This document shows, in pieces, positions 1 through 64,000 of a stretch of DNA of 64,000 bases. Each line of letters begins with the position of its first letter. Position 1 is the stretch's first letter. Source of the stretch: Candidatus Woesearchaeota archaeon (GTDB lineage Archaea > Nanobdellota > Nanobdellia > Pacearchaeales > GW2011-AR1). Where the stretch lies: positions 6,336 through 70,335 of the forward strand of contig CAZDXC010000001.1 of NCBI GenBank assembly GCA_964509675.1. Reading direction: 5' to 3'. The notes beneath the pieces are model-generated. The model did no database searches. It saw only the letters and a program-made list of their open reading frames with translations, and had not been told where the DNA came from. The position numbers were made by a program, and so were the translations under genes.

Positions 1-301
1 TTCCAAGAATATTTCCTGCAATAGAAGAAAGGATATTTGGAACATTGTCTTTTTCAAAAAGTGCATCATGATAAGCAATTTTTATGTACTTCCCTCTTAT
101 AGAAAAAACCTGTGCCCTTAACTTTTCAACATATTCTTGCCCGACGACTTTTGTCCATGTTCCCACAGAACTTTCCAATGCAACAGTATTTGCTGCCTTT
201 TGCATAGAGATTTTATTTGGTGAAATCTTAAGAAGACAAATTAAATCATTCTTCCTGGGTTTGTATTTCAGGTTTACAAAGTCAAATTTTTTCTTTTTCA
301 T
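1..301 (-). CDS. rbcL: RuBisCO large subunit, form III-like, N-terminal part (runs off the window edge)
   Basis: Not in the ORF track. Manual translation from ATG at 301: MKKKKFDFVNLKYKPRKNDLICLLKISPNKISMQKAANTVALESSVGTWTKVVGQ...DNVPNILSSIAGNILG. It contains the RuBisCO motifs A-x-ESS-x-GTW and SIAGNI-x-G. Confidence 0.85.
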   Translation of the reverse strand, partial: MKKKKFDFVNLKYKPRKNDLICLLKISPNKISMQKAANTVALESSVGTWTKVVGQEYVEKLRAQVFSIRGKYIKIAYHDALFEKDNVPNILSSIAGNILG

Positions 302-342
302 TTTCCTCTTTTCAAGATATAATTAAATGGGATTTAAATATT

Positions 343-708
343 TTAAGAAACCAAGACAGGCAACTTTTTATTCCGTTCAACCTTCTTATTTTTCAATTTA
401 AGAACATATCTCTCTAATTCAGATAAAGATTCTTTATCCCTGTTTAATATTTCGCAAATTTCCCAGCCGCTCTTTATTGTTTCATGCAATGACACTGGTT
501 TTTTTATTCTTTCTTTTATGTATTTTTCCAATCCGCTAATCATATTCATGAATTCTACGAATTTTGAGAAACTTAAACAATTTCTATTTTTATTGTAAGA
601 CACAAAACTATACAAAATTCTTCCAACCTCCGGAGAAACATCCACACGATATTCTCTCTTTATAGCATTGATATCGTGTTGTATGTGGTCTGTTATATAT
701 TCAAGCAT
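343..708 (-). CDS. hypothetical protein
   Basis: 121-aa ORF co-oriented between cysS and rbcL; no recognised motif. Confidence 0.6.
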   Translation of the reverse strand: MLEYITDHIQHDINAIKREYRVDVSPEVGRILYSFVSYNKNRNCLSFSKFVEFMNMISGLEKYIKERIKKPVSLHETIKSGWEICEILNRDKESLSELERYVLKLKNKKVERNKKLPVLVS

Positions 709-730
709 CTTCTTATTTCTGTAACACTAT

Positions 731-2128
731 TTATAAGTTTTTGTATTTTCTGATTCTTGCTCCCTTGTCTGTATCATCAATAGCGTATCCAAGTTTTTTT
801 ATTTTGCTTCTTATTTTATCTGCTTCTTTCCATTTTTTATCTTTTCGTAATTCCTCTCTTTTCTTGATTAATTTTTTTATTTCTTTTGGGATTTCAATTG
901 TCTCTTCTTCCCTCAATTCCAACCCAAAAACCCTGTCAAAATCAAGGGCGAGTTCATACTTCTCTGCATCATTCAGTCTGTTGTCCCTTAAAATTTCCCA
1001 CAAGAATGAAACTGCTTTTGGTATGTTTAAATCATCATTTATTATTTCTAAGAATTGTTTTTTTGCAGCAAGGATATTTTTTTTATTTTTTCGCTGTGTT
1101 CGATGAGGTTTTATTTCAAGAATTATATTTTTTAATCTCTTGAATGAGTGCTGGCTTGCTTCAATAATCTTCAGGGAAAAGTTTAATGGTTTTCTATAGT
1201 GTGTTGTCAGGCACATGTATCTGAAACTTAAAGGACTGAAACCCTTTTTTTCAAGTTCAGAAATTGTGTATAAACCTCCTTTGCTCTTGCTGATTTTTTC
1301 TCCTTTGAATGTCAAAAAAGCTCCGTGAAGCCAGTAATTTACAAAATGTTTTCCTGAGTAAGCTTCGCTTTGCGCGATTTCATTTGTATGATGAATTTGT
1401 ATGTGGTCTTCTCCTCCTGTATGTATATCAAAATTCTTTCCGAGATATTTCATACTCATTGCACTGCATTCTATATGCCATCCTGGGAATCCTATGCCCC
1501 ATGGAGAATTCCATTCCTGCTGGCGTTTGTCTTCTTTTTTTGAGAATTTCCACAATGCAAAATCTGTCTTGTTTCTTTTTTCCCTCATCTCTGTTCTTTT
1601 TCCTGCAATTAATTTTTCTGCTTTTATGTTTGCCATTTTTCCATAATCTTTGAATTTGCTGGTGTCAAAATAAATTCCGTCACTTGTTCTGTATGTATAG
1701 CCTTTTTTTTCAAGAACTTTTATCATTTCAATCATCTCTTTTATGTGCTGTGTTGCCTTGCTCCAAATGTCTGGCTCGATAATGTTGAGTTTTTTGAAAT
1801 CTTCTCTGAACGCTTTCCAGTAATAATTTGAAATGTCTTCTGCTTTCTTTCTTTCTTTCCTGGCTTCTTTTTCAATTTTGTCTTCTCCAGAATCTGCATC
1901 ACTCGTCAGATGCCCTACATCAGTAACATTCATCACATGCTTTACATGATAATCATTGTATAGGAGAACTCTTTTCAAAATATCAGAGAAAATATATGTT
2001 CTTAAATTGCCAATATGCTGAAACCAATATACTGTTGGTCCGCAGGAATAAATTCCGACATAATCTTTCTTTATTGGCTTGAATATCTCTTTTTTTCTTG
2101 TTAGTGTATTATAGAGTCTTAATGGCAT
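731..2128 (-). CDS. cysS: cysteinyl-tRNA synthetase
   Basis: CGPTVY, HIGN (HIGH), PGWHIECSAM, DIHTGGEDH and KISKS (KMSKS) motifs. Confidence 0.97.
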   Translation of the reverse strand: MPLRLYNTLTRKKEIFKPIKKDYVGIYSCGPTVYWFQHIGNLRTYIFSDILKRVLLYNDYHVKHVMNVTDVGHLTSDADSGEDKIEKEARKERKKAEDISNYYWKAFREDFKKLNIIEPDIWSKATQHIKEMIEMIKVLEKKGYTYRTSDGIYFDTSKFKDYGKMANIKAEKLIAGKRTEMREKRNKTDFALWKFSKKEDKRQQEWNSPWGIGFPGWHIECSAMSMKYLGKNFDIHTGGEDHIQIHHTNEIAQSEAYSGKHFVNYWLHGAFLTFKGEKISKSKGGLYTISELEKKGFSPLSFRYMCLTTHYRKPLNFSLKIIEASQHSFKRLKNIILEIKPHRTQRKNKKNILAAKKQFLEIINDDLNIPKAVSFLWEILRDNRLNDAEKYELALDFDRVFGLELREEETIEIPKEIKKLIKKREELRKDKKWKEADKIRSKIKKLGYAIDDTDKGARIRKYKNL

Positions 2129-2219
2129 TAATATTCTAAGAAATAAGATTTTTTAAATCTTAATCAGGCTGCCCCAAATTTAGAGGATAGATTGATAAAG
2201 AAAAACAGGGTTTTCTTTA

Positions 2220-2822
2220 TTATTTTGCCTTGATTTCTACATCAAAGAAATCACTCTTATAGACGCTTCCGTCTGCTTCTACATTTACTCTGAATCTTAT
2301 TGTGCATAGTGGTGCTCCGACTGGTATATTGAACATTACTCTCTGAACAGAAGAGTCTCCTGAAGCTATTGCTATATTCTCCTCTGCTCTTCCTGTCACA
2401 ATCCATTTTTCAGCAGTTGCTGCATCTATTCCGCATTTGCTTTGTATGTCTGCATCAGAAACAGAGACAGTGTAAGAAAATTTCTTGCTTCCGCTAGCTC
2501 CGGTAAGCAAATTTTTAATTCCCAATCCAACCCCATCAGTATCTTCCTGTTTTATCTGAATAAATCTCGTACTTGGATATATTGACACTTTGCTTTCTTC
2601 AGAGAATAATTTGTTAACTTCATTTGTAAGTTGTTCATCTGTCAAATCAACAACTCTTTTTGCGCTCGTAAAAATGTTTTTTATCAGAACCACTCCAAGA
2701 ATCAAAACAGTTACCAATAAGACAATAGTAACTATAGTTCCTACAGACATCTCCATTGCTGCTCTACGGTTTTTTGGAAAAAAGCTATAGAGTGAATTTT
2801 TATGAGTTCTTTTTGATTTCAT
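2220..2822 (-). CDS. pilin-like secreted protein with class III-type signal peptide
   Basis: Basic N-terminus, RRA/AMEMS, then hydrophobic VGTIVTIVLLVTVLILG and a beta-rich C-terminus. Confidence 0.6.
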   Translation of the reverse strand: MKSKRTHKNSLYSFFPKNRRAAMEMSVGTIVTIVLLVTVLILGVVLIKNIFTSAKRVVDLTDEQLTNEVNKLFSEESKVSIYPSTRFIQIKQEDTDGVGLGIKNLLTGASGSKKFSYTVSVSDADIQSKCGIDAATAEKWIVTGRAEENIAIASGDSSVQRVMFNIPVGAPLCTIRFRVNVEADGSVYKSDFFDVEIKAK

Positions 2823-2823
2823 G

Positions 2824-3084
2824 TTACGCACTAGGAAGCTGATTTAACAAAGGTGCAATAAATTTCGCATAAAGAACAATCACTGCAATGCTCAAAATAA
2901 TACCTGCAATATTCAATATAACTCCTGCTTTTCCGAGTTTGGTTTTGTGTTTCTTTTGCTGAACTAAACAAAAAACTAATCCGACAATAGCAATTACAAT
3001 TCCAATCCATCCAGAAAATATAATTGCCAATACACCGAGAGTAAATCCAGAAATTCCTAATCCCTCTGTTTCTTTTTCAGCCAT
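2824..3084 (-). CDS. small 2-3 TM membrane protein (DUF4190-like)
   Basis: GISGFTLGVLAI...GKAGVILNIAGIILS pattern. Confidence 0.55.
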   Translation of the reverse strand: MAEKETEGLGISGFTLGVLAIIFSGWIGIVIAIVGLVFCLVQQKKHKTKLGKAGVILNIAGIILSIAVIVLYAKFIAPLLNQLPSA

Positions 3085-3184
3085 CTTTTTATATTGTATT
3101 TAATTTTTTTAGTTTTATAAATGTTTTTAATTTTTCAATTCTAAAAGTTTAAAAGTATACAGAATTAATTATTGTTATCTTATT

Positions 3185-3256
3185 GGGGTCCTAGCTCAGC
3201 GGGAGAGCACATGACTGAAGATCATGGTGTCCCGGGTTCGACTCCCGGGGATCCCA
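3185..3256 (+). tRNA. tRNA-Phe (GAA), CCA not encoded
   Basis: Acceptor GGGGTCC/GGATCCC, anticodon arm CATGA-CTGAAGA-TCATG, T arm CCGGG-TTCGACT-CCCGG. Confidence 0.95.
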
Positions 3257-3393
3257 TAATAATCGGGATGTCGAACGTTCGACTCCGAATGATTCCACGA
3301 GAGAGGCAGTTAATCCAGTGACGAGTGGGGTCAGGAGTTCGGGGATCCCATTGATTTAATAACTTTTAAAAACCCTTCTTATCTTCTATTTTT

Positions 3394-3770
3394 GTAAGTT
3401 GGGTAGTTAACTTTCGGGATTCAATCCTTGAATGGATAAGTGATAAAATTATAATCGCTGAGTTCTGAGGAAGGTCCGCCCACCCACAACTTTTGTTTGT
3501 GACAAAGTCATTCATGAAAATGAACCATTGTGAAATGGAGCTCTGTTACAGAAACGACACAGCTTTCACTGAGCTATGAAATTTGCATTGAGCTTAGAAG
3601 TGAAGGATTTGATGAAACGAGCATCTTGACTGGTGCAAGGTCGTGTCTCTGAATTCGACGAGGTTTTCACCTTCGGCGAAAAGGGACCAAAAGAACCGCA
3701 TAGTTGAATGTTAACACGTTCTGTTCTTGCAAAGAGAAGAACGACAAAAGGTGGCCTATTCCCAACTTAC
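3394..3770 (+). ncRNA. rnpB: archaeal RNase P RNA
   Basis: P1 GTAAGTTGGG/CCCAACTTAC; conserved GAGGAAGGTCCGCCCACC, ACAGAAACGACAC, TGAAACG...GGTGCAAG, CCGCATAGTTGAATG and ACAAAAGGTGGCCTAT. Confidence 0.9.
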
Positions 3771-3830
3771 ACCAATGAAACATTCCTTTACAATTAGGAT
3801 TTTCATAAAGGTGGCCTACTCCCAACTTAC

Positions 3831-4019
3831 TTATTTTTGATTTCTTTTGTTGACTTTCCAGCCTTGCCTTTTGGCTATTGCATAAGCAATCTTCTTTGCT
3901 TCTTCTTTGTTGTATGTTTTTCCGTACTTCTTCTGATACTTCTTAGGAACATTTTTTCCAGCATAATAACTCTGTGTGCTCTTTAGAAGTTTCTTGAGTT
4001 TTTTTGATTTCGGCGGCAT
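3831..4019 (-). CDS. small basic hypothetical protein
   Basis: 62 aa, Lys-rich, with SD-like GAGGT upstream of the ATG. Confidence 0.6.
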   Translation of the reverse strand: MPPKSKKLKKLLKSTQSYYAGKNVPKKYQKKYGKTYNKEEAKKIAYAIAKRQGWKVNKRNQK

Positions 4020-4105
4020 TTTTTACCTCTTTTAAATATCAGGGGAAATCTACTTAAATAATTTTTGTTAGAAAGAATTAAAAATAATTCTCTCTTTGAT
4101 ATAAA

Positions 4106-4585
4106 ATGAAAAAGAGTGTGATGAGAAAATGGAGAGTATTGCTTGTTTCTTTGCTTGTTGTTTATATTGCTGCTTTTGCAGGGAGTTTGTTCACTTCCAA
4201 AAATGTAAGCACTTCTTGGTATGATTCAATAAGAAATCCTTTAATTCCTCCTAACTGGGTTTTTCCAGTAGTCTGGAATGTGTTGTTTTTTCTTATTGCA
4301 CTTTCTTTATTTTTTGCATTGATAAATGCAAAGAAGAAATATAAACTGAAAATAGCACTGGCTTTTGGAATAAATCTCCTGCTTAATGTTTTTTGGAGTG
4401 TTTTGTTTTTTGGATTTAAGAAAGTAAATCTTGCATTTTTTGAATTAATTTTATTATGGCTGTCAATTATAGGAATGATTTATGTTACATCCAGAGTAAG
4501 CAAGAAATCAGCGTTGTTTTTAGTGCCTTACCTCTTATGGGTTGGTTTTGCAGGGATATTAAATTACTCGATTGCTTTTGGGTAG
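4106..4585 (+). CDS. tspO: TspO/MBR family tryptophan-rich sensory protein
   Basis: WYDSI..P..PPNWVFPVVW, LNVFWSVLFFG, LVPYLLWVGFA motifs. Confidence 0.9.
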   Translation: MKKSVMRKWRVLLVSLLVVYIAAFAGSLFTSKNVSTSWYDSIRNPLIPPNWVFPVVWNVLFFLIALSLFFALINAKKKYKLKIALAFGINLLLNVFWSVLFFGFKKVNLAFFELILLWLSIIGMIYVTSRVSKKSALFLVPYLLWVGFAGILNYSIAFG

Positions 4586-4591
4586 AATTAT

Positions 4592-4735
4592 TGGAAACAA
4601 GGGGCAGAGCCCCTGTTTCCTGAGGGTTGATGGGTTGGTTTTTCTTTAAAAAGAGTAGGAAACAAGGTTTAGCTGCAGGCGAGATTTTTGAACGTGTCAG
4701 CCATCATAATGCCCAGCGCCACCTTGTTTCTTGAA
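4592..4735. repeat. two REP-like hairpins sharing a GGAAACAAGG stem
   Basis: GGAAACAAGGGG-CAGAG-CCCCTGTTTCC and GTAGGAAACAAGGT...ACCTTGTTTC. Confidence 0.45.
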
Positions 4736-4910
4736 GGGGTTAAAGGGGTGATGAGGTTAAATTTTCGTTTTTAATATGTCGAATAATTTATCTCTTTTAA
4801 TTAATTTATTCAATCAAATCTTCTTTATAAAGCATAAGAAAGAAAAATACATAGGAATAATATATCTATTGTACATAAAACTTTAAATAACATAAACAGA
4901 TGTTTTTTTC

Positions 4911-5612
4911 ATGGATTTATATTCGTTAGTAATTGAAAATAAGTGGATTTTGGAAGTACTTTATGCCCTTGCAATCAGTCTGATTTGTGCAGTTATTGTC
5001 ATTAAAACAGACAGGTTTTTTAAGTTAAGCCTGCATCAAGGAATAAGATATTTCAGAAATGCATTCTTTTTTTATGGGCTTGGATTTATAGCGAGATATA
5101 TTTTTGGAGTTCTTTCCGACTGGTCATTTTCTATTAACTATTTTGTTATGCAAATGATTTTTGAATATTTTCTTGTAATGGCCGGCTTTTTTCTTTTTTA
5201 CAGTCTTGTGTGGAGGAAATTTGAATCTCCTAAAGAAGAATATTTAAGTTCTTTGTTGAATACAAAAATAGCAGTTTTTCATATAATGGCTGTCATAATT
5301 GCGGTCCTCGATTATACATGGCATACTTATTATTTCATGTTTGCTTCGCAAATTATAATTTTCTTCTGTGCATCAATAATCTCTTATGTCAATTACAGAA
5401 CTAACGGAAGACAGCATAAATTCCTCAAGTTTTACTTTATTGCAATGCTTCTTGGATTAGCAGCATGGATATTGAATTTGCTTGCTCCGCTTTATTTTAG
5501 GTGGAATCAGGGAATATTAATCAATATCGGAATAATTAATGTAATGTTCTTTTTATTATTCTTATATGGGGTTATAAAAGTTACAAAGAAAAATGGCAAC
5601 AAGGAAACGTGA
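4911..5612 (+). CDS. multi-pass membrane protein (about 7 TM)
   Basis: Repeated hydrophobic segments; 3' end overlaps the following wHTH gene. Confidence 0.7.
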   Translation: MDLYSLVIENKWILEVLYALAISLICAVIVIKTDRFFKLSLHQGIRYFRNAFFFYGLGFIARYIFGVLSDWSFSINYFVMQMIFEYFLVMAGFFLFYSLVWRKFESPKEEYLSSLLNTKIAVFHIMAVIIAVLDYTWHTYYFMFASQIIIFFCASIISYVNYRTNGRQHKFLKFYFIAMLLGLAAWILNLLAPLYFRWNQGILINIGIINVMFFLLFLYGVIKVTKKNGNKET

Positions 5613-5868
5613 GAGGTTGGACGTTATAAGAGACATACTTCAGACAATAAGGCAAAACAGGGAAATAAAGCCCACGAGGTTATTGTATGCTTCCAATCTT
5701 TCTCCGCAAATGTTTAAGGAATATATAAATGAATTAATTAGCAAGAAGTTTATTAAACTGGAGATAGACGAGAAAGACAAGAAGACTTTTTCTCTCACAA
5801 AAAAAGGACAGGATTTTCTTCAGGAATATAAAGTAATTGAAGAATTTATTGAGAATTTTGGGCTGTAA
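5593..5868 (+). CDS. winged-helix transcriptional regulator (HTH_45/DUF4364-like)
   Basis: R.RLDVIRDIL...KPTRLLYASNLS...FKEYINELISKKFI...FSLTKKGQDFL pattern. Confidence 0.8.
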   Translation: MATRKRERLDVIRDILQTIRQNREIKPTRLLYASNLSPQMFKEYINELISKKFIKLEIDEKDKKTFSLTKKGQDFLQEYKVIEEFIENFGL

Positions 5869-6073
5869 AATTTTCTTCCTTATGATAACTCATGACTACC
5901 TTTACTTCCTGTACTTCAGACCTTCTTAAAATAGCCCTGTTTAATTTTCTTAGAATTTTTATATAATATTCCTGTAAGCTGTCTTTTTCATTAAATCCTC
6001 TCACATCTACTTCATCTCCATAACCCTGGGGAGCTATAAATGTTTTTACCTCAATAATTTTTTCCAAATACAT
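5846..6073 (-). CDS. hypothetical protein
   Basis: 75-aa ORF convergent with the wHTH gene. Confidence 0.5.
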   Translation of the reverse strand: MYLEKIIEVKTFIAPQGYGDEVDVRGFNEKDSLQEYYIKILRKLNRAILRRSEVQEVKVVMSYHKEENFTAQNSQ

Positions 6074-6104
6074 AATTTTTCATTACAGAATTAACTTATA
6101 AATC

Positions 6105-6260
6105 TTACTTTTTTGATTTTCCTCTTTTCTTCAAATTTATCTTTTGGAGTTTTTTGCAGTGGGGGCAGCGAACCATTATCTGTCCTGCCTTGTCTTTTAG
6201 AATTCCGAACTCTTTTTGACATAAGGGATTTTTACACACCTGTAAAAATCTTTTTACCAT
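6105..6260 (-). CDS. small zinc-ribbon protein (51 aa)
   Basis: Below the ORF-track cutoff. Manual translation: MVKRFLQVCKNPLCQKEFGILKDKAGQIMVRCPHCKKLQKINLKKRGKSKK (C-x4-C...C-x2-C). Confidence 0.65.
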   Translation of the reverse strand: MVKRFLQVCKNPLCQKEFGILKDKAGQIMVRCPHCKKLQKINLKKRGKSKK

Positions 6261-6404
6261 GAGATAATCAAGTTGAGGAAATATATAAATCTACCTCATA
6301 CAAATATTTAAAAATGTCTCTTCTTAGTGATATTTATGAGTATTAAATTCGTTGAAGTAGATAAGTTATTTCTATTTATAAAATTGTAAGGAGGATATAG
6401 AAAG

Positions 6405-6716
6405 ATGAAGTTACATGTAGGAAATTTGCCTTTTGCTGTTGATGATAACGAGTTGAAAGAAATGTTTTCTGAATACAATCCAGAAGAAGTGACTCTTATC
6501 AAAGACAAGTTTTCAGGACGTTCAAAAGGTTTTGGTTTCGTAACAATTTCCGATGATGAAGTTGCAAAAAAAGCGATTTCAGATTTGAATGGGAAAGACG
6601 TGCAGGGACGAGAACTTAGAGTTTCTGAAGCAAAGCCAATGGAAGAAAGACCACCAAGAAGAAACTTTGGCGGAAATCGTGGATTTGGCGGAAGAAACTT
6701 TCAGAGAAGATTCTGA
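6405..6716 (+). CDS. RRM (RNP-1) RNA-binding protein with Gly/Arg-rich tail
   Basis: RNP2 KLHVGNLP, RNP1 KGFGFVT, C-terminal RRNFGGNRGFGGR. Confidence 0.92.
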   Translation: MKLHVGNLPFAVDDNELKEMFSEYNPEEVTLIKDKFSGRSKGFGFVTISDDEVAKKAISDLNGKDVQGRELRVSEAKPMEERPPRRNFGGNRGFGGRNFQRRF

Positions 6717-6823
6717 TTAATCTAATTAGAAAAAGCAGGTGATTTCTTTATTTTTTGTGAATTTTATTTTAGTAAAACTTTTTAAATCAGAGTTTCTTTA
6801 GATATTAAATAAAAAGGAGGTGA

Positions 6824-7039
6824 ATGATGGCAAAAAAAGTCGGCAAGGTCATATTTGCAATAGCTATAGTTTTGTTAGTTGTTGGTGGCCTTAATTGGGG
6901 ACTAGTAGGATTGTTGAATTTCAACCTGGTTGACTCTCTATTCGGTTCATCAGTGGTATCAACAGTGATTTATGTGCTAGTTGGTTTATCTGCTCTTTAC
7001 GTAGCATTGGCTAAATTATTCATGAAAAAGAGAAAATAA
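6824..7039 (+). CDS. DUF378 family membrane protein
   Basis: LLVVGGLNWGLVG...NLVD.LFG...IYVLVGLSA; strong SD GGAGGTGA. Confidence 0.85.
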   Translation: MMAKKVGKVIFAIAIVLLVVGGLNWGLVGLLNFNLVDSLFGSSVVSTVIYVLVGLSALYVALAKLFMKKRK

Positions 7040-7071
7040 ACCTGTATAATTTATTTGTTTTTTAGTTTGAT

Positions 7072-7446
7072 TTGAATATTTATCAAGAAGGTGAAAGGAG
7101 GATGAAAATGAAAAAGAAATTTGTTGGAAAGTGGGCTTTTTTAATTGGTTTAGTAGTAGCCATACTTGCGTCTTTTTTAATAGGATATGCAACAACTATC
7201 GCAATAGTATTATTCCTGCTTGGTTTAGTTGTAGGATTACTTAACATATCTGAAAAAGACAGTAATAAGTTTTTACTTGCAGCAATAGCTCTGCTGACAG
7301 GAGGAATTGCAAGTATAAGTGCTCTTTCGATTCTTGGAGTAGTAAGCACTTATCTTGGTTCAATTTTAAGTAATTTTATGGCATTTGTCAGTGCAGCAGC
7401 ATTGGTTGTGGCAATAAAAGCAATTTTTGAAACAGGAAAGAACTAA
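7072..7446 (+). CDS. membrane protein (true start probably ATG near 7101)
   Basis: Four hydrophobic segments, GLLNISEKDSNKFLLA; SD GGAGG before the ATG. Confidence 0.7.
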   Translation: MNIYQEGERRMKMKKKFVGKWAFLIGLVVAILASFLIGYATTIAIVLFLLGLVVGLLNISEKDSNKFLLAAIALLTGGIASISALSILGVVSTYLGSILSNFMAFVSAAALVVAIKAIFETGKN

Positions 7447-7521
7447 ACTAATTTATTTTAATTTTTTATTTTTAATTTTTTATTATAAACATCAAATATT
7501 GAAAGGAGGTGAAAAAAAGAG

Positions 7522-7905
7522 ATGATGACACCAATTGAAATCATAGCATTAGTCTTAATTTCTTTATCAGCACTTAAAATTATCCTTATCCCAAAGGTTT
7601 GGATGAAATATGTTGTTAAGCCTCTTTATTCCAAAGCAGGGATTCTGTTTATAGTAGAATTAATCTTGGCAGGGGTTGTTCTTTATTACCTATTGCAATC
7701 AGGATTGTCAATAGTTCAGATTTTGGCAGTAATAGGATTAGGTGCTTTGCTTACAGGAATGACTTTTGCATGGTACGGGAAAGAAACAATAGCATGGGCA
7801 AGAACAGTGTTAAGAAAAGGAATTTGGAAGAGAGCATGGCTTCCGATATTGATATGGATGGCTCTGATAGTTTGGGGAGCATTGGCATTGTTCAAGGTAA
7901 TCTAA
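7522..7905 (+). CDS. membrane protein
   Basis: Four hydrophobic segments; SD GGAGGTGA. Confidence 0.7.
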   Translation: MMTPIEIIALVLISLSALKIILIPKVWMKYVVKPLYSKAGILFIVELILAGVVLYYLLQSGLSIVQILAVIGLGALLTGMTFAWYGKETIAWARTVLRKGIWKRAWLPILIWMALIVWGALALFKVI

Positions 7906-8004
7906 ATTTTTTTATTTTATTTTTTATTTTTTTATTGTTAATGTAAAAAATCTCTATTGCTTGTTCAACTCACAGGTTTACACTGATTATTATATCATCA
8001 ATCT

Positions 8005-8024
8005 GCGAGCGTTAGCGAGCGATT
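8005..8024. repeat. 20-bp dispersed repeat GCGAGCGTTAGCGAGCGATT, copy 1
   Basis: Exact second copy at 24502-24521. Confidence 0.7.
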
Positions 8025-8098
8025 TTGCGTATAATCCATATTCAACAAAGTCGGGAGTAGAGCGTAATGATTAAATATACTCTTTCCTTTTTTCTTTA

Positions 8099-8284
8099 AT
8101 GAGACGAGTAAATATCAAAGTAATAATTTTCTCATTTATTGCTCTTGGCTTTCTTGCCCTGACTTTCCTTGTTGACTGGCTGTTTATAATCGGTGCTGTG
8201 GTTATGATGTGGCTGAATCAAAGAGAGTTAATGGGGAAGAAGAGGGGAAGGAATAAAAAGGAAGAAAAGATAAGATCTTCATGA
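8099..8284 (+). CDS. small membrane protein
   Basis: Two hydrophobic segments and a basic tail; overlaps the next start by 4 nt. Confidence 0.55.
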   Translation: MRRVNIKVIIFSFIALGFLALTFLVDWLFIIGAVVMMWLNQRELMGKKRGRNKKEEKIRSS

Positions 8285-8934
8285 TAAAGAAAACAACGAT
8301 TGAAATAATCTCTGAAATCCTTAGAAAATTGCCTAAAAAATGGAATGCAAAAAAAGCAATTTTAGAGATGAAGGAAGCAAATTTTAATCAATGGCGACAG
8401 ATGGAATGGATTGGATGGTACTTTGAATACTTATGTCAAAAATATCTAAAAGAAGTTATGGAATTTCATAAAATAAAATATGGAAATGTTAAGTTTGATG
8501 GTTTTTTAGAAGTTCCTTTTGATTTTAAATCTCATGCTATTAATACTGAAAGTCATAAAGTTATAATTAATGATACAGAAGCAACAATAAAAGCGATAAA
8601 AGAGTATGATTATGTAATTGTTATAATGGCAATTGGAGAAGTAGTTTATAATGATAAAGACAGAAGTTTTCAAAAATGGCATGAAAAAATTAAAGGTGGA
8701 AAATCAAAATATGAAGAAGAAAGAATAAAAAGAGGGGCTTTATCAAGATTAAGGAAAACTGATTTTAATCTTAAAGAATTAATGTTTATCAAAATAAATA
8801 AAGAAACGTTAGAAAGATGTGGTTCATTTCAAAAAGATTTCAGAAATGCTAATGGTTCTCTAAGAAGATCTAAAGTCTTACTTGATTTAGAAAAATTAAA
8901 AGATGAAGAGATTATAAAAAAGATAGAATTTTAA
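8281..8934 (+). CDS. putative type II restriction endonuclease (PD-(D/E)XK-like)
   Basis: E..GWYFE helix then FDG...FDFK; convergent with, and overlapping, a methylase gene. Confidence 0.55.
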   Translation: MIKKTTIEIISEILRKLPKKWNAKKAILEMKEANFNQWRQMEWIGWYFEYLCQKYLKEVMEFHKIKYGNVKFDGFLEVPFDFKSHAINTESHKVIINDTEATIKAIKEYDYVIVIMAIGEVVYNDKDRSFQKWHEKIKGGKSKYEEERIKRGALSRLRKTDFNLKELMFIKINKETLERCGSFQKDFRNANGSLRRSKVLLDLEKLKDEEIIKKIEF

Positions 8935-19727: not shown

Positions 19728-20045
19728 TTATATTGTGTAATGTTTTATCAATTTATTCCTTGTTTCAATAGGCAAATTTCTTTCGCGAATTAAGACATTT
19801 TTTCTAATGTCTTTCTTTAATCCGTTTCTTACCATTGAAAGGTATTCATCGTAGCCAAATGAACTATAATCTGTTCCTTCATTTAGCAAATTGCTTCTTG
19901 TTACCATTCTGTCATACGGAGCGTCTATTTTGAATTTCTTCAAGGTTGTTCCTGATACGCCGTTCAGGATTAGTAATCCAATCTTCTCTTCTCCGAATAT
20001 GATTTTTTTTACTATTATGTCTAATATCTTCAGGCTCATCGTCAT
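19728..20045 (-). CDS. hypothetical protein in the 16S-23S spacer
   Basis: 105-aa ORF between tRNA-Ala and the 23S processing stem, co-oriented with the operon. Confidence 0.55.
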   Translation of the reverse strand: MTMSLKILDIIVKKIIFGEEKIGLLILNGVSGTTLKKFKIDAPYDRMVTRSNLLNEGTDYSSFGYDEYLSMVRNGLKKDIRKNVLIRERNLPIETRNKLIKHYTI

Positions 20046-20094
20046 TTTCCATTTTAATTTAATTTGTTAATCCACTTAGAATTATTTTCTAAAA

Positions 20095-20231
20095 TGGACC
20101 TGTCGGGAGTCGAACCCGAATCTCATCCGTTCTCGGCGATAAGTTCCGCCAATTGCCCTATACGGGTTGACCGTCAAGGGTGGAACCCTTACGCGTGCAA
20201 GGGACGTATTCTACCATTGGACTACAGGCCC
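20095..20231 (-). tRNA. tRNA-Ala (TGC) with 66-nt intron at 37/38 (intron 20130-20195)
   Basis: Acceptor GGGCCTG/CAGGTCC, anticodon stem CGTCC/GGATG. BHB: CTTG pairs with intron CGAG, bulges CAC and AAC, h' GCG/CGC. Confidence 0.93.
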
Positions 20232-20351
20232 ATAAATAAATTATGGACTTGCGGTTTTTAAGGTTATTTATTTTTCGTCTTTTATCGACGATAAATAGAA
20301 TGGTATGTAGAAAATAATCTTGCTGTAATTCAATTAAGTCAAATATTTTTT

Positions 20352-21783
20352 AGGAGGTGATCCATCTGCAGGTTCCCCTACAGATACCTTGTGACGACTT
20401 AACCTACCTTGTCTACCCAAGATTCTCCTTCGAAAAGTTTCATCATAAATAAACTCGGTTGGTTTGACGGGCAGTGTGTGCAAGAGACAGGGACATATTC
20501 ACCGTTCGTTGCTAACAAACGATTACTACAGATTCCGGCGTCATGAGGGCGGGTTACAGCCCTCAATCTGAACTGAGACAGACTTTATGGGATTGGCTTC
20601 TCCTTTCGGAGTTGCATCTCATTGTATCTGCCATTGACGCGCGCGTGTCGCCCAGGGGATTCAGGCTGTACTCACCTAACGTAGCCCACACTTTCATCCT
20701 TATTACTAAGGCAATCTACATATAGTTTAAAGTAAATATGTATGTGGGTCTTGCCTGTTACCTGATTTAACAGGTCACCTCACGGCACAGGCTGACGTCG
20801 GCCATGCAACTCCTCTCAGCGTGTCAGGTAAGCCCTTTAGACTGACCTTCATTCTGCTGTCGCTCCTGGTGAGGTTCACGGTGTGGAATCTAATTGAACC
20901 GCACGCGTCACCTGTTGTAGTGTCTCCCCGCCAATTCCTTTAAGTTTCGGCCTTGCGGCTATACTTCCCAGGTAGCACACTCTTCGGCTTCCCTTCAGCA
21001 CCAATACCTCTCGAGGAGATACTAATGTTTAGTGTGCAGTGTTTACTGCTAGGACTACATGGGTATCTAATCCACTTCGCGCCCCTAGCCTTCATCCTTT
21101 ACTGTCAGAACTGTCCTCGTAAGATGCCTTCGCTATTGTGAGTCTGCTCAAGATTAACACATTTTACCGTTACTTCGAACATACTTCTTACGTCTTCCAG
21201 TCTCTAGCCTAACAGTATTCCTTGCACGCCTTACCCTTAAGAGATAAGATTTCACAAGGAACTTATTAAACAAGCTACGGATGTTTTAGACCCAATAATT
21301 ATGGCTGCGACTTGGACCGCTAGTATTACCGCGGCGGCTGGCACTAGTCTTACCCAGTCCTTATTCGCCAAAATTTTTAGATTTGGCAAAAGCTTTTCAT
21401 TGAAAAGCACTCTGGCTCGCTTTGTCACGCTTGCGCGCATTGCAAAAGATTCTTACCTGCTGCACCCCGTAGGGCTGGGAATAGTGTCTCAGATTCCCTC
21501 TCAGGGCTTCTCCGCTAAGAGCCCTTACGGATCACAGGCTTGGTGAGCTATTACCTCGCCAACAACCTAATCCGCCGCAGCCTCATCCTTAAGCTCGAGT
21601 TTGAGGGTGCATTCATTCCAGGATCGCACCCCTATCAAGTATTATCCTCAGTTTCCCGAGGTTATCCTTGACTTAAGGGCAGATTAGCTACGTGTTACTG
21701 AGCAGTTCGCCTTCTCTCGAAAGACTTGCATGTCTAAGTACAAACCAGAGAGCCGCAGCCGCCAGCAGGATCAACTGGATTTA
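20352..21783 (-). rRNA. rrs: 16S rRNA (ends approximate, no intron seen)
   Basis: 5' TCCAGTTGATCCTGC, GTGCCAGCCGCCGCGGTAA, 3' GATCACCTCCT. Processing stem TTTATCGACG (21802-21811) / CGTCGATAAA (20281-20290). Confidence 0.98.
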
Positions 21784-22053
21784 AAGAATATCATAAATTT
21801 CCGTCGATAAATAACAAAAATTTCCATTCCGCAATTTTTCTGTAAGAAGAAAAACCACTTCACACAATTCCTACTATTGGCTTAACATCAGCCTTGAGCA
21901 CAAACTCAAGGGGAGATGTCATAAGAAGAACCGATTAGGTTCTTTTTATTAGAACTACAACTGAATGACTACTTCTACATACATCATACTTTAATGTTAC
22001 AATATGCATTTCTTAAAGTACTCATTCTAATTATGAAATTTTCAGAAAAATGG

Positions 22054-22072
22054 ATTATATAAATGTTTCGGA
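22054..22072 (-). promoter_or_regulatory. probable rRNA operon promoter (BRE + TATA)
   Basis: Minus strand CCGAAACA-TTTATATAAT about 270 nt upstream of 16S. Confidence 0.55.
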
Positions 22073-22092
22073 GAAATTTTTATTGAGGAGAA

Positions 22093-22320
22093 TTATTCAT
22101 CTAATTCAATAGATGCAATTACGTTTTCTAAATTAATTTCTGCTTTTTTACATTTATTTTTTTCTTTGTATTTTTCCAATGCTACAATATTGTATGCTCT
22201 TTTATCTTCTACCAAGTTCATTGTAGTAACCATAATAAAATCTTTAATTACAGCTTCATTATTACTAACTCCAATATAGGTTATCCCATTGTTCATATCA
22301 TATGCTGTGATTTCACCCAT
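22093..22320 (-). CDS. hypothetical protein
   Basis: 75-aa ORF. Confidence 0.5.
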   Translation of the reverse strand: MGEITAYDMNNGITYIGVSNNEAVIKDFIMVTTMNLVEDKRAYNIVALEKYKEKNKCKKAEINLENVIASIELDE

Positions 22321-22381
22321 ATTTTAAATTCAGTTTTTTTCTTTTAAAAAAACTTATATATCTTGAAATATATTATTAATT

Positions 22382-22831
22382 ATGTCCCTTAAGGAATATA
22401 AAAAAAAGAGGAATCTGAAAAAATCTGGAGAGCCTTTAGGAAAAGAAGGTAAAAAATTGAAATCTCACATATTTGTAATTCACGAGCATCATGCTAGCCA
22501 TTTGCACTGGGATTTGAGATTGCAGATGAATGGGGTTCTTAAAAGTTGGGCTGTGCCAAAACAACCTCCAAGAACAAAAGGCATTAAAAGATTGGCAATG
22601 CATGTTGAAGACCATCCTCTTTCTTATGCAAAATTTCATGGAACAATTCCTGAAGGGAACTATGGAGCAGGAAAAGTTATAATTTGGGATAGAGGAAAAT
22701 ATGAACTGATTGAAAAAACTCCGAAGAAAATTGTCTTTGAACTTCATGGAAAAAAGCTCAAAGGAAAATATGCACTGATAAAAACTTTTTACGGAGGAAA
22801 GAAAAACGGCTGGTTGTTTTTTAAGATGTAA
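22382..22831 (+). CDS. stand-alone LigD 3'-phosphoesterase (PE) domain
   Basis: FVIHEHHASHLHWDLRL..NGVLKSWAVPK, LAMHVEDHP..Y..F.G.IP.G.YGAG.V.IWD.G.Y. Confidence 0.92.
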   Translation: MSLKEYKKKRNLKKSGEPLGKEGKKLKSHIFVIHEHHASHLHWDLRLQMNGVLKSWAVPKQPPRTKGIKRLAMHVEDHPLSYAKFHGTIPEGNYGAGKVIIWDRGKYELIEKTPKKIVFELHGKKLKGKYALIKTFYGGKKNGWLFFKM

Positions 22832-22832
22832 A

Positions 22833-23039
22833 TTACTTGATTTTATTCTTTATATCCAATAAAATTATAATTATTTCATGTCCAATAAGAACAATAAGCA
22901 AAGAAAATAATCCTGTTATTGAAAAAATTATTCCCTGAATAAACATATAAAAAAGACTTGCTAAAAATCCAATTGTAAAAAGTCCTATGAAAATATACAG
23001 AATTTTTACATCGCTGTGTTTGTAAAAAGGAAATTTCAT
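22833..23039 (-). CDS. small membrane protein
   Basis: Two hydrophobic segments; coupled to the upstream ORF. Confidence 0.5.
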   Translation of the reverse strand: MKFPFYKHSDVKILYIFIGLFTIGFLASLFYMFIQGIIFSITGLFSLLIVLIGHEIIIILLDIKNKIK

Positions 23040-23314
23040 TTTTCTTTTAGAATCTCTAACACTAATCCTTTAACATTTTTGAAATTTTCAAATTGTTCTC
23101 GAATTATTTTTCGTGGAACCTCATTTTCAAAAATTCTTAGAGCGAATAAAAAATTATATGCAGATTCAGATAATTGCCCATTATCATTATTAATCGCATT
23201 ATAAAACAAAATTCTTTTATTGCATACCTGAAAATAATAATCCCTGTATCTTTTTGGGGTCTCTTTTAATAATATTTTGTCTCTAACTTTATCTAACATA
23301 TTTTTATACTCCAT
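23036..23314 (-). CDS. hypothetical protein
   Basis: 92 aa, overlaps the rps2 stop. Confidence 0.55.
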   Translation of the reverse strand: MEYKNMLDKVRDKILLKETPKRYRDYYFQVCNKRILFYNAINNDNGQLSESAYNFLFALRIFENEVPRKIIREQFENFKNVKGLVLEILKEK

Positions 23315-24233
23315 ATCTTGCGCTTACGGCTCTTGCTTTTTTCTTAATTTGTATTTCTGGCTCTTCCTCGCTTATCCACCATTCAATATCCGGAATGTCT
23401 GCCTCAATTTTTCTTGCCTTGCAATATCCTCTTGCAAGAAGATAGAAAATAATTCCTAAACTTTTTGCACTTTTGTTGTTTCCTATTATTGTCTTGTCAG
23501 CTCCTTTTGAAAAATTATTTGTATCGCAAATCATCAAAACCTTTTTCTTGACATTTAAAGTATCATAAAGCGCATTTTTGTCAAGCCAGGAATCAGTTAT
23601 TATTGTCAATTCATTTTCAAAAAAATCAGGAAGTGTGGTATTAGTTAGAATTCCTGCAGGATATTTTTTTGTGAAGGTTTTTATTCCTGTTAGTTTTGAA
23701 AACATTTCTACAACTTTCCAGCCAGCCTGTCTCTTGCATACCAAAATAACTTCTTCCGGAGCGAATTTTGAAAGATATTCTATGCCTTCTTTTAATTTTT
23801 CATCAATTATGTCTGTGTTGAATATGGCCAATCCATCTGCTCTTCTTCTGTAAACAAAGGGTCTCATGTTAGGAGTGACAACCTTTGTTCCAATGTATAT
23901 GCCTGTCTTGACATAATCCTCAAGAGGAACGAGCATATCAGTTCTTTTTTTTATTTTGACCTTCTCTTTAAGTTCTTCTGTTTTTGCAACCTTCAGTTTT
24001 TTCGCAAGCTCCTTTGCTCTTTCCAAAACTTCTTTTTTCTTTTCTTCCAGTTCCTTTTCTCCTGTTGTTGATTCTGCTTCTGCTTTCTTTTCCAAATCTT
24101 TTTCAAATTTTTCTTCCTCTTTTTCTGCAATTTTCTCTTCTTTTTCAGCGACTGCTTCTGAAATGCCGGATTTTTCAATATCTTTGATTATTTCTTCTTT
24201 TGTTTCTGTTTCAGATTTCTTTTTTCTTTCCAT
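23304..24233 (-). CDS. rps2: 30S ribosomal protein S2 with charged N-terminal extension of about 95 aa
   Basis: LVPLEDY.KTGIYIGTK...MRPFVYRRR.DGL, YPAGILTN, ICDTNN, IIGNNKS..SLG. Confidence 0.93.
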   Translation of the reverse strand: MERKKKSETETKEEIIKDIEKSGISEAVAEKEEKIAEKEEEKFEKDLEKKAEAESTTGEKELEEKKKEVLERAKELAKKLKVAKTEELKEKVKIKKRTDMLVPLEDYVKTGIYIGTKVVTPNMRPFVYRRRADGLAIFNTDIIDEKLKEGIEYLSKFAPEEVILVCKRQAGWKVVEMFSKLTGIKTFTKKYPAGILTNTTLPDFFENELTIITDSWLDKNALYDTLNVKKKVLMICDTNNFSKGADKTIIGNNKSAKSLGIIFYLLARGYCKARKIEADIPDIEWWISEEEPEIQIKKKARAVSARYGV

Positions 24234-24354
24234 TTTTCAGTGTTTCGCGAAGTTTTGTTTTGTCTCGCAATGCCTACGCGTAATGTGTTGTTGTGTCTCG
24301 CAATGCCTATGCGTAATGTGTTGTTGTGTTTCGCGATGCCTATGCGCAATGGCT
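24234..24354. repeat. 121-bp element with 33-bp tandem units, copy 1
   Basis: Units at 24263-24295 and 24296-24328 plus a partial; near-identical to 59893-60013. Confidence 0.9.
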
Positions 24355-24501
24355 TGGCATTTAAATCAGAGAAAAAGTATATTTTTAAAGGTTTCATCCT
24401 GCCCACTCCGCCCAAGAAAATTGTTAATAATGAAAGAACTCAAGTGATTTTATTCTACTACTACAGATTTATATTAATTTTTGCGTCAGCAACAAATTTA
24501 A

Positions 24502-24521
24502 GCGAGCGTTAGCGAGCGATT
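24502..24521. repeat. 20-bp dispersed repeat, copy 2
   Basis: Identical to 8005-8024; abuts the enolase stop codon. Confidence 0.7.
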
Positions 24522-25689
24522 ATCTCAAACTCTTTTCAATTTCAATCAGCCTCTTGAGTTTGGCTTCTCTCTCTCTTCCTGTAATTCCGCATTTGAAAAA
24601 ATCACTTTGAAAGCCAAAAGCCAAATCAGCAAGAATTGTTTCTTCTGTTTCTCCGCTCCTGTGCGAGAAAACAGTTTTAATATTGTTACTTTTTGCCATT
24701 TCACAAACCTCACTCATTTTTATCAGCGAGCCAATCTGGTTTGGCTTTACAATAATCGCACTTATGCTTTTCATTTTTATTGCCTTTTTCAGTCTTTCAG
24801 GATTTGTTGTTGTTAAATCATCTCCTACAATTAATCTGTCAGGAAACCTTTTTAGCAGTTTTGAAAAATTCTCAAAATCATTTTCTTCAAAAGGGTCTTC
24901 TATGTAATACAAATTAAAGTTTCTTATTAAATTGCTTATATATTCCAGCTGCTCTTCAATGTTTCTTTTGAACATTGGATTCTTGTAATTGTATTTTTTT
25001 CTGTTATAAAAACTGGATGCAGCAATATCAACTCCAAAAGGCAGGTTAGTACTTTTAAGTATGTCTAAGATTTCTTTTTCATTCAATGATGTTTCCCAGG
25101 CATCTTCATCATTTTTTTCTCCTTTGAATTTTTTGTCTTCTCTGGCAAGAATTTCTTTTATGTCTTTTTTTGTCTTCTTGTTTATATTAAATGCTTCTTC
25201 AATGTTTTTGTTTTTTGGAATTAAAAGAAATTCCTGAAAATCAGGCTTTCTGTCTGTAGAAGAAATCTGACTGTGTTTTCCTCCGCCAATACAATTTCCC
25301 ACAAGCCTTGGAAATTTTCCAGCATTTGAATTTGATTTAATCATTTCCCAAACCTGTTTTTTCTTTTCTCTTGCCAATGCTTTTAATATTGCAGATTCAA
25401 GCGCAAATAATGTATTTGCTCCAATCTGCCTGTCAGAAATATCCTCAATCCTTCTTAAATCTTCAAATTTTTCAATTATTTCTTCACTGAAATAATCACT
25501 AAGTTGTTTTATTTTTTTTATGTCTCCTTCAAGGCTCTTATTATAAGGTTTGGCTTCGTATTTTCCTGTTGATTTGCCATTTGGAGAACTTGCAGAAAAA
25601 TTCCCTATATTCGTTTTTATAGAAATAAAAATCGTCTTTTCTTTTCTTGAATCTAATATGCTCCTTGCAGAAACCTCTCTTATTTTCAT
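24520..25689 (-). CDS. eno: enolase
   Basis: REV..R.ILDSR, STGKYEA, IGANT, GG.H, QEF, IEDPF.E.D, VGDDL.TTN, KPNQIGSL, SHRSGETE. Confidence 0.95.
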   Translation of the reverse strand: MKIREVSARSILDSRKEKTIFISIKTNIGNFSASSPNGKSTGKYEAKPYNKSLEGDIKKIKQLSDYFSEEIIEKFEDLRRIEDISDRQIGANTLFALESAILKALAREKKKQVWEMIKSNSNAGKFPRLVGNCIGGGKHSQISSTDRKPDFQEFLLIPKNKNIEEAFNINKKTKKDIKEILAREDKKFKGEKNDEDAWETSLNEKEILDILKSTNLPFGVDIAASSFYNRKKYNYKNPMFKRNIEEQLEYISNLIRNFNLYYIEDPFEENDFENFSKLLKRFPDRLIVGDDLTTTNPERLKKAIKMKSISAIIVKPNQIGSLIKMSEVCEMAKSNNIKTVFSHRSGETEETILADLAFGFQSDFFKCGITGREREAKLKRLIEIEKSLR

Positions 25690-25742
25690 ATAAAATAGAA
25701 AAATCTGTTATATAAAAAGTTAATTGAAATTAATCTTTAGAA

Positions 25743-26117
25743 TTACTCTTCTCCTTCTTCCCCTTCCATTTCACTCATTTCGTCTTCTGGATTGGCAAGT
25801 TCCATGATTTCTCCAGATTCAACAATTTCTGATTCTTCTGCTGCTTCTTTTTCCTGTATGCCTTTTTCAGAAATTTTTCTTTCCTTAACTCTTCTCAGTT
25901 TTTCTTCCTTCCTCTGAGGAAATGGACGCTTGACAGAAATCGGAAGAATGTCTGAATTAAGTTCAACTTCTGCAATTTTAAGAGCATCATAATTAATTTT
26001 TTCCAAATCTTCTTTGTTTATTTTTATTAATAGTGGAGCATTCATAGAAATCTGCAAGGCCCTTGCTCCAAGAATCCTTGCAATTTCATATTTTGTAAAT
26101 TGTCTTGGTTCTGTCAT
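25743..26117 (-). CDS. rpoK: RNA polymerase subunit K (Rpo6) with acidic tail
   Basis: TKYEIARILGARALQISMNAP...A..E...LPI.V.R. Confidence 0.93.
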   Translation of the reverse strand: MTEPRQFTKYEIARILGARALQISMNAPLLIKINKEDLEKINYDALKIAEVELNSDILPISVKRPFPQRKEEKLRRVKERKISEKGIQEKEAAEESEIVESGEIMELANPEDEMSEMEGEEGEE

Positions 26118-26127
26118 ATTAATTATT

Positions 26128-26919
26128 TTAATGTTTTTTCAATTTTTTTGATATCTCTTTTTCTGTTTTTTCTATTAAGTCAAGCACCTTGTTAAACTCT
26201 TCTATGCTCAATTCCTTGCTGTTTCCTTTTTGCATTGAATGTATTATTCCATTTGAACTTGCTATTGTGACTCTTGTTTCACTTATATCTTCTTCTTCTT
26301 TTGTTGGATCAACAATCAGACTTTCTCCTATTTTATGCACTGTTAAAGAAATTGGGGTTTCTTTTGATAATGGAATTTTTTTATTTGTCCATTCTCCGAA
26401 TTGAGTCCTTCCTTCTTTTTCGTCATATTTTGGAATTTTTGCGCTTTTTAGGGCAGCAATAGCACCGATTCCGGCAGCGTCCAATAAATTTCCGTCATCA
26501 TTTATAGAATATATATCTATGAAAACAGTCCATACTTTTTCTCCTTTTTTAATGCATAATTTTTCCAATTCAATAAACTTGCTTTCTCTTACCCCCCTGT
26601 CAATAACTCTCGCTAATTCTATTGCATCAAATTGCGGAGGCCCAGATTCAAATCTTGGAGAACTTAAGGGAAGAAGTTCTGATGTAACCATTAAATTTCC
26701 TTTGTCTTGAGAATCAGGATATGGTTCTGCGACATCCATTTTCACTCCGACAAGTACTTCTGTTTTTCCGATTTTTATTCTTGCACTTCCTTCTGCATTT
26801 TTTGAAATTCCTGTTTCAATGCTCATTTCTCTGAATTCATCCAGCTTTCTCTCGTCAAATCTCTTTCCTTCACTTAAATATTCTTTAATTCTCTCTCCTG
26901 TTAAATCTGATGTCATCAT
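26128..26919 (-). CDS. rrp42: exosome subunit Rrp42
   Basis: GKRFDER..DEFR, AEGSA..KIGKT.V.VGVK, DDGNL.DA. Confidence 0.95.
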   Translation of the reverse strand: MMTSDLTGERIKEYLSEGKRFDERKLDEFREMSIETGISKNAEGSARIKIGKTEVLVGVKMDVAEPYPDSQDKGNLMVTSELLPLSSPRFESGPPQFDAIELARVIDRGVRESKFIELEKLCIKKGEKVWTVFIDIYSINDDGNLLDAAGIGAIAALKSAKIPKYDEKEGRTQFGEWTNKKIPLSKETPISLTVHKIGESLIVDPTKEEEDISETRVTIASSNGIIHSMQKGNSKELSIEEFNKVLDLIEKTEKEISKKLKKH

Positions 26920-27614
26920 TTTCCTATATCCTTCAATGCCTTTTTTTGAGCCTCGTAAATTTCCTTTCCTGCTTTTTTTGCAAGTTCAATGGCTTCATTT
27001 AATTGTTTTCTTGTTATTTTTCCATCTAATTGAATATGGCTTATTTTTCCGTCTCCTGTTATAGTTATTGGAATGTCTGTTGCACCTTCCCCTTCTTCCC
27101 AGTCTTCTTCTTTTTTTATCAAATCCATAACTAATTGCTTGTCTAATTTCCCTATTGAAACGCTCTGGACAAGACTTTTCATTGGTATGCCTGCGTGGGC
27201 AAGAGCCATTGCAGCAGCATTTATCCCGGCACATCTTGTTGAGGCATTTGCCTGCAAAATATTTATGTGAACATCAATAACAGTCCCCTGAAATTCATCT
27301 ATCATTACAACTGGCTGCAAAGCCCATTCTGTTATTTTGCTTATCTCAGTGCTTCTTCTGCTTGGTCCGGGTCTTATCCTTTCTGTAACAGAAAAGCTCA
27401 ACATATTGTAATTGCATCTCAATGTTCCTCTTTCAGGATCTTGTGCATGCTGAGGATGCATTTTTTTAGGTCCGTAAACAGCAGCGATTGCAACAGTATC
27501 TCCGAATGCAAACATTGCACTTCCATCTGCGTTTGGTACAATTCCAACTTTTGCAGTTATCTTTCTTAATTCGTTTGGCTTTCTTCCATCCGGCCGTTTG
27601 AATTCTTTTGTCAT
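26916..27614 (-). CDS. rrp41: exosome subunit Rrp41
   Basis: RPDGR...ELR, ADGSA, YGPK, RPGPSRRS.EIS, ANASTRCAGINAA. Confidence 0.95.
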   Translation of the reverse strand: MTKEFKRPDGRKPNELRKITAKVGIVPNADGSAMFAFGDTVAIAAVYGPKKMHPQHAQDPERGTLRCNYNMLSFSVTERIRPGPSRRSTEISKITEWALQPVVMIDEFQGTVIDVHINILQANASTRCAGINAAAMALAHAGIPMKSLVQSVSIGKLDKQLVMDLIKKEEDWEEGEGATDIPITITGDGKISHIQLDGKITRKQLNEAIELAKKAGKEIYEAQKKALKDIGK

Positions 27615-28288
27615 TTTCCTTTCTCCTTTTCAAACCATTCCTTCATTTCATCTGTCAATCCAGAGACAAAAGACCTTTCTGCTATGTAATGGATTGCTTT
27701 TTTGGCAAATAATTCATCTTCAATTCCATCTCCACTAATCCATATGAATCCATTTTGTCCGACTGTAATCCTGCATTTTGTTTCATCTTTTATCAGAGAT
27801 ATCATGCTTCCTTCTTTTCCTATAATTCTCGGAACCCTGTTTGGATTTACACTTATTATCATTCCCTTGTCCAGCCTTCCAAGCCCTTTCAGTTTTATTG
27901 TCAAATCTATCCCTCTTTTGTTTATTGAATTTATTTTTGCAACGAGCATATCTCCTATAGCCAATACTTCTTCCAAGTCATCTTTATTAACATATCTCGG
28001 AACTTCCATTAACGAAAGAAAAGCATTTTCAGGAGTATTTATATCCACAACCCATCCATTGAAAGTTATATTTTCCACTTTTCCTATAACAACATTTCCT
28101 CTCCTTGGCTGATAAACTCCTGATAGTGGAATTACCTTAACCAGTTTTTTTGATTCTTCTGCCAATCCGTATCTTATAGCGATTATTTTGTCCTCTCTTT
28201 TTTCTGTTCCCTCTCCCGGAAGATAATCGTCTCCTTCAAATATTGTTTCTCCTGGTATTACAATTTTTCTTGAATATTCTTCTGTCAT
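27611..28288 (-). CDS. rrp4: exosome RNA-binding subunit Rrp4
   Basis: VIPGE, Y.PRRG.VVIG, S1 plus KH (VPRIIGKEGSMI, VGQNG.IW). Confidence 0.93.
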   Translation of the reverse strand: MTEEYSRKIVIPGETIFEGDDYLPGEGTEKREDKIIAIRYGLAEESKKLVKVIPLSGVYQPRRGNVVIGKVENITFNGWVVDINTPENAFLSLMEVPRYVNKDDLEEVLAIGDMLVAKINSINKRGIDLTIKLKGLGRLDKGMIISVNPNRVPRIIGKEGSMISLIKDETKCRITVGQNGFIWISGDGIEDELFAKKAIHYIAERSFVSGLTDEMKEWFEKEKGK

Positions 28289-28959
28289 TCTTCCTTAATC
28301 TCCTCTGTTATTGCACTTCCATGTGTGGCTGAATTTAACTTGTCATAAAAATCCATGACAATTCCAGAAGGAATGTTTATCACAACCTCCAAACTTCCGT
28401 CATTCATCCAGTTTTCCCCTTCTTTATATGGATTTATTATGCTATAAACCTTTCCTGTATGTATTGCGGGAATTTTTATCTTTATTTTCTTGGTTTCTAT
28501 CTTTATAGGAATTATCTTACTTACTTCAGCCAATATGTCCTTTATTTGGTTTTCAATTGGAACATTTTTTATGTTGACATGAGCCTCTTCTAATGCCCGG
28601 TATATTCTTTCAGGAGTATGTGGATTGCCTGTCTGCGGATTTATTGTATTTCTTGAAAGAAAATCAACGATTTGTTTTAATTTTTTTTCTCTTTCCTCAT
28701 CTCTGTATTCCTGAGTAACCAAAACTTCTCCTTCTTTCACTATTTTCTTAATAATTTCTGAAGAATCTGTAGTTCCAAAAGCAGATTCAAGTTCAGAATT
28801 TGATGCGACTTCTCCTCTTTTTGAGTTCGTGAAAATTTTGTCATTTTCTGCTTCAAAAGAAGAAGATTGCCCTTTCTTAAATTTCAGTGCTTCATCCAAA
28901 TCAACCATAATCTCAAAATGCTTTCCCCCTTGTTTTATTCTTGCTATTGTAGTGGTCAT
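28285..28959 (-). CDS. SBDS family ribosome assembly factor
   Basis: ARIKQGGKHFEIMVD, F.T.D...I...I..EGE..T.EYR, NPQT..PH.PERI. Confidence 0.93.
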   Translation of the reverse strand: MTTTIARIKQGGKHFEIMVDLDEALKFKKGQSSSFEAENDKIFTNSKRGEVASNSELESAFGTTDSSEIIKKIVKEGEVLVTQEYRDEEREKKLKQIVDFLSRNTINPQTGNPHTPERIYRALEEAHVNIKNVPIENQIKDILAEVSKIIPIKIETKKIKIKIPAIHTGKVYSIINPYKEGENWMNDGSLEVVINIPSGIVMDFYDKLNSATHGSAITEEIKEE

Positions 28960-29681
28960 TTTATAAATTCTTGTAATTGCTCTCCGTAAAATCTTTTTAA
29001 CTCTCCGGTTTCACTTTTAATATAAACCAATTCAAATTTGTTGATGTTGAATTTCTTTTCTTCCAATTCTTTTAATATGTCCAATGAAAGTTTAACTCCT
29101 TTTTTTATTGTTAAATCTGGTTTGTATCTTTCTCTTAGTTTTTCTTTTATCTTATCGTCATTTTCTCCGATGGCATTTGCATGATATGCCAGATAATTTC
29201 CAGTTACATCGCTTGTATATAATTCTGGTTTTTTGTTGTTAATTCCTGCAATCATTAAAGAGACGCCAAAAGGCCTTGCACCTCCGTATTGGGTAAACTG
29301 TTGTTTTAAATTTGACAAGTCTTTTATTATTAATTCTGGCTCAATCGGAGAATCATAAGTAACTCTATGTTGCTGAGCAAGTACTTGTGCTCTTTCTATC
29401 AAAACTCTCGCATCAGAAATAATCCCTGCAACACTTGATATTATATGAGAATCAATTTCGTAAATTTTATTAGCTGAACTTTGAACAATCAATTTGTCTT
29501 CTGTTCTCAAATCTGCGATTATAAAAACACCGTCAGAACAAACTATTCCAATGCTTGCACTTCCAAGCCTCACTGTCTTTTCTGCATACTCAACTTGTAA
29601 GAGGTGTCCTTGGGGTGAGAACATAGTGGCAGTTCTGTCATAACCCATTGCTTGATGTTGTATGTCTAAAGGTATATCCAT
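28956..29681 (-). CDS. psmA: proteasome alpha subunit (probable start ATG 29681)
   Basis: MGYDRTATMFSPQGHLLQVEYA, RPFGVSL, AIG. Confidence 0.96.
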   Translation of the reverse strand: MDIPLDIQHQAMGYDRTATMFSPQGHLLQVEYAEKTVRLGSASIGIVCSDGVFIIADLRTEDKLIVQSSANKIYEIDSHIISSVAGIISDARVLIERAQVLAQQHRVTYDSPIEPELIIKDLSNLKQQFTQYGGARPFGVSLMIAGINNKKPELYTSDVTGNYLAYHANAIGENDDKIKEKLRERYKPDLTIKKGVKLSLDILKELEEKKFNINKFELVYIKSETGELKRFYGEQLQEFIK

Positions 29682-29701
29682 TATGCAAAATCTCCTTTCC
29701 T

Positions 29702-29740
29702 TTTTCAGTGTTTCGCGATGCGTATGCGTAATCGCATTTT
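29702..29740. repeat. monomeric member of the 33-bp-unit repeat family
   Basis: TTTTCAGTGTTTCGCGATGCGTATGCGTAATCGCATTTT in the psmA leader. Confidence 0.7.
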
Positions 29741-29906
29741 GTATCCACAGGCTTCCTGCCGAGGACATTGAAAAATTTCTTATTTTTCATATTTTCCTAA
29801 ATTATAGAGAAATTTATAATCGTTTTAATTTCCTTTTCTCTCCAAAAAACTTATGTTATCACCATTTAAAAGGTTTTCGTAGGTTAATTATTTCTTAATC
29901 TTCCAG

Positions 29907-30200
29907 TCAAAATTTTTTTGATTGCAAAGCCCTAAGGCTTTTCAAAGTTCCAGAGACTCTTTTAACTTCTATCTTTTTTGGCCAAACACATAATGCTGCT
30001 CTCACATGGTTCAGAGTTTCGCGGTTTATGCATATTATTGCGGAATCTTTATTTTCCTTAATCCATTCCAAACCTGTCTTTGACATGCCTAAAACCCCTA
30101 TAAAATCTAAAATTGCTTTCTCTACATTTTTCCTTAGTTCTTTTCCTTCTACCAGCAGATATCTCCTATTTTCCCTCATTGATGGTTTGAGTGATTTCAT
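29907..30200 (-). CDS. rnp2: RNase P protein Pop5/Rpp14
   Basis: KPSMRE.RRYL...G..G...GIICINRE.L.HVRAAL...VSGTLK; in the conserved position upstream of psmA. Confidence 0.85.
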   Translation of the reverse strand: MKSLKPSMRENRRYLLVEGKELRKNVEKAILDFIGVLGMSKTGLEWIKENKDSAIICINRETLNHVRAALCVWPKKIEVKRVSGTLKSLRALQSKKF

Positions 30201-31047
30201 GATACAAATTATCCAAAGGACTTTTTATATTTATCAGATTTGGAGAAGCCATGTGAACATAAATTAATGAAGTTTCTGGAGATTTATGCCCAAGCATTGA
30301 TTGAACATTTGCGATATCATAACCATTTTCAATTAAGTGTGTTGCAAAACTATGTCTTAATGTATGCGGATGAATTTCCTTCCAATTTTTCAAGTGCGCC
30401 TCCTTTGAGGCATTTCTAATTATTTTTTGAATGCTTCTAACCGAGTATTTTTTTGTTTCTGTTGCTTTTAAATAAAAAATCATCTTCATTTAAACTTTCT
30501 AATTCAATTAAATTTATTATTTTTTCTTTGACAATCTTTGATAAGACTATTAGTCTATCTTTTCCTCCTTTTCCATTCCGCACATAACCATAATTTTTGT
30601 TTAATTCCAAGTCTTTAATTTTAATATTTAATAATTCAGAAACCCTCAACCCACTTCCATAAAGCAACTCAATCATCAACCTATGCTTCCAATTAGCAAT
30701 AGCATTTAATAATCTCTTAATTTCTTCTTTATTTAAGACAACTGGGAGTTTTTTTGGTGTTTTTGAGCATTTAATATCAATCCACATTTTTTTTTCCTTA
30801 AAACATTTTCAAATAAAAATTTAATTGCCATATGATAAGTATTCATTGTGTTTCCTGATAAATTTCTGTAAGAAAGATATTCTAAAAACAAGCAAACATC
30901 TTTTTTTGAGATGTATCTTAAATCTTTTTTAGACCAATTCAGGAACTTGTGAATGCAATGAAGATATGTGTTAACTGTTCTTGGAGATAGTCTTCTGCGC
31001 CGGCATTCTTTTATTATCTTTGAATCCAAATTTGTTGGAATCCCCAT
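30166..31047 (-). pseudogene. tyrosine recombinase (integron-integrase-like, SAM-like N-domain) split by two compensating frameshifts
   Basis: Three ORF pieces join into about 293 aa: LSPRTVNTY, KLPVVL, LLYGSGLRVSE, GKGGKDR, HTLRHSFATHL, LGH, TSLIY. Slips at A9 (30787-30795) and A7 (30448-30454). Confidence 0.92.
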
Positions 31048-31143
31048 AATACCAAAATTAATTAACAGTTTAAATAAATGCCTTGAAACTTTGTAATAAA
31101 AACAAAAAAGTTTGATACTGAATAAAAAACTGGGACTTTCAGC

Positions 31144-31192
31144 CTTTTAACCCACCAAATTTAAAAGAGTTCGTTAAAAGTCTGTTAGTTTC
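31144..31192 (+). other. putative primary attachment site (attI-like) of the cassette array
   Basis: AAAAGTCTG/TTAGTTTC is the degenerate first junction; CTTTTAAC (31144-31151) / GTTAAAAG (31173-31180) is an inverted pair just upstream. Confidence 0.55.
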
Positions 31193-31207
31193 AATAAGCG
31201 GGCGGGC

Positions 31208-31567
31208 TCACTGCTTTAATTTGTGCAATTCATCCACAGAAATAAAATCATCTGCTAAACAATCTAATTCTGGTTGGTTTGTTTTTTCGAGAAAATAGAT
31301 TTTTTTACCCACACCTTTTGCATATCCAATTTCAATCTTAACAGAATTGCCGAAATAACCTGTTGGATTTACTACCAAAACTGATTTTGATTTGTCTATT
31401 TTTTCAAAATGATCTGCTACCAGTTTTGGAACCATATCTGGAGTTTCCAATTCTTTAGGTAAATCCATTACAGGCAAAAGGTGTGGAATATCTAATTCTT
31501 TCAGAATCTTAGCTACTTCTTCTATTTTCTCTTTAAATTTAATACTTGCACTTATACAAACAACCAT
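31208..31567 (-). CDS. cassette 1: nucleoside deoxyribosyltransferase/deoxyribohydrolase-like protein
   Basis: HFEKIDKSKSVLVVN..GYFGNSVKIEIGYA...GKKI matches the NDT-fold pattern. Confidence 0.6.
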   Translation of the reverse strand: MVVCISASIKFKEKIEEVAKILKELDIPHLLPVMDLPKELETPDMVPKLVADHFEKIDKSKSVLVVNPTGYFGNSVKIEIGYAKGVGKKIYFLEKTNQPELDCLADDFISVDELHKLKQ

Positions 31568-31711
31568 AATAAAATATGAATTGCATAATTATTAATAAAT
31601 TTATCGCCCGCCCGCTTACTCGAGATTTTTCCCTTCGGGAACATTGCATTAAAATCTCGTCCTCATTTCATTCGGAGAAACTAACAGGGGTTAAACTCAA
31701 TCATAGAAAAA

Positions 31712-31975
31712 TTATTGAGGAGATAAATGTACCTCAAGATTATCTTTGTGTATTGCAAGGTTTAGAGATTCTCTCTCACCCGCTTTTTTTTCATCAACTC
31801 TTTTAACTTCTAGAGTTGCTTCCAAACCTCTCCCTGGTTCAACTCCCAAACTTTCGACTTCAAAAATAGCGGGTTGACCATCTTCACTTTGCCAACCATA
31901 GGCAAAATATTTCCCTTGCAATCCTCCGTCCAAGATATAATCTTGTATTGTTTTATCTCCTTTTGTGTATTCCAT
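31712..31975 (-). CDS. cassette 2: hypothetical protein
   Basis: 87 aa; stop codon lies inside the cassette inverted repeat. Confidence 0.65.
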   Translation of the reverse strand: MEYTKGDKTIQDYILDGGLQGKYFAYGWQSEDGQPAIFEVESLGVEPGRGLEATLEVKRVDEKKAGERESLNLAIHKDNLEVHLSPQ

Positions 31976-32147
31976 TTTTATCTCAAATATATTACAAAAT
32001 GGAAAAAGATTGTCATATTTAAAGATATGTGTTATTTAAAATAATTTTTCTATGACTTCTCCCTTCGGTCGACCACGTTGCACTCTCACTCCACTTCGTT
32101 CCGTTCGGGGAGTTTAACAGGGGTTAGTAGAAATAATTTTTAGAGGC

Positions 32148-32414
32148 TCAATGTTTATTTAAAAAATACGCAATAATTACAGATGCTGCTCCAAATAAAA
32201 AGACTATATTTGATATTATTATTGGATAATTCATTATAGAAATGCCATATATTAACCATATTGATATTCCAACCGCAAAAAATAAATAAGTTATTAATGA
32301 AACATCTTTTGCACTTTTGCGTTTGAAAATTTTATAGGTTTGAGTAAAATATCCAAAACTCATCATGGTACCAAATATAGTTGTAATTATTGCTAATGCA
32401 TCCATATAATTCAA
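32148..32414 (-). CDS. cassette 3: SemiSWEET/PQ-loop family transporter
   Basis: 3 TM; Q.YKIFKRKSAKDVSL, GI.IWLIYG, PIIISN. Confidence 0.85.
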   Translation of the reverse strand: MNYMDALAIITTIFGTMMSFGYFTQTYKIFKRKSAKDVSLITYLFFAVGISIWLIYGISIMNYPIIISNIVFLFGAASVIIAYFLNKH

Positions 32415-32915
32415 TTAATCTTTATTATTTATTAATTTATCGCCTCTAAAAATTACTCTTCGCCAGCCCTTCGGAACGTTGCACTCTGGCTCGGTTTTTT
32501 CTACGAAAAAACTCTACTAACAGGGGTTATACGATTTTCTTCCAAATTTTCTTGGCAGAAAACTTCGTATAACAAAAAAATTGTTGGTATCAATTACATA
32601 TAATATTTATGAAACTTTCTGATAAAATAATACAGATTTCATAAATCCCAATTATTGATCCTAAATTAAATTCTATAACAGAAATATCTTGATTATCCTA
32701 TTGTTAACCCAAATTTAAATAGTATTTCTGAGTCAAAATATTCAGAAAGTTTTTCTAATTTTAATTTCTAAAACCTTTTTAAACTATTCTTTCCAATTAA
32801 ATTTATAAAAGAGATGAATTTGAGGTTAAGATGATTCGGATAAATAGACGAGCAAAGCGAGGCAATTTTCTCCTTACGAACTTTAGTTCATTATCTCGTC
32901 GAATTCAATAACACG

Positions 32916-34265
32916 ATGGAAATTTATACAATTGGCGGATTTAATGAAGTTGGAAAAAATATGACTGTTGTTAAAACAGGAGAAGACGCCTTTATTTTTG
33001 ATATGGGTGTTTTTCTTCCTGCAATAGTTGAACTTCAGGAACAGGAAGAAAACAGCAGACAACAAGTTTATTCTGAGAAAAAATTGAGAAGCATAGGCGC
33101 GTTCCCTGATGATTTGCTTCTTGATAAGTTCGGATTAAGAAATAAAGTAAGAGCAGTGTTTCTTGGACATTCTCACCTGGACCATATAGGTGCTGCTCCC
33201 TATATTGCCTATAGATATAAGGCTCCCCTTATAGGAACTCCATTCACAATAAAAGTATTGAAAAAAATTTTAGAAGATGAAAAAATAAGAATCCCCAATG
33301 AATTAAAAACAATAAATCCAAATTCATCTTTTTTTGTGAAAGGAAAATCGGGAAGTTATCGGGTTGATTTCATAAACATAACACATTCTACACTTCAGAC
33401 ATCAATGCTTGCACTGCATACACCAGAAGGAATTTTTTTGTACGCAAATGATTTCAAATTAGACAACACTCCTGTTTTGGGTTTACCTCCAAATTATGGC
33501 TTACTGAAAGAACTTTCAAAAAAAGGAATTAAAGCCTTGGTGGTTGATTCTCTTTATTCAGGAGTGGAAAGAAAAACTCCAAGCGAAAAAATAGCAAGAG
33601 CACTTGTGGAAGAAGTTTTGCTTACAATTAAAAATGAAAATTCTGCCATTTTTGTAACGACTTTCTCCTCTCACATAGCGAGATTAAAAAGCATAGTGGA
33701 TTTTGGGAAAAAATTAAACAGAAAAATTTATTTCATGGGGAGAAGTATGAGAAAGTATGTTTCTTCTGCGATGGAAATTGGCATGTGCCCCTTTCAGAAA
33801 GATATTCAGTTGATAAGTTATAAGAGACAGGTTGATTCTGTTCTAAAGAAAGTTGAGAGAGACAGAAAAAATTATTTAATAGTCTGCACAGGGCATCAGG
33901 GAGAGCCAGGAAGCATTATGGACAGATTATCAAGAAAAAAACTTCCTTTTAATTTTCATCCAGGAGATAATGCGGTTTTTTCTTCAAGAACAATCCCGAC
34001 TCCTGTGAATGCAGCAAATAAAGAACAACTGGATAAGAGACTGAAAAAAGCAGGGGTGAGAATATTTGATAATATCCATGTTTCAGGACATGCAGGAAGA
34101 GAAGATTTGAGGGATTTAATTTCAATGCTTAATCCAGAACACATAATTCCTGCTCATGGTTCTTCAATGCAACTTATACCAATGATAGAATTAGCGAGAG
34201 AAATAGGCTATAAACCCGGAAAAAACTGTCATTTACTTCAAAATGGACAGAGGCTTAGATTATAA
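32916..34265 (+). CDS. rnj: ribonuclease J (MBL/beta-CASP)
   Basis: GGFNEVGKNMT, HSHLDHIGA, HST, DFKLD, FSSHIARL, GHQGEP, HVSGHA, PAHG. Confidence 0.95.
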   Translation: MEIYTIGGFNEVGKNMTVVKTGEDAFIFDMGVFLPAIVELQEQEENSRQQVYSEKKLRSIGAFPDDLLLDKFGLRNKVRAVFLGHSHLDHIGAAPYIAYRYKAPLIGTPFTIKVLKKILEDEKIRIPNELKTINPNSSFFVKGKSGSYRVDFINITHSTLQTSMLALHTPEGIFLYANDFKLDNTPVLGLPPNYGLLKELSKKGIKALVVDSLYSGVERKTPSEKIARALVEEVLLTIKNENSAIFVTTFSSHIARLKSIVDFGKKLNRKIYFMGRSMRKYVSSAMEIGMCPFQKDIQLISYKRQVDSVLKKVERDRKNYLIVCTGHQGEPGSIMDRLSRKKLPFNFHPGDNAVFSSRTIPTPVNAANKEQLDKRLKKAGVRIFDNIHVSGHAGREDLRDLISMLNPEHIIPAHGSSMQLIPMIELAREIGYKPGKNCHLLQNGQRLRL

Positions 34266-34298
34266 AAATTTTATAAATAATATATTTCTTATTATAAA

Positions 34299-34838
34299 AT
34301 GCCGAATGAAGAAATTATTGGCGGATTAAAATCTGCCTTGGAGAGAGGGCAATCCTTGCAGGAAGCAATGATGTCTCTTTTTAATTCAGGTTATAAAAAA
34401 GAAGAAATTGAAGAAGCTGCAAGAAATCTTATGCAACAACGTGCTGAAATCCAAGCACAGCCACAACCGCCGATAAAAACTCCCGAAACTTCTCAGATTA
34501 AACAAACCCCAAAAACTCTTCCCTCCAAAAAAGAAACTTTCCAAAAACCACAGCCAAAGTCAATCCCCCAACAACAAATACCTTCACCTCCAAAGAAAAC
34601 AATTTCACAAAAAAAAGAAACTGAAACTCAAAAAACTAAACCCCAACAGGTAAGTAAACAAAAACCAGTTCAAAAAATTTCAAGTTATGAACAACCCAAA
34701 CAAAAAGAAAAGAAACCCAAGGAAAAAATCATAATTTTCACTCTAATATTTTTGCTTGTTTTTCTTGTTGGACTTTTGGGGGTAATTTTCTTGTTTAAGC
34801 AACAGTTAATTAATTTTTTCAGTAATTTTTTCGGATAA
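34299..34838 (+). CDS. hypothetical protein with P/Q/K-rich linker and C-terminal TM
   Basis: N-terminal helical LERG.SL.EA..SL.NSGY..EEI, low-complexity linker, TM anchor. Confidence 0.7.
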   Translation: MPNEEIIGGLKSALERGQSLQEAMMSLFNSGYKKEEIEEAARNLMQQRAEIQAQPQPPIKTPETSQIKQTPKTLPSKKETFQKPQPKSIPQQQIPSPPKKTISQKKETETQKTKPQQVSKQKPVQKISSYEQPKQKEKKPKEKIIIFTLIFLLVFLVGLLGVIFLFKQQLINFFSNFFG

Positions 34839-34839
34839 A

Positions 34840-35382
34840 ATGTCAATTTATGCTCCTGCAGAGGATTCTTTTTTGATGTCAAGAATTTTGAAAGAGCGAG
34901 TCCCGAATTTAATTAAGCAAAATCCAAATTTGAGATTTTTGGAAATAGGCGCTGGATCAGGAATACATCTTCAGACTGCCTTGAATTTGGGAATAAAGAA
35001 AGAAAATATCTTTTCTTCTGATATGGATGAGAGGGCGGTTTCTCACTGCAATGTTCTGGGATTTAATTGTATTCATTCTGATTTGTTTGAGAATATAAAA
35101 AATAAATATGATTTAATAATTTTTAACCCTCCTTATCTTCCAGAAGATGCAAGAGAGCCAGAAAACTCAAGAAAGGATACAACAGCAGGAAAAAAGGGAA
35201 ATGAAATAATCATTAGGTTTTTAAAGCAGGCAAGAAAACGCTTAAACAAAAAAGGAAAAATATTTTTAATAACTTCTTCTCTCTCAGAAAATATTGATTT
35301 TGGAAATTTTGGCTATCATGCAAAAGAAATTGGTTGCGAGAATCTTTTCTTTGAGAGGTTATGTATCTGGGAACTAATATGA
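34840..35382 (+). CDS. HemK2/PrmC-like protein methyltransferase
   Basis: IY.PAEDSFL, LEIGAGSG, IFNPPYLP. Confidence 0.88.
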   Translation: MSIYAPAEDSFLMSRILKERVPNLIKQNPNLRFLEIGAGSGIHLQTALNLGIKKENIFSSDMDERAVSHCNVLGFNCIHSDLFENIKNKYDLIIFNPPYLPEDAREPENSRKDTTAGKKGNEIIIRFLKQARKRLNKKGKIFLITSSLSENIDFGNFGYHAKEIGCENLFFERLCIWELI

Positions 35383-35633
35383 GGGGTTGTTGGAATAAGA
35401 AGTTGTTTTAAATCATGAATATGAAATTTTCTGTTTCCCATACCATTTTGGAGATAATAAACATTTGGCTCTCCTTCATCAAAATTTAATCTTCCACCAA
35501 AAAACTTGTTTTCATTACGTGCATCATAGACAATCACATAGAAACTTTTGTATCTTTTCATAACTTCAATCATGTTTGCATCTTTAGAAACAGGGATTTT
35601 ACAAAAAATATCCAACCCATCTCCCAATTCCAT
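35316..35633 (-). CDS. hypothetical protein
   Basis: 105-aa ORF, 3' end overlaps the convergent gene. Confidence 0.45.
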   Translation of the reverse strand: MELGDGLDIFCKIPVSKDANMIEVMKRYKSFYVIVYDARNENKFFGGRLNFDEGEPNVYYLQNGMGNRKFHIHDLKQLLIPTTPHISSQIHNLSKKRFSQPISFA

Positions 35634-35733
35634 AACGATTTAATAATATTTTTTTATTTATAAAATTATTGCAAAGAAATAAACATAAACAAATCATAAT
35701 AATCTTTATAAGGGTTTATTTTAATAAAATTCT

Positions 35734-36087
35734 ATGAGTAAATTGCAACAACTGATATTTGACTTAGAGAAATTAAATAAAGATTATTTGGAATTGTCTA
35801 AATTCGGTTTTCCAATGAATGAAAAAGGCTTGGAATATGAAGAAAGAAGATATGAAAAAGCAGGAAAATTATTGATTGATTTTTATAAAAATAAATTCCT
35901 TCCAGAGTATGCTTTATCCGAGGAAATCTCAAGAAGTGCATTAAACAGAACAGAATTGGTTTTGTCTTACATTTCATCACAGGCTTCTGAATTAATATCA
36001 AAAGAAAAAAAATCTGAGTTAAGAGCAAAGGGAAAATCAAGAGACCTTGAGTTACTTGTTAAATATTTAAAAGAGATGGAAAAATAA
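35734..36087 (+). CDS. hypothetical protein
   Basis: 117-aa helical ORF. Confidence 0.6.
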   Translation: MSKLQQLIFDLEKLNKDYLELSKFGFPMNEKGLEYEERRYEKAGKLLIDFYKNKFLPEYALSEEISRSALNRTELVLSYISSQASELISKEKKSELRAKGKSRDLELLVKYLKEMEK

Positions 36088-36090
36088 ATT

Positions 36091-36933
36091 TTATCTCTTG
36101 ATATCTTTCCAGCCAATTTTCTTTTTCTTCAATTCCAGAATTTGTGAATATTGTTCTTCAAATGTTGGTTTTTCTTCCTGGTAAAAAATTCCTGTAGGAA
36201 TTTTTTCTTTGTGAGGAACATCATAATCAAATTCATTTGCTTTTTTCCATGCCTGCTCAAAACTCTTTTTGTTATGTCCGCTTTCCTCCAAAGAATAAAA
36301 TTTAGTTTTATATTCAGCATCCGGATGAAAAATCAGGCAGGGTTGAATTACTTCTATGAATGCGAATCCTTTGTGTTTTAATGCCTCTTTTAATACATAT
36401 TCTATTTGCTTGACATCTGCATAAACTCTTGCAACAAAACTTGCTCCAGCAGCAAGCATTAGTTTTATTGGATTGAGAGGATGGATTTTAACTCCCAGGG
36501 GAGTTGTTTTGTCTTTGAAACCAGTTTCCGTTGTTGGTGTTGGCTGTCCCACTGTCAGAGCAAAAACCTGATTGTTATGAACAAAATACTTGAAATCTGA
36601 ATTATATCTTGCAGCATGAATCAAATGCTCCATTCCTTCTGCATACGCATCCCCATCTCCGCTAAAACCAATTACGTTGAGATTTGGATTTCCCATTTTT
36701 ATTCCTAAGCAGGTAGGCAGAACTCTTCCGTGCAGAGTATTAATACCATTCAGATTAACATAATCAAAGATTTTTGCATGGCATCCGATTCCAGAAACAA
36801 TTGCAAAATCATCTTTCTTTTTTCCTTTTTTAATCTGTTCAGAAAACACATTTTTTACGCCTGCAAGTATCTGAAAGTTAAAGCATCCAGGACACCATGT
36901 TGGTTTTGTTGGCGTTGATAAATTTGTGGTCAT
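36091..36933 (-). CDS. 2-oxoacid:ferredoxin oxidoreductase beta subunit
   Basis: WCPGC, SGIGC, LHGR, GDGD, NNQVFALT.GQ.TPT, QPC. Confidence 0.95.
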   Translation of the reverse strand: MTTNLSTPTKPTWCPGCFNFQILAGVKNVFSEQIKKGKKKDDFAIVSGIGCHAKIFDYVNLNGINTLHGRVLPTCLGIKMGNPNLNVIGFSGDGDAYAEGMEHLIHAARYNSDFKYFVHNNQVFALTVGQPTPTTETGFKDKTTPLGVKIHPLNPIKLMLAAGASFVARVYADVKQIEYVLKEALKHKGFAFIEVIQPCLIFHPDAEYKTKFYSLEESGHNKKSFEQAWKKANEFDYDVPHKEKIPTGIFYQEEKPTFEEQYSQILELKKKKIGWKDIKR

Positions 36934-37475
36934 TTTATAAATTCTAATATCTCCTCAATTCTTTTTGTATTATTGAAATGTCCTTCATCTCTTTTAATTA
37001 TTATCTTCACTCCGAGTTCTCTGAATTTTGCAACTTCTTTTTCTGAAATATAAGGATCATTATCTGAAAATATTGCCAAAAGATTTCCTGTATGTTGGCT
37101 TACTCTTTCAAAATCAATTTTATTATGAATCCATGGATGTGCAATTTCCACTTCACCATCTTCAATATTAACCAAATCAAACCAAGGAGCAACAAAAACA
37201 CAACCTTTTATATGTTCATTTTTCGGAAGTTTTTCTAAAAATCTCATTATTGTTTGGCATCCGATACTGTGCCCCACAAAATAAGTGTCCTCATTAATTT
37301 CTTTAACTGCCTTTTTCAAATAATCAACCCACTCTTCAATTTTCGGAGATTCTGTATTAGGCATATTCAAAGCATAAACTTCTATATCTTTCTTTTTCAA
37401 TTCTGCTTCAAGCCATCTAATCCAAGGCATATTTGAATCTCCTCCCCATCCATGAATTATGTATACTTTTTTCAT
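36930..37475 (-). CDS. alpha/beta hydrolase, YdeN/RBBP9 family
   Basis: IIHGWGG, W..WL..EL, P....P...EW, GHSIG, S.ND.Y, GHF. Confidence 0.92.
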   Translation of the reverse strand: MKKVYIIHGWGGDSNMPWIRWLEAELKKKDIEVYALNMPNTESPKIEEWVDYLKKAVKEINEDTYFVGHSIGCQTIMRFLEKLPKNEHIKGCVFVAPWFDLVNIEDGEVEIAHPWIHNKIDFERVSQHTGNLLAIFSDNDPYISEKEVAKFRELGVKIIIKRDEGHFNNTKRIEEILEFIK

Positions 37476-38965
37476 TTTAATCTCTTTTGAATTTCTTTTT
37501 TTAACTCATCAGCAAGAAAAGGCCTGCCATCATACCTTAAAATCTTATTGCTGTCAGGAATGACTGTTTGAATCTTTTCAGCAATTAATCTTCCTAATTG
37601 TCCTGTTGCGTTATTTTCAATCAAAATTACATTTTTGTTTTTCAAATGTTCCTTAATGTCTTTTTGAAAAGGCTGCAGGTACAAAACCTGAATAAAAGAG
37701 CAATCAAGTTCTTTGATAGCATCAAGTATTGCTCCCTTTGTGCTTCCGAAAGATACAATTACATTTCTTGAATTCTCTTTTCCATAAACAAAATATTGTT
37801 CAAAGTTCTCAGCCTCTTTTTCTATATCATTCCCTGTTTTTATTCTTTGAATGACATTTTTCTTTATCTTTTCTGGATTTTCAGTAGCGCTCCCGAATTC
37901 GTCCATTTCATAGCTATTGTATCTTCTTAAAGATGTTGATTTTTTTGATGTAGTTATTATTGGTTTTTCTTCTGATGTGTAAAAACTTTCTGCAAGATGT
38001 TTGTCTGAAAGAATAATTACAGGGATTTTAAATTTCTGTGAGAAGTAAAAAGCCTGACTTGTAAGTTCTTCGCATTCTTTTGGGTTTCCAGGAGAGAGAA
38101 CAATCCTGTTAAATTCTCCATGTCCTGCATTTAGAGCTATGTTTAAATCTCCCTGTCCGATGTAAGTTGCAACCCCTGTACTTGGTCCTGGACGTGAAGC
38201 AAGATAAATTACAAGAGGAACTTCTGCCATTCCGCTTAGAGAAAGAGTTTCTGTCATTAAATCAAATCCTCCCCCGCTGGTTCCAATCATTGACTTTGCT
38301 CCTGTTATGGAGCTTCCAATAGCAGCATTTATTACAGCAATCTCACTTTCTAATTCAAGGACAAGAAAATTGTTCTTAATCTGTTTTTCTGCGAGTTCAG
38401 AGAGAACATTTGTTGCAGGAGTCATTGGATATGCATAATAAACATCCAATCCAGATTTTATCGCTCCTTCTGCCACTCCCTGATTGCCATTCATGTAATA
38501 TAAATTGCTTTTCTTTGGAATAATTTTACATGCAACTTTTTTCTCTTCCTCATAACCTTCTCTTGCTTCTTCAATATTTTCTTCGAATCTTTCTTTTAAT
38601 TCTTTTAGTTCCTCTTCAAGAAATTTGAAATCCAGGCACAGCATTTTGAACAATCTTCCCGCAAAATACATATTACCTTTTCCTTCTCCCGAAATAATAT
38701 TTCCATCTTTTTTCAATTCTTTTTTGTGAATATTGATCGTATTCTCATCTAAGGCAATCACAATGTCTACAACAGATTCATTGCTGTAAACTGGCTTGTC
38801 TGAAAAAGTCAGCACATTAAAATTATGTCCGCCTCTTATTAATGACTGATAATCCCTTGAAACAAAAACGTGATATCCTTTTTTTGTTAATGCTTCTCCT
38901 AAAAGAGTTGAGAGAATATTTACGCCCTGTCCTGCTTTTCCGCCAAAAAGTATTGTTAATCTCAT
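37472..38965 (-). CDS. 2-oxoacid:ferredoxin oxidoreductase alpha subunit (probable start 38965)
   Basis: GGKAGQG, YQSLIRGGHN, YPMTPAT, ESEIA, TSGGGF.LM.E, RPGPSTG. Confidence 0.95.
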   Translation of the reverse strand: MRLTILFGGKAGQGVNILSTLLGEALTKKGYHVFVSRDYQSLIRGGHNFNVLTFSDKPVYSNESVVDIVIALDENTINIHKKELKKDGNIISGEGKGNMYFAGRLFKMLCLDFKFLEEELKELKERFEENIEEAREGYEEEKKVACKIIPKKSNLYYMNGNQGVAEGAIKSGLDVYYAYPMTPATNVLSELAEKQIKNNFLVLELESEIAVINAAIGSSITGAKSMIGTSGGGFDLMTETLSLSGMAEVPLVIYLASRPGPSTGVATYIGQGDLNIALNAGHGEFNRIVLSPGNPKECEELTSQAFYFSQKFKIPVIILSDKHLAESFYTSEEKPIITTSKKSTSLRRYNSYEMDEFGSATENPEKIKKNVIQRIKTGNDIEKEAENFEQYFVYGKENSRNVIVSFGSTKGAILDAIKELDCSFIQVLYLQPFQKDIKEHLKNKNVILIENNATGQLGRLIAEKIQTVIPDSNKILRYDGRPFLADELKKEIQKRLK

Positions 38966-39067
38966 TTTATTTTCTCTAAAACAATCAATTTTATATATCC
39001 TTTTATTCATTCACCATTATAAACTTTTTTGAGGACAAATATATAAAATGATTAAAAAGGAGTTAGA

Positions 39068-40234
39068 GTGGTAAGATTTGCTCATATTTCAGACGTGCAT
39101 CTTGGGGGGTGGAAGCAACAACCATTGCAGGACCTTAATTTCGCATCTTTCAGAATGGCCTTTGATATTTGTATAAATAAAAAACTGGATTTTGTTCTTA
39201 TCTCAGGAGATTTGTTTGATTCTGCGTATCCTTCCATAGAAATTTTGAAAGAAACTTTTTTTGAATTCAAAAGACTAAAAGAATCAAAAATTCCATGTTT
39301 TATAATAGCAGGAAGTCATGATTATTCTATTTCAGGAAAAACTTTTTTGGATGTTTTGGAAAAGGCAGGCTTTTGCAAAAATGTTGCAAATATAGAGGAA
39401 ACAAAAGAAAAAATAATTTTAAATCCTATAATTTATGAAAACGTTGCAATATATGGTTATCCTGGAAAAAAATCAGGGTTGGAAATCCCTGAATTGAGAA
39501 AAATAAAGCTTAATGACTGCCCTGGCTTGTTTAAAATATTCATGCTTCATACTACAATAGACAAAGCAAAAGGAACTCTCCCGATAGACTCTCTGGAAAT
39601 TGAATGTTTGCCAAAAGCAGATTACTATGCCCTTGGACATTTGCATATGGATTTTCAATATCAAAATTTTGTTTATCCTGGACCGATATTTCCAAATAAT
39701 TTTCAGGAACTTGAGGATTTGCAGCATGGCAGTTTTTATATAGTAGATACAGAAGCAGAAAAAACTCTTCAAAAAATAGAATTGAAAATAAAAGAAACAG
39801 TTTTACTTGACATAAAAATAAAAAATGCATTAGATGCAACATCACAGATAATCTCGGAAATAGAAAAACAGGATGTTGAGGATAAGATAATTCTTCTTAG
39901 AATTGGAGGAGAATTAGAAACAGGGAATAATTCTGACATAAAATTTTCTCAGATAGAAGAATTGGTTAAAAGAAAAAGGGCTTATTTTTTTCTTAAAAAT
40001 ACTCATGAATTAAAAACAAAAGAAATTGAAATGGAAATTGAAGTCAGAAATATAGATAATATAGAAGAAGAATCAATTAAGATTTATTCAGAACAAAACC
40101 CGAATTTTTCTGATTTTAATTCCCTGATACCTCAACTTATTAATTCTCTTTCAATTGACAAGCAGGAAGGGGAAAAAATAGAGAGTTTTACAAATCGCTT
40201 GATGGAAGAATCTAAAAAAATATTGAAATTTTAA
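39068..40234 (+). CDS. mre11: Mre11 nuclease
   Basis: FAHISDVHLG, SGDLFD, GSHD, MLH, YALGHLH, YPG. Confidence 0.93.
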   Translation: MVRFAHISDVHLGGWKQQPLQDLNFASFRMAFDICINKKLDFVLISGDLFDSAYPSIEILKETFFEFKRLKESKIPCFIIAGSHDYSISGKTFLDVLEKAGFCKNVANIEETKEKIILNPIIYENVAIYGYPGKKSGLEIPELRKIKLNDCPGLFKIFMLHTTIDKAKGTLPIDSLEIECLPKADYYALGHLHMDFQYQNFVYPGPIFPNNFQELEDLQHGSFYIVDTEAEKTLQKIELKIKETVLLDIKIKNALDATSQIISEIEKQDVEDKIILLRIGGELETGNNSDIKFSQIEELVKRKRAYFFLKNTHELKTKEIEMEIEVRNIDNIEEESIKIYSEQNPNFSDFNSLIPQLINSLSIDKQEGEKIESFTNRLMEESKKILKF

Positions 40235-40249
40235 CCTAATAGTATTATA

Positions 40250-42313
40250 ATGAAAATAGAAAAAATAATCCTTGATAATATAAGAAGTTACGAACATCAG
40301 GAAGTAAATTTTTCAGAAGGTTCTACCTTGCTCTCTGGAGATATTGGCTCAGGAAAAACGAGTATTCTTCTAGCAATAGAATTTGCTCTTTTTGGATTGC
40401 AGCCAGGACAAAGAGGTTCTGCTCTTTTAAAGAATGGAAAAAAGGAAGGGAAAGTTAGACTGGAGTTTGAAGTTGATAACAACAAGGTAATAATAGAAAG
40501 AACATTGAAAAAGGGAAAGACAGTCTCTCAGGATTACTGTTCGATAATAATAAACAACGAAAAAAGAGAGATGGCCGTTACAGAATTAAAAGGAAAAATT
40601 CTTGAACTTTTGAATTATCCAATGGAATTTGCAAAGAAACAGAATATTCTCTATAAATTTACTGTCTATACACCCCAGGAGGAAATGAAACAAATAATAT
40701 TACAAGATGCAGAGACAAGGATAAATACCTTAAGGCATGTTTTTGGAATAGATAAATACAAAAAAATTCTTGAAAATGTTTCAATACTTACAACAAAATT
40801 AAGAGAAGAAAAAAGAATGAAAGAGGGAATGACTTCCAATCTTGAGGCTGATAAATTAAATCTAATTTCCAAGATAAATGAACTGGAATCAAAACAACAA
40901 AATCTTTTATCAATTGAAAAAGAACTCTTTGCAAAAATGGAGATAAGAAAAAAAATTCAGGAAGAAAAAGAAAAGATTGAAGAAAAAATAGAGGAAAGAA
41001 CTAAACTTCAGAGCGAAATTGAAAAAACAAAAATAATGATGCTTAATAAGAATGAAACAATTTTTAATAACTCAAAAACAATAGAACAGCTAAAAAAACA
41101 ATTTGAAGAGATTCAGAAAATAAAATTTGATGATGAAAAATTAAAACAAACTGAACACATCATTTCAACAAATAAAAAAGAAAAAGACAAACTGAATAAA
41201 ATAAATCTTGATATTAGTTCTAAGATAAACTCTCTTATTTTAAAGATTGAAGATAATAAAAAAACAGAGAAAAAAATATCAAATATAGAAGTTTGTCCTA
41301 CATGTCTTCAGAATATTGATGCAGTATACAGGGCAAATGTTTTGAATAAAATACATTCAGATGATGTTGATACTAACAAGCAGTTGCAGAATTTAGAAAC
41401 AGAGAAAAAGAAGATAGAATTTAATCTGAACAACATTGAACTGGAAATTTCATCAAATGAAAAAAAACTCACTGATCTGAAAATTCTCAAAATGAAACTT
41501 CAGGATGCCAATGAAAAACAAAATCAAATTAAGGAAATAGAAAAATCCAATATTTTTCTTGAGAAAGATGTTCAATTATTGAAACAGCATATAGACTTGC
41601 TAACTACTTCTGTTTTGAATCTTACAAGGTTTGTCAATATTCTTGAAACAAAAAAGATGGAACTTGATGAGGCTCTAAAACAAGAAAGACTTGCAGACAT
41701 TAGAGTGGCAGAATTGAAAAAAGAAATAGAAGTTTTTTCTGTTCAGATAGAAGAATTAAAATTGAAAATTGAAAAAACTGAAAAAATAAAATCACAATTG
41801 AATTATCTTACAGAACTGGAGAATTGGCTTTCAAAACAATTTACTTCTCTGATTTCTTTTATTGAAAAAAACGTGATGATAAAACTAAAGACAGAATTTT
41901 CAAAACTTTTTGCAGAATGGTTTTATATGCTCGTTTCTGACAATTTCAATGTTCTTTTGAGTGATGATTTCACTCCCATAATCGAACAGCAGGATTATGA
42001 AATTGATTATGCCTATTTGTCGGGAGGAGAAAGAACAGCAATTGCTTTGGCATATCGCCTTGCCCTTAATCAGGTGATTAATTCCATGTTAAGCAAGATA
42101 AAAACAAGAGATTTGGTTATCTTGGATGAACCAACAGATGGTTTTAGCGAACAGCAATTGGACAAAATGCGAGATGTTCTTCAGCAGCTGAATGTTAAAC
42201 AGCTAATTATTGTTTCTCATGAGCAAAAAATGGAAAATTTTGTAGAAAATGTAATTAAATTTAGGAAGATTGCAGGAATAACAAATATAGAAGGTAACCT
42301 TTCTGCTTCCTAA
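40250..42313 (+). CDS. rad50: Rad50 ATPase
   Basis: Walker A GDIGSGKT, Zn-hook CPTC, LSGGE, LDEPT, VSH. Confidence 0.93.
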   Translation: MKIEKIILDNIRSYEHQEVNFSEGSTLLSGDIGSGKTSILLAIEFALFGLQPGQRGSALLKNGKKEGKVRLEFEVDNNKVIIERTLKKGKTVSQDYCSIIINNEKREMAVTELKGKILELLNYPMEFAKKQNILYKFTVYTPQEEMKQIILQDAETRINTLRHVFGIDKYKKILENVSILTTKLREEKRMKEGMTSNLEADKLNLISKINELESKQQNLLSIEKELFAKMEIRKKIQEEKEKIEEKIEERTKLQSEIEKTKIMMLNKNETIFNNSKTIEQLKKQFEEIQKIKFDDEKLKQTEHIISTNKKEKDKLNKINLDISSKINSLILKIEDNKKTEKKISNIEVCPTCLQNIDAVYRANVLNKIHSDDVDTNKQLQNLETEKKKIEFNLNNIELEISSNEKKLTDLKILKMKLQDANEKQNQIKEIEKSNIFLEKDVQLLKQHIDLLTTSVLNLTRFVNILETKKMELDEALKQERLADIRVAELKKEIEVFSVQIEELKLKIEKTEKIKSQLNYLTELENWLSKQFTSLISFIEKNVMIKLKTEFSKLFAEWFYMLVSDNFNVLLSDDFTPIIEQQDYEIDYAYLSGGERTAIALAYRLALNQVINSMLSKIKTRDLVILDEPTDGFSEQQLDKMRDVLQQLNVKQLIIVSHEQKMENFVENVIKFRKIAGITNIEGNLSAS

Positions 42314-42345
42314 AATCTTAAATATTTCTTTTTCTTTAGATTATT

Positions 42346-42660
42346 ATGGGTTTAGGCAGATTTTTTAAAAATGATTCTAAAACTTTAGAAGGACTGCCTG
42401 TGCTGACAGAAGAAACACGACTGGCATTCACAAAAGAATTGGAAAGAGAAGTTGTTATGAGAAAGTGTCCTGCTTCAATATTGGATGAATGGACTGAAGA
42501 AGTAGGAAAAGAAAATCCAGAAGTTATTAAGTATATTATGCATGTTGTTTATAATTACCCTCCAGAAATACAGGGAATGAGTATCGCATCTCTCCTTTCC
42601 TTATATCGTCTTCTCAAATCACAATATATCAATTATCAAATTTTAAAATATTTTAGATAA
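42346..42660 (+). CDS. hypothetical protein
   Basis: 104-aa ORF. Confidence 0.55.
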   Translation: MGLGRFFKNDSKTLEGLPVLTEETRLAFTKELEREVVMRKCPASILDEWTEEVGKENPEVIKYIMHVVYNYPPEIQGMSIASLLSLYRLLKSQYINYQILKYFR

Positions 42661-43818
42661 TTATTTTTTCTTTTTTATATTCCCCATCATTCTTTCCCTT
42701 TGCCTTTCTTCTGCTCTTTCTCTCTTTCGTCTTTCTTCTGTGCTTAAACTTTGCCTTACTTCTTCTCTTTTTTTAGATTTTCTTTTGTGTTCTCTACGTT
42801 TTTTAATCTTTTTTATTTTATGTTTTGCATATTTTGGCCTTCTGTGTTTTTTTAGATATTTCATGCGTCTTGCTCTCGCTTTTTCAATTCTCACTCTTCT
42901 TGCGTATTCTTTTCTTCTCTTTAAATTTAAAAGATATCTTCTTCTTTCTTCTCTTTTCCTTTCTTTTGCCCCTTTCCTTGCTGCTTTTCTGTATATTTTA
43001 TTTCTTTTTTTCTCCTCATGTTTCCTCTTTTTTCTTTCTTTTTTATATTTATGTTTGGTTTTCTTTCTGAACATAAGACTGATTAATTTTATTAAAACAA
43101 ATAAAACTATAATTCCTATTATTCCCATTGGCAGAAATGAAACTGCCTGCCTCAAGAGAATAGTATAATCATCTTTGACAATTTCAAAAGAATCTTCTGC
43201 TGTTGCTGTTTTGTCAACATCATATGTTATCTGAACAAAAACTTTGTACTTCCCAAGTTCTAATTTATCAGGAAGAATAAGATTAATCCTAAACTCATCT
43301 TTTTCTCCAATGGCTCTTGTTTCTTTTTTCTCAGTGATTAATTTGTTCTCTTCATTCAACACAATGTAATCAAAAGCCACATCTATTTTGCTTTTATTTC
43401 CAACATTGGTTAATTTTACATCAAATTCAATATTTTCTCCTTTGAGAATCCATTTTGACTGAAGAGGAATGTTTACAAAAATGTCAAATAAAGGTTCTCT
43501 TGGGAGAATAACTCCAGGAGTGCAGGTTCTGTTTAAATCAGGCATGCCTGCTGTTCCACCGCAAGTTCCTTTGTTAACACACACTCTTTTTTGGATTCCT
43601 TCACTGGGACAGGGAGAAGGATACCATTCAGAACACAACCAATCATAAATACAACCTCCGCTTGGCAGTACCACAGAACCACTCCCATATGTTCCTCTTC
43701 CATATAATCCGCTTCCATATGTTCCTGAACTATATGTGGTGGCGGAAGAAAAATTAGCAAAAATTAAAATGACTAAAAAGGCAAAAAATATTAAGAACCC
43801 ATATTTTCTGATTTTCAT
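42661..43818 (-). CDS. secreted/membrane protein with Cys-rich and Ig-like domains and a very basic cytoplasmic tail
   Basis: ATG 43818 follows the upstream stop. Signal peptide, YGSG repeats, C..DW.CSEW...C...QKR.C motif, TM, then about 130 aa rich in K/R/E/H. Confidence 0.75.
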   Translation of the reverse strand: MKIRKYGFLIFFAFLVILIFANFSSATTYSSGTYGSGLYGRGTYGSGSVVLPSGGCIYDWLCSEWYPSPCPSEGIQKRVCVNKGTCGGTAGMPDLNRTCTPGVILPREPLFDIFVNIPLQSKWILKGENIEFDVKLTNVGNKSKIDVAFDYIVLNEENKLITEKKETRAIGEKDEFRINLILPDKLELGKYKVFVQITYDVDKTATAEDSFEIVKDDYTILLRQAVSFLPMGIIGIIVLFVLIKLISLMFRKKTKHKYKKERKKRKHEEKKRNKIYRKAARKGAKERKREERRRYLLNLKRRKEYARRVRIEKARARRMKYLKKHRRPKYAKHKIKKIKKRREHKRKSKKREEVRQSLSTEERRKRERAEERQRERMMGNIKKKK

Positions 43819-43819
43819 T

Positions 43820-46800
43820 TTAATACAAGGCATTCCAATCAGTGCTGTTGCATCCATAATGCTTGTGAGTTGAATTTGAATAATATATTGCCCCCTCTTT
43901 TGCAGCATTGCAAGTAATGGCAGTTGTGTTTGATGCCAATATAATGCTTCCTGAAGTATCTATTGTTAATCTTTTTGTTGGAGTGTATGTAACATTTGCA
44001 GTAAGCCCAGTATTAGTGTAAAATTCAATTCCATTGTAAAATTTAGCAAATGAAGCAGTAGTTCCTGTTGCTACAAATGTTCCAGCAATAGCACCATGCA
44101 AACCTGCTCCTACTGCTCCTCTTGTCGAAGCATCTGCTGTAAGCCAGAGTCCCCCAGCAATATTCTCATCGTCAATTAATGTGAGTCCAAAATTATTATT
44201 TACAATAAGTGCCGGTAAATAACGTCCAGTAATTCTTTGAATTATAAAACCTAATTGCCCTGGGACAGCATTCTGATAAGTTTTCCAGAGCATACCCTCT
44301 TGAGGGTCATCTCTCTTTGTGCTTTTACTACTATCTACAATATCAGCTGCTAGATAAGAATATTTGGTTCCTATTAGTTGTGTTAGTGAAGCATTCGCAG
44401 TTATATTAATTCCTATTTCTGTTCCATCAGAACCAATAACATCAACACCAATTGCCTTGTTTCCATATCCAGATGGAGGTGAAGGAGACAAAGAAGCATT
44501 ACCATCAAATAAAATTGCAGGGTCACATCCTTCAAAACCAGTGGCCATTATTGTATTTGAATATCCTTTCACCCAAACACATACTTGATTTGCAGTGCCG
44601 TCAAATTTTACCCCTATGATTTTAACATTCGCAGTATAATAATCTATATTCACTCCTACATTGCAACCAACAAAACTCCCTCCTACTATTGTTTGTGAAC
44701 TAGCCCTATTGGTTTTAAGACAAGTAGTAGAATTTACGAAGTGGACCTTCTCAACAAGCCCCCAACTTGCATCTCCTCCTGAAACAACATCCCCAGCACC
44801 ATCTACATATAACCCAAGTAATGCATCTCTGAAGGTTACATCTCTGATAGTCCAACGATTCATTAATCTGATTTTTAACAATGTAGCGCTTTTTGTTCCG
44901 GTATTATCTTTAAGATTAATATTTTCGATTATAGGTCCTTGATGTACGAGAGAAGTATTTCCATCAAAAGCAAGCAAAGCCATTCCAGCAGTATCTGCAA
45001 GAAGTGTAACACCCCAACCACCTGATTCTTCGAAAGAAGTTCCTCCTGCTCCGATTAATCTAACGCTTGGTTTGTTTGTTGTGATGTTTGATGTAACTCT
45101 ATATCTTCCTACAGGAAAGAAGATAGTTCCTCCTGCAGTCGGAAGAGAATTTATTGCATTTTGAATTGCAGCAGTATCATCAGTAACTCCATCCCCTTTT
45201 GCTCCATAAGCCCTTACATCAATCCAAACATCAGAACTATTGACTTCCAATCCTTTAGTGCTTATGTTACCTCTTAAATTTAGGTTTCCTGATGAATCAA
45301 GCCTCATTTTTTCATCAGGGGATGCAGTATTTGCCGTGTAGAATACCAAATCTCCCTTGTAAGAACTTAAGCTGTTATTTGTCATTACTCCTGCTATTCC
45401 TGCAATGTTTGCGAAATTAGTATCATCTTTTCTTGAAGAAAAGACTATTTTTGTTCCTTGGTTGCTTGCAGAAGCATAAGTATTTCTAAGTTTTAATATA
45501 TCATAAATTCCTGCTCCCCAAACACCAACATCAACTTGTGTATCTGTAATAATTGAACCCAAATTCAATCCAAATTTTCCAGTGCTGTCAATTTTAAAAG
45601 CATTTATAGTAGGAGATACCATCTGAATCCAAAAATTTCCACTACCATCAGAAGCCAATTTCCAGTTCCTTGCTCCTGTTCTGTTAAGATAAATCGTTGC
45701 TGCAGTAGGACTTACAATTTCAATATCTCCTTGTGGTGCTGCGGTTCCAATTCCAATATACCCTGTTGAGTCATTTACAACAAATGCATTTGCATCTCCT
45801 GTTGTATTAATGTGGAATTTTCCTGATGGAGAGGTTGTTCCGATTCCAACATCCCCCCATACATATAATTTGCTAATTAAAGAGATTAATTGATTATTGC
45901 CTCCAGGTGTTCCGCTCACAAAAGGAGCAAAAATAAAAAAAGGATGCTGCTTTCCTTGAATAGGTCCTGGAGTTATAGAGTTATTAATCATCATTGCAGA
46001 ACCAGGATTAATATTGCTCCCAACAACTGTAAATTGATTGCTTGCTGGAACTGAACGGATAAAACTAATATTTTCCACACCAGTACCAGGAGCAACTAAT
46101 ATATTATCCAAAAGAATTTGGTATTGTATGTAATCTGAAATACTTGGATTAACTCCTAATAAAACTAAAGTATTATTGTCACCGCTTAAATTGGAATTGA
46201 CTTCAAGCCTTGCATTTGAAATTCCAAATTTAGTGACTTGATTGTTGGAAGCATTAAAACCATCCATTAATACAAGCCCATCTGCATTTCCCGTTCCTCC
46301 AGTATCATAAGTAAATTTGTCTAACTGATATACTCCTCCGTAAGAACTATTTACATAAAGAAAATATCCTCCAATAGAATCTGCACGAAAATCATACATA
46401 TAGAAATTGGTGGCTCCTTTTAACAATCTGATAGCATCTCCGTTAGTGTTTGCAAACTGGCATTTCCAGCAGACTGTTCCATAATCTACCCTGTCAGGAA
46501 ATTCTATGAGAGTTTTTGGATTGGCAGTTCCGCTTCCCCTAAAAACTAATCTGCTGGCGTCAGTTATGTGCCAATTATCACTTATTTCTTCAGCAATAAA
46601 CATGGTTCCATTTTCTGCTCCCCCCCATTTAAGTTCAGGATATCTTCCTGCTACCAAAGCACCGCCCTGGTCCCCTTCAAGTCTTACTCCGTGTTTCCAT
46701 GTAATAGTGGAAGTAATTATGTAAGTTCCATGAGGAAAAAATACAGTTCCTCCGCCCTTAGAATCTGCATAATCTATTGCCGCTTGGATAGCAGAAGTAT

Positions 46801-47056
46801 CATCAGTAGCCCCATCTCCGGTAGCTCCAAATGCTCTAACATCAACCCAAGGGCCTTTAGTTGTTAAATCAGTGGCAGTTATATTCGTGTGTTGTCCTGT
46901 TGAATTGTGTTCTGTTTGCAAATATGAATTTAGAATATCCCCCCATGTATCCTTGTCTCCTCCTGGAGTTGGAAGAGAACCTGCTTTTGGTAAACCAATA
47001 ATAAAAACAGCAAAAAATATACTGACTGCAATTAAAAAAACTACCCCCCTTTTCAT
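43820..47056 (-). CDS. 1078-aa secreted protein with two pectate-lyase-3-like beta-helix modules and tail-fibre-like repeats
   Basis: Two copies of W.DVRA.GA.GDG.TDDT.AIQ.AI...GGT.FFP.G.Y; GIGTTSP/GIGTAAP repeats; N-terminal LPTPGGDKDTWGDILN. Confidence 0.85.
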   Translation of the reverse strand: MKRGVVFLIAVSIFFAVFIIGLPKAGSLPTPGGDKDTWGDILNSYLQTEHNSTGQHTNITATDLTTKGPWVDVRAFGATGDGATDDTSAIQAAIDYADSKGGGTVFFPHGTYIITSTITWKHGVRLEGDQGGALVAGRYPELKWGGAENGTMFIAEEISDNWHITDASRLVFRGSGTANPKTLIEFPDRVDYGTVCWKCQFANTNGDAIRLLKGATNFYMYDFRADSIGGYFLYVNSSYGGVYQLDKFTYDTGGTGNADGLVLMDGFNASNNQVTKFGISNARLEVNSNLSGDNNTLVLLGVNPSISDYIQYQILLDNILVAPGTGVENISFIRSVPASNQFTVVGSNINPGSAMMINNSITPGPIQGKQHPFFIFAPFVSGTPGGNNQLISLISKLYVWGDVGIGTTSPSGKFHINTTGDANAFVVNDSTGYIGIGTAAPQGDIEIVSPTAATIYLNRTGARNWKLASDGSGNFWIQMVSPTINAFKIDSTGKFGLNLGSIITDTQVDVGVWGAGIYDILKLRNTYASASNQGTKIVFSSRKDDTNFANIAGIAGVMTNNSLSSYKGDLVFYTANTASPDEKMRLDSSGNLNLRGNISTKGLEVNSSDVWIDVRAYGAKGDGVTDDTAAIQNAINSLPTAGGTIFFPVGRYRVTSNITTNKPSVRLIGAGGTSFEESGGWGVTLLADTAGMALLAFDGNTSLVHQGPIIENINLKDNTGTKSATLLKIRLMNRWTIRDVTFRDALLGLYVDGAGDVVSGGDASWGLVEKVHFVNSTTCLKTNRASSQTIVGGSFVGCNVGVNIDYYTANVKIIGVKFDGTANQVCVWVKGYSNTIMATGFEGCDPAILFDGNASLSPSPPSGYGNKAIGVDVIGSDGTEIGINITANASLTQLIGTKYSYLAADIVDSSKSTKRDDPQEGMLWKTYQNAVPGQLGFIIQRITGRYLPALIVNNNFGLTLIDDENIAGGLWLTADASTRGAVGAGLHGAIAGTFVATGTTASFAKFYNGIEFYTNTGLTANVTYTPTKRLTIDTSGSIILASNTTAITCNAAKEGAIYYSNSTHKHYGCNSTDWNALY

Positions 47057-47197
47057 TATAATTTTATAGATTGCGTTTATTTAAATTTTTTGTTTGAAGT
47101 TTTGATAAAAAATTAATATTTAGACATCATCCATGAGATTGTCAAACCATAGGGAGTTATCATAAAAATTGATTCTCTTGTCAAATGCTGGGAGTTA

Positions 47198-47593
47198 TTA
47201 ATGAAAAATCAAATTTAAGATAATTCCTTCAACAACGAAAAAGAGAGTAGCCCCACCAAAAAGGATTAATATCTTTGTAAATTTGTTCATTTCCAAACTA
47301 TATCTTTTTATTTCTTCACTATGATTGAGATTAATCATAGAAATAGCCAAATCTACCCCTCTTTTTGCGAGACGATACCATCTCTGTTTTTTTTCATCAT
47401 CATTTATTGGGAGTTTTTCAATTTGGCTTTTTGGGATTAATTCAAAAATATCTTGAGCAATTAATAAATCAAGAATATATCTTCTACCTTCAAAATAAGC
47501 CTCAAGTTTTCCATAAACAATTCCATCTGGATAATAGTCTTTAATATCTATCAAAGCCTTCTTTAATTTTTCAAACGAAGTTTCTTCTGTCAT
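47198..47593 (-). CDS. hypothetical protein with C-terminal TM (transposon cargo)
   Basis: 131 aa, overlaps the transposase stop. Confidence 0.65.
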   Translation of the reverse strand: MTEETSFEKLKKALIDIKDYYPDGIVYGKLEAYFEGRRYILDLLIAQDIFELIPKSQIEKLPINDDEKKQRWYRLAKRGVDLAISMINLNHSEEIKRYSLEMNKFTKILILFGGATLFFVVEGIILNLIFH

Positions 47594-48800
47594 TTTTTAA
47601 ACTATTCAGAAGCATATTTTCCCATTTATTAGGATTATTGAACTCTATCCCACACTTCTCCGCAGGAGTTGTTTTGTCTTTAACATTCTTTCGCACAAAG
47701 TTGTGATAAACTTTGAAGCCGTCAGCATAGTCCTGAACATTCTTAACTCCTCTGCGAACTTTGTGAAATTCTTTTTGCTGTGTGTGATGGCTCTCTATTG
47801 CGTTGTTATTCACAACTCTTCGCTGTCCTAAAATTGAAGTATGTTTTATTTTTCTTTCATTTCCATAATTCCTGAATACTTTTCTTGTTGCCTGTTGATA
47901 TGCTTTCAACCTATCAGTTATTATCTGATTGGGCATTTTCTTATTCTGTTCCCACGCTTCTCTAAAAACTTTTTTAGCGTCTTTAATGCTTCTGCCTCTA
48001 CCTGAACTTACAGAAGCCAAAAGAAATTTTGATTTATTGTCAATCACATTCCACAAATAATCAAATTCAGCATTTTTCTTGTCCTTATCTTTTCCTCTCT
48101 TTGTCAAAACCATAGTTTCATCAGCATTCCAAACACCTGAAGTTTTTGGTGTTAATGTCTTTGAATATTTTTCAATTATTTTACTGAATTTTAAAACCCA
48201 ATTTCTTATAGTTTCGTGAGAAATTTTTATTCCGAAAAACTGCATAAACAAATCCGAAATATCACGATAAGATAATCCTTTGAAATAACAATCCATAGCA
48301 AGACAAACTAATTTTTCGTTTCCTTTTATCTTTGGAATTGGACTTAATACAAATCTCTTCTGACAATTCCTGCATTCATATCTCTGCTTATTTCCAAATT
48401 GTGTTTTTCTTATTCCTGATTTAATCAAATCTTCTGAACTACAATAAGGACAGCAATTCTTTTTTGGAGTTTCAATAATCAGTTTTATTTCTTGTTTTAC
48501 TTCTGGCTTGACTTCATATTTTGCTTTGATTTTTTCAAATAGGATAATCGCTTTGATATGCTTACAATACAAACCTTTTCCACGACATCTTATTTCAAAG
48601 TCCTTACATTCACAAGAATAACTATCAAGATGTGTAACCTTATATTTTCTCTCTGAATTTTGGCTTGGGACTAAATAAGTAAATTCATCTAATATCTGTG
48701 GCTCTGCGATTTCTAATATTGCCTTTGCTCTTTCATTTCTCCATTCAGAGAAGTTTTTGATATATTCTTGTGTTGTCTGCATGCTATCTTTATTTTGCAT
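47571..48800 (-). CDS. DDE transposase (IS6/IS240-like catalytic domain) with SWIM-like and InsA-like zinc fingers
   Basis: CECKDF...CKHI; CPYC...KSG...QRYECRNC; HTH; WNADET, ITDR, NAIESHH triad intact. Confidence 0.9.
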   Translation of the reverse strand: MQNKDSMQTTQEYIKNFSEWRNERAKAILEIAEPQILDEFTYLVPSQNSERKYKVTHLDSYSCECKDFEIRCRGKGLYCKHIKAIILFEKIKAKYEVKPEVKQEIKLIIETPKKNCCPYCSSEDLIKSGIRKTQFGNKQRYECRNCQKRFVLSPIPKIKGNEKLVCLAMDCYFKGLSYRDISDLFMQFFGIKISHETIRNWVLKFSKIIEKYSKTLTPKTSGVWNADETMVLTKRGKDKDKKNAEFDYLWNVIDNKSKFLLASVSSGRGRSIKDAKKVFREAWEQNKKMPNQIITDRLKAYQQATRKVFRNYGNERKIKHTSILGQRRVVNNNAIESHHTQQKEFHKVRRGVKNVQDYADGFKVYHNFVRKNVKDKTTPAEKCGIEFNNPNKWENMLLNSLKNDRRNFV

Positions 48801-48821
48801 GCAATATTAAGGATTTTAGGC

Positions 48822-48872
48822 TATTTAAATCTTTGCATGCAATAATTTTTACGCATGCAAAGGTATTTAAAT
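48822..48872. promoter_or_regulatory. divergent promoter with central operator-like inverted repeat
   Basis: TATTTAAATC on both sides of CTTTGCATGC-N12-GCATGCAAAG (48831-48862). Confidence 0.6.
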
Positions 48873-48892
48873 CATGCTTAATTAATAATCGC

Positions 48893-49960
48893 ATGACATG
48901 GACTAAACCACTTTATGGAAAAACCAAAGTTGATAAAGCAGGACATGTTCTTACTAACGAGAGTTCTACTGAAGAAGAAAAAGAAGAAGCACTAACAATT
49001 CTCAATAATTGGCGTTCTTCACATGGATACCCTATGAATACTTTTCAAGCAAGATTAAGACAGATGTCCAAAAAAGTAGATAATGATTCTTTAGTTGTTC
49101 AGCGACTAAAAAGAGTTCCTTCCATAGTAAAAAAATTGAACAGATACCAAACCAAAACTATGAGTTTATCGCAAATGCAGGATATTGCAGGATGTAGGTC
49201 TGTTCTTTCTGATGTAAATAAAGTCCGAGAACTAACAGAAGTATACAGAAAAAGTCGTGGATTAAAACATAAAAGAATTAGAGAAAAGGATTATATAAAA
49301 AATCCAAAAAAAGATGGATACAGAAGTGTGCATTTGATTTACAAATATAAAAGTGACAAAATAAATACTTATGATGGCTTGCTTATTGAAATTCAAATTA
49401 GAAGTAAAATTCAGCATGCATGGGCTACAGCCATAGAAATAGTTGATTTGTTTACAAAGCAAGCGATTAAATCTAATGAGGGAGAAGAAGAATGGAAAGA
49501 ATTTTTTAAATTGGTTAGTTCCGCTTTTGCGAAGATGGAAAAACAAAAAGAGGTAAAAGACACACCAACAAATAATAATGAACTCTATACGGCAATAAGA
49601 GAAAAAGTTGAGAAATTAAAAATATTTTCAAAAATGAATAATTGGTCTAAAGCATTAAAAGTTATAGAGCCAAAACTTAAAGAGTGGAAATTCTTTTTAC
49701 TTGAATTAGATGTATCTGATGAAACAAATCCAGAATTAAGTATTAGGGGTTATCCTGAAGAAGGAGAAACTATTGCTACAGAACATTATTTAGAAGCAGA
49801 AAAGATACAAAGAATTAATAAAAATAAAGATAGAGATGTTGTTCTTATTGGTGCAAAATCTATAGAAGAATTAAAAAAAGCATACTTAAATTATTTTGCC
49901 AATTCAAGGGATTTTTTAGCATATCTAAAAAATTACTTAGAAAAAAGAGGAGAGGTTTAA
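48893..49960 (+). CDS. RelA/SpoT (SYNTH)-domain protein (probable start ATG 48893)
   Basis: QRLKRVPSIVKKL, MQDIAGCR, DYI..PK.DGYRSVH, IEIQIRS..QHAWATA.E. Confidence 0.88.
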   Translation: MTWTKPLYGKTKVDKAGHVLTNESSTEEEKEEALTILNNWRSSHGYPMNTFQARLRQMSKKVDNDSLVVQRLKRVPSIVKKLNRYQTKTMSLSQMQDIAGCRSVLSDVNKVRELTEVYRKSRGLKHKRIREKDYIKNPKKDGYRSVHLIYKYKSDKINTYDGLLIEIQIRSKIQHAWATAIEIVDLFTKQAIKSNEGEEEWKEFFKLVSSAFAKMEKQKEVKDTPTNNNELYTAIREKVEKLKIFSKMNNWSKALKVIEPKLKEWKFFLLELDVSDETNPELSIRGYPEEGETIATEHYLEAEKIQRINKNKDRDVVLIGAKSIEELKKAYLNYFANSRDFLAYLKNYLEKRGEV

Positions 49961-49961
49961 A

Positions 49962-50891
49962 ATGAAAAAGAAAATCTTAAATAAAAGTTTAACAAGAGCA
50001 AACAAAGCAAAAAATGATGAATTTTATACTCAATTAACAGATATTGAAAAAGAATTAAAACACTATAAAGAACACTTCAAAGACAAGGTAGTTTTTCTTA
50101 ATTGTGACGACCCTGAAGAGAGTAGTTTTTGGGAATACTTTGCCTTGAACTTTAAAGTTCTCGGATTAAAGAAATTAATTGCAACGCATTTTGATTCAAA
50201 AAAACCAACTTATAAGTTAGAAAAAAATAACGGAAATACAATAAAAACAAAGTTAAAACAGAATGGAGATTTCAGAAGCCCTGAATGTATTGAGATTCTT
50301 AAAGAAGTGGATATTGTTGTAACAAATCCACCATTTTCTTTATTCAGGGAATATGTTGCTCAATTAATGGAATATAATAAAAAATTTATAATCCTTGGAA
50401 ATCAAAATGCAATAACTTACAAAGAAACCTTTGAACTGATTAAGGAAAATAAAATCTGGCTCGGTGTTGATAATGGTGGAACAAAATGGTTTAAAGTCCC
50501 AGAACATTATGACATAACCACAGAATCGAGGAAAAAAATAGAGAATGGGAAAAAGTTTTTTAGTATGGGTAGTGTTCTCTGGTTCACTAACCTTGATACT
50601 AAAAAGCGACACGAAGATTTAATTCTCTACAAAAAATATTATGGTAATGAAGAGGATTATCCTAAGTATGATGACTATGATGTTATCAATGTAAATAAAG
50701 TAAGCGACATTCCAGTTGATTATAGGGGGGCTATGGGAGTTCCCATAACTTTTTTAGATAAATATAATCCAGAGCAATTTGAAATTTTAGGAATTGCTAA
50801 TAGTGCGAGGTGGATTGGATTTGAATGCTATACTCTAATTGACGGAAAGAAAATATATAATAGGATAATTATTAAGAATAAGAAAATTTAA
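49962..50891 (+). CDS. adenine-specific methyltransferase, EcoRI family
   Basis: AKNDEFYT...IEKEL.HY, LNCDDP, VVTNPPFSLFREY, GVPITFLDKYNP.QF. Confidence 0.9.
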   Translation: MKKKILNKSLTRANKAKNDEFYTQLTDIEKELKHYKEHFKDKVVFLNCDDPEESSFWEYFALNFKVLGLKKLIATHFDSKKPTYKLEKNNGNTIKTKLKQNGDFRSPECIEILKEVDIVVTNPPFSLFREYVAQLMEYNKKFIILGNQNAITYKETFELIKENKIWLGVDNGGTKWFKVPEHYDITTESRKKIENGKKFFSMGSVLWFTNLDTKKRHEDLILYKKYYGNEEDYPKYDDYDVINVNKVSDIPVDYRGAMGVPITFLDKYNPEQFEILGIANSARWIGFECYTLIDGKKIYNRIIIKNKKI

Positions 50892-50915
50892 ATAACGGAG
50901 TTCTGATATTAAATT

Positions 50916-51998
50916 ATGAAAATAGAACTGAAAAGGATACCCATTAAAGAAGTAGTAGAAAGATATTCAAATGATGACGAAGAAGGAGTTATCGGATATG
51001 ATGGGAAACTGAATATCCGCCCAAAATATCAAAGAGAATTTGTCTATAAGGATAAACAAAGGGACGCTGTAATTGAAACAATAAGAAAGGGCTTTCCGCT
51101 TAATGTGATGTATTGGGTTAAGAGCAAAGACGGAACTTTTGAGGTAATGGATGGACAGCAAAGAACTATAAGTTTTTGTGAGTATATTGCTGGGAATTTC
51201 TCGTTAAATCATCAATACTTTCACAATCTTGAAAAGGATGAGAAAGAGCAAATCCTCAAATATGAATTAATGATTTATTTCTGTGAGGGAACTGACAAGG
51301 AAAAATTAGATTGGTTCAAAATTATAAATATAGCAGGGGAAAAATTATTTGACCAAGAATTAAGAAACGCAATCTATACAGGAACTTGGCTCTCTGACGC
51401 AAAAAGATATTTCAGCAAGACGAATTGTCCTGCTCATAATCTCGCAAGCGACTATATGAAAGGCGTGGCGATTCGCCAAGATTATTTGGAAACTGCGATA
51501 GATTGGATTAGCAAGGGAAAGATTGAGGAATATATGGCAAAACATCAACACAAGCCCAACGCAAACGAGTTATGGTTATATTTCCAAAGTGTTATAAATT
51601 GGGTAAAAGCAACCTTTACCAAATATCGTAAAGAGATGAAGGGCGTTCCTTTTGGAATTCTCTATAATGAATTTAAGGATAAGGAACTTGATTCAAAGAA
51701 ACTTGAAAAAGAAATAACAAAACTAATGCAAGATGAGGATGTTACTAAAAAATCAGGCATTTATCAATATGTTTTAACTCGGAATGAAAAACACCTTAAC
51801 ATTCGTGCTTTTACAGATAAACAAAAAAGAGAAGCATACGAAAGACAAAAAGGAATTTGTCCAAAATGTAAAAAGTTCTTTGAAATAGAAGATATGGAAG
51901 CAGACCATATAAAACCTTGGCACGATGGCGGAAAGACAACAGCGGAAAATTGTCAAATGTTATGCAAACAGGATAATAGGATTAAATCAGGAAAATAA
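50916..51998 (+). CDS. DUF262 (ParB-like) + HNH endonuclease, GmrSD-like
   Basis: RP.YQREFVY, DGQQRT, F..IN..G..L..QELRNA; C-terminal CPKC...EADH..PW..GG.T...NCQ.LC..DN. Confidence 0.9.
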   Translation: MKIELKRIPIKEVVERYSNDDEEGVIGYDGKLNIRPKYQREFVYKDKQRDAVIETIRKGFPLNVMYWVKSKDGTFEVMDGQQRTISFCEYIAGNFSLNHQYFHNLEKDEKEQILKYELMIYFCEGTDKEKLDWFKIINIAGEKLFDQELRNAIYTGTWLSDAKRYFSKTNCPAHNLASDYMKGVAIRQDYLETAIDWISKGKIEEYMAKHQHKPNANELWLYFQSVINWVKATFTKYRKEMKGVPFGILYNEFKDKELDSKKLEKEITKLMQDEDVTKKSGIYQYVLTRNEKHLNIRAFTDKQKREAYERQKGICPKCKKFFEIEDMEADHIKPWHDGGKTTAENCQMLCKQDNRIKSGK

Positions 51999-52122
51999 AA
52001 CTCAACTCCCTTCACTTGACAGGAATTTTATCTCCCGAAGATTTGACAATCTCATCATCCATAAAATTTATAAACCTGAATTACTCCTAAAAATCATCTA
52101 GAAATTATTCTATAATATTAAA

Positions 52123-52782
52123 ATGGACGCGGATATAAGCAATCAAATTTTGAAATCAGGAACAACAATAGTTGGAATTATATGCAAAGATGGTGTTGTA
52201 ATGGCTTCTGACAGGCAGAGCACAGCAGGCAATATAATTATGGATAAGGGTTCTGAAAAAATAATTCTTGTGAACAATTATCTTGCCATAGCTTCTACAG
52301 GGATGGTTTCTGATATTCAGAGAGCAATCAAGTATACTGCAGCAGAATTAAAATTAAAGGAATTGCGTTCAAGATCCCGTCCGAGTGTCAAACAGGGAGC
52401 AAATCTTTTAGCAAGTATAATTTATCAATCAATAAGACAGCCGGCAATGCTGCAATTTATTGTTGGAAGTATTGTAGGAGGTTTTAATGAAGATGGTTCA
52501 ACAGAATTGTATACAATAGACCCTTCAGGAGGTTTAAAACGTATAAAAGATTATGATGCGAATTTTGGAAGCGGAATGCCTTTTGTTTTGGGGCTCTTGG
52601 AAAGACAATATAGAAAAGATATGAGTATTGAAGAGGGAATAAAATTGGCTATAGAAACAATAAAATCTTCAACTCAGAGAGACACAGGAAGCGGTTTTGG
52701 AATTGATGTATACTCTATCACAAAAGATGGAATAAAAAGAGTGGTGTCGCAGGAAATTCAGCCAAGTTTCAAAGAAGATTAA
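52123..52782 (+). CDS. psmB: proteasome beta subunit
   Basis: KSG/TTIVG, DRQST.G, GSG, A...RD..SG. Confidence 0.95.
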   Translation: MDADISNQILKSGTTIVGIICKDGVVMASDRQSTAGNIIMDKGSEKIILVNNYLAIASTGMVSDIQRAIKYTAAELKLKELRSRSRPSVKQGANLLASIIYQSIRQPAMLQFIVGSIVGGFNEDGSTELYTIDPSGGLKRIKDYDANFGSGMPFVLGLLERQYRKDMSIEEGIKLAIETIKSSTQRDTGSGFGIDVYSITKDGIKRVVSQEIQPSFKED

Positions 52783-52854
52783 ATTTTTTGTTTTTAAATG
52801 GTGTATAGATTTTGTTGGGGGGAATTAAAAAAATAGTTTGCATGGTTTTCTAAA

Positions 52855-54738
52855 ATGGATATTCTAAAACAAATAACAGACCAGTTACATGAAAATATAA
52901 CTGATGCAAGTTTTGAAGGAGCGAATATTGTTCTTTATACAGATAATGCCAGATTTTTCAGAGAAGGAGAAGCAAAAATAAAAGAAATTGTGGATCAGAT
53001 TAAAAAGAGGGTTGAATTAAGAGCAGATGAAAAAATTCTTATGGATAAGGAAAATACCGAAAAGGAAATAAGAAAAATCGTGCCAAAGGAAGCAGAAATT
53101 ACAGAAATAATTTTTGATACTCAGAGAAGCATTGTAATAATAGAAGCAAAAAAACCAGGAATGGTTATAGGAAAACAGGGAAGTATTCTTGATGAGATAA
53201 GAAAGACAACTTTATGGACACCGCAAGTTCAGCGTTCACCGGCAATAAAAAGCAAAATAACAGATAGCATAAGAGAAGTTCTCTATGCCAATAACAATTA
53301 TAGAAGAAAATTTCTTAATTCAATAGGAAAAAAGATTTACAAGGAATGGAACCCTGAAAAAGTTGATGAATGGGTTAGATTGACTTTTTTGGGAGGAGCA
53401 AGGCAGGTTGGGAGAACCAGCCTTTTACTGCAGACTCCAAATTCAAAGATTCTTTTGGATTGCGGGATAGATGTTGCCTCACAAGGAACAGATAAATTTC
53501 CATATATGGATATTCCTGAATTTGATTTAAACCAGTTGGATGCAGTAATAATTTCCCATGCTCATCTGGACCATGTTGGTTTGCTTCCTTATTTGTACAA
53601 AATGGGATATAAGGGCCCCGTATACATGACTCCCCCTACAAGAGATATTGCAGCCTTGCTTGCTTTGGATTTTATAGGAGTTGCATACAAACAGGCTACA
53701 AAGCCCCTCTTTGATTCTACAGATATCAAAGAAATGGTCAAGCACAGCATTTGTCTGAATTACAATGAAGTTACTGACATTACTCCTGATATAAGGCTTA
53801 CATTTTACAATTCAGGACATGTATTGGGGGGGGCAATAGTTCATCTCAATATAGGAAATGGTTTGCATAATTTGGTTTATATGGGTGATTTCAAATATGC
53901 ACGCTCAAGGCTTCTTGACCCTGCAGTAGCAGTTTTCCCAAGAGTGGAATCAGTGATTACAGAATCAACTTATGGTTCTAAGAGTGATACATTTCCTCCA
54001 AGGAGAGACACAGAAGAAAAATTGATTAATTTAGTAAACAAGACAATTGAAAGAAATGGAAAAGTGCTGATTCCGGAATTGGGACTGGGAAGAGCACAGG
54101 AAACGATGCTTGTTTTAGAAGATGCAATGAATTCAGGAAAGTTGCCGAAAGTTCCTATATATATAGACGGAATGATTTGGGATATTAATGCAATTCATAC
54201 TGCTTATCCCGACTTTTTGGGAAGCAAGGTAAGGGCAGACATTTTTCAGGACAAGAATCCTTTTGTATCTGATTTATTTTCACGTGTGGGTTCAAGTCAG
54301 GAAAGAAAAAAAGTTATTGAAGGAAGTCCATGCATTGTTCTTGCAACATCAGGTATGTTGGTTGGAGGGGCAAGTGTGGAATATTTCAGGGAATTTGCAG
54401 GAAATCCAAATAATTCTATAATTTTTGTCTGTTATCAGGGGGCAGGAAGTTTGGGAAGACAGGTACAAGAAGGACTTAAAGAAACAAAAATGATTGTAGA
54501 CGGGAGAGAGGAAATAGCAAAAATTAATTTAGAAGTTGATACAATTACAGGATTCAGCGCTCATGCAGGAAGAAATGAACTGCTTTCTTTCTTTAATAAT
54601 ATGCGTCCAAAACCCAAAAGAATAATCATAGAACATGGAGAAGTTTCAAAATCTCTGGATTTGGCTTCTGCTCTCTATAAACTTAACAGAGTTGAAACAA
54701 ATGTTCCAAGAATATTGGAGACTTTAAGATTGAGGTAA
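52855..54738 (+). CDS. aCPSF1 beta-CASP ribonuclease with KH domains
   Basis: KPGMVIGKQG, GGARQVGR, SHAHLDH, GHVLG, ESTYG, FSAHAG, HGE. Confidence 0.96.
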   Translation: MDILKQITDQLHENITDASFEGANIVLYTDNARFFREGEAKIKEIVDQIKKRVELRADEKILMDKENTEKEIRKIVPKEAEITEIIFDTQRSIVIIEAKKPGMVIGKQGSILDEIRKTTLWTPQVQRSPAIKSKITDSIREVLYANNNYRRKFLNSIGKKIYKEWNPEKVDEWVRLTFLGGARQVGRTSLLLQTPNSKILLDCGIDVASQGTDKFPYMDIPEFDLNQLDAVIISHAHLDHVGLLPYLYKMGYKGPVYMTPPTRDIAALLALDFIGVAYKQATKPLFDSTDIKEMVKHSICLNYNEVTDITPDIRLTFYNSGHVLGGAIVHLNIGNGLHNLVYMGDFKYARSRLLDPAVAVFPRVESVITESTYGSKSDTFPPRRDTEEKLINLVNKTIERNGKVLIPELGLGRAQETMLVLEDAMNSGKLPKVPIYIDGMIWDINAIHTAYPDFLGSKVRADIFQDKNPFVSDLFSRVGSSQERKKVIEGSPCIVLATSGMLVGGASVEYFREFAGNPNNSIIFVCYQGAGSLGRQVQEGLKETKMIVDGREEIAKINLEVDTITGFSAHAGRNELLSFFNNMRPKPKRIIIEHGEVSKSLDLASALYKLNRVETNVPRILETLRLR

Positions 54739-54796
54739 ATTTCTTCTTCTTAACATTTAAAAACAAGTTTTTATTAGTTATAAAAGAGGTAACAAA

Positions 54797-55738
54797 ATGA
54801 AACATAATCCTAAGATAACTATAATTTTGCTGTTTATGTTTGTTGCAACCCAATTTATTGGATTGTATGTAATTGACTCAGACCCATTCCATATAAAAGT
54901 TACACGGGCAAACGGAACAGTTGAGACAATAGTGAACCCAAGTTTATCATGGATAGAACCTCCTGAAATTAAACAACAGTCTGACTTTACAACTTATCTT
55001 GGCTCAATAATATTTGCATTTGTAATTGCTATTTTTATTTTATTCCTTCTGACGAAATTTAAAATAGACATAATTTTAAGAATATGGTTCTTTGTTGTTG
55101 TTGCGATAGCTTTGTTTATAACCTTCAATGCAATTTTTCCGAAAGAATTTCTTTCTAATTCTCTTTATTTCACGATTCCGGCATTAGCCTTGGCTCTGTT
55201 TCTGAGTTTCATAAAAATTTTCAGGAGAAATTTCTTTGTTCATAATTTCACAGAACTTTTGATATATCCGGGGATTGCAACTATTTTTGTTCCTATATTG
55301 AATTTATGGTCTATAATTGCTCTTTTGTTGATAATCTCTGCATATGATATTTGGGCTGTTTGGCATTCGGGTGTTATGCAAAAAATGGCGAAATATCAAA
55401 TAAACAAACTGCGGGTATTTTCTGGATTTTTCATTCCTTATATTTCAGGAAAAGTCAGGAAACAACTGAAGAAAATGAAGAAGTCGAAATTGAAGAAAAA
55501 GAAAATAAGAGTAAGCATAGCAATTTTAGGAGGAGGAGATGTTATATTCCCTATAATCACGGCAGGAGTTATGCTGAAGACACTTGGTTTTGTTTCTGCA
55601 ATTTTCACAATAGCAGGAGCAACTCTCGGATTGACTTTGTTATTTCTTTTCTCAGAAAAAAAGAAATTCTATCCTGCAATGCCTTTTATCTCAGCAGGAA
55701 TTTTTGTGGGAATGATTTTGAGTTATCTTATTCTCTAA
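54797..55738 (+). CDS. presenilin/SPP-like GxGD intramembrane aspartyl protease
   Basis: AYDIWAV, LGGGD..FP, PAMPF. Confidence 0.88.
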   Translation: MKHNPKITIILLFMFVATQFIGLYVIDSDPFHIKVTRANGTVETIVNPSLSWIEPPEIKQQSDFTTYLGSIIFAFVIAIFILFLLTKFKIDIILRIWFFVVVAIALFITFNAIFPKEFLSNSLYFTIPALALALFLSFIKIFRRNFFVHNFTELLIYPGIATIFVPILNLWSIIALLLIISAYDIWAVWHSGVMQKMAKYQINKLRVFSGFFIPYISGKVRKQLKKMKKSKLKKKKIRVSIAILGGGDVIFPIITAGVMLKTLGFVSAIFTIAGATLGLTLLFLFSEKKKFYPAMPFISAGIFVGMILSYLIL

Positions 55739-55809
55739 GAGAAAATTGTATCTACTTAGCAAAAGTAACAAACCATAAGATTTATAAATAATTATTCTTA
55801 GAAATTTTT

Positions 55810-56010
55810 ATGGAAAACTTAGAAAGTGAAATAAGAAAATGTATGGAAATTATTAGAGATTGCTTTGTAGGAGATTTCATGCCTTATCAGTCAGATAATC
55901 TTGAAACAGCAGTATATAGATTATCAGAAATCCATGAACAGCATCCTGAATATTTCAGTCCTTCAGATATGAAAATTGTTGAACAGGCTTCATTTAAATT
56001 TGAAATTTGA
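55810..56010 (+). CDS. hypothetical protein
   Basis: 66-aa ORF. Confidence 0.45.
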   Translation: MENLESEIRKCMEIIRDCFVGDFMPYQSDNLETAVYRLSEIHEQHPEYFSPSDMKIVEQASFKFEI

Positions 56011-56014
56011 TAAA

Positions 56015-56806
56015 ATGATTCTATCTCAAGAACTAATTAACAGGATTAAAGATCATTTTGATTTGAATCTTTATGAAACAAAAGTCTGGCTGGCTTTGCT
56101 TAGCAAGGGCGTTGCTTCTGTGGGAGAAGTTGCTGCTATTTCCCGTGTTCCGAGAAGCAGAGCATATGATGTTCTTGAAAGTCTTGAGAAAAAAGGTTTT
56201 GCAATAATAAGAATGGGCAAGCCTGTAAAATATCTCGGCGTTAAACCCCAGATAATTCTTGAGAGAATAAAAACAGACATAAAGAAAAATGCAGAGGAAA
56301 AGATAAAAGACTTGACAAAAATAAAAGAAACAGAAGAATTCATGAAATTAAATGAATTATACAGGGAAGGAATAAATCCTGTTAAAAGAGAAGATATTTC
56401 TGCATCTTTGAGAGGAAAATCAAACATTTCAAGTTTTTTAAAAGAAATAATAAAAAATGCATCAAAGGAAGTAATAATCTGCACAAATGCAGAAGAAATA
56501 AAATCAAAAACAAAGCTTTTCTCCCAGACAATTGAAATTCTGAAAAAAGCAAATGTAAAAATAAAAATCGCTCTTTCGGGAAATGTTAAATTAATAAAAG
56601 AAATAGAGAATAAATTAGCTTTAAAAATAAAAAGAATTGGGATTGATGCCAAATTTTTTATAGTAGACAGAAAAGAAGTTTTATTTTATATTTCCAAGGG
56701 AATTGGAAATGAAACAGAAGATATTGCAATATGGCTTAATTCAGATTTTTTTGTAGAAGCTCTTACATCTTTGTTTGAAAAAGCAATCGGAGAAAAAAAG
56801 AAATAA
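56015..56806 (+). CDS. TrmB-family transcriptional regulator (probable start ATG 56015)
   Basis: LNLYETKVWLALL, EVA..S.VPRSRAYDVL.SLE.KGF, KP.KY; C-terminal FFIVD.KE. Confidence 0.9.
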   Translation: MILSQELINRIKDHFDLNLYETKVWLALLSKGVASVGEVAAISRVPRSRAYDVLESLEKKGFAIIRMGKPVKYLGVKPQIILERIKTDIKKNAEEKIKDLTKIKETEEFMKLNELYREGINPVKREDISASLRGKSNISSFLKEIIKNASKEVIICTNAEEIKSKTKLFSQTIEILKKANVKIKIALSGNVKLIKEIENKLALKIKRIGIDAKFFIVDRKEVLFYISKGIGNETEDIAIWLNSDFFVEALTSLFEKAIGEKKK

Positions 56807-58096
56807 TCAAAATTCAATAATTTTAAGATTTTTTATATTCATATCTTTTATTCTTTTTTCATTTTTTAAACTCCAGTCATTAATGAATTCTCTTATATTC
56901 TTATCTATCTTTTTTCTTGAATATATTCTTCCTTTTCTAACAAAAGTATCCTTGTGATGTTGCCTGAAAATTTTCGCATTTTCTCTATCCTTTAAATAGG
57001 GTCCCTGCTGAATTATTTCTCTTTTTTTCTTCACAACAAAGAAAAATTTTGCTTCTCTTTTTTCGTTGTAGTCAAATCCCTTGTTATTTATCTTGTAGAA
57101 TTTTTCTATTTCGTTACTTAAATGTTTATAAAACTTAGCAAGCTTGCTTCCCGCAACATCTCCTTCCTGCTTGTCTGTTTCTGCTTCAATCAAAATAAAT
57201 TCAGATTTATTTTTTATTGCATTTTTCTTTATCTTTTCCAAATCAATTTCTTTTGTCTCAAAACTATTCAGAGAAGGAGTTTTTAGAAATTTTCTGCATG
57301 CTTTCTGAAATTCTCTGAAAGTTTCAGTGCTTAAAGCTGCAAGGGCATTCCTCTCCTTGTAAGTTGGGTCAATCAACACGATTGGGGAATTCATCTTTGC
57401 ACTGTTCATGTTCATTGCAATTTCATATTTATTTTTGTATAGCTTTCCAATGTCTATTATCTCCTTCTCCTTTATTTTTGTCATGACTTTTACAAAATTC
57501 AGAAAATTTTTGTAATGGTAAATTAAAAGTTCTATAGCATATCCTGAAAATCCATTTATGTAGCTTTCAGCACCATAGCATTTATTTGCATGGCAAAAAG
57601 CTTTTGCTAATCTTACTTCTTCAATCATTTTTTCTGTTTTTAACTTTTTTTTGATATAATTAACATGAAAATAAGACAAATCAGTTATGTTTTCCGCATC
57701 CTTTGGTTTTTTTACTTTCAGCACAGGAATTATTTCAACAAAAAAAACTGGATTTATGTCTATCTTAAAATAATCTCTTGAGCCATGAATCAAAATTAAG
57801 TTTCCTGACTTAAAACTTCTTAAGGCAGTTTCAGTAAGTTTTGAAATATTCTGTTTTCTATTTTTTTCATCAAATCTGACAAAAATATCCACATCATATC
57901 TCCCTTTTCTTATCATTGTTTTTTTTGCAAAGCTCCCCCCGACAAAAACCTGTGCATCTATCCTTTCTTTTTCTAATTTTTTCCCCAATTCATTTACAAA
58001 ATATTTCAGAAATTTTCCAATAGAACCTAATTCTTCTTTTGTAGGATTTATTTTTTTTATAACCTCTTTTAAAATTTGGTTAACTTTTTGTTTCAT
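56807..58096 (-). CDS. cca: class I CCA-adding enzyme
   Basis: GGSFAK.T...YDVDIF, HGSRDY, EVRLAKAF, YGAE..I.GFSGY..ELL, LIDP...RNA.AAL. Confidence 0.92.
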   Translation of the reverse strand: MKQKVNQILKEVIKKINPTKEELGSIGKFLKYFVNELGKKLEKERIDAQVFVGGSFAKKTMIRKGRYDVDIFVRFDEKNRKQNISKLTETALRSFKSGNLILIHGSRDYFKIDINPVFFVEIIPVLKVKKPKDAENITDLSYFHVNYIKKKLKTEKMIEEVRLAKAFCHANKCYGAESYINGFSGYAIELLIYHYKNFLNFVKVMTKIKEKEIIDIGKLYKNKYEIAMNMNSAKMNSPIVLIDPTYKERNALAALSTETFREFQKACRKFLKTPSLNSFETKEIDLEKIKKNAIKNKSEFILIEAETDKQEGDVAGSKLAKFYKHLSNEIEKFYKINNKGFDYNEKREAKFFFVVKKKREIIQQGPYLKDRENAKIFRQHHKDTFVRKGRIYSRKKIDKNIREFINDWSLKNEKRIKDMNIKNLKIIEF

Positions 58097-58146
58097 AATT
58101 ATTAAAACACAATAATACTTATAAACCTAATTACTTAAATGATGAA

Positions 58147-58569
58147 ATGCAGGGAGAAATAGAGCTTCCTATATTCAAAGTACCAATTTGGAAATTTCAT
58201 TTTCACAAATCCTTGGCAGGAACATTACAGGGAATAGAGGCATCTTATTTTTTGACAGAAGCAGAGAATAAAACACAGGCGAGATTAAGTTTAACAAACT
58301 CTGAGAATTTTTGGAAAAATTATAATCAATTATCAGTAGAAGAAAGGAAAAAATTGTATCCGTTTAAATTAAAAAGAGAAGGAAAAATAGAGAGGATTCT
58401 TGATTGTTCAATAAGACATAAAAATTCTCTTGGGGAATATATTTGTGGAAAACCAATGTCGGATTTTGGCGAGGAGCCTGATTTTAATGGAGAATTTGGA
58501 ATATGTTGCATAATGAAAGGATATGATCCTCTTGCGAGTGAGCAGTGTCCTTATTATAAAGAAGATTAA
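58147..58569 (+). CDS. hypothetical protein with Cys-rich C-terminus
   Basis: 140-aa ORF. Confidence 0.55.
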   Translation: MQGEIELPIFKVPIWKFHFHKSLAGTLQGIEASYFLTEAENKTQARLSLTNSENFWKNYNQLSVEERKKLYPFKLKREGKIERILDCSIRHKNSLGEYICGKPMSDFGEEPDFNGEFGICCIMKGYDPLASEQCPYYKED

Positions 58570-58976
58570 TTTTGTTCATCTGGATTTTTTATCTCTTTCA
58601 AATCTTTTACATTCTGATTTAAAGTAGAAGCCAGGTCAATTATATATTTGCCTTCTTCTACCTTGTATATCAGCGGCCTTTTTTTGTTAAAAACATTTAT
58701 CAAATCAATTTCAAATTTTCCGCTTCCAGTTACTCTGACAGATTCTATATCTAAAATTACAGGAACATCCTCTTCAATAATTCCTGCCATTTCTCTTATA
58801 TCCTTTTCAACCTGGCGTTTGTCTTCTGCAGGAATTTCAATGCTCTCTGCTATTTTAGGCAATTGTTCATCCCTGATATAAAAGAAAAAATGACTTCCGC
58901 AATTACTGCACCCTTCAAGCAATTCCTTGCTTCCTGCAGGATACAATTTTCCGCAGTGTACGCATTGATGTGGCAT
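58566..58976 (-). CDS. Zn-ribbon protein DUF2072 (OapC-like)
   Basis: MPHQCVHCG...LL.GC.NCG..FF, IES.R..G.G.FEIDL. Confidence 0.9.
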   Translation of the reverse strand: MPHQCVHCGKLYPAGSKELLEGCSNCGSHFFFYIRDEQLPKIAESIEIPAEDKRQVEKDIREMAGIIEEDVPVILDIESVRVTGSGKFEIDLINVFNKKRPLIYKVEEGKYIIDLASTLNQNVKDLKEIKNPDEQN

Positions 58977-59044
58977 TTTCTAATTTAACTGTTGTTTCTT
59001 ATTTTTATATTTAATTCCAAATCAGAGAATAACATTAGCATAAT

Positions 59045-59410
59045 TTAAGAAGAAAAGATATGATTATAAATTTTTATGTTTTGAGTCACATATACCAGTA
59101 GTTTTCCTGAACCCAAAAATCTATCTCCAAAACTTCCTGAATTAAGCAGATGATTATAAAATTCTTCATTTATTCGGAAATCTATTTTCTCTGCATCTCC
59201 AAAATAAGTATGTGAAGGAATTATCCTGACTTCTAAAAATTCTCTCTGAGCTTCTTCCAAAATCAATGTAGTGGGAATTTTTCTTCGACATTTGTTATCA
59301 TCGACTTCTATAAATTTTAACATCCCTTCAATTCGAGAGTTTCTGAGTGATAAAGTCTCTTCTTTTGTTAAATAACATTCTACTTCAAGACCAATTGAAG
59401 AAATTTTCAT
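59045..59410 (-). CDS. hypothetical protein
   Basis: 121-aa ORF between the DUF2073 and DUF2072 genes. Confidence 0.55.
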   Translation of the reverse strand: MKISSIGLEVECYLTKEETLSLRNSRIEGMLKFIEVDDNKCRRKIPTTLILEEAQREFLEVRIIPSHTYFGDAEKIDFRINEEFYNHLLNSGSFGDRFLGSGKLLVYVTQNIKIYNHIFSS

Positions 59411-59439
59411 AGATTATCCTTATGCCCTATATTTTATAA

Positions 59440-59856
59440 CTACTTATTAAGCAACAATTCAATTTTCTTTGGATTTCTTTTTATTTCCTTGACAATGCTT
59501 GCTGGACCTATAATTGTTATGGCACTGAAATCTCCTCCTGCGAGAATGTTGGCAATTCCTTTCCCCATTTTTCCAAAAAACCCTTCTTTTCCATTTCCTG
59601 AAATTACAGCAAGTTCAATTCCTTTGAATGATTTTATGTGTCCTATCATTGCCATTGTGTCTCCTATGAGTCTCGCTTCTTCGGTTGCAGATAATCTTCC
59701 CTGCAGAATAAGGATATTATTATCAAGAATTATTCCGAGAATTTTTTTTATTCTTTCATCACTATTTAAATTTCTGATTTCTGAAAAAGGAAGGAACTGA
59801 ATAGAAAATCCTTTTATCTTTCCAAGATGTTTTCCAACTCCTCTTTTTTTGCTCAT
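59440..59856 (-). CDS. DUF2073 protein (OapB-like)
   Basis: ERIKKIL..I....ILILQGRL...EEARLI..TM..I..F.GIE, TIIGPA. Confidence 0.9.
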   Translation of the reverse strand: MSKKRGVGKHLGKIKGFSIQFLPFSEIRNLNSDERIKKILGIILDNNILILQGRLSATEEARLIGDTMAMIGHIKSFKGIELAVISGNGKEGFFGKMGKGIANILAGGDFSAITIIGPASIVKEIKRNPKKIELLLNK

Positions 59857-59892
59857 CTTATACTAAACAAAATATGCTTTTTAATTTTTACT

Positions 59893-60013
59893 TTTTCAGT
59901 GTTTCGCGAAGTTTTGTTTTGCTTCGCAATGCCTATGCGTAGTGTGTTGTTGTGTTTCGCAATGCCTATGCGTAGTGTGTTGTTGTGTTTCGCAATGCCT
60001 ATGCGTAATGGCT
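59893..60013. repeat. 121-bp element with 33-bp tandem units, copy 2
   Basis: Units at 59922-59954 and 59955-59987 plus a partial; same flanks as the 24234 copy. Confidence 0.9.
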
Positions 60014-60017
60014 TTTA

Positions 60018-60659
60018 CTAAATCTTTTTTGATAATCTAAATACTGATTCATAAAACTCTTCCAGATTATCCCCAAATTTTGCACTTATACCAACGACAT
60101 CATATTCAGGAAAAGCAGCCTCAATCTTTTTCATATCTGCTTTTTTTAAATCAGTTTTATTTGCAACAATCAAAACAGGAATTTTTCTCGCAACCAAATT
60201 TCCTATTATTGTTATATTAACCTGATTATAAGGATTTTCAGTTGCATCAAGCACAACAACAACCATATTCATATCATCAAGCCATTTAATACTTTCAATA
60301 ACTCCCTGTGTTGCTTCTTTTGCTCTTTCTTTTGCCATTTTTTTTGGCATTTTGTATTTCAGAAAATTTTCATAGTCTATTTTTGTGGCAATACCAGGGG
60401 TATCTACCATCTTGAAAATCATTTTTTTTCCTTTGTAGGATATTTCAACCTTTTCCTTAAACTGCACTTTTCTTGTTTCATGAGGAATTTTGCTTACAGT
60501 TCCTATTTCCTGTCCTGTAAAATCCTTGCAGATTCTGTTTGCCAAACTGGTTTTTCCCGCATTTGGCGGCCCATAAAATCCCAATCTAATCTCTTTTTTG
60601 TTTTTAAATAAATTAGAAAAAATCCTCTTGAAAAAATTCTTAAAGATTTTTATTTCCAT
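60018..60659 (-). CDS. Era-like GTPase (OapA-like)
   Basis: GPPNAGKT, HETR, DTPG, EATQGV, NKTD, SAK. Confidence 0.92.
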   Translation of the reverse strand: MEIKIFKNFFKRIFSNLFKNKKEIRLGFYGPPNAGKTSLANRICKDFTGQEIGTVSKIPHETRKVQFKEKVEISYKGKKMIFKMVDTPGIATKIDYENFLKYKMPKKMAKERAKEATQGVIESIKWLDDMNMVVVVLDATENPYNQVNITIIGNLVARKIPVLIVANKTDLKKADMKKIEAAFPEYDVVGISAKFGDNLEEFYESVFRLSKKI

Positions 60660-60743
60660 ACTATCAATTCGTCTTTTTGGTTTATAAATATTTCAGTAAT
60701 AAAAGTGATATAATCATAAATTTATCGAATGAATCTGCATGTT

Positions 60744-63347
60744 TTATTTTTCTTTTCTTTTTAGAATTTTTTCTACAGGAATTTCAGGCATGCCTGTTCT
60801 TTTTCCTTCATATTTTCTTACTGCATATCTTATCTGTTCAGAGTTCCAGCCTGCCTTTTTCAGTTTTTCAATCATGTCTTTTTCATTTGTTCCTCTCTGT
60901 TTTTCATTTCCGATATAATTAATTAAATTATACAAATTATTCCTGTTTTTGAAAAGATAATTTTCATATTTTCTTTTGTACCAGAACTGCAGAAATATCC
61001 ATGCAGCTAATGCAACCAGAATAATACCTATTGCAATCAGAGAAAAAAGAATCCATTTTTTCAATGAACCTTCTGGTGTGAAAGGTGTCCATTCTGCCAG
61101 TGTCAATTCACTGATTGGAGGAGAAACAAAAGCAGGAAGATTCACAAAATCAACATTCTCTGTTGTGGAGAAAACAACATTATTTTTTCCTGAATTTAGT
61201 GTTATGTAAACATACCCGTTTTTTTCTTTTTTTGAATAATCTTCCTTGAACAAAAGATTCTTCATATTTTTTATTATTAAATATGCAGTTCCTCCGTTAT
61301 TTGTTACAGAGATGTCAAAAGTTTTCATGAATGGTTGTTCATAGTCCTCATAAATAGAAGATATCTCGTTATACACCATTATTGTATTTGTATTTGCTTC
61401 TTCCCATGCAAGAACTGCTTCCTTGTACCTGTTCTCTTTATTTTTCTCGTAACTCCCTCCCCCTATTTCTTTTATTATGTTCATATCAATATTATTTACC
61501 TGAGGATAGAAAGAAATTCCTTCACTGTAAGCAGTTTTTGCAATTGCTTTTGGAACATTTATTTCCAGCAACTCTCCAAGAACTGCTTCATATTGGGCTT
61601 CAGAACTTGCTCCAGAAATAGAATTTTTTAAAGTTGCAATCTTCTTTTCAGTTTCTTCAAGTTTTAATGAGTAATTTAATGCCTTTTTTTCAAATCCTGA
61701 AAAATTAGAAACTTGGTTTTTGACATATGCCAGGTTTGTTTCTGCCTCATCTATTAAATCAGGAACAATGGTGGATGCGGGCCCTACATTAATGCTGAAT
61801 TCTTTTGAAGAGCTTGTTCCCTTGGAATCAAGAAGAGTTATTGTGAATTTGTAATTTCCAACAGTATTATAAGTATGAATGACTGAATTTATGCTTGTGT
61901 TTTGAGAACTTCCGTCTCCGAAATTCCATGTGTATTTTGTTATATTTTGGCTGTCATTCAAAACAACACGGAATTTTGTCGGATATTTTATTGCAGTTTT
62001 TGTGGGAGTCAGAGATTTTATCAAAGCGACTTCTCCAACAAAAATCTTTTCTGAAAATATTTCATCATTATTTAAACTAACAGATAAAGTATGATTTCCA
62101 GATTCTGCAGGAGCCTTAAAGCCTGCATCGTTTAAATACAACTTTTGAAATTTGGAAGTTGTTATGGTTGCAGGACTTTCTTCTATATTATATAATTTGT
62201 TTGTTGTAGTTGATATTCCTGCAACATATGACAAAGACAAATCAGAAACATTCAGTTGCTGATTTACTCCAGAGAAAATTTTTATTGGTATAATGCAGTC
62301 TTTTGAACAGTCATTATTATAAACAGAAGAAATATAATTTTCAATATATTGTTCTATATTGGTTACAGGACTTCTTGCTTCAACCAGCCCGTTATTATCT
62401 AAAGTAAAATTTACATTGGGGGCATATTTTTTAGGTTTTGCAAAAATTTCAAAATCATAATCGTACTTGTTGTCATATGTTCCTGAAAAGCCGCACGGAG
62501 AAGTTTGTTCATAAGCAATTTTATATTTTCTGTCATCCATTGAACTTAAAGTTCCAACACATACAAAATAATCTCCATCTTTGTTTACTGAAAAATCAGG
62601 AGGAATGCAGCTTATTCTTCCGCTTCCGGATATTCCTGTCGTACAACTTCTTGATTGTCCTGTATCAACGTCCTGAATGCTGATATCAAAATCAACAGCA
62701 CCGCTTCCGGGCACCTCTTCCACATATGCTCCCATCTCAACTTCAGGAGTCTTCTTTAGAGTTATTCTTTCACAGTAAGGAGTTTGTGTTATTTCTGCTT
62801 TTTGCATGCCAGGAGTTCCTATAAAACATCCAAAGTTCTCTGTTCCAAAATTTGGAGAAGCAACATATGCCACCCATTCTTCCTGTCCGTCATTTAAAAT
62901 ATCTATCGAAAGAGGAAGTTTTTCTGTTTCAGGATTATTGCTTGTAAAATTAAGAGAAAAACCAGAGACATCAGTCAATATATTTTTCCTTGAAATATTA
63001 AGTCCTATTAGAACAGTTTCACTCTCATTTAAATTCAGAATTTTTAATGTTTGTTCGTTATTTGCAAGATAATTAGAATCACATAAAAGCGGATTACAAA
63101 CATAATCAAAAACAAGGTTTGAATTTTTCTCTAACAAATCAATTAAGCTTATGCTTTCTCCAAATGAGCTTTTCAGAACAGAATTTGCAGGTTCATTAGT
63201 TAAGCTTATGTTTACCCATCCTTTTATTGCACTTTCAGGAGCATAACTTTTTTCTATCAAATAATCTCCTTTTGTAAAACTCGCAGAAGCCATACTGACA
63301 AGAAAAATTATCAGCACAAAAAATACAACATTCATCCCTTTTTTCAT
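60744..63347 (-). CDS. large secreted PKD-domain membrane-anchored protein
   Basis: Signal peptide, PKD YTWNFGDG...HTY...G.Y, C-terminal TM and LKKAGWNSEQI motif. Confidence 0.8.
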   Translation of the reverse strand: MKKGMNVVFFVLIIFLVSMASASFTKGDYLIEKSYAPESAIKGWVNISLTNEPANSVLKSSFGESISLIDLLEKNSNLVFDYVCNPLLCDSNYLANNEQTLKILNLNESETVLIGLNISRKNILTDVSGFSLNFTSNNPETEKLPLSIDILNDGQEEWVAYVASPNFGTENFGCFIGTPGMQKAEITQTPYCERITLKKTPEVEMGAYVEEVPGSGAVDFDISIQDVDTGQSRSCTTGISGSGRISCIPPDFSVNKDGDYFVCVGTLSSMDDRKYKIAYEQTSPCGFSGTYDNKYDYDFEIFAKPKKYAPNVNFTLDNNGLVEARSPVTNIEQYIENYISSVYNNDCSKDCIIPIKIFSGVNQQLNVSDLSLSYVAGISTTTNKLYNIEESPATITTSKFQKLYLNDAGFKAPAESGNHTLSVSLNNDEIFSEKIFVGEVALIKSLTPTKTAIKYPTKFRVVLNDSQNITKYTWNFGDGSSQNTSINSVIHTYNTVGNYKFTITLLDSKGTSSSKEFSINVGPASTIVPDLIDEAETNLAYVKNQVSNFSGFEKKALNYSLKLEETEKKIATLKNSISGASSEAQYEAVLGELLEINVPKAIAKTAYSEGISFYPQVNNIDMNIIKEIGGGSYEKNKENRYKEAVLAWEEANTNTIMVYNEISSIYEDYEQPFMKTFDISVTNNGGTAYLIIKNMKNLLFKEDYSKKEKNGYVYITLNSGKNNVVFSTTENVDFVNLPAFVSPPISELTLAEWTPFTPEGSLKKWILFSLIAIGIILVALAAWIFLQFWYKRKYENYLFKNRNNLYNLINYIGNEKQRGTNEKDMIEKLKKAGWNSEQIRYAVRKYEGKRTGMPEIPVEKILKRKEK

Positions 63348-63389
63348 ATTATAAAATAGAATTCTAATTTTATAAATGTTTTTTGAGAA

Positions 63390-64000
63390 TTATTTCTTTC
63401 TTTTTCTGAATTTTTTCTTGAAAAATAATGAGACATAAATCAGTGCAATAACTACTACCGCAACTATGATTTCATAATAATCAAAGAAGGGAAGTTGAAC
63501 TTCTGCTGGGCAGGGAACAGTGCTGCTTCCTCCTGCTATGCATTTTTGATATGCTGGATTAGAAGGGTCTATTTCTCCTGTCCACTCTCCAGTCCATTTT
63601 ATAATCTTATAACCTGTTGGTTCTACATCACAGCCTTTTTCTATTGTTTGGGTTATCTTGCATCCTCCTAAAACTCCCAATGCTATCGGAGTTTGCACAG
63701 AGGAACATTTTCCTAATGAACAATATGTTTCACTTGAACAACTGTCCTGATCTCCGTCATTACAGTCTGATGATAAACATCCCTCTCCAACATCACACTT
63801 ACCATCATTATTGGACAAAGGTTCATTTCCTTCCAGACAACTTGCTCCCGGGTAGCAATAATCCATTCCTGCTATTGGTTCATGACATAATGTGAATCCA
63901 TAGCCACAGGAAGGAGTTTCTACAGGACTATCAGAATAACATTTTCCACCTTGGCATGTTGCTCCTGAAACACAACTTGCCTGATCTCCGTCACTACAAT
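63390..64000 (-). CDS. Cys-rich secreted/membrane protein, 5' part outside the window
   Basis: The frame stays open to the window edge (DCSDGDQASCVSGATCQGGKC echoes DCNDGDQDSCSSETYCSLGKC); C-terminal CP..V.LPFF plus TM. Confidence 0.75.
   Translation of the reverse strand, partial: CSDGDQASCVSGATCQGGKCYSDSPVETPSCGYGFTLCHEPIAGMDYCYPGASCLEGNEPLSNNDGKCDVGEGCLSSDCNDGDQDSCSSETYCSLGKCSSVQTPIALGVLGGCKITQTIEKGCDVEPTGYKIIKWTGEWTGEIDPSNPAYQKCIAGGSSTVPCPAEVQLPFFDYYEIIVAVVVIALIYVSLFFKKKFRKRKK

Follow-up and report, generated by a model that had tools for sequence, protein, structure and literature searches.

The locus examined here raises the question of how small single-gene units, each bounded by complementary ends, came to lie in tandem beside a tyrosine recombinase gene in a DPANN archaeon. 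The window, that is, the whole 64-kb stretch of DNA that was analyzed, contains this array at positions 31185-32526 in a chromosomal setting, close to rRNA, RNase P and ribosomal genes. A preliminary description, made from the letters of the DNA, had proposed a gene capture platform parallel to integrons but mechanistically distinct, and this proposal was supported by homologous loci, by insertions and deletions between strains, by the type of enzyme and by the geometry of the junctions. We consider it probable, with a likelihood of about 75%, that the locus is a site-specific gene-cassette platform in which a distance of ∼120 bp separates an XerA-family recombinase gene from a conserved core site of the Xer type.

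The array comprises three cassettes of 506, 433 and 403 bp. Exactly three copies of the core TAACAGGGGTTA (31682, 32115 and 32518) were present within the 64 kb, and each unit had one ORF, on the minus strand throughout (119, 87 and 85 to 88 aa); the cores, unit lengths and gene content given in the preliminary description were all verified in the sequence. Its statement that the arms match within a unit and not across a junction was likewise correct for all three units, with the perfect pairs GTTAGTTTC/GAAACTAAC, GTTAAACTC/GAGTTTAAC and GTTAGTAGA/TCTACTAAC and no complementarity across junctions. All three units begin with TTA plus 5 nt and end with the complement of these 5 nt, TAA and CAGGGG. 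The most suitable reading of the site is two 8-bp arms flanking a 6-nt spacer, the crossover falling where the spacer meets TTA. A further perfect inverted repeat (13, 16 and 14 bp, respectively) is present in every unit, as is, preceding the distal arm, a conserved element of ∼55 nt containing a ACGTTGCACTCT box.

Cassette 1 (31185-31690, plus strand, 506 bp) runs from arm 1, TTAGTTTC (31185-31192), through arm 2, TAAGCGGGCGGGC (31195-31207), a minus-strand gene of 119 aa (31208-31567) with a weak Pfam match to nucleoside 2-deoxyribosyltransferase-like proteins, the partner of arm 2 (31606-31618) and the conserved element (31619-31676) to the partner of arm 1, GAAACTAA (31677-31684), and the spacer CAGGGG (31685-31690). 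Cassette 2 (31691-32123, plus strand, 433 bp) has arm 1, TTAAACTC, at 31691-31698; arm 2 at 31701-31716 and its partner at 32040-32055 (16/16 complementary); a minus-strand gene of 87 aa (31712-31975) without a Pfam family; the conserved element at 32056-32109; the partner of arm 1, GAGTTTAA, at 32110-32117; and CAGGGG at 32118-32123. Cassette 3 (32124-32526, plus strand, 403 bp) has arm 1, TTAGTAGA, at 32124-32131; arm 2 at 32134-32147 and its partner at 32442-32455 (14/14 complementary); the conserved element at 32456-32512; the partner of arm 1, TCTACTAA, at 32513-32520; and CAGGGG at 32521-32526. Its minus-strand gene (32148-32405), called with 85 aa in two assemblies, encodes an MtN3/PQ-loop, SemiSWEET-like membrane protein; an alternative ORF with a TTG start extends to 32414 (88 aa). 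The three genes face the primary site and have their own AT-rich upstream regions. A gene-less mini-unit of 52 bp (32527-32578, plus strand), consisting of TTATACGA (32527-32534), 30 nt, TCGTATAA (32565-32572) and CAAAAA, closes the array and may represent the native right half-site. A relative of this mini-unit directly follows the primary site in locus L259, and TTATACGA arms were found at array ends or just after the site in L232, L239 and L244.

The primary, attI-like site consists of an 11-bp left arm, AGTTCGTTAAA, and the 6-bp spacer AGTCTG (31168-31184, plus strand), with crossover between 31184 and 31185. The first junction had been described as keeping only G/TT; GTTA is indeed the sole sequence that it has in common with the other junctions, but a full dif-like half-site and spacer are present. 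The site lies 120 bp from the start of the recombinase gene in the window and ∼120 bp from it in about 30 loci. The intervening leader (31048-31167, plus strand) is conserved, ∼110 nt being alignable across about 40 loci, and includes a AAATTTAAAAGA box (31157-31168) and one half, CAGCCTTTTAAC (31140-31151), of an inverted repeat whose other half is GTTAAAAGTCTG (31173-31184). The two halves of this repeat are changed in concert in L121. The leader may represent a promoter or an accessory site. An empty primary site was found in one contig, L278, as AAAGTTCGTTAAA-AGTCTG-TTCAACGAAATTT, a 13-6-13 dif-like imperfect palindrome with 11 of 13 positions complementary, while variants of the form GTTCGCATAA-AGTCTG-TTA correspond to 11-6-11. 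Two inverted arms of ∼11 bp around a spacer are thus seen in L278; the window retains the left arm and the spacer.

The recombinase gene (30166-31047, minus strand; ∼293 aa when repaired) belongs to the XerA family and has Pfam Phage_int_SAM_4 and Phage_integrase matches on three ORF fragments. Two frameshifts separate the fragments: on the coding strand, an A9 run (30787-30795) is one A short and an A7 run (30448-30454) has one A extra. The three fragments were called identically in two independent assemblies, and both sequenced strains carry both frameshifts. The array may, therefore, be frozen or served in trans, and the cassette difference between the two strains described below either arose before the gene was inactivated or requires a different enzyme. 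The best NCBIfam match was XerA_Arch (NF040815), with scores of 228.5 for the intact homolog P0002 and 224.7 for the L221 copy against a cut-off of 220; the repaired recombinase of the window, at 216.7, fell just under this cut-off. The integron integrase model TIGR02249 gave 200 to 212 bits, well short of its cut-off of 265. The top PDB sequence match was VchIntIA (2A3V), but the alignment of P0002 with this structure is split at 201/243, skipping IntI residues 202 to 242, while that with T. acidophilum XerA is unbroken. With ∼62 aa between GKGGKDR and HTLRH in the window recombinase, these results agree with the earlier proposal that the enzyme lacks the IntI-specific insertion. The family is 60 to 78% identical across many MAGs. 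Next to an Xer gene of Nanoarchaeia that is more distantly related (44% identical) lies AGTGCGCATAA-AAACAG-TTAGGTTCAAT.

Searches of other genomes extended the anatomy beyond the window. Contigs sharing the sequence GTTCGTTAAAAGNCTG/TTA numbered 14 among DPANN genomes and about 40 among metagenomes, and they vary from the first base past TTA. In the primary-site scan, 14 of the 17 genome matches were DPANN and three were bacterial, approximately the chance expectation; the metagenomes gave 48 matches. As anticipated for DPANN genomes, homologous recombinases (55 to 76% identical) were found directly upstream of the same primary site in about 30 loci. Different cassettes obeying the same within-unit arm rule were found at this site in other DPANN genomes. 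About 12 loci have the site and leader with no adjacent recombinase, e.g., directly after rpl15e. A protein-pattern scan of the genomes yielded mostly bacterial Xer proteins among the matches listed, with L121 the only close relative; no synteny of L121 with the window was seen. A scan for an uninterrupted site with CTGTTC gave mostly chance bacterial matches and three DPANN contigs, one of which was the empty site L278. In sequence scans of the viral collection, the primary site was not detected, and there was no match to the circle junction predicted for cassette 1.

From none to six or more cassettes are present at the primary site, differing between loci and alike in build. At about 17 loci, cassettes with the same architecture but different sequence and cargo were recognized, ranging from 120 to 1,974 bp with none to two ordinary genes, usually one; none encoded a recombinase, and the second inverted repeat varied from 9 to 17 bp. 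Genes pointed away from the site in 10 of 15 gene-bearing cassettes (10 plus, 5 minus), and gene-less units also occurred. The rebuilt cassette site is 8-6-8, TAA-N6-TTA. The 12-bp core, though exactly repeated three times in the window, is not a general signature, since only TAA-CA....-TTA is conserved across genomes and the 6-nt spacer varies among cassettes. An initial scan of the collection with TTGCA-N25-45-core was too unspecific, giving 120 chance matches, none of them related. The junction motif alone revealed arrays in L296, L297 and L298 (3, 4 and 6 junctions, after removal of one false match in L296, against a background of 0.12 per 10 kb), all on a single strand, with 0 to 1 matches on the opposite strand. 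The array of L298 terminates in the native right arm TTCAACGAAAT, which also completes the L278 palindrome and closes the arrays of L208 and L235. The same motif detected no clear arrays at more distant Xer loci, including those of CPR bacteria. The anatomy is, however widely cargo and sequence differ, conserved in many Pacearchaeota/Woesearchaeota-type DPANN genomes.

Natural gain or loss of cassettes was apparent in two genome pairs. Locus L295, from a sister strain and 99.5 to 99.8% identical to the window and to L294, lacks exactly cassette 1: window positions 31188-31689 are missing, and GTCTG is joined directly onto TTAAACTC. In the second pair, L229 and L211 differ by one cassette of 862 bp, on the two sides of which they are 100% and 99% identical. 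Both indels map exactly to the primary site. The variation between strains anticipated in the preliminary description was, therefore, observed at the predicted crossover, where a single cassette had been gained or lost, but not as shuffling; neither cassette circles nor excision junctions were seen. Cassette gain and loss at N/TTA is precise, and the spacer accompanies the cassette's distal end.

Several tests addressed the complementarity of the arms. When arms were swapped between loci, the distal arm matched in 4% of trials compared with 11 of 33 loci observed, excluding chance as the source of the matching. Among 25 distinct cassettes, 96.5% of arm cells were paired, with five covarying positions, a count that is partly circular because complementarity was used in the search. 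Among cassettes defined by their junctions, 6 of 13 had exact arm pairs (expectation, 1/1,024 each), and distal cassettes of long arrays often had nonmatching arms (5 of 13). Mismatches on the top strand were A.C in seven cases and G.T in none (P = 0.016), a hint of a bottom-strand bias. Raw energies and G.U counts for the conserved element also favored the bottom strand in 16/16 cassettes, but composition-controlled z-scores indicated no strand difference in structure, and this argument was dropped. The idea of a folded strand consequently rests on the arm complementarity and the seven mismatches. Cassette tails contained 23 TTCG and 6 CGAA motifs. No Rfam family matched the junctions or the leader at the gathering threshold or at E ≤ 10. 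Other conceivable sources of the palindromes, namely, hairpin-telomere replication, hammerhead-type ribozymes and a BHB splice motif, were set aside, as the motifs were absent or the repeat, owing to the conserved element, is not symmetric.

A mechanism consistent with these features can be outlined. The core site is composed of an 11-bp arm, the 6-bp spacer AGTCTG and a right arm beginning with TTA, and small nonautonomous cassettes (0.12 to 2 kb) are inserted serially at the boundary between spacer and right arm. On circularization, a cassette would rebuild its own site, in which the complement of 5 nt and TAA, CAnnnn, and TTA and the 5 nt follow one another; this site would be extended by the second inverted repeat (9 to 17 bp), interrupted on one side by the ∼55-nt element. 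The catalyst is presumably the neighboring recombinase or, in trans, an intact copy of it, with cleavage probably on the bottom strand after 5′-nnnnnTAA. The unequal spacers of the partners (AGTCTG versus CAGGGG, CAAGGA and others) point to exchange of one strand pair, and the junction might then be resolved by replication, by analogy with integron attC × attI recombination and CTX integration by XerC. The cassette-specific complementarity may reflect a folded bottom-strand cassette site, either a hairpin or a four-way structure.

The most serious competitor to a cassette platform, though in our judgment an improbable one, is that the recombinase is the housekeeping XerA, the site is the chromosomal dif beside its gene and the cassettes are IMEX-like hitchhikers on dimer resolution. 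XerA_Arch is an equivalog model, it is the best match and P0002 passes it; the empty site is an imperfect 13-6-13 palindrome with 11-6-11 variants; the distant Nanoarchaeia Xer gene also adjoins a site of this type; and the family is strongly conserved in many MAGs. Tandem IMEX arrays at dif are, moreover, known from Vibrio (see the review PMC5357621). Against this, a UBA92 MAG has a second XerA, located among ribosomal genes, that fits the model better (259.8 versus 224.7 bits), and in two MAGs the site is present twice, on separate contigs (L206/L209 and L277/L279), although contamination of the MAGs might account for both observations. The gene in the window is a pseudogene with two frameshifts, genes diverge from the site and the GC skew shows no turn there; the evidence from site copies, second XerA, skew and frameshifts comes from MAGs or from one 64-kb window. 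We put forward a more far-reaching reading tentatively, as somewhat more doubtful than not: a dedicated, XerA-derived capture platform, independent of integrons and widespread in Pacearchaeota/Woesearchaeota, in which a paralogous Xer would insert and excise cassettes, with or without promoters, at an attI of its own derived from dif, reading folded bottom-strand sites (a hairpin or four-way junction formed by the cassette-specific inverted repeats) by shape rather than sequence and exchanging one strand.

Three other explanations were given very little weight. That the repeats are transcript-level structures (processing stems, terminators or regulatory RNA) around fixed chromosomal genes would account for the long 5′/3′ complementarity flanking each gene, and the TTCG excess would correspond to UUCG tetraloops in plus-strand RNA; the Rfam result was neutral. 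This is very improbable given that whole units are present or absent in DNA at one nucleotide in two independent genome pairs, that gene orientation relative to the element varies, that plus-strand A.C arm mismatches would be intolerable in RNA of that strand and that units without genes exist. An ordinary integron, in which an IntI acts on attC sites as in the archaeal integrons known since 2022, is scarcely credible despite the recombinase gene adjoining an insertion site and an array of one-gene units, the N/TT(A) crossover, the subthreshold TIGR02249 match and the VchIntIA match. The IntI insertion of ∼41 residues is missing, and the junctions, as had been proposed, are not attC-like: the AAC and GTT motifs are 4 to 6 nt apart, and the inverse-core and core motifs, at 6 nt, do not lie at the ends of a 57- to 141-nt hairpin, so that integration splits the site rather than retaining it at the cassette 3′ end. 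The described archaeal integrons, furthermore, have canonical attC sites and IntIs with an extra domain (PMC9668308). Equally remote is the notion of MITE-like miniature transposons mobilized by a transposase encoded elsewhere: each unit does have 23 to 27 bp of terminal inverted repeats, but these are unlike in every unit and, hence, not recognizable by any single transposase, target-site duplications are absent, and the insertions all share one orientation, lie head to tail and fall at a single nucleotide of a single conserved site.

Integrons are the textbook device for gene capture and stockpiling, and their function is believed to require a special integrase domain and folded attC sites. 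A cassette platform at the present locus would follow integron logic using dif-like sites and an XerA-type enzyme of ordinary appearance, in DPANN hosts whose genomes are reduced and whose gene exchange is poorly understood. If confirmed, it would imply that cassette platforms arose more than once from Xer stock, offer a concrete and testable account of how accessory genes turn over in DPANN symbionts and provide a new compact recombinase/site pair that tolerates nearly any arm sequence given matching arms; it also bears on the possible origin of integrons from Xer/dif. Were the dedicated platform to be real, the integron principle would have been invented a second time, by convergence, and the platform would be a main route for gene flux in ultrasmall archaea.

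No description of such an arrangement was found in the literature searched, and resemblances to four known systems can be drawn, of which integrons, IMEX at dif and the Acinetobacter dif modules come nearest. The XerS/difSL and XerH/difH systems likewise use one Xer recombinase, and the XerS core site difSL adjoins the xerS gene; these sites serve chromosome dimer resolution, and we know of no report of gene-cassette accumulation at them. The dif modules of Acinetobacter (pdif/xrs, on Rep_3 plasmids) also consist of small gene modules between 11-6-11 Xer sites, but pdif sites use XerC/XerD, are on plasmids and alternate in orientation, whereas the DPANN junctions are co-oriented, chromosomal and beside a recombinase gene, with a precise one-unit indel observed. 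Replicon pairs differing by single dif modules have been described (PMC13141974), and in one study pdif modules were not excised as modules (PMC11705084).

The IMEX (CTX, TLC and VGJ phages and the gonococcal island) are similar in being recombinase-less elements with a dif-like site that integrate at an Xer core site and form tandem arrays. CTX phage uses a folded single strand, one-strand exchange and resolution by replication. The DPANN units differ in being gene cassettes of 0.12 to 2 kb without replication or transfer genes, each with its own perfectly palindromic arms, and in relying on a single archaeal recombinase whose gene adjoins the site, which may not be a true dif. The likeness to integrons includes a tyrosine recombinase gene adjoining the primary insertion site, a head-to-tail array of small, mostly single-gene cassettes of unrelated functions, the newest cassette next to the primary site, the N/TT crossover, the hinted bottom-strand bias and a cassette start complementary to sequence near its end, by which recognition seems to be based on pairing rather than sequence. 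Archaeal integrons, with their canonical attC sites and extra-domain IntIs, were reported by Ghaly et al. in 2022 (PMC9668308). The DPANN enzyme, in contrast, is XerA-like and without the IntI insertion. In its cassette site, the cut falls in the center of a dif-like palindrome, so that integration divides the site between two cassette ends, whereas the attC hairpin remains at the 3′ end; the partner of the start arm adjoins the junction rather than lying 50 to 140 nt upstream. DPANN cassettes add a second long inverted repeat and the ∼55-nt conserved element, and the primary site is itself an Xer-type 11-6-11 core.

The core TAACAGGGGTTA was present in three exact copies (31682, 32115 and 32518) and nowhere else in the 64 kb, and it split an array at 31185-32526 into units of 506, 433 and 403 bp with one minus-strand ORF each, as the preliminary description had stated. 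The products were a 119-aa protein with a weak nucleoside 2-deoxyribosyltransferase-like match (cassette 1), an 87-aa protein of no family (cassette 2) and an 85- to 88-aa MtN3/PQ-loop, SemiSWEET-like protein (cassette 3). Every unit starts with TTA plus 5 nt and ends with the complement of these 5 nt plus TAA, followed by CAGGGG; complementarity was exact in all three units, bearing out the claim that arms match within a unit. Three features were additional to the preliminary description. A second inverted repeat, also perfect (13, 16 and 14 bp in cassettes 1 to 3), lies 2 bases inside the first arm. Its distal copy is separated from the distal arm by an element of ∼55 nt, in which small hairpins of variable form accompany a conserved box, ACGTTGCACTCT (ACATTGCATT in cassette 1). 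Finally, a gene-less fourth unit of 52 bp (32527-32578; TTATACGA...TCGTATAA-CAAAAA) ends the array.

The flanking genes point away from the array on both sides (exosome/proteasome/Rpp14 genes on the minus strand at 27611-31047; RNase J and following genes on the plus strand at 32916-35382), which places it in a divergent intergenic region. The neighbors of the recombinase gene are different in relatives (TruB, S27e and AP endonuclease), indicating that there is little synteny at this platform. Archaeal 16S rRNA, 23S rRNA and RNase P RNA identify the window as archaeal, and its stable RNA genes likely carry insertions or introns: the 23S rRNA match (16301-19588) spans 3,288 nt against a model of 2,987 positions, RNase P RNA (3394-3770) spans 377 nt against 288 positions, and a tRNA match located between the 16S and 23S genes (20095-20231) is 137 nt long and is not called by ARAGORN, so that this tRNA probably contains an intron.

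The exact cassette 3 protein was detected in L294 (SRR14802574) and L295 (SRR14802572), both contigs of sister samples. The former was identical to the window, while the latter was 99.5 to 99.8% identical and lacked exactly 31188-31689. Its junction reads ...AAAAGTCTG/TTAAACTC (the slash marks the point of exchange here and below), indicating the absence of cassette 1 together with its CAGGGG spacer. A second pair of related contigs, L229 and L211, was 100% identical through the recombinase gene and site and 99% identical thereafter, with L229 having one extra cassette of 862 bp at the same nucleotide. The preliminary description had proposed to look for variation in cassette order between strains; these pairs differ in cassette content. 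The two cases place the crossover at or within the TTA after the spacer and show the spacer moving with the distal cassette end; taken together, these contigs show site-specific gain or loss of cassettes at N/TTA of an Xer-type core. In three further cassettes (L246_1, L269_1 and L235_2), the ends were 84 to 100% identical and the cargo different, as expected if a site module is reused.

The first junction (core at 31168-31184) had been described as keeping just G/TT. TTA does lie at the crossover, but a conserved 11-bp arm and 6-bp spacer precede it, and by its sequence this junction is a conserved Xer-type site. The sequence AGTTCGTTAAAAG[TC]CTG/TTA was common to two relatives, upstream of their recombinase genes, with the DNA after TTA differing. 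A scan with GTTCGTTAAAAGNCTGTTA gave 17 genome matches (14 in DPANN archaea and 3, about the chance expectation, in bacteria) and 48 metagenome contigs. In ∼30 loci, a homologous recombinase gene starts ∼120 to 130 nt upstream of the primary site, supporting the anticipated association between the core and this recombinase family. The leader of ∼110 nt between them is also conserved and usually carries an inverted repeat, CAGACTTTTAAC...GTTAAAAGTCTG, ending at the crossover; in one locus (L121) both halves were altered together, to ACATATGC...GCATATGT. Site variants of the form GTTCGCATAA-AGTCTG-TTA define a geometry in which an 11-bp arm is followed by a 6-bp spacer and then by the right arm TTAnnnnnAAT. 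An empty site in one contig (L278), AAAGTTCGTTAAA-AGTCTG-TTCAACGAAATTT, has the classic dif form, as an imperfect 13-6-13 palindrome; its right arm, TTCAACGAAAT, also ends the arrays in L208, L235 and L298.

Leader and site were present with no adjoining recombinase in ∼12 loci, for example directly after rpl15e. These include L266, L207 and L254 (after an rpl15e-like gene) and L209, L230, L235, L249 and L269; in L298 the order is rpl15e, recombinase, primary site. This suggests that the recombinase gene has been lost or that these are second platforms served in trans, by analogy with integrase-less attC clusters. In a Nanoarchaeia genome (SMAG_U8166; L125), AGTGCGCATAA-AAACAG-TTAGGTTCAAT, with a left arm near-identical to the XerC arm of Escherichia coli dif, lies upstream of a 44%-identical Xer gene; the sequence after it, ATTACTCGG, resembles the start of the cassette element. 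Placement of a dif-like site beside the gene may be common in Nanoarchaeota.

Walking from the primary site, locus by locus, identified one to three cassettes in each of ∼17 loci, all with the architecture of the window, extending the within-unit arm rule to the neighborhoods of homologous DPANN recombinases. The general form is TTA+5, AA(T), a second repeat of 9 to 17 bp, cargo, the second repeat', a 40- to 70-nt element, 5'+TAA, a 6-nt spacer CAnnnn and the next TTA. The spacers vary even inside one array (CAGGGG, CAAGGA, CAGCGA, CACTGA, TAGGAA and others), so the 12-bp core, identical throughout the window's array, is a local feature. Cargo included ketopantoate reductase, isochorismatase, YdeI/OmdA, B3/4 domain, DUF5680 and cytidine-deaminase-like proteins, secreted cysteine-rich proteins of ∼470 aa, and unknowns. 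Genes point away from the site in 10 of 15 gene-bearing cassettes; the three in the window point towards it.

Across 25 distinct cassettes, pairing extended to 96.5% of arm positions and five of five variable positions covaried, a count that is partly circular because complementarity served to find the ends. When arms were swapped between loci as a control, a partner plus CA was found in 4% of trials, compared with 11 of 33 loci observed. Cassettes were also defined independently, by the junction motif alone (nnnnnTAA[CT]Annnn TT[AC]nnnnn[ACG]AT). Upstream of three further recombinase genes (L296 to L298), 8 kb contained three, four and six matches on one strand, after one false L296 match was left out, against zero or one on the opposite strand and 0.12 per 10 kb in unrelated DNA. 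Among the 13 cassettes so defined, 6 had exactly complementary arms (1/1,024 expected each) and 2 had one mismatch; those with nonmatching arms were mostly distal.

Two further motifs were observed. The top strand of the conserved elements was strongly enriched in TTCG (23 TTCG versus 6 CGAA in 1,367 nt of cassette tails from all loci; in the window at 31628-31636, 32060-32067 and 32465-32472), including GCTTCGC (six times) and CCTTCGG (seven times), which read GCGAAGC and CCGAAGG on the bottom strand. GCGAAGC is an unusually stable DNA mini-hairpin; the TTCG motifs would be UUCG tetraloops if the top strand were RNA. Upstream of the genes for the ∼470-aa secreted proteins was a conserved motif of ∼40 nt, CCCCGACCACCC[AG]CCCCT[AG]TTAGGAGATGTGTGCTTGG (L201/L218 cassette 3; L203/L208 cassette 1 and after its array; the third cassette of L246; L297, just downstream of the primary site), and may represent a promoter or leader RNA common to them.

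The recombinase gene of the window (30166-31047, minus strand) reads as three ORFs through two frameshifts, at an A9 run (30787-30795; in frame as A10) and an A7 run (30448-30454; in frame as A6), which cancel each other. Both were identical in two independently assembled samples, and the L238 homologue is likewise interrupted near residue 200, where the A7 run lies; they may reflect slippage-prone regulation, rescue by transcriptional slippage or simple decay. The repaired product of ∼293 aa has the R...K...HxxR...H...Y set, and its best NCBIfam match was the archaeal XerA equivalog (216.7 bits; cutoff, 220), on which an intact homologue (P0002) scored 228.5 bits. The integron-integrase model matched below threshold and in two pieces. 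Alignment to VchIntIA (2A3V) skipped IntI residues 202-242, the IntI-specific domain, while alignment to Thermoplasma XerA (5HXY) was unbroken, so the missing insertion reported previously holds. MAGs of Pacearchaeota, Woesearchaeota and Nanoarchaeota have abundant close homologues (intact, ∼280 aa, 60 to 78% identical).

The linkage in ∼30 loci and the form of the site point to the neighboring XerA-like enzyme as the probable catalyst of cassette gain and loss. Tyrosine recombinases such as Cre and Xer cut where arm meets spacer, on the strand running 5' to 3' from arm to spacer; for an exchange to fall at the spacer's right edge, the bottom strand would have to be cleaved, at 5'-nnnnnTAA/. 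As partner spacers are unrelated (AGTCTG versus CAGGGG, CAAGGA, etc.), a full two-step exchange via homologous overlap is unlikely. Exchange of one strand, with the product resolved by replication, would fit better, as in attC × attI recombination of integrons and XerC-only integration of CTX phage. That the arms and second repeat differ from cassette to cassette argues that pairing would count rather than sequence. When folded, the reconstituted circle junction gave a four-way structure with a closing stem, two small hairpins and an arm hairpin with the spacer as loop. All seven transition-type mismatches in arms and second repeats were A·C on the top strand, with no G·T (P = 0.016), and are G·T wobbles on the bottom strand, an asymmetry that hints at the bottom strand. 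The conserved ∼55-nt element exhibited no strand preference in a composition-controlled comparison. Repeats were perfect in proximal and decayed in distal cassettes, which suggests that they are needed for cassette entry, not residence.

A canonical integron is contradicted by the absence of the IntI domain and attC; specific results also contradicted transcript-level structures and MITEs. An ordinary XerA whose dif is exploited by IMEX-like cassettes is an unlikely but serious alternative, given that the enzyme is assigned to the XerA family, that the empty site is palindromic and that a bacterial-dif-like site lies beside the more distant Nanoarchaeia xer gene. However, a UBA92 MAG has a second, better-scoring XerA, two MAGs have two site copies each, the window gene is a doubly frameshifted pseudogene in both strains, and genes diverge from the site with no skew turn there. 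The choice decides whether the label is hijacked or dedicated; the cassette system exists either way.

Neither reviews of archaeal tyrosine recombinases and Xer systems nor full-text literature searches yielded an account of this arrangement, in agreement with the earlier impression that it is undescribed; in the archaeal integrons published in 2022, the attCs are canonical and the IntIs include the extra domain (PMC9668308). Acinetobacter dif modules are similar in size but have alternating site orientation and a plasmid location, neither of which applies here. IMEX/dif systems share the site chemistry, whereas the present cassettes are not autonomous elements. While the IntI domain and attC set integrons apart from this system, the two are alike in logic.

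Follow-up and report, generated by a model that had tools for sequence, protein, structure and literature searches.

What do the inverted repeats do that bracket every gene in a small cassette array of an AT-rich archaeon, and to what kind of system does the array belong? The array comprises three cassettes at positions 31184–32591 of the window, by which we mean the whole 64-kb stretch of DNA analysed. It is integron-like, with a XerA-like tyrosine recombinase gene adjoining it. A first-pass annotation of this DNA had described a perfect repeat of its own around each gene, together with a conserved hairpin module, and had proposed that a single strand of the cassette, as DNA or RNA, folds into a branched junction. 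The question touches two open problems, the origin of integron cassettes and the evolution of attC and IntI from Xer/dif. Judging from the sequence, we lean towards reading the interval as an integron-like system of gene cassettes, here three in a row, in which an Xer-type recombinase works on a folded-strand site.

The three perfect inverted repeats were recovered, TAAGCGGGCGGGC at 31195–31207/31606–31618, TAATTTTTAGAGGC at 32134–32147/32442–32455 and, between them, TCATAGAAAAATTA, which was correctly located but wrongly measured, being really 16 bp long (31701–31716/32040–32055). As had been noted, one arm directly adjoins the stop codon of each minus-strand ORF or overlaps it (Table 1). Each repeat runs on, via AAT/ACT with its A·C mismatch, to a second, cassette-specific 9-bp pair beside the core, the R box (GTTAGTTTC/GAAACTAAC at 31184/31677, GTTAAACTC/GAGTTTAAC at 31690/32110 and GTTAGTAGA/TCTACTAAC at 32123/32513). 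The end-to-end pairing of a cassette consists of a 9-bp R box, an invariant A·C mismatch at the 11th pair (G·T on the other strand) and a 15–17-bp clamp. The cassettes all open with G|TTAnnnnnAAT and close with nnnnnTAAC.

Table 1. Features of the cassette array and its flanks, from left to right in window coordinates.
Feature	Position	Strand	Details
XerA-like / IntI-related tyrosine recombinase gene	30166–31047	−	Pfam Phage_int_SAM_4 + Phage_integrase
attI-like region	31048–31183	+	recombinase start to first cassette; ends ..TTCGTTAAAAGTCT|GTTAGTTTC
R' box, cassette 1	31184–31192	+	GTTAGTTTC; perfect complement of R'' 31677–31685
Left clamp arm, cassette 1	31193–31207	+	AAT+AAGCGGGCGGGC
Cassette 1 ORF, 119 aa	31208–31567	−	weak similarity to nucleoside 2-deoxyribosyltransferase
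Inner second-layer repeat, cassette 1	31224–31233 / 31576–31585		
Right clamp arm, cassette 1	31606–31620	+	GCCCGCCCGCTT+ACT
Module 1	31621–31676	+	P1 stem 31621–29 / 31651–59 around TCCCTTCGGGA and ACATTGCATT; then P2 hairpin
Junction 1, dif-like 11-6-11	31674–31701	+	GGAGAAACTAA-CAGGGG-TTAAACTCAAT; cassette 1 R'' (31677–85), AGGG, cassette 2 R' (31690–98), AAT
Left clamp arm, cassette 2	31699–31716	+	AATCATAGAAAAATTATT; overlaps ORF2 stop codon
Cassette 2 ORF, 87 aa, orphan	31712–31975	−	coding sequence is a nested hairpin: 31719–27 / 31952–60, 31735–43 / 31937–45, 31752–60 / 31913–21
Right clamp arm, cassette 2	32040–32057	+	AATAATTTTTCTATGA+CT
Module 2, type B	32058–32109	+	outer stem CTCCC..GGGAG, CCCTTCGGTCGACCACGTTGCACT
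Junction 2, dif-like	32107–32134	+	R'' GAGTTTAAC 32110–18, AGGG, R' GTTAGTAGA 32123–31, AAT
Left clamp arm, cassette 3	32132–32147	+	AATAATTTTTAGAGGC
Cassette 3 ORF, 88 aa	32148–32414	−	MtN3/PQ-loop (semiSWEET-like) membrane protein
Inner repeat, cassette 3	32169–80 / 32382–93		
Right clamp arm, cassette 3	32442–32457	+	GCCTCTAAAAATTA+CT
Module 3	32458–32512	+	P1 GCCAG/CTGGC around CCCTTCGGAACGTTGCACT; P2 GTTTTTTC-TAC-GAAAAAAC
Terminal full-size attC-like site	32513–32591	+	R'' TCTACTAAC (32513–21), then AGGG; L-type hairpin GTTATACGA..TTCCAAATTT..TCGTATAAC (32526–34 / 32565–73), then A-rich spacer; candidate R' GTTGGTATC (32583–91); folding z = −4.1 / −4.6

The window has three copies of the core TAACAGGGGTTA and no more. 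What had been taken for a plain core is really a dif-like 11-6-11 junction, in which the R'' arm that closes a cassette is joined to the R' arm that opens its neighbour. A dif site is defined by 11-6-11 spacing, cleavage at the spacer ends and the form ATAA-CR-TTAT (PMC8371274, PMC11705084). Consecutive cassettes here meet in such a site, ..TAA-CAGGGG-TTA.., and 11-nt inverted arms, a 6-nt centre and TAA/TTA borders are found at both internal junctions and at 32510–32537, with CAGGGG in the same orientation at all three. At the two internal junctions the L box is absent, R'' and R' being separated by AGGG alone. The right arms, TTATATTCAAT and TTAGTTTCAAT, resemble the E. coli XerD arm, TTATGTTAAAT. 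The window junctions could serve as plain double-stranded dif-like sites too, a point that counts against a folded site; in that use it is hard to see what the clamp is for.

Relatives do not keep the exact core AACAGGGGTT; in them an L box comes after a spacer of AAG, AGC or AGG. An R''-L''-variable hairpin-L'-R' layout is present in relatives such as the L105 array, and the terminal site of the window is likewise attC-like; L105 combines the classical array layout with the same R'/clamp/module/R'' design and has L''-VTS-L' in addition. The attI-like region contains CCCACCAAATTT (31151–31162), similar to the CCACCCAAATT motif seen in full-size sites, and its CGTTAAAAGTCT|GTTA junction recurs in locus L137, with related attI ends, CGTATAnAAACNA|GTTA, in L105, L126, L151 and L215.

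A genome-contig scan with 17 specified bases proved too loose, about 100 of 120 loci being chance matches in GC-rich bacteria; a stricter pattern worked on metagenomes. The sample comprised 240 loci, with 116 modules that have an R pair; more than 70 related cassettes in metagenomes share the same clamp and two-hairpin module design, and in about 20 loci a XerA-like recombinase gene adjoins the array, pointing away from it in almost every case. A clamp of at least 11 accompanied 74 of the 116 modules (64%), against 2.4% of permuted pairs, and prevalence reached ~76% once chance matches were removed. Positions 1–15 after R' are 75–100% paired, with pairing at background level beyond ~16; the modal clamp length is 15–17, the end flanks are conserved and position 2 after R' is A·C in 69 of 72 cassettes. 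Because MAFFT misaligned type-B modules at the left end of the alignment, the clamp statistics were calculated a second time by a script that held the register fixed. The description of each repeat as the gene's own did not survive this comparison, since identical clamps flank unrelated ORFs elsewhere: AATAAGCGGGCGRGC recurs with three protein families, AATCGTCGTGT with six and AATTCGGGGCTCGCC with two module types.

A conserved module of ~55 nt lies, in one strand, exactly between the R box and the clamp, so that four helices meet without linker bases. Its hairpin P1 encloses CCCTTCGG..ACGTTGCACT, a second hairpin constitutes P2, and the model predicts that R box, clamp, P1 and P2 form a four-way junction. 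The shared motif reported earlier, CCCTTCGG-N(1-6)-ACRTTGCAYT, is present exactly three times in 64 kb, with none expected from shuffles. Across the family P1 takes 20 distinct arm pairs, and RNAalifold independently predicts clamp, R box and P1, with compensatory changes in 21 of 26 pairs. In an alignment of cassettes pre-selected for clamps of at least 11, with junctions built by concatenation, 93.6% of all cells were paired as against 58.5% after shuffling, and the covariation score was 0.79 as against 0.17. The prediction and the score bear out the claim that pairing is preserved while stem sequences change, and covariation among homologous sites is very strong in this pre-selected alignment.

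Predicted single-stranded DNA folds of whole cassettes (z = −5 to −10) close through R box and clamp, with R box, P2, P1 and clamp as branches. They favour the DNA version of the branched junction proposed earlier; the RNA version is unlikely in the window, because all three ORFs lie opposite the module and an AT-rich, likely promoter stretch upstream of each lies inside the clamp, within the cassette. Wobble counts are symmetric (12 GT versus 13 AC in clamps, 6 versus 5 in P1) and the complementary strand is merely 0.37 kcal/mol more stable. This strand asymmetry is weak, which counts against a folded single strand. Wobble asymmetry was set aside as uninformative about the folding strand, or about RNA versus DNA, save for the single invariant A·C.

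Inside the clamp lies a second layer of perfect 9–17-bp repeats, found in 68% of cassettes and 6.5% of controls, which sometimes pair start-codon sequence with last-codon sequence. In a reduced cassette set, cassette interiors had a median folding z of −3.2, compared with −0.6 for controls. The coding sequence of ORF2 reaches z = −6.1, as against z = −0.65 in a 70%-identical homologue outside such a cassette. Whole cassettes are quasi-palindromic, coding sequence included. Like the second repeat layer and the recurrence of one clamp with unrelated genes, this came as a surprise. Neither the sharing of clamps among unrelated genes nor the hairpin-like coding sequence is needed by a folded recombination site; both hint at an additional process.

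The recombinase gene diverges from the array, which begins at 31184, and is broken into three ORFs, the reading frame shifting at two homopolymer runs (+ strand, T9 at 30787–30795 and T7 at 30448–30454), so the window array may be inactive. The protein has a Xer-type domain set, with core-binding and catalytic domains and without an arm-binding domain. With NF040815 (recomb_XerA_Arch), whose cutoff is 220, the L105 relative reaches 233 bits, and the window fragments match this model as well. The best PDB match is VchIntIA, and the C-terminus, ..SPL(D), is IntI-like. The VchIntIA structure (2a3v) aligns in two pieces that skip about residues 213–239, and TIGR02249 (NCBIfam) matches in two pieces only, at model positions 2–178 and 240–315, skipping the insertion; for the window gene, NF040815 and TIGR02249 match at model positions 5–179 and 240–315 only. 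XerA (4a8e) aligns end to end. The IntI-specific insertion, the additional domain around patch III, is absent from the window recombinase, and 17 array-linked relatives align over 258–274 aa, leaving no room for it.

The most likely role of the repeats and module, which we hold with moderate confidence, is that of an extended, attC-like, folded single-strand recombination site. The folded single strand would be the active form, by analogy with integrons, where the bottom strand of attC recombines once folded, and with the attP hairpin of CTX phage. The clamp would zip both cassette ends together, placing both G|TTA crossover points at the base of a cassette-wide hairpin and stabilizing the AT-rich 9-bp R box; its pairing would make up for two absences, that of an L box at the internal junctions of the window and that of the IntI domain. 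The module may serve as an architectural or accessory element, either a protein-binding loop or a junction former.

An alternative is that the pairing is a footprint, left when cassettes arise or by some mutational process, and a by-product that recombination does not need. R box, clamp and module would then be a reusable shell, a hairpin whose loop takes in genes, or hairpin-templated (quasi-palindrome) correction in single-stranded DNA would gradually make the ends and the interior complementary. The occurrence of one clamp with unrelated ORFs and differing cassette lengths fits this explanation, as do the second repeat layer, the strong folding of cassette interiors and the gap between ORF2 and its non-cassette homologue. 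However, the fixed length of 15–17, the conserved flanks and the invariant mismatch make the clamp look selected, and compensatory changes occur within clamp types (L131 versus L135, L090 versus L133). Moreover, an empty shell was not found among the loci, and the palindrome is interrupted by the module, an arrangement that would not be preserved under simple template switching. We therefore regard a mere footprint as unlikely.

Two further explanations start from the transcript and from the double helix. The module could be a structured RNA motif of cassette transcripts with UUCG/UACG-type tetraloops, the clamp pairing the 5' and 3' ends of the cassette mRNA for processing, stability or translational insulation. 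Loops of the C(TTCG)G and C(TACG)G kind commonly cap stable RNA hairpins, P1 and P2 covary, and 49 of 72 cassettes have their longest ORF running in the same direction as the module, which would place the module in the 3' UTR. Yet the complement of a UNCG loop is an equally stable DNA C-GNA-G mini-hairpin, and the ORF lies on the other strand in the remaining 23 of 72 cassettes, including 3/3 in the window. There, an AT-rich, TATA-like stretch separates clamp and ATG, so that transcripts of the gene probably do not include the clamp arm. The module-sense strand shows no bias of G·U over A·C, the invariant mismatch on that strand is A·C, and Rfam gave no match overlapping the modules (E ≤ 10 in the window, E ≤ 5 in L105); an RNA-level role thus appears decidedly improbable. 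Slightly less credible still are plain double-stranded Xer/dif-type cassettes (cf. IMEX elements and xrs cassettes stacked on a dif-like site) in which the repeats act, for example, as invertible switches or bidirectional insulators. The canonical 11-6-11 junctions in direct orientation with identical CAGGGG centres and the XerA score of the recombinase agree with such cassettes, and the mixed 49:23 ORF orientation is expected from inversion between repeats. They leave unexplained, however, why variable arm positions and clamp are complementary within each cassette, and full-size sites in relatives form an attC-like R''-L''..L'-R' hairpin with an unequal unpaired spacer. An invertible switch was rejected, no cassette family being seen in both orientations within one shell. 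A MITE, insertion sequence or other transposon was likewise discarded: terminal inverted repeats are present, but AGGG is not duplicated at the array ends (GTCT left, AAAA right), and a transposase was not found in the window.

In this family the sites are legible both as dif-like double-stranded and as attC-like folded sites, the enzyme linked to the arrays is Xer-like without the IntI insertion, and an extra, strongly covarying structure connects the start of each cassette with its end. Should recombination depend on clamp and module, the two would define a new class of structure-specific recombination site. More tentatively, it is possible, though we would not call it likely, that these arrays represent a cassette system between Xer/dif and integrons, widespread in DPANN archaea and CPR-like bacteria, in which the gene sits inside the recombination hairpin and unrelated genes are captured by a reusable shell, composed of dif-like arm, clamp and the module that forms the four-way junction, the cassette then being driven or selected towards a hairpin. 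Such a gene-in-hairpin intermediate would offer a testable route of cassette birth and a view of the attC ancestor, and, if shared shells and palindromic coding sequences reflect capture, cassette genesis would become directly testable. Current integron finders probably score such arrays as integrase-less attC clusters or miss them. No description of this architecture was found in the searchable literature.

The array shares with integrons, among them the archaeal integrons of Ghaly et al. 2022 (PMC9668308), a tyrosine recombinase gene divergent from mostly single-gene cassettes, an attI-like site, crossover at the G|TT of a GTTRRRY-like R' box, a cassette-start R' that matches the cassette-end R'' (RYYYAAC-like) and sites whose sequences differ while pairing is kept; relatives such as L105 add R''-L''-variable hairpin-L'-R' sites with unequal unpaired spacers. 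It differs in that the recombinase lacks the IntI-defining insertion, the 9-bp R box extends beyond the bounds of a classical attC into a 15–17-bp clamp, clamp and R'' are separated by a conserved two-hairpin module, the window's internal junctions are R''-AGGG-R' without an L box, and whole cassettes are quasi-palindromic. Furthermore, one third of the ORFs (3/3 in the window) are inverted, whereas integron cassettes are mostly promoterless, co-oriented and read from Pc.

With Xer/dif recombination (archaeal XerA/dif, PMC8371274) and Xer-dependent cassettes (xrs cassettes or pdif modules of Acinetobacter plasmids, PMC11705084) the array has in common a recombinase that aligns with XerA over its whole length, junctions in which TAA and TTA border a 6-nt centre between inverted 11-nt arms, and genes flanked by such sites. 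The sites of pdif modules are mostly inverted and may differ in their central regions, whereas those here are direct with identical centres. A further difference is that the arms vary in sequence yet pair with each other inside one cassette; the array also has its own linked recombinase gene, and clamp and module have no counterpart, the cer/psi accessory sequences being a loose positional analogue. In CTX-phage-type IMEX integration, XerCD uses a folded single-stranded attP hairpin. If our proposal is right, the principle is shared, an Xer-type enzyme acting on intrastrand-paired inverted dif-like halves; the system described here differs in its single-gene cassettes arranged in arrays, in a proposed structure that encloses its cargo and in its predicted four-way junction.

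All three perfect inverted repeats reported around the cassette genes by the first-pass annotation were recovered at their sites by repeat search, although the second spans 16 nt rather than the 14 nt claimed. Each pair encloses one ORF, whose stop codon, as had also been described, is in all three cases either next to one arm or overlapped by it. The shared motif CCCTTCGG-N-ACRTTGCAYT occurs three times in the window (none in 100 shuffles) and the repeated core TAACAGGGGTTA exactly three times, both where the annotation had placed them. Cassettes 1 and 3 also have in common the sequence ATTATT(A/T)AT(A/T)AATTTATCGCC beside the right arm of the extended repeat, or clamp (31588–31608, 32424–32444), whose coding-strand reading, GGCGATAAATT.., is likely to be a TATA-like promoter shared by both and lying inside the clamp.

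Features of the cassette array and its adjacent recombinase gene (window coordinates)
Feature	Position	Strand	Description
Tyrosine recombinase gene	30166–31047	minus	directly left of cassettes
Inverted repeat, cassette 1	31195–31207 / 31606–31618		13 nt, 100% complementary
Inverted repeat, cassette 2	31701–31716 / 32040–32055		16 nt, 100% complementary
Inverted repeat, cassette 3	32134–32147 / 32442–32455		14 nt, 100% complementary
ORF, cassette 1	31208–31567	minus	inside repeat pair 1
ORF, cassette 2 (ORF2)	31712–31975	minus	inside repeat pair 2
ORF, cassette 3	32148–32414	minus	inside repeat pair 3
R box pair, cassette 1	31184 / 31677		GTTAGTTTC with GAAACTAAC; 9 bp, cassette-specific, beside core
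R box pair, cassette 2	31690 / 32110		GTTAAACTC with GAGTTTAAC; 9 bp, cassette-specific, beside core
R box pair, cassette 3	32123 / 32513		GTTAGTAGA with TCTACTAAC; 9 bp, cassette-specific, beside core

The box at each cassette start (R') matches the box at the end of the same cassette (R''), the behaviour of integron R'/R'' boxes, and the cassette boundaries therefore lie within ..TAAC-AGGG-G|TTA... Clamp repeats are contiguous with R', such that R'(9)-AAT-clamp pairs with clamp-ACT-[module]-R''. Every junction comprises 11 nt, CAGGGG and 11 nt (e.g. GGAGAAACTAA-CAGGGG-TTAAACTCAAT), a layout identical to that of dif sites, in which two inverted 11-nt arms flank a 6-nt spacer and cleavage occurs at the spacer ends (PMC8371274); the conserved dif-type motif is ATAA-centre-TTAT (PMC11705084). 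A complete hairpin site downstream of cassette 3 (32526–34 / 32565–73, z about −4) corresponds by homology to the L''-loop-L' segment of the sites in related loci, a segment that both internal junctions lack. R''-4 nt-R' junctions without an L box, as in the window, are also present in L133, L235 and L041, and junctions with minimal L hairpins (GGATCC, GCGATCGC, GGAACTTCC) in L110, L056, L233 and L127; because both kinds recur in other arrays, L''-loop-L' loss is a repeated event, which could arise by recombination between GTTA of L'' and GTTA of R'.

The module, an insert between clamp and R'', consists of two hairpins, P1 around the invariant CCCTTCGG..(A)ACGTTGCACT and then P2, and since it has no linker bases, a four-way junction of clamp, P1, P2 and R box is predicted. 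Folded whole as single-stranded DNA, the window cassettes are closed by R box and clamp (z = −7.6, −5.0 and −10.1), predictions that agree with the branched junction proposed earlier. Full-size sites present TTGCA in two unpaired loops, one belonging to the module and the other past R''; this second copy stands at a fixed distance of 20–25 nt from R'' in 50 of 67 sites versus a 9% background. The motif CCACC(C)AAATT / TTCCAAATTT, seen in the attI-like region (31151–31162) and the terminal hairpin site (32541–32550) of the window, also lies at a fixed place within the variable loop between L'' and L' in most full-size sites (L105, L090, L074 and others), and may be a further accessory element.

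Two pattern scans gathered 240 loci; with chance hits set aside, the module was found in many low-GC contigs, whose MAG labels include Woesearchaeota, Pacearchaeota and Nanoarchaeota as well as Patescibacteria, Saccharibacteria and some Gammaproteobacteria. Module types are common to loci labelled as bacteria (L008, L009, L010, L037, L070; Gammaproteobacteria, Patescibacteria, Saccharibacteria, Uhrbacteria) and as DPANN archaea (L014, L041, L042, L045, L074), meaning either that cassettes cross domains or that binning is unreliable. An R pair could be identified for 116 modules, of which 74 have a clamp run of at least 11, versus 2.4% of 575 permuted cassette pairs; about 18 of the other 42 are chance hits or artefacts, the rest being mostly clamps with extra mismatches. 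Across 72 distinct cassettes, positions 1–15 past R' are 75–100% Watson–Crick paired, position 2 is A.C in 69 (G.T on the complementary strand), and pairing is at background level beyond about position 16. Clamp length peaks at 15–17, with conserved end flanks (left C|TA, right AC|G).

Applied to 59 in-silico circular junctions, RNAalifold independently predicted the R box and P1 as well as the clamp; of the 26 pairs, 21 show compensatory changes, and P1 alone has 20 distinct complementary arm pairs. Among sequences pre-selected for a clamp and artificially joined, 93.6% of counted pairs were paired versus 58.5% in shuffles, and the covariation score was 0.79 against 0.17 in shuffles (reached by 0/500), slid partners scoring at most 0.20. 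Within that selection, these values uphold the earlier proposal that pairing is kept despite unrelated stem sequences; covariation and motif conservation both extend to related loci beyond the window.

The window is archaeal: its rRNAs (16S and 23S) and its RNase P RNA are of archaeal type, and the locus has genes for the proteasome, the exosome and SBDS as neighbours. The tRNA in the 16S–23S spacer (20095–20231) spans 137 nt and probably carries an intron, and the 23S match (16301–19588) exceeds the model by ~300 nt, perhaps through an insertion or intron. The recombinase gene is broken into three ORFs by two homopolymer frameshifts, at T7 (30448–30454) and T9 (30787–30795) on the plus strand; the housekeeping neighbours inspected (27.6–36 kb) are intact, and the frameshifts seem to reflect genuine decay or tracts prone to slippage, not a general fault of the assembly. 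Its pieces and the intact 271-aa relative in L105 match NCBIfam NF040815 'XerA / integron integrase' (L105: 233 bits, cutoff 220), and match the integron-integrase model TIGR02249 only at positions 2–178 and 240–315. Among solved structures, Pyrococcus XerA aligns end to end with the L105 enzyme, and VchIntIA in two pieces between which the IntI-specific insertion is skipped. The enzyme is accordingly related to IntI but of Xer type, missing the domain by which integron integrases are defined. L105 has the classical integron layout of recombinase, attI and opposite-strand cassettes, each built to the window's plan (R' / AAT-clamp / ORF / clamp-ACT / module / R''), after which come L''-variable hairpin-L' and the next R'. 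Array-adjacent recombinases (37–72% identity, tblastn) occur in ~20 loci, nearly always divergent from the array, and none has the insertion.

Given this architecture, conservation, covariation, recombinase linkage and predicted folding, the locus is best read as part of an Xer-type cassette system with a structure-specific recombination site of extended, attC-like form. In the folded single strand of DNA, the clamp would keep both ends of a cassette together; the module would serve as an architectural or accessory element. We infer the single-strandedness, the strand used and any module role, and the proposed crossover point, G|TTA, rests on analogy and on the point at which cassette-specific sequence starts. 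Plain double-stranded dif-like cassettes are a rival reading, and a role at the RNA level is disfavoured, since the ORFs are mixed in orientation and no strand bias is seen.

Alternatively, the arrangement might be a trace left by gene capture or by hairpin-templated mutation, a reading favoured by shared shells (R box, clamp and module) and palindromic coding sequence. Identical clamps surround unrelated proteins and cassettes of differing length and are thus not gene-specific, contradicting the earlier view that each gene has its own repeat; one clamp was seen with two module types, and one protein family sits in different shells, in both orientations but in different shells. A second perfect repeat, of 9–17 bp, lies immediately within the clamp in 68% of cassettes versus 6.5% of controls, often pairing the 5'-UTR or first codons with the last codons. 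In a radical-SAM cassette gene of L105 the last codons contain a 14-nt stretch exactly reverse-complementary to the first 14 nt, ATGATGAAAATAAA (2956–2969 / 3745–3758), and its protein termini appear shaped by the hairpin. Even after removal of the clamp, the module and the R box, cassette interiors remain self-complementary far above shuffles (window cassettes z = −6.4, −6.5, −2.3; median −3.2 for 19 interiors versus −0.6 for 22 control segments, p = 0.001). The orphan ORF2 has a single homologue (70% identity), in whose 916-nt contig (L241) no module or clamp is visible; it occupies 98–358 there, and its tail-to-tail neighbour, at a distance of 23 nt, is a glyoxalase/Ble-like gene. The homologue's coding sequence shows no more folding than random sequence would (z = −0.65) whereas that of ORF2 reaches z = −6.1, and hairpin character is therefore a property of the cassette copy, not of the protein family.

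Archaeal integrons have been published, with six IntI genes bearing the additional domain and attC sites found by standard tools (PMC9668308); neither that study nor the other papers searched mention the clamp, the module, cassette-wide hairpins or array-linked Xer-type integrases, and the only remark by Smyshlyaev et al. on the IntI insertion is that it is "not fully conserved" in an integron-like subgroup (PMC8138268). The cassette system described here would work like an integron or an Xer cassette system, but departs from integrons in the integrase by which they are defined.

Follow-up and report, generated by a model that had tools for sequence, protein, structure and literature searches.

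Upstream of psmB, the gene of the proteasome beta-subunit, the stretch of archaeal DNA analysed here (64,000 nucleotides, hereafter the window) carries a block of five genes that had been predicted, from its letters alone, to be a complete transposon with defence genes as cargo. This locus raises the question whether the block is indeed one mobile unit and, if so, to which family it belongs, how it moves and what determines where it lands. In our reading, positions 47135-52053 are very probably an intact, recently inserted unit transposon or “transporter IS”, a member of an IS6-related family that is large, occurs in DPANN archaea and does not choose its targets at random. No published description of such a family was found, and as far as named records show it is confined to DPANN archaea.

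The element, its empty site and its genes

The window copy was considered together with 24 complete relatives from contigs of Nanoarchaeota, Pacearchaeota and Woesearchaeota (25 elements in total), and its features are collected in Table 1. All 24 relatives, which span 2.8-6.9 kb, share the same architecture and are bounded by perfect 9-bp duplications. The combination of a perfect 12-bp inverted repeat and a flanking 9-bp direct repeat was encountered a single time in the window and not at all in 60 simulated windows, and the inverted repeat of the window element reaches 27 nt at 85%. Two relatives (L073 and L084) have the ends and no duplication, and were counted against our best explanation.

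The empty site that had been proposed as a check, upstream of psmB, is present in three relatives (L091, L092 and L094), in which the syntenic site is uninterrupted and the whole unit is absent. L091 matches the window collinearly on either side of the element, its alignment skipping window positions 47090-52056, the alignment to L092 resumes at 52055, and in L092 and L094 a single GTCATCCAT, followed by AAAATTTATAAACC, is found upstream of psmB. The element presents one pair of inverted repeats, one transposase gene, one duplication and an empty site without the unit, as a transporter IS or unit transposon does, and in this respect the original prediction of a complete unit with a single transposase gene was confirmed.

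Table 1. Features of the element and of its insertion site (positions in the window)
Feature	Positions	Strand	Remarks
[quoted passage not shown]	Same as 52054-52062; single copy in the relatives' empty site
Whole unit transposon	47135-52053	.	4,919 bp; limits set by the 9-bp TSD rule in 25/25 elements
Transposase-side terminal inverted repeat (TIR), GAGATTGTCAAACCATAGGGAGTTA	47135-47159	+	12 perfect, 21/25 matches against the opposite end
Second (subterminal) bipartite site, TGTCAAATGCTGGGAG	47179-47194	+	39 nt inward of the terminal site
131-aa ORF	47198-47593	-	Overlaps 3′ end of transposase gene; hydrophobic C-terminal stretch
Transposase, 409 aa	47571-48800	-	SWIM, four-Cys zinc finger, HTH, DDE core
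Divergent promoter region, transposase gene/cargo	48801-48892	.	GCATGC palindromes around TATA box AAAGATTTAAATAG (minus strand)
CapRel-like fused toxin-antitoxin, 355 aa	48893-49960	+	RelA/SpoT toxSAS domain and C-terminal domain
Type II N6-adenine DNA methyltransferase, EcoRI-methylase family, 309 aa	49962-50891	+	Pfam PF13651
Restriction endonuclease, DUF262/GmrSD_N and HNH, 360 aa	50916-51998	+	Pfam GmrSD_N, HNH
Cargo-side second (subterminal) site, reverse complement TGTCAAGTGAAGGGAG	52006-52021	-	27 nt inward of the terminal site
Cargo-side TIR, reverse complement GAGATTGTCAAATCTTCGGGAGATA	52029-52053	-	Holds the terminal bipartite site 52032-52048
Right TSD copy, ATCATCCAT	52054-52062	.	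Matches the left copy
Target determinant outside the element, AAAA + TTTATAAA	52063-52074	+	BRE/TATA-like element of psmB; psmB ATG at 52123

Each end contains two copies of the bipartite site TGTCAA-N5/6-GGGAG, and the terminal copy on the transposase side (TGTCAA-N6-GGGAG, 47140-47156) lies within the TIR. These repeats, already noticed in the window, are conserved across the family: every end has two sites with the consensus TGTYRM-N5/6-GGKWG, and the relatives keep their spacing (+39/40 at the transposase-side end and +27 at the cargo-side end). All four sites have identical half-sites within one element, and the half-site types vary among elements, tracking the transposase tree. The conserved sites are therefore predicted to be bound by the transposase.

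According to the gene calls, the element has four genes besides that of its single intact DDE transposase. As anticipated, the transposase combines a SWIM domain (C63, C65, C79 and H81; Pfam 22.4 bits, cut-off 19.6) and an InsA-like zinc finger of the IS1/IS1595 type (C117, C120, C143 and C146; NCBIfam 31.6 bits, cut-off 28) with an IS6-type DDE core (D227, D296, E336 and, seven residues past the E, K343; Pfam DDE_Tnp_IS240 56.2 bits, cut-off 27). The DDE, K and zinc-binding residues, including those of SWIM, are invariant in 29 homologues. Among the NCBIfam family models IS6 (NF033587), with 112.9 bits, ranks far ahead of IS1 (49.6) and IS256 (34.4), a score that falls under its cut-off of 125 and does not pass the equivalog test. 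The nearest annotated relatives are ISCpe7-type IS6 transposases with 27% identity over residues 117-392, while PGAP names the relatives of the family only “DDE-type integrase/transposase/recombinase” or “IS1/IS6 family transposase”. Each identical transposase protein that we looked up corresponded to one genomic locus only, across several samples; a second locus, which would point to recent transposition of a given copy, was not found for these proteins. In the divergent promoter region the relatives have element-specific palindromes at the position of the GCATGC pair of the window, which may act as an operator.

In the cargo, the methyltransferase (PF13651, EcoRI_methylase, 411 bits; PADLOC MTase_II, E 4e-122) and the endonuclease (PADLOC REase_II PDLC03418, E 3.8e-149, full length) are encoded 24 bp apart and, judging from their sequences, would constitute a Type II restriction-modification (R-M) system. 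The CapRel homologue (Pfam RelA_SpoT 69.9 bits; PADLOC PDC-S33, E 3.7e-119, full length) aligns with PDB 7ZTB (CapRel SJ46) at E 8e-43, residues 9-350 onto 15-370, and its toxSAS domain, C-terminal putative antitoxin/sensor domain and full-length homology are those of a CapRel fused toxin-antitoxin. The 131-aa ORF had no match in Pfam, NCBIfam or PADLOC, and homologues in the same position were found only in L002 and L023. Across the family the cargo amounts to one to five ORFs, with R-M or DNA methylase genes (Types I-like, II, IIG and III) in 20 of the 25 elements, and unrelated cargo was found on backbones 89-93% identical in DNA. The suggestion that the element moves defence genes thus agrees with the PADLOC, Pfam and PDB assignments, and the homologous transposases with the same ends and variable cargo that it called for were found in the 24 complete relatives.

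Movement and choice of target

In the mechanism proposed here, the transposase would bind the terminal and the subterminal site at each end and connect both 3′ ends to target DNA at positions staggered by 9 bp, a chemistry suggested by the conserved sites and by homology. Insertion would place the 9-bp duplication 4 bp upstream of a BRE/TATA-like element (AA-NN-TTTATAAA), here that of psmB. The genes from the cargo-side end to the transposase gene, comprising the Type II R-M pair and the CapRel-type toxSAS, would travel along, with the 131-aa ORF located opposite, downstream of the latter gene. Such a cargo should protect the host from viruses and might, in the form of addiction modules, penalise loss of the element.

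Copy-in transposition via a cointegrate, to be resolved by host recombination, has about an even chance of being the route of movement, slightly better than that of cut-and-paste, which is a serious competitor. Cut-and-paste would agree with the one copy per genome seen where this could be checked, with the clean duplications of most copies and with the best structural match of the transposase model, namely the IS256-family transposase ISCth4; IS256 elements move by cut-and-paste. The confidence of this model is low (pLDDT 63), and an IS6-family transposase was not found among its PDB matches. On the other hand, the closest family in sequence is IS6, in which cointegrates are the only product of those members that have been studied, and the two relatives without duplications look as would be expected after recombination between copies or replicative events within one molecule. 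Excision footprints were not seen, and none are expected at sites that were never occupied.

The position of the insertions beside promoters, the strongest feature of the element, was absent from the original prediction. A TATA-like octamer is found at offset 4 from the duplication in 21 of the 25 insertions (motif AA-NN-TTTAWAWA) and in 0-3 of 25 at each of the other 15 offsets; with a background rate of 2.4% for the octamer in AT-rich DNA, the binomial P is about 1e-30. An ORF starts 21-55 nt past the octamer in 10 insertions, and in L028 a tRNA-Trp gene starts 25 nt past it. We therefore conclude that the family targets the upstream edge of archaeal promoters. In the window, where the duplication lies 4 bp upstream of the BRE/TATA-like element of psmB, the insertion consequently adjoins the upstream side of a promoter that is left intact, and no gene is interrupted; L091, L092 and L094 have retained the AAAA + TTTATAAA of this promoter at their empty sites.

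The same position could also result from selection, if insertion were near-random and only intergenic copies survived in compact genomes. DPANN genomes are gene-dense, so that intergenic survivors are expected, and the evidence comes wholly from copies fixed in assemblies. However, selection for harmless sites cannot yield the single-base precision of offset 4, and an AA dinucleotide recurs at +10 and +11 (20/24 and 23/24 sites, respectively), which makes this explanation improbable and favours targeting by the element.

As to how promoters are targeted, we tentatively propose that the transposase might not simply respond to the DNA sequence but recognise the archaeal pre-initiation platform, TBP/TFB bound and bent on BRE/TATA, perhaps via its SWIM domain, and integrate at a fixed distance upstream. 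In the same organisms a second transposase (L026) has an unrelated DDE_Tnp_1 core, an N-terminal SWIM domain and methylase cargo, and adjoins a TATA box; this may be taken as a hint toward recognition of a TBP/TFB platform.

Relation to IS6/IS26 and position of the ends

The catalytic core and the TIR hallmark of the element are IS6-like, and IS6 elements classically mobilise cargo as pseudo-compound transposons, with the cargo enclosed between two copies of the IS (PMC7986276). That the window holds such a structure, or an ordinary IS6 element, is nevertheless very unlikely: there is a single transposase gene with no further copy of the end sequence inside the element, the duplication brackets the full 4.9 kb, and the entire unit is missing from the relatives' empty sites. 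Moreover, catalogued IS6 elements measure 0.7-0.9 kb and up to 1.8 kb, mostly have 8-bp duplications and include only one with a passenger gene.

The ends had been described as unlike those of IS6, with TG...CA termini, perfect 13-bp TIRs and a 7-bp duplication (TCATCCA), or alternatively with 14-bp TIRs and a 5-bp duplication (CATCC). On the window alone the 5-, 7- and 9-bp readings fit equally, because the T and A that adjoin the ends are complementary by chance: the 13-mer TGAGATTGTCAAA forms a perfect inverted pair, with exactly two occurrences (47134 on the plus strand and 52042-52054 on the minus strand), and TCATCCA is duplicated. A TG...CA element has next to no probability left, since the 9-bp duplication of 20 elements out of 25 lacks the combination of initial A and final T that this model would need (e.g., CTTGGAACT in L023 and ACTAATCGA in L052), so that the extra T/A is not part of the element, and an independent Logan contig starts exactly at G 47135, not at T 47134. 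The 7-bp and 5-bp duplications were accordingly rejected, the perfect 9-bp duplications of the relatives being decisive; the inverted 13-mer is real, yet the true ends lie one base inward on each side and the perfect repeat is of 12 bp.

The corrected termini of the window element, GAGATTGTCAAA, start with GAG and have G1 and T6-G7-T8, and T6-G7-T8 is found both in its TIR (GAGATTGT) and in those of relatives (GGGCTTGT, GGTGTTGT and GAGAGTGT). In IS6/IS26 the TIR hallmark consists of G1, followed by G or A, together with T6-G7-T8 (PMC8477213), and the catalogued archaeal IS6 members include some with TIRs that start GA. It therefore no longer holds that the ends distinguish the element from IS6. 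Its distinctness is retained in other characters, namely the 9-bp instead of 8-bp duplication in all 25 complete elements, the SWIM domain, and a size of 4,919 bp with five genes, multi-gene cargo and subterminal sites in place of a small single-ORF element with simple TIRs. In the same way, the notion of a distinct DPANN family keeps its restriction to DPANN in named records and its varying cargo, and loses its distinct ends.

Within IS6/IS26, two groups of long clostridial clades are comparable: the ISCpe7 group (clade h/VII), with an N-terminal zinc finger, and ISTet2/ISHahy6 (clade i/VIII), with a zinc finger and an extra N-terminal domain (PMC7986276; PMC6807381). They share with the DPANN family the IS240-type DDE core, the K seven residues after the E, and a zinc finger and HTH preceding the core. 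The DPANN family differs from them in its 9-bp duplication, size of 2.8-6.9 kb, subterminal sites, SWIM domain, about 27% identity, archaeal DPANN hosts and promoter-adjacent targets.

Comparison with other known systems

ISDsp3, a transporter IS and the single IS6-family element for which a passenger gene has been reported, likewise mobilises genes inside its inverted repeats with a single transposase and one repeat pair (PMC7986276); it has one hypothetical gene and is known as one copy, whereas in the DPANN family cargo is the rule, is exchanged and is dominated by R-M and defence genes. The R-M units of bacteria described by Furuta et al. (2010; PMC2853133) resemble the element in their inverted repeats, short duplication and empty site in a relative. 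They are without a transposase because R-M systems linked to mobility genes were removed beforehand, and no archaeal case survived that screen, while the DPANN element carries its own transposase and belongs to an archaeal family. CapRel SJ46 (7ZTB; PMC9712102) shares with the cargo homologue full-length homology, an N-terminal toxSAS and a C-terminal regulatory domain; the window copy, a predicted toxin-antitoxin, resides in an archaeal host and is transposon-borne.

The presence of several predicted transposase binding sites at each end, in asymmetric arrangement (+27 versus +39 here), recalls IS21, Tn7 and Mu, although neither a gene for an IstB, TnsC or MuB-type ATPase nor TnsA was found in the element and its transposase is of another family. 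Tn3-family elements have a large Tn3-type DDE transposase, inverted repeats of about 38 bp, a 5-bp duplication and a resolvase with its res site; this family was rejected in view of the 409-aa IS6-like transposase, the 9-bp duplication and the lack of a recombinase gene in the element.

With regard to targeting, Ty3 (through TFIIIB, i.e., TBP and Brf1), Ty1 and Tf1 are promoter-targeting eukaryotic LTR retroelements. They have in common with the DPANN element an insertion at a constant distance upstream of a transcription unit, by which genes are spared, and a TBP/TFIIB-type promoter element as landmark, but they are retrotransposons of the LTR type whose integrases host factors tether, whereas the DPANN element is a DNA transposon. 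If its transposase did read TBP/TFB, it would represent an equivalent, among prokaryotic DNA transposons, of the TFIIIB-guided targeting of Ty3.

Termini, target duplication and unoccupied site

Two copies of the 13-mer TGAGATTGTCAAA, and no more, are present in the 64 kb, inverted relative to each other at 47134 and 52042-52054, and the inverted repeat of the element ends covers 27 nt at 85% identity. The window itself is compatible with target duplications of 5, 7 or 9 bp, because the flanking bases happen to be a T before the left G and an A after the right C. For comparison, nine genome loci and 80 metagenome loci were retrieved. Searching with the TGTCAA...GGGA sites of the window as motif returned only about a dozen relatives; a motif-free scan for 14-nt inverted repeats (up to three mismatches) combined with a perfect 9-bp direct repeat identified 23 complete relatives containing the transposase gene, and one more was found on an IMG/VR contig. 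A perfect 9-bp duplication was present in all 25 elements (window plus 24 complete relatives), and in those with TGTCAA...GGGAG ends it directly abuts the terminus, located 5 nt before TGTCAA. The original prediction of TG...CA ends with a 7-bp duplication (TCATCCA) needs a 9-bp repeat that starts with A and ends with T, a combination missing in 20 of the 25 elements, and had to be abandoned. Based on the duplications in the relatives, the element was delimited as 47135-52053 (4,919 bp) with a 9-bp duplication. The combination of its inverted repeat and 9-bp duplication was found once in the window and in none of 60 simulated windows, and a chance repeat as the origin of the ends was rejected on this ground.

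Features of the element and its flanks (window coordinates)
Feature	Position	Strand	Evidence or remark
Pectate-lyase-like protein, 1078 aa	43820-47056	minus	flanks element
9-bp target duplication ATCATCCAT	47126-47134 and 52054-52062		
131-aa ORF	47198-47593	minus	no family match
Transposase, 409 aa	47571-48800	minus	Pfam DDE_Tnp_IS240, 56 bits; SWIM, 22.4 bits (cut-off 19.6)
RelA/SpoT protein, 355 aa, CapRel homologue	48893-49960		PADLOC PDC-S33, E 3.7e-119
EcoRI-family adenine methylase	49962-50891		411 bits; PADLOC MTase_II, E 4e-122
DUF262/GmrSD_N + HNH nuclease	50916-51998		PADLOC REase_II, E 3.8e-149, full length
psmB promoter octamer TTTATAAA	52067-52074		upstream of psmB ATG
psmB, proteasome beta subunit	ATG at 52123	plus	flanks element

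An exact-protein look-up with the window's psmB gave no match, and long contigs with an empty site were reached through close psmB homologues (87-89% identity). In one of these, L091, collinearity with the window extends from the Mre11/Rad50-like genes to position 47089, taking in the pectate-lyase-like gene; it resumes at 52057 and continues through psmB and an aCPSF1-like gene; the alignment of a second contig, L092, restarts at 52055. When the element and one duplication copy are removed, the window aligns base for base to these relatives. An unoccupied site upstream of psmB, as anticipated from the sequence, was found in three contigs, with a single duplication copy, TCAATCCAT (L091) or GTCATCCAT (L092 and L094), followed by AAAATTTATAAA. 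The pectate-lyase-like surface protein beside the insertion varies among close relatives, measuring 1078 aa in the window and 640 aa in L091; in L092 a 109-aa ORF replaces its gene, and the psmB side is conserved.

An independently assembled contig of the same sequence (L090, Logan SRR14802574_18801) breaks exactly at window 47135, which fits the element terminus placed there. Because the break coincides with the terminus, it suggests that in that sample the element end continues into more than one sequence, owing to strain heterogeneity, a circle junction or a second copy.

Two copies (L073:489-6319 and L084:10-5260) have ends as in L075 and L077, with neither a target duplication nor the promoter-like octamer described below at offset 4; they may have arisen by recombination between copies or by intramolecular events. 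A decayed copy of 1.8 kb (L008:1141-2943) encodes a transposase that lacks the N-terminal ~107 residues and carries two small membrane-protein ORFs in the cargo position. Both ends of this copy are intact, as are its four putative binding sites, its 9-bp duplication and the TATA at offset 4.

Insertion beside promoter-like sequences

The target sites of the 25 elements were rebuilt and oriented, and a pattern emerged that the original prediction had missed: the 9-bp duplication is followed by AA, two variable positions and the octamer TTTATAAA or TTTAAATA, often with C next. The first A is present in 20 of 24 sites and the second in 23 of 24, and T does not occur at duplication positions 7 and 8. 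With up to one mismatch allowed, the octamer lies at offset 4 in 21/25 sites (11 exact), compared to 0-3 of 25 sites at each of 15 other offsets and a rate of 2.4% at AT-rich background positions (binomial P ~1e-30). The orientation of the element is free, the octamer being on the cargo side at 15 sites and on the transposase side at 10.

The archaeal core promoter consists of a TATA box with a purine-rich BRE directly upstream, and the target motif, as judged from its sequence, has this form. The same consensus precedes the transposase genes themselves. Ten octamers have the start of an ORF 21-55 nt beyond them, and an eleventh (L028) has the start of a tRNA-Trp gene 25 nt beyond. Since the motif is promoter-like and genes start after the octamer, the insertions lie at the upstream edge of a promoter, in the window that of psmB, which is left intact because the duplication restores the bases beside the BRE. 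Survival bias, in which only harmless insertions are retained, is the less favoured explanation of this pattern, as its single-base precision argues for targeting.

In the literature searched, no description was found of promoter-targeted archaeal transposition, nor of precise insertion upstream of BRE/TATA by any prokaryotic transposon. This target preference is what raises the interest of the element most: insertion with such precision would represent a safe-haven strategy, it makes it possible to test if archaeal promoter complexes can be read by a transposase, and the enzyme could serve as an archaeal insertion tool that places cargo beside promoters and leaves genes undisturbed.

Cargo, ends and transposase promoter

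Defence genes had been proposed as the cargo, and this was borne out: the window element carries a restriction-modification (R-M) pair and a CapRel homologue, and R-M or DNA methylase genes are present in 20/25 elements. These are predicted functions, the cargo identities being established by homology. The cargo occupies the stretch from the cargo-side end to the transposase promoter and is mostly encoded on the strand opposite to that of the transposase. An EcoRI-like methylase with a DUF262-HNH nuclease was found in six elements; other cargo includes Type III Mod and Res, Type IIG fusions, a C5 methylase, an ApaLI-like nuclease with a methylase, other Type II methylases, and Type I-like M and S genes. 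[quoted passage not shown] Since studies of CapRel have dealt with bacteria and phages, a full-length protein of this type in a DPANN archaeon suggests transfer between domains.

Four backbones with transposase modules 89-93% identical in DNA have only that module in common and carry unrelated cargo; in at least one pair (L075/L073) the match also takes in the first ~80 nt of the cargo-side end. Neither a recombinase nor an integron-like gene was seen that could account for the cargo exchange. The family would be a concrete vehicle that spreads and shuffles R-M systems and at least one abortive-infection toxin among ultra-small archaea, in which few other mobile elements are known.

The element was also observed on three IMG/VR contigs classed as viral (L095, L096 and L097), the last with a complete 4,889-bp copy (5201-10089) carrying a Type IIG-like methylase. 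Because the flanks of this copy are mostly ORFans plus another methylase, a virus or plasmid as vehicle is no more than a possibility.

Both ends of each element bear a bipartite motif twice, once terminally and once subterminally, with the two copies spaced by +27 nt at the cargo-side end and by +39 or +40 nt at the transposase-side end. The half-sites vary among elements (TGTCAA, TGTTAA or TGTCGC paired with GGGAG, GGTTG, GTGGC or GGGAC), all four copies agree inside one element, and the half-site types track the transposase tree. Such co-variation is expected of transposase binding sites, a role that we infer for these motifs. The TATA box of the transposase promoter lies 30-45 nt upstream of the ATG, with element-specific palindromes on both sides (window 48790-48900 and relatives): GCATGC repeats in the window and L037, TATACCTAATAGGTATA in L048, L050 and L077, and TTACTTATATAAGTAA in L052 and L080. 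These palindromes resemble operators. Eight relatives, but not the window, have a small ORF for a zinc-ribbon protein (60-84 aa) oriented divergently to the transposase gene.

A second type of cargo transposon was observed in the same organisms (L026:3751-8813 and L098:11538-16465). In the 417-aa transposase of L026 a SWIM domain at the N terminus is fused to a DDE_Tnp_1 core (IS4/IS5-type), which is unrelated. The gene lies in a unit of 5,063 bp that has perfect 17-bp inverted repeats (GGCTTTGTTTAATAAGT) and a 9-bp duplication, carries methylase cargo and is 6 bp away from a TATA octamer. In L098, Type I-like M, S and PD-(D/E)XK genes come after a homologue 57% identical to this transposase.

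Transposase, transposition pathway and relation to IS6

The catalytic residues of the transposase are intact, and an NCBIfam IS1/IS1595 zinc domain was detected (31.6 bits, cut-off 28). Hundreds of close homologues share 64-79% identity, the named ones all from Nanoarchaeota, Pacearchaeota or Woesearchaeota, and a metagenomic scan returned at least 237 relatives. The wider family is large: 161 clusters (50% identity) were found with E up to 1e-30, many with full-length coverage at 30-44% identity. The best NCBIfam model by far is IS6 (112.9 bits, E 1.5e-32), missing its cut-off of 125, and among plasmid sequences the nearest annotated relatives are Clostridium IS6 transposases of the "long" ISCpe7 type (27% identity, residues 117-392). 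On these comparisons the predicted catalytic core is IS6-like. The structure model was mediocre (pLDDT 63), and Foldseek gave only generic DDE and retroviral-integrase-fold matches, ISCth4 (IS256 family) first, which offers no basis for assigning the family.

In the proposed mechanism, the transposase would bind two sites per end, pair the ends and transfer the 3' ends with a 9-bp stagger into DNA 4 bp upstream of the BRE/TATA, reading either the bare sequence or the TBP/TFB-bound promoter. The R-M pair and the CapRel homologue may guard the host and, as addiction modules, stabilise the element. The pathway would be an IS6-like copy-in through a cointegrate; cut-and-paste is about equally probable. 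The duplication-free copies in L073 and L084 are compatible with replicative or recombinational events, on thin evidence. An identical transposase at two different loci, a sign of recent movement, was not seen for P0107 and P0062, each of which occurs at one locus in many samples.

The element is a real, complete, defence-carrying unit transposon. An integrase-borne island was rejected, as no integrase lies inside it; a pseudo-compound IS6 transposon and an IS21/Tn7-type element were also considered and rejected. No described DPANN, SWIM or IS6 cargo transposon was found in the literature searched, an absence of evidence that leaves novelty unproven. A 2019 list of element classes undetected in archaea included cargo-carrying DNA transposons (PMC6563490), and the present family shows that such transposons are common among DPANN archaea.

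Once the termini are corrected, the terminal inverted repeat has the bases conserved in the IS26 family, G1, G or A at position 2 and T6-G7-T8 (PMC8477213), and archaeal IS6 members with GA starts have been catalogued (PMC6807381). In contrast to catalogued IS6 elements, which give 8-bp duplications, measure 0.7-1.8 kb and have one reported case of a passenger gene (ISDsp3), the family described here has 9-bp duplications, a length of 2.8-6.9 kb, several cargo genes, an N-terminal SWIM domain in its transposase and a second putative binding site at each end. The element is therefore IS6-related and, on several defining features, outside the catalogued IS6 family. The borders of that family are debated (PMC6807381), and these elements provide a further case for the debate.
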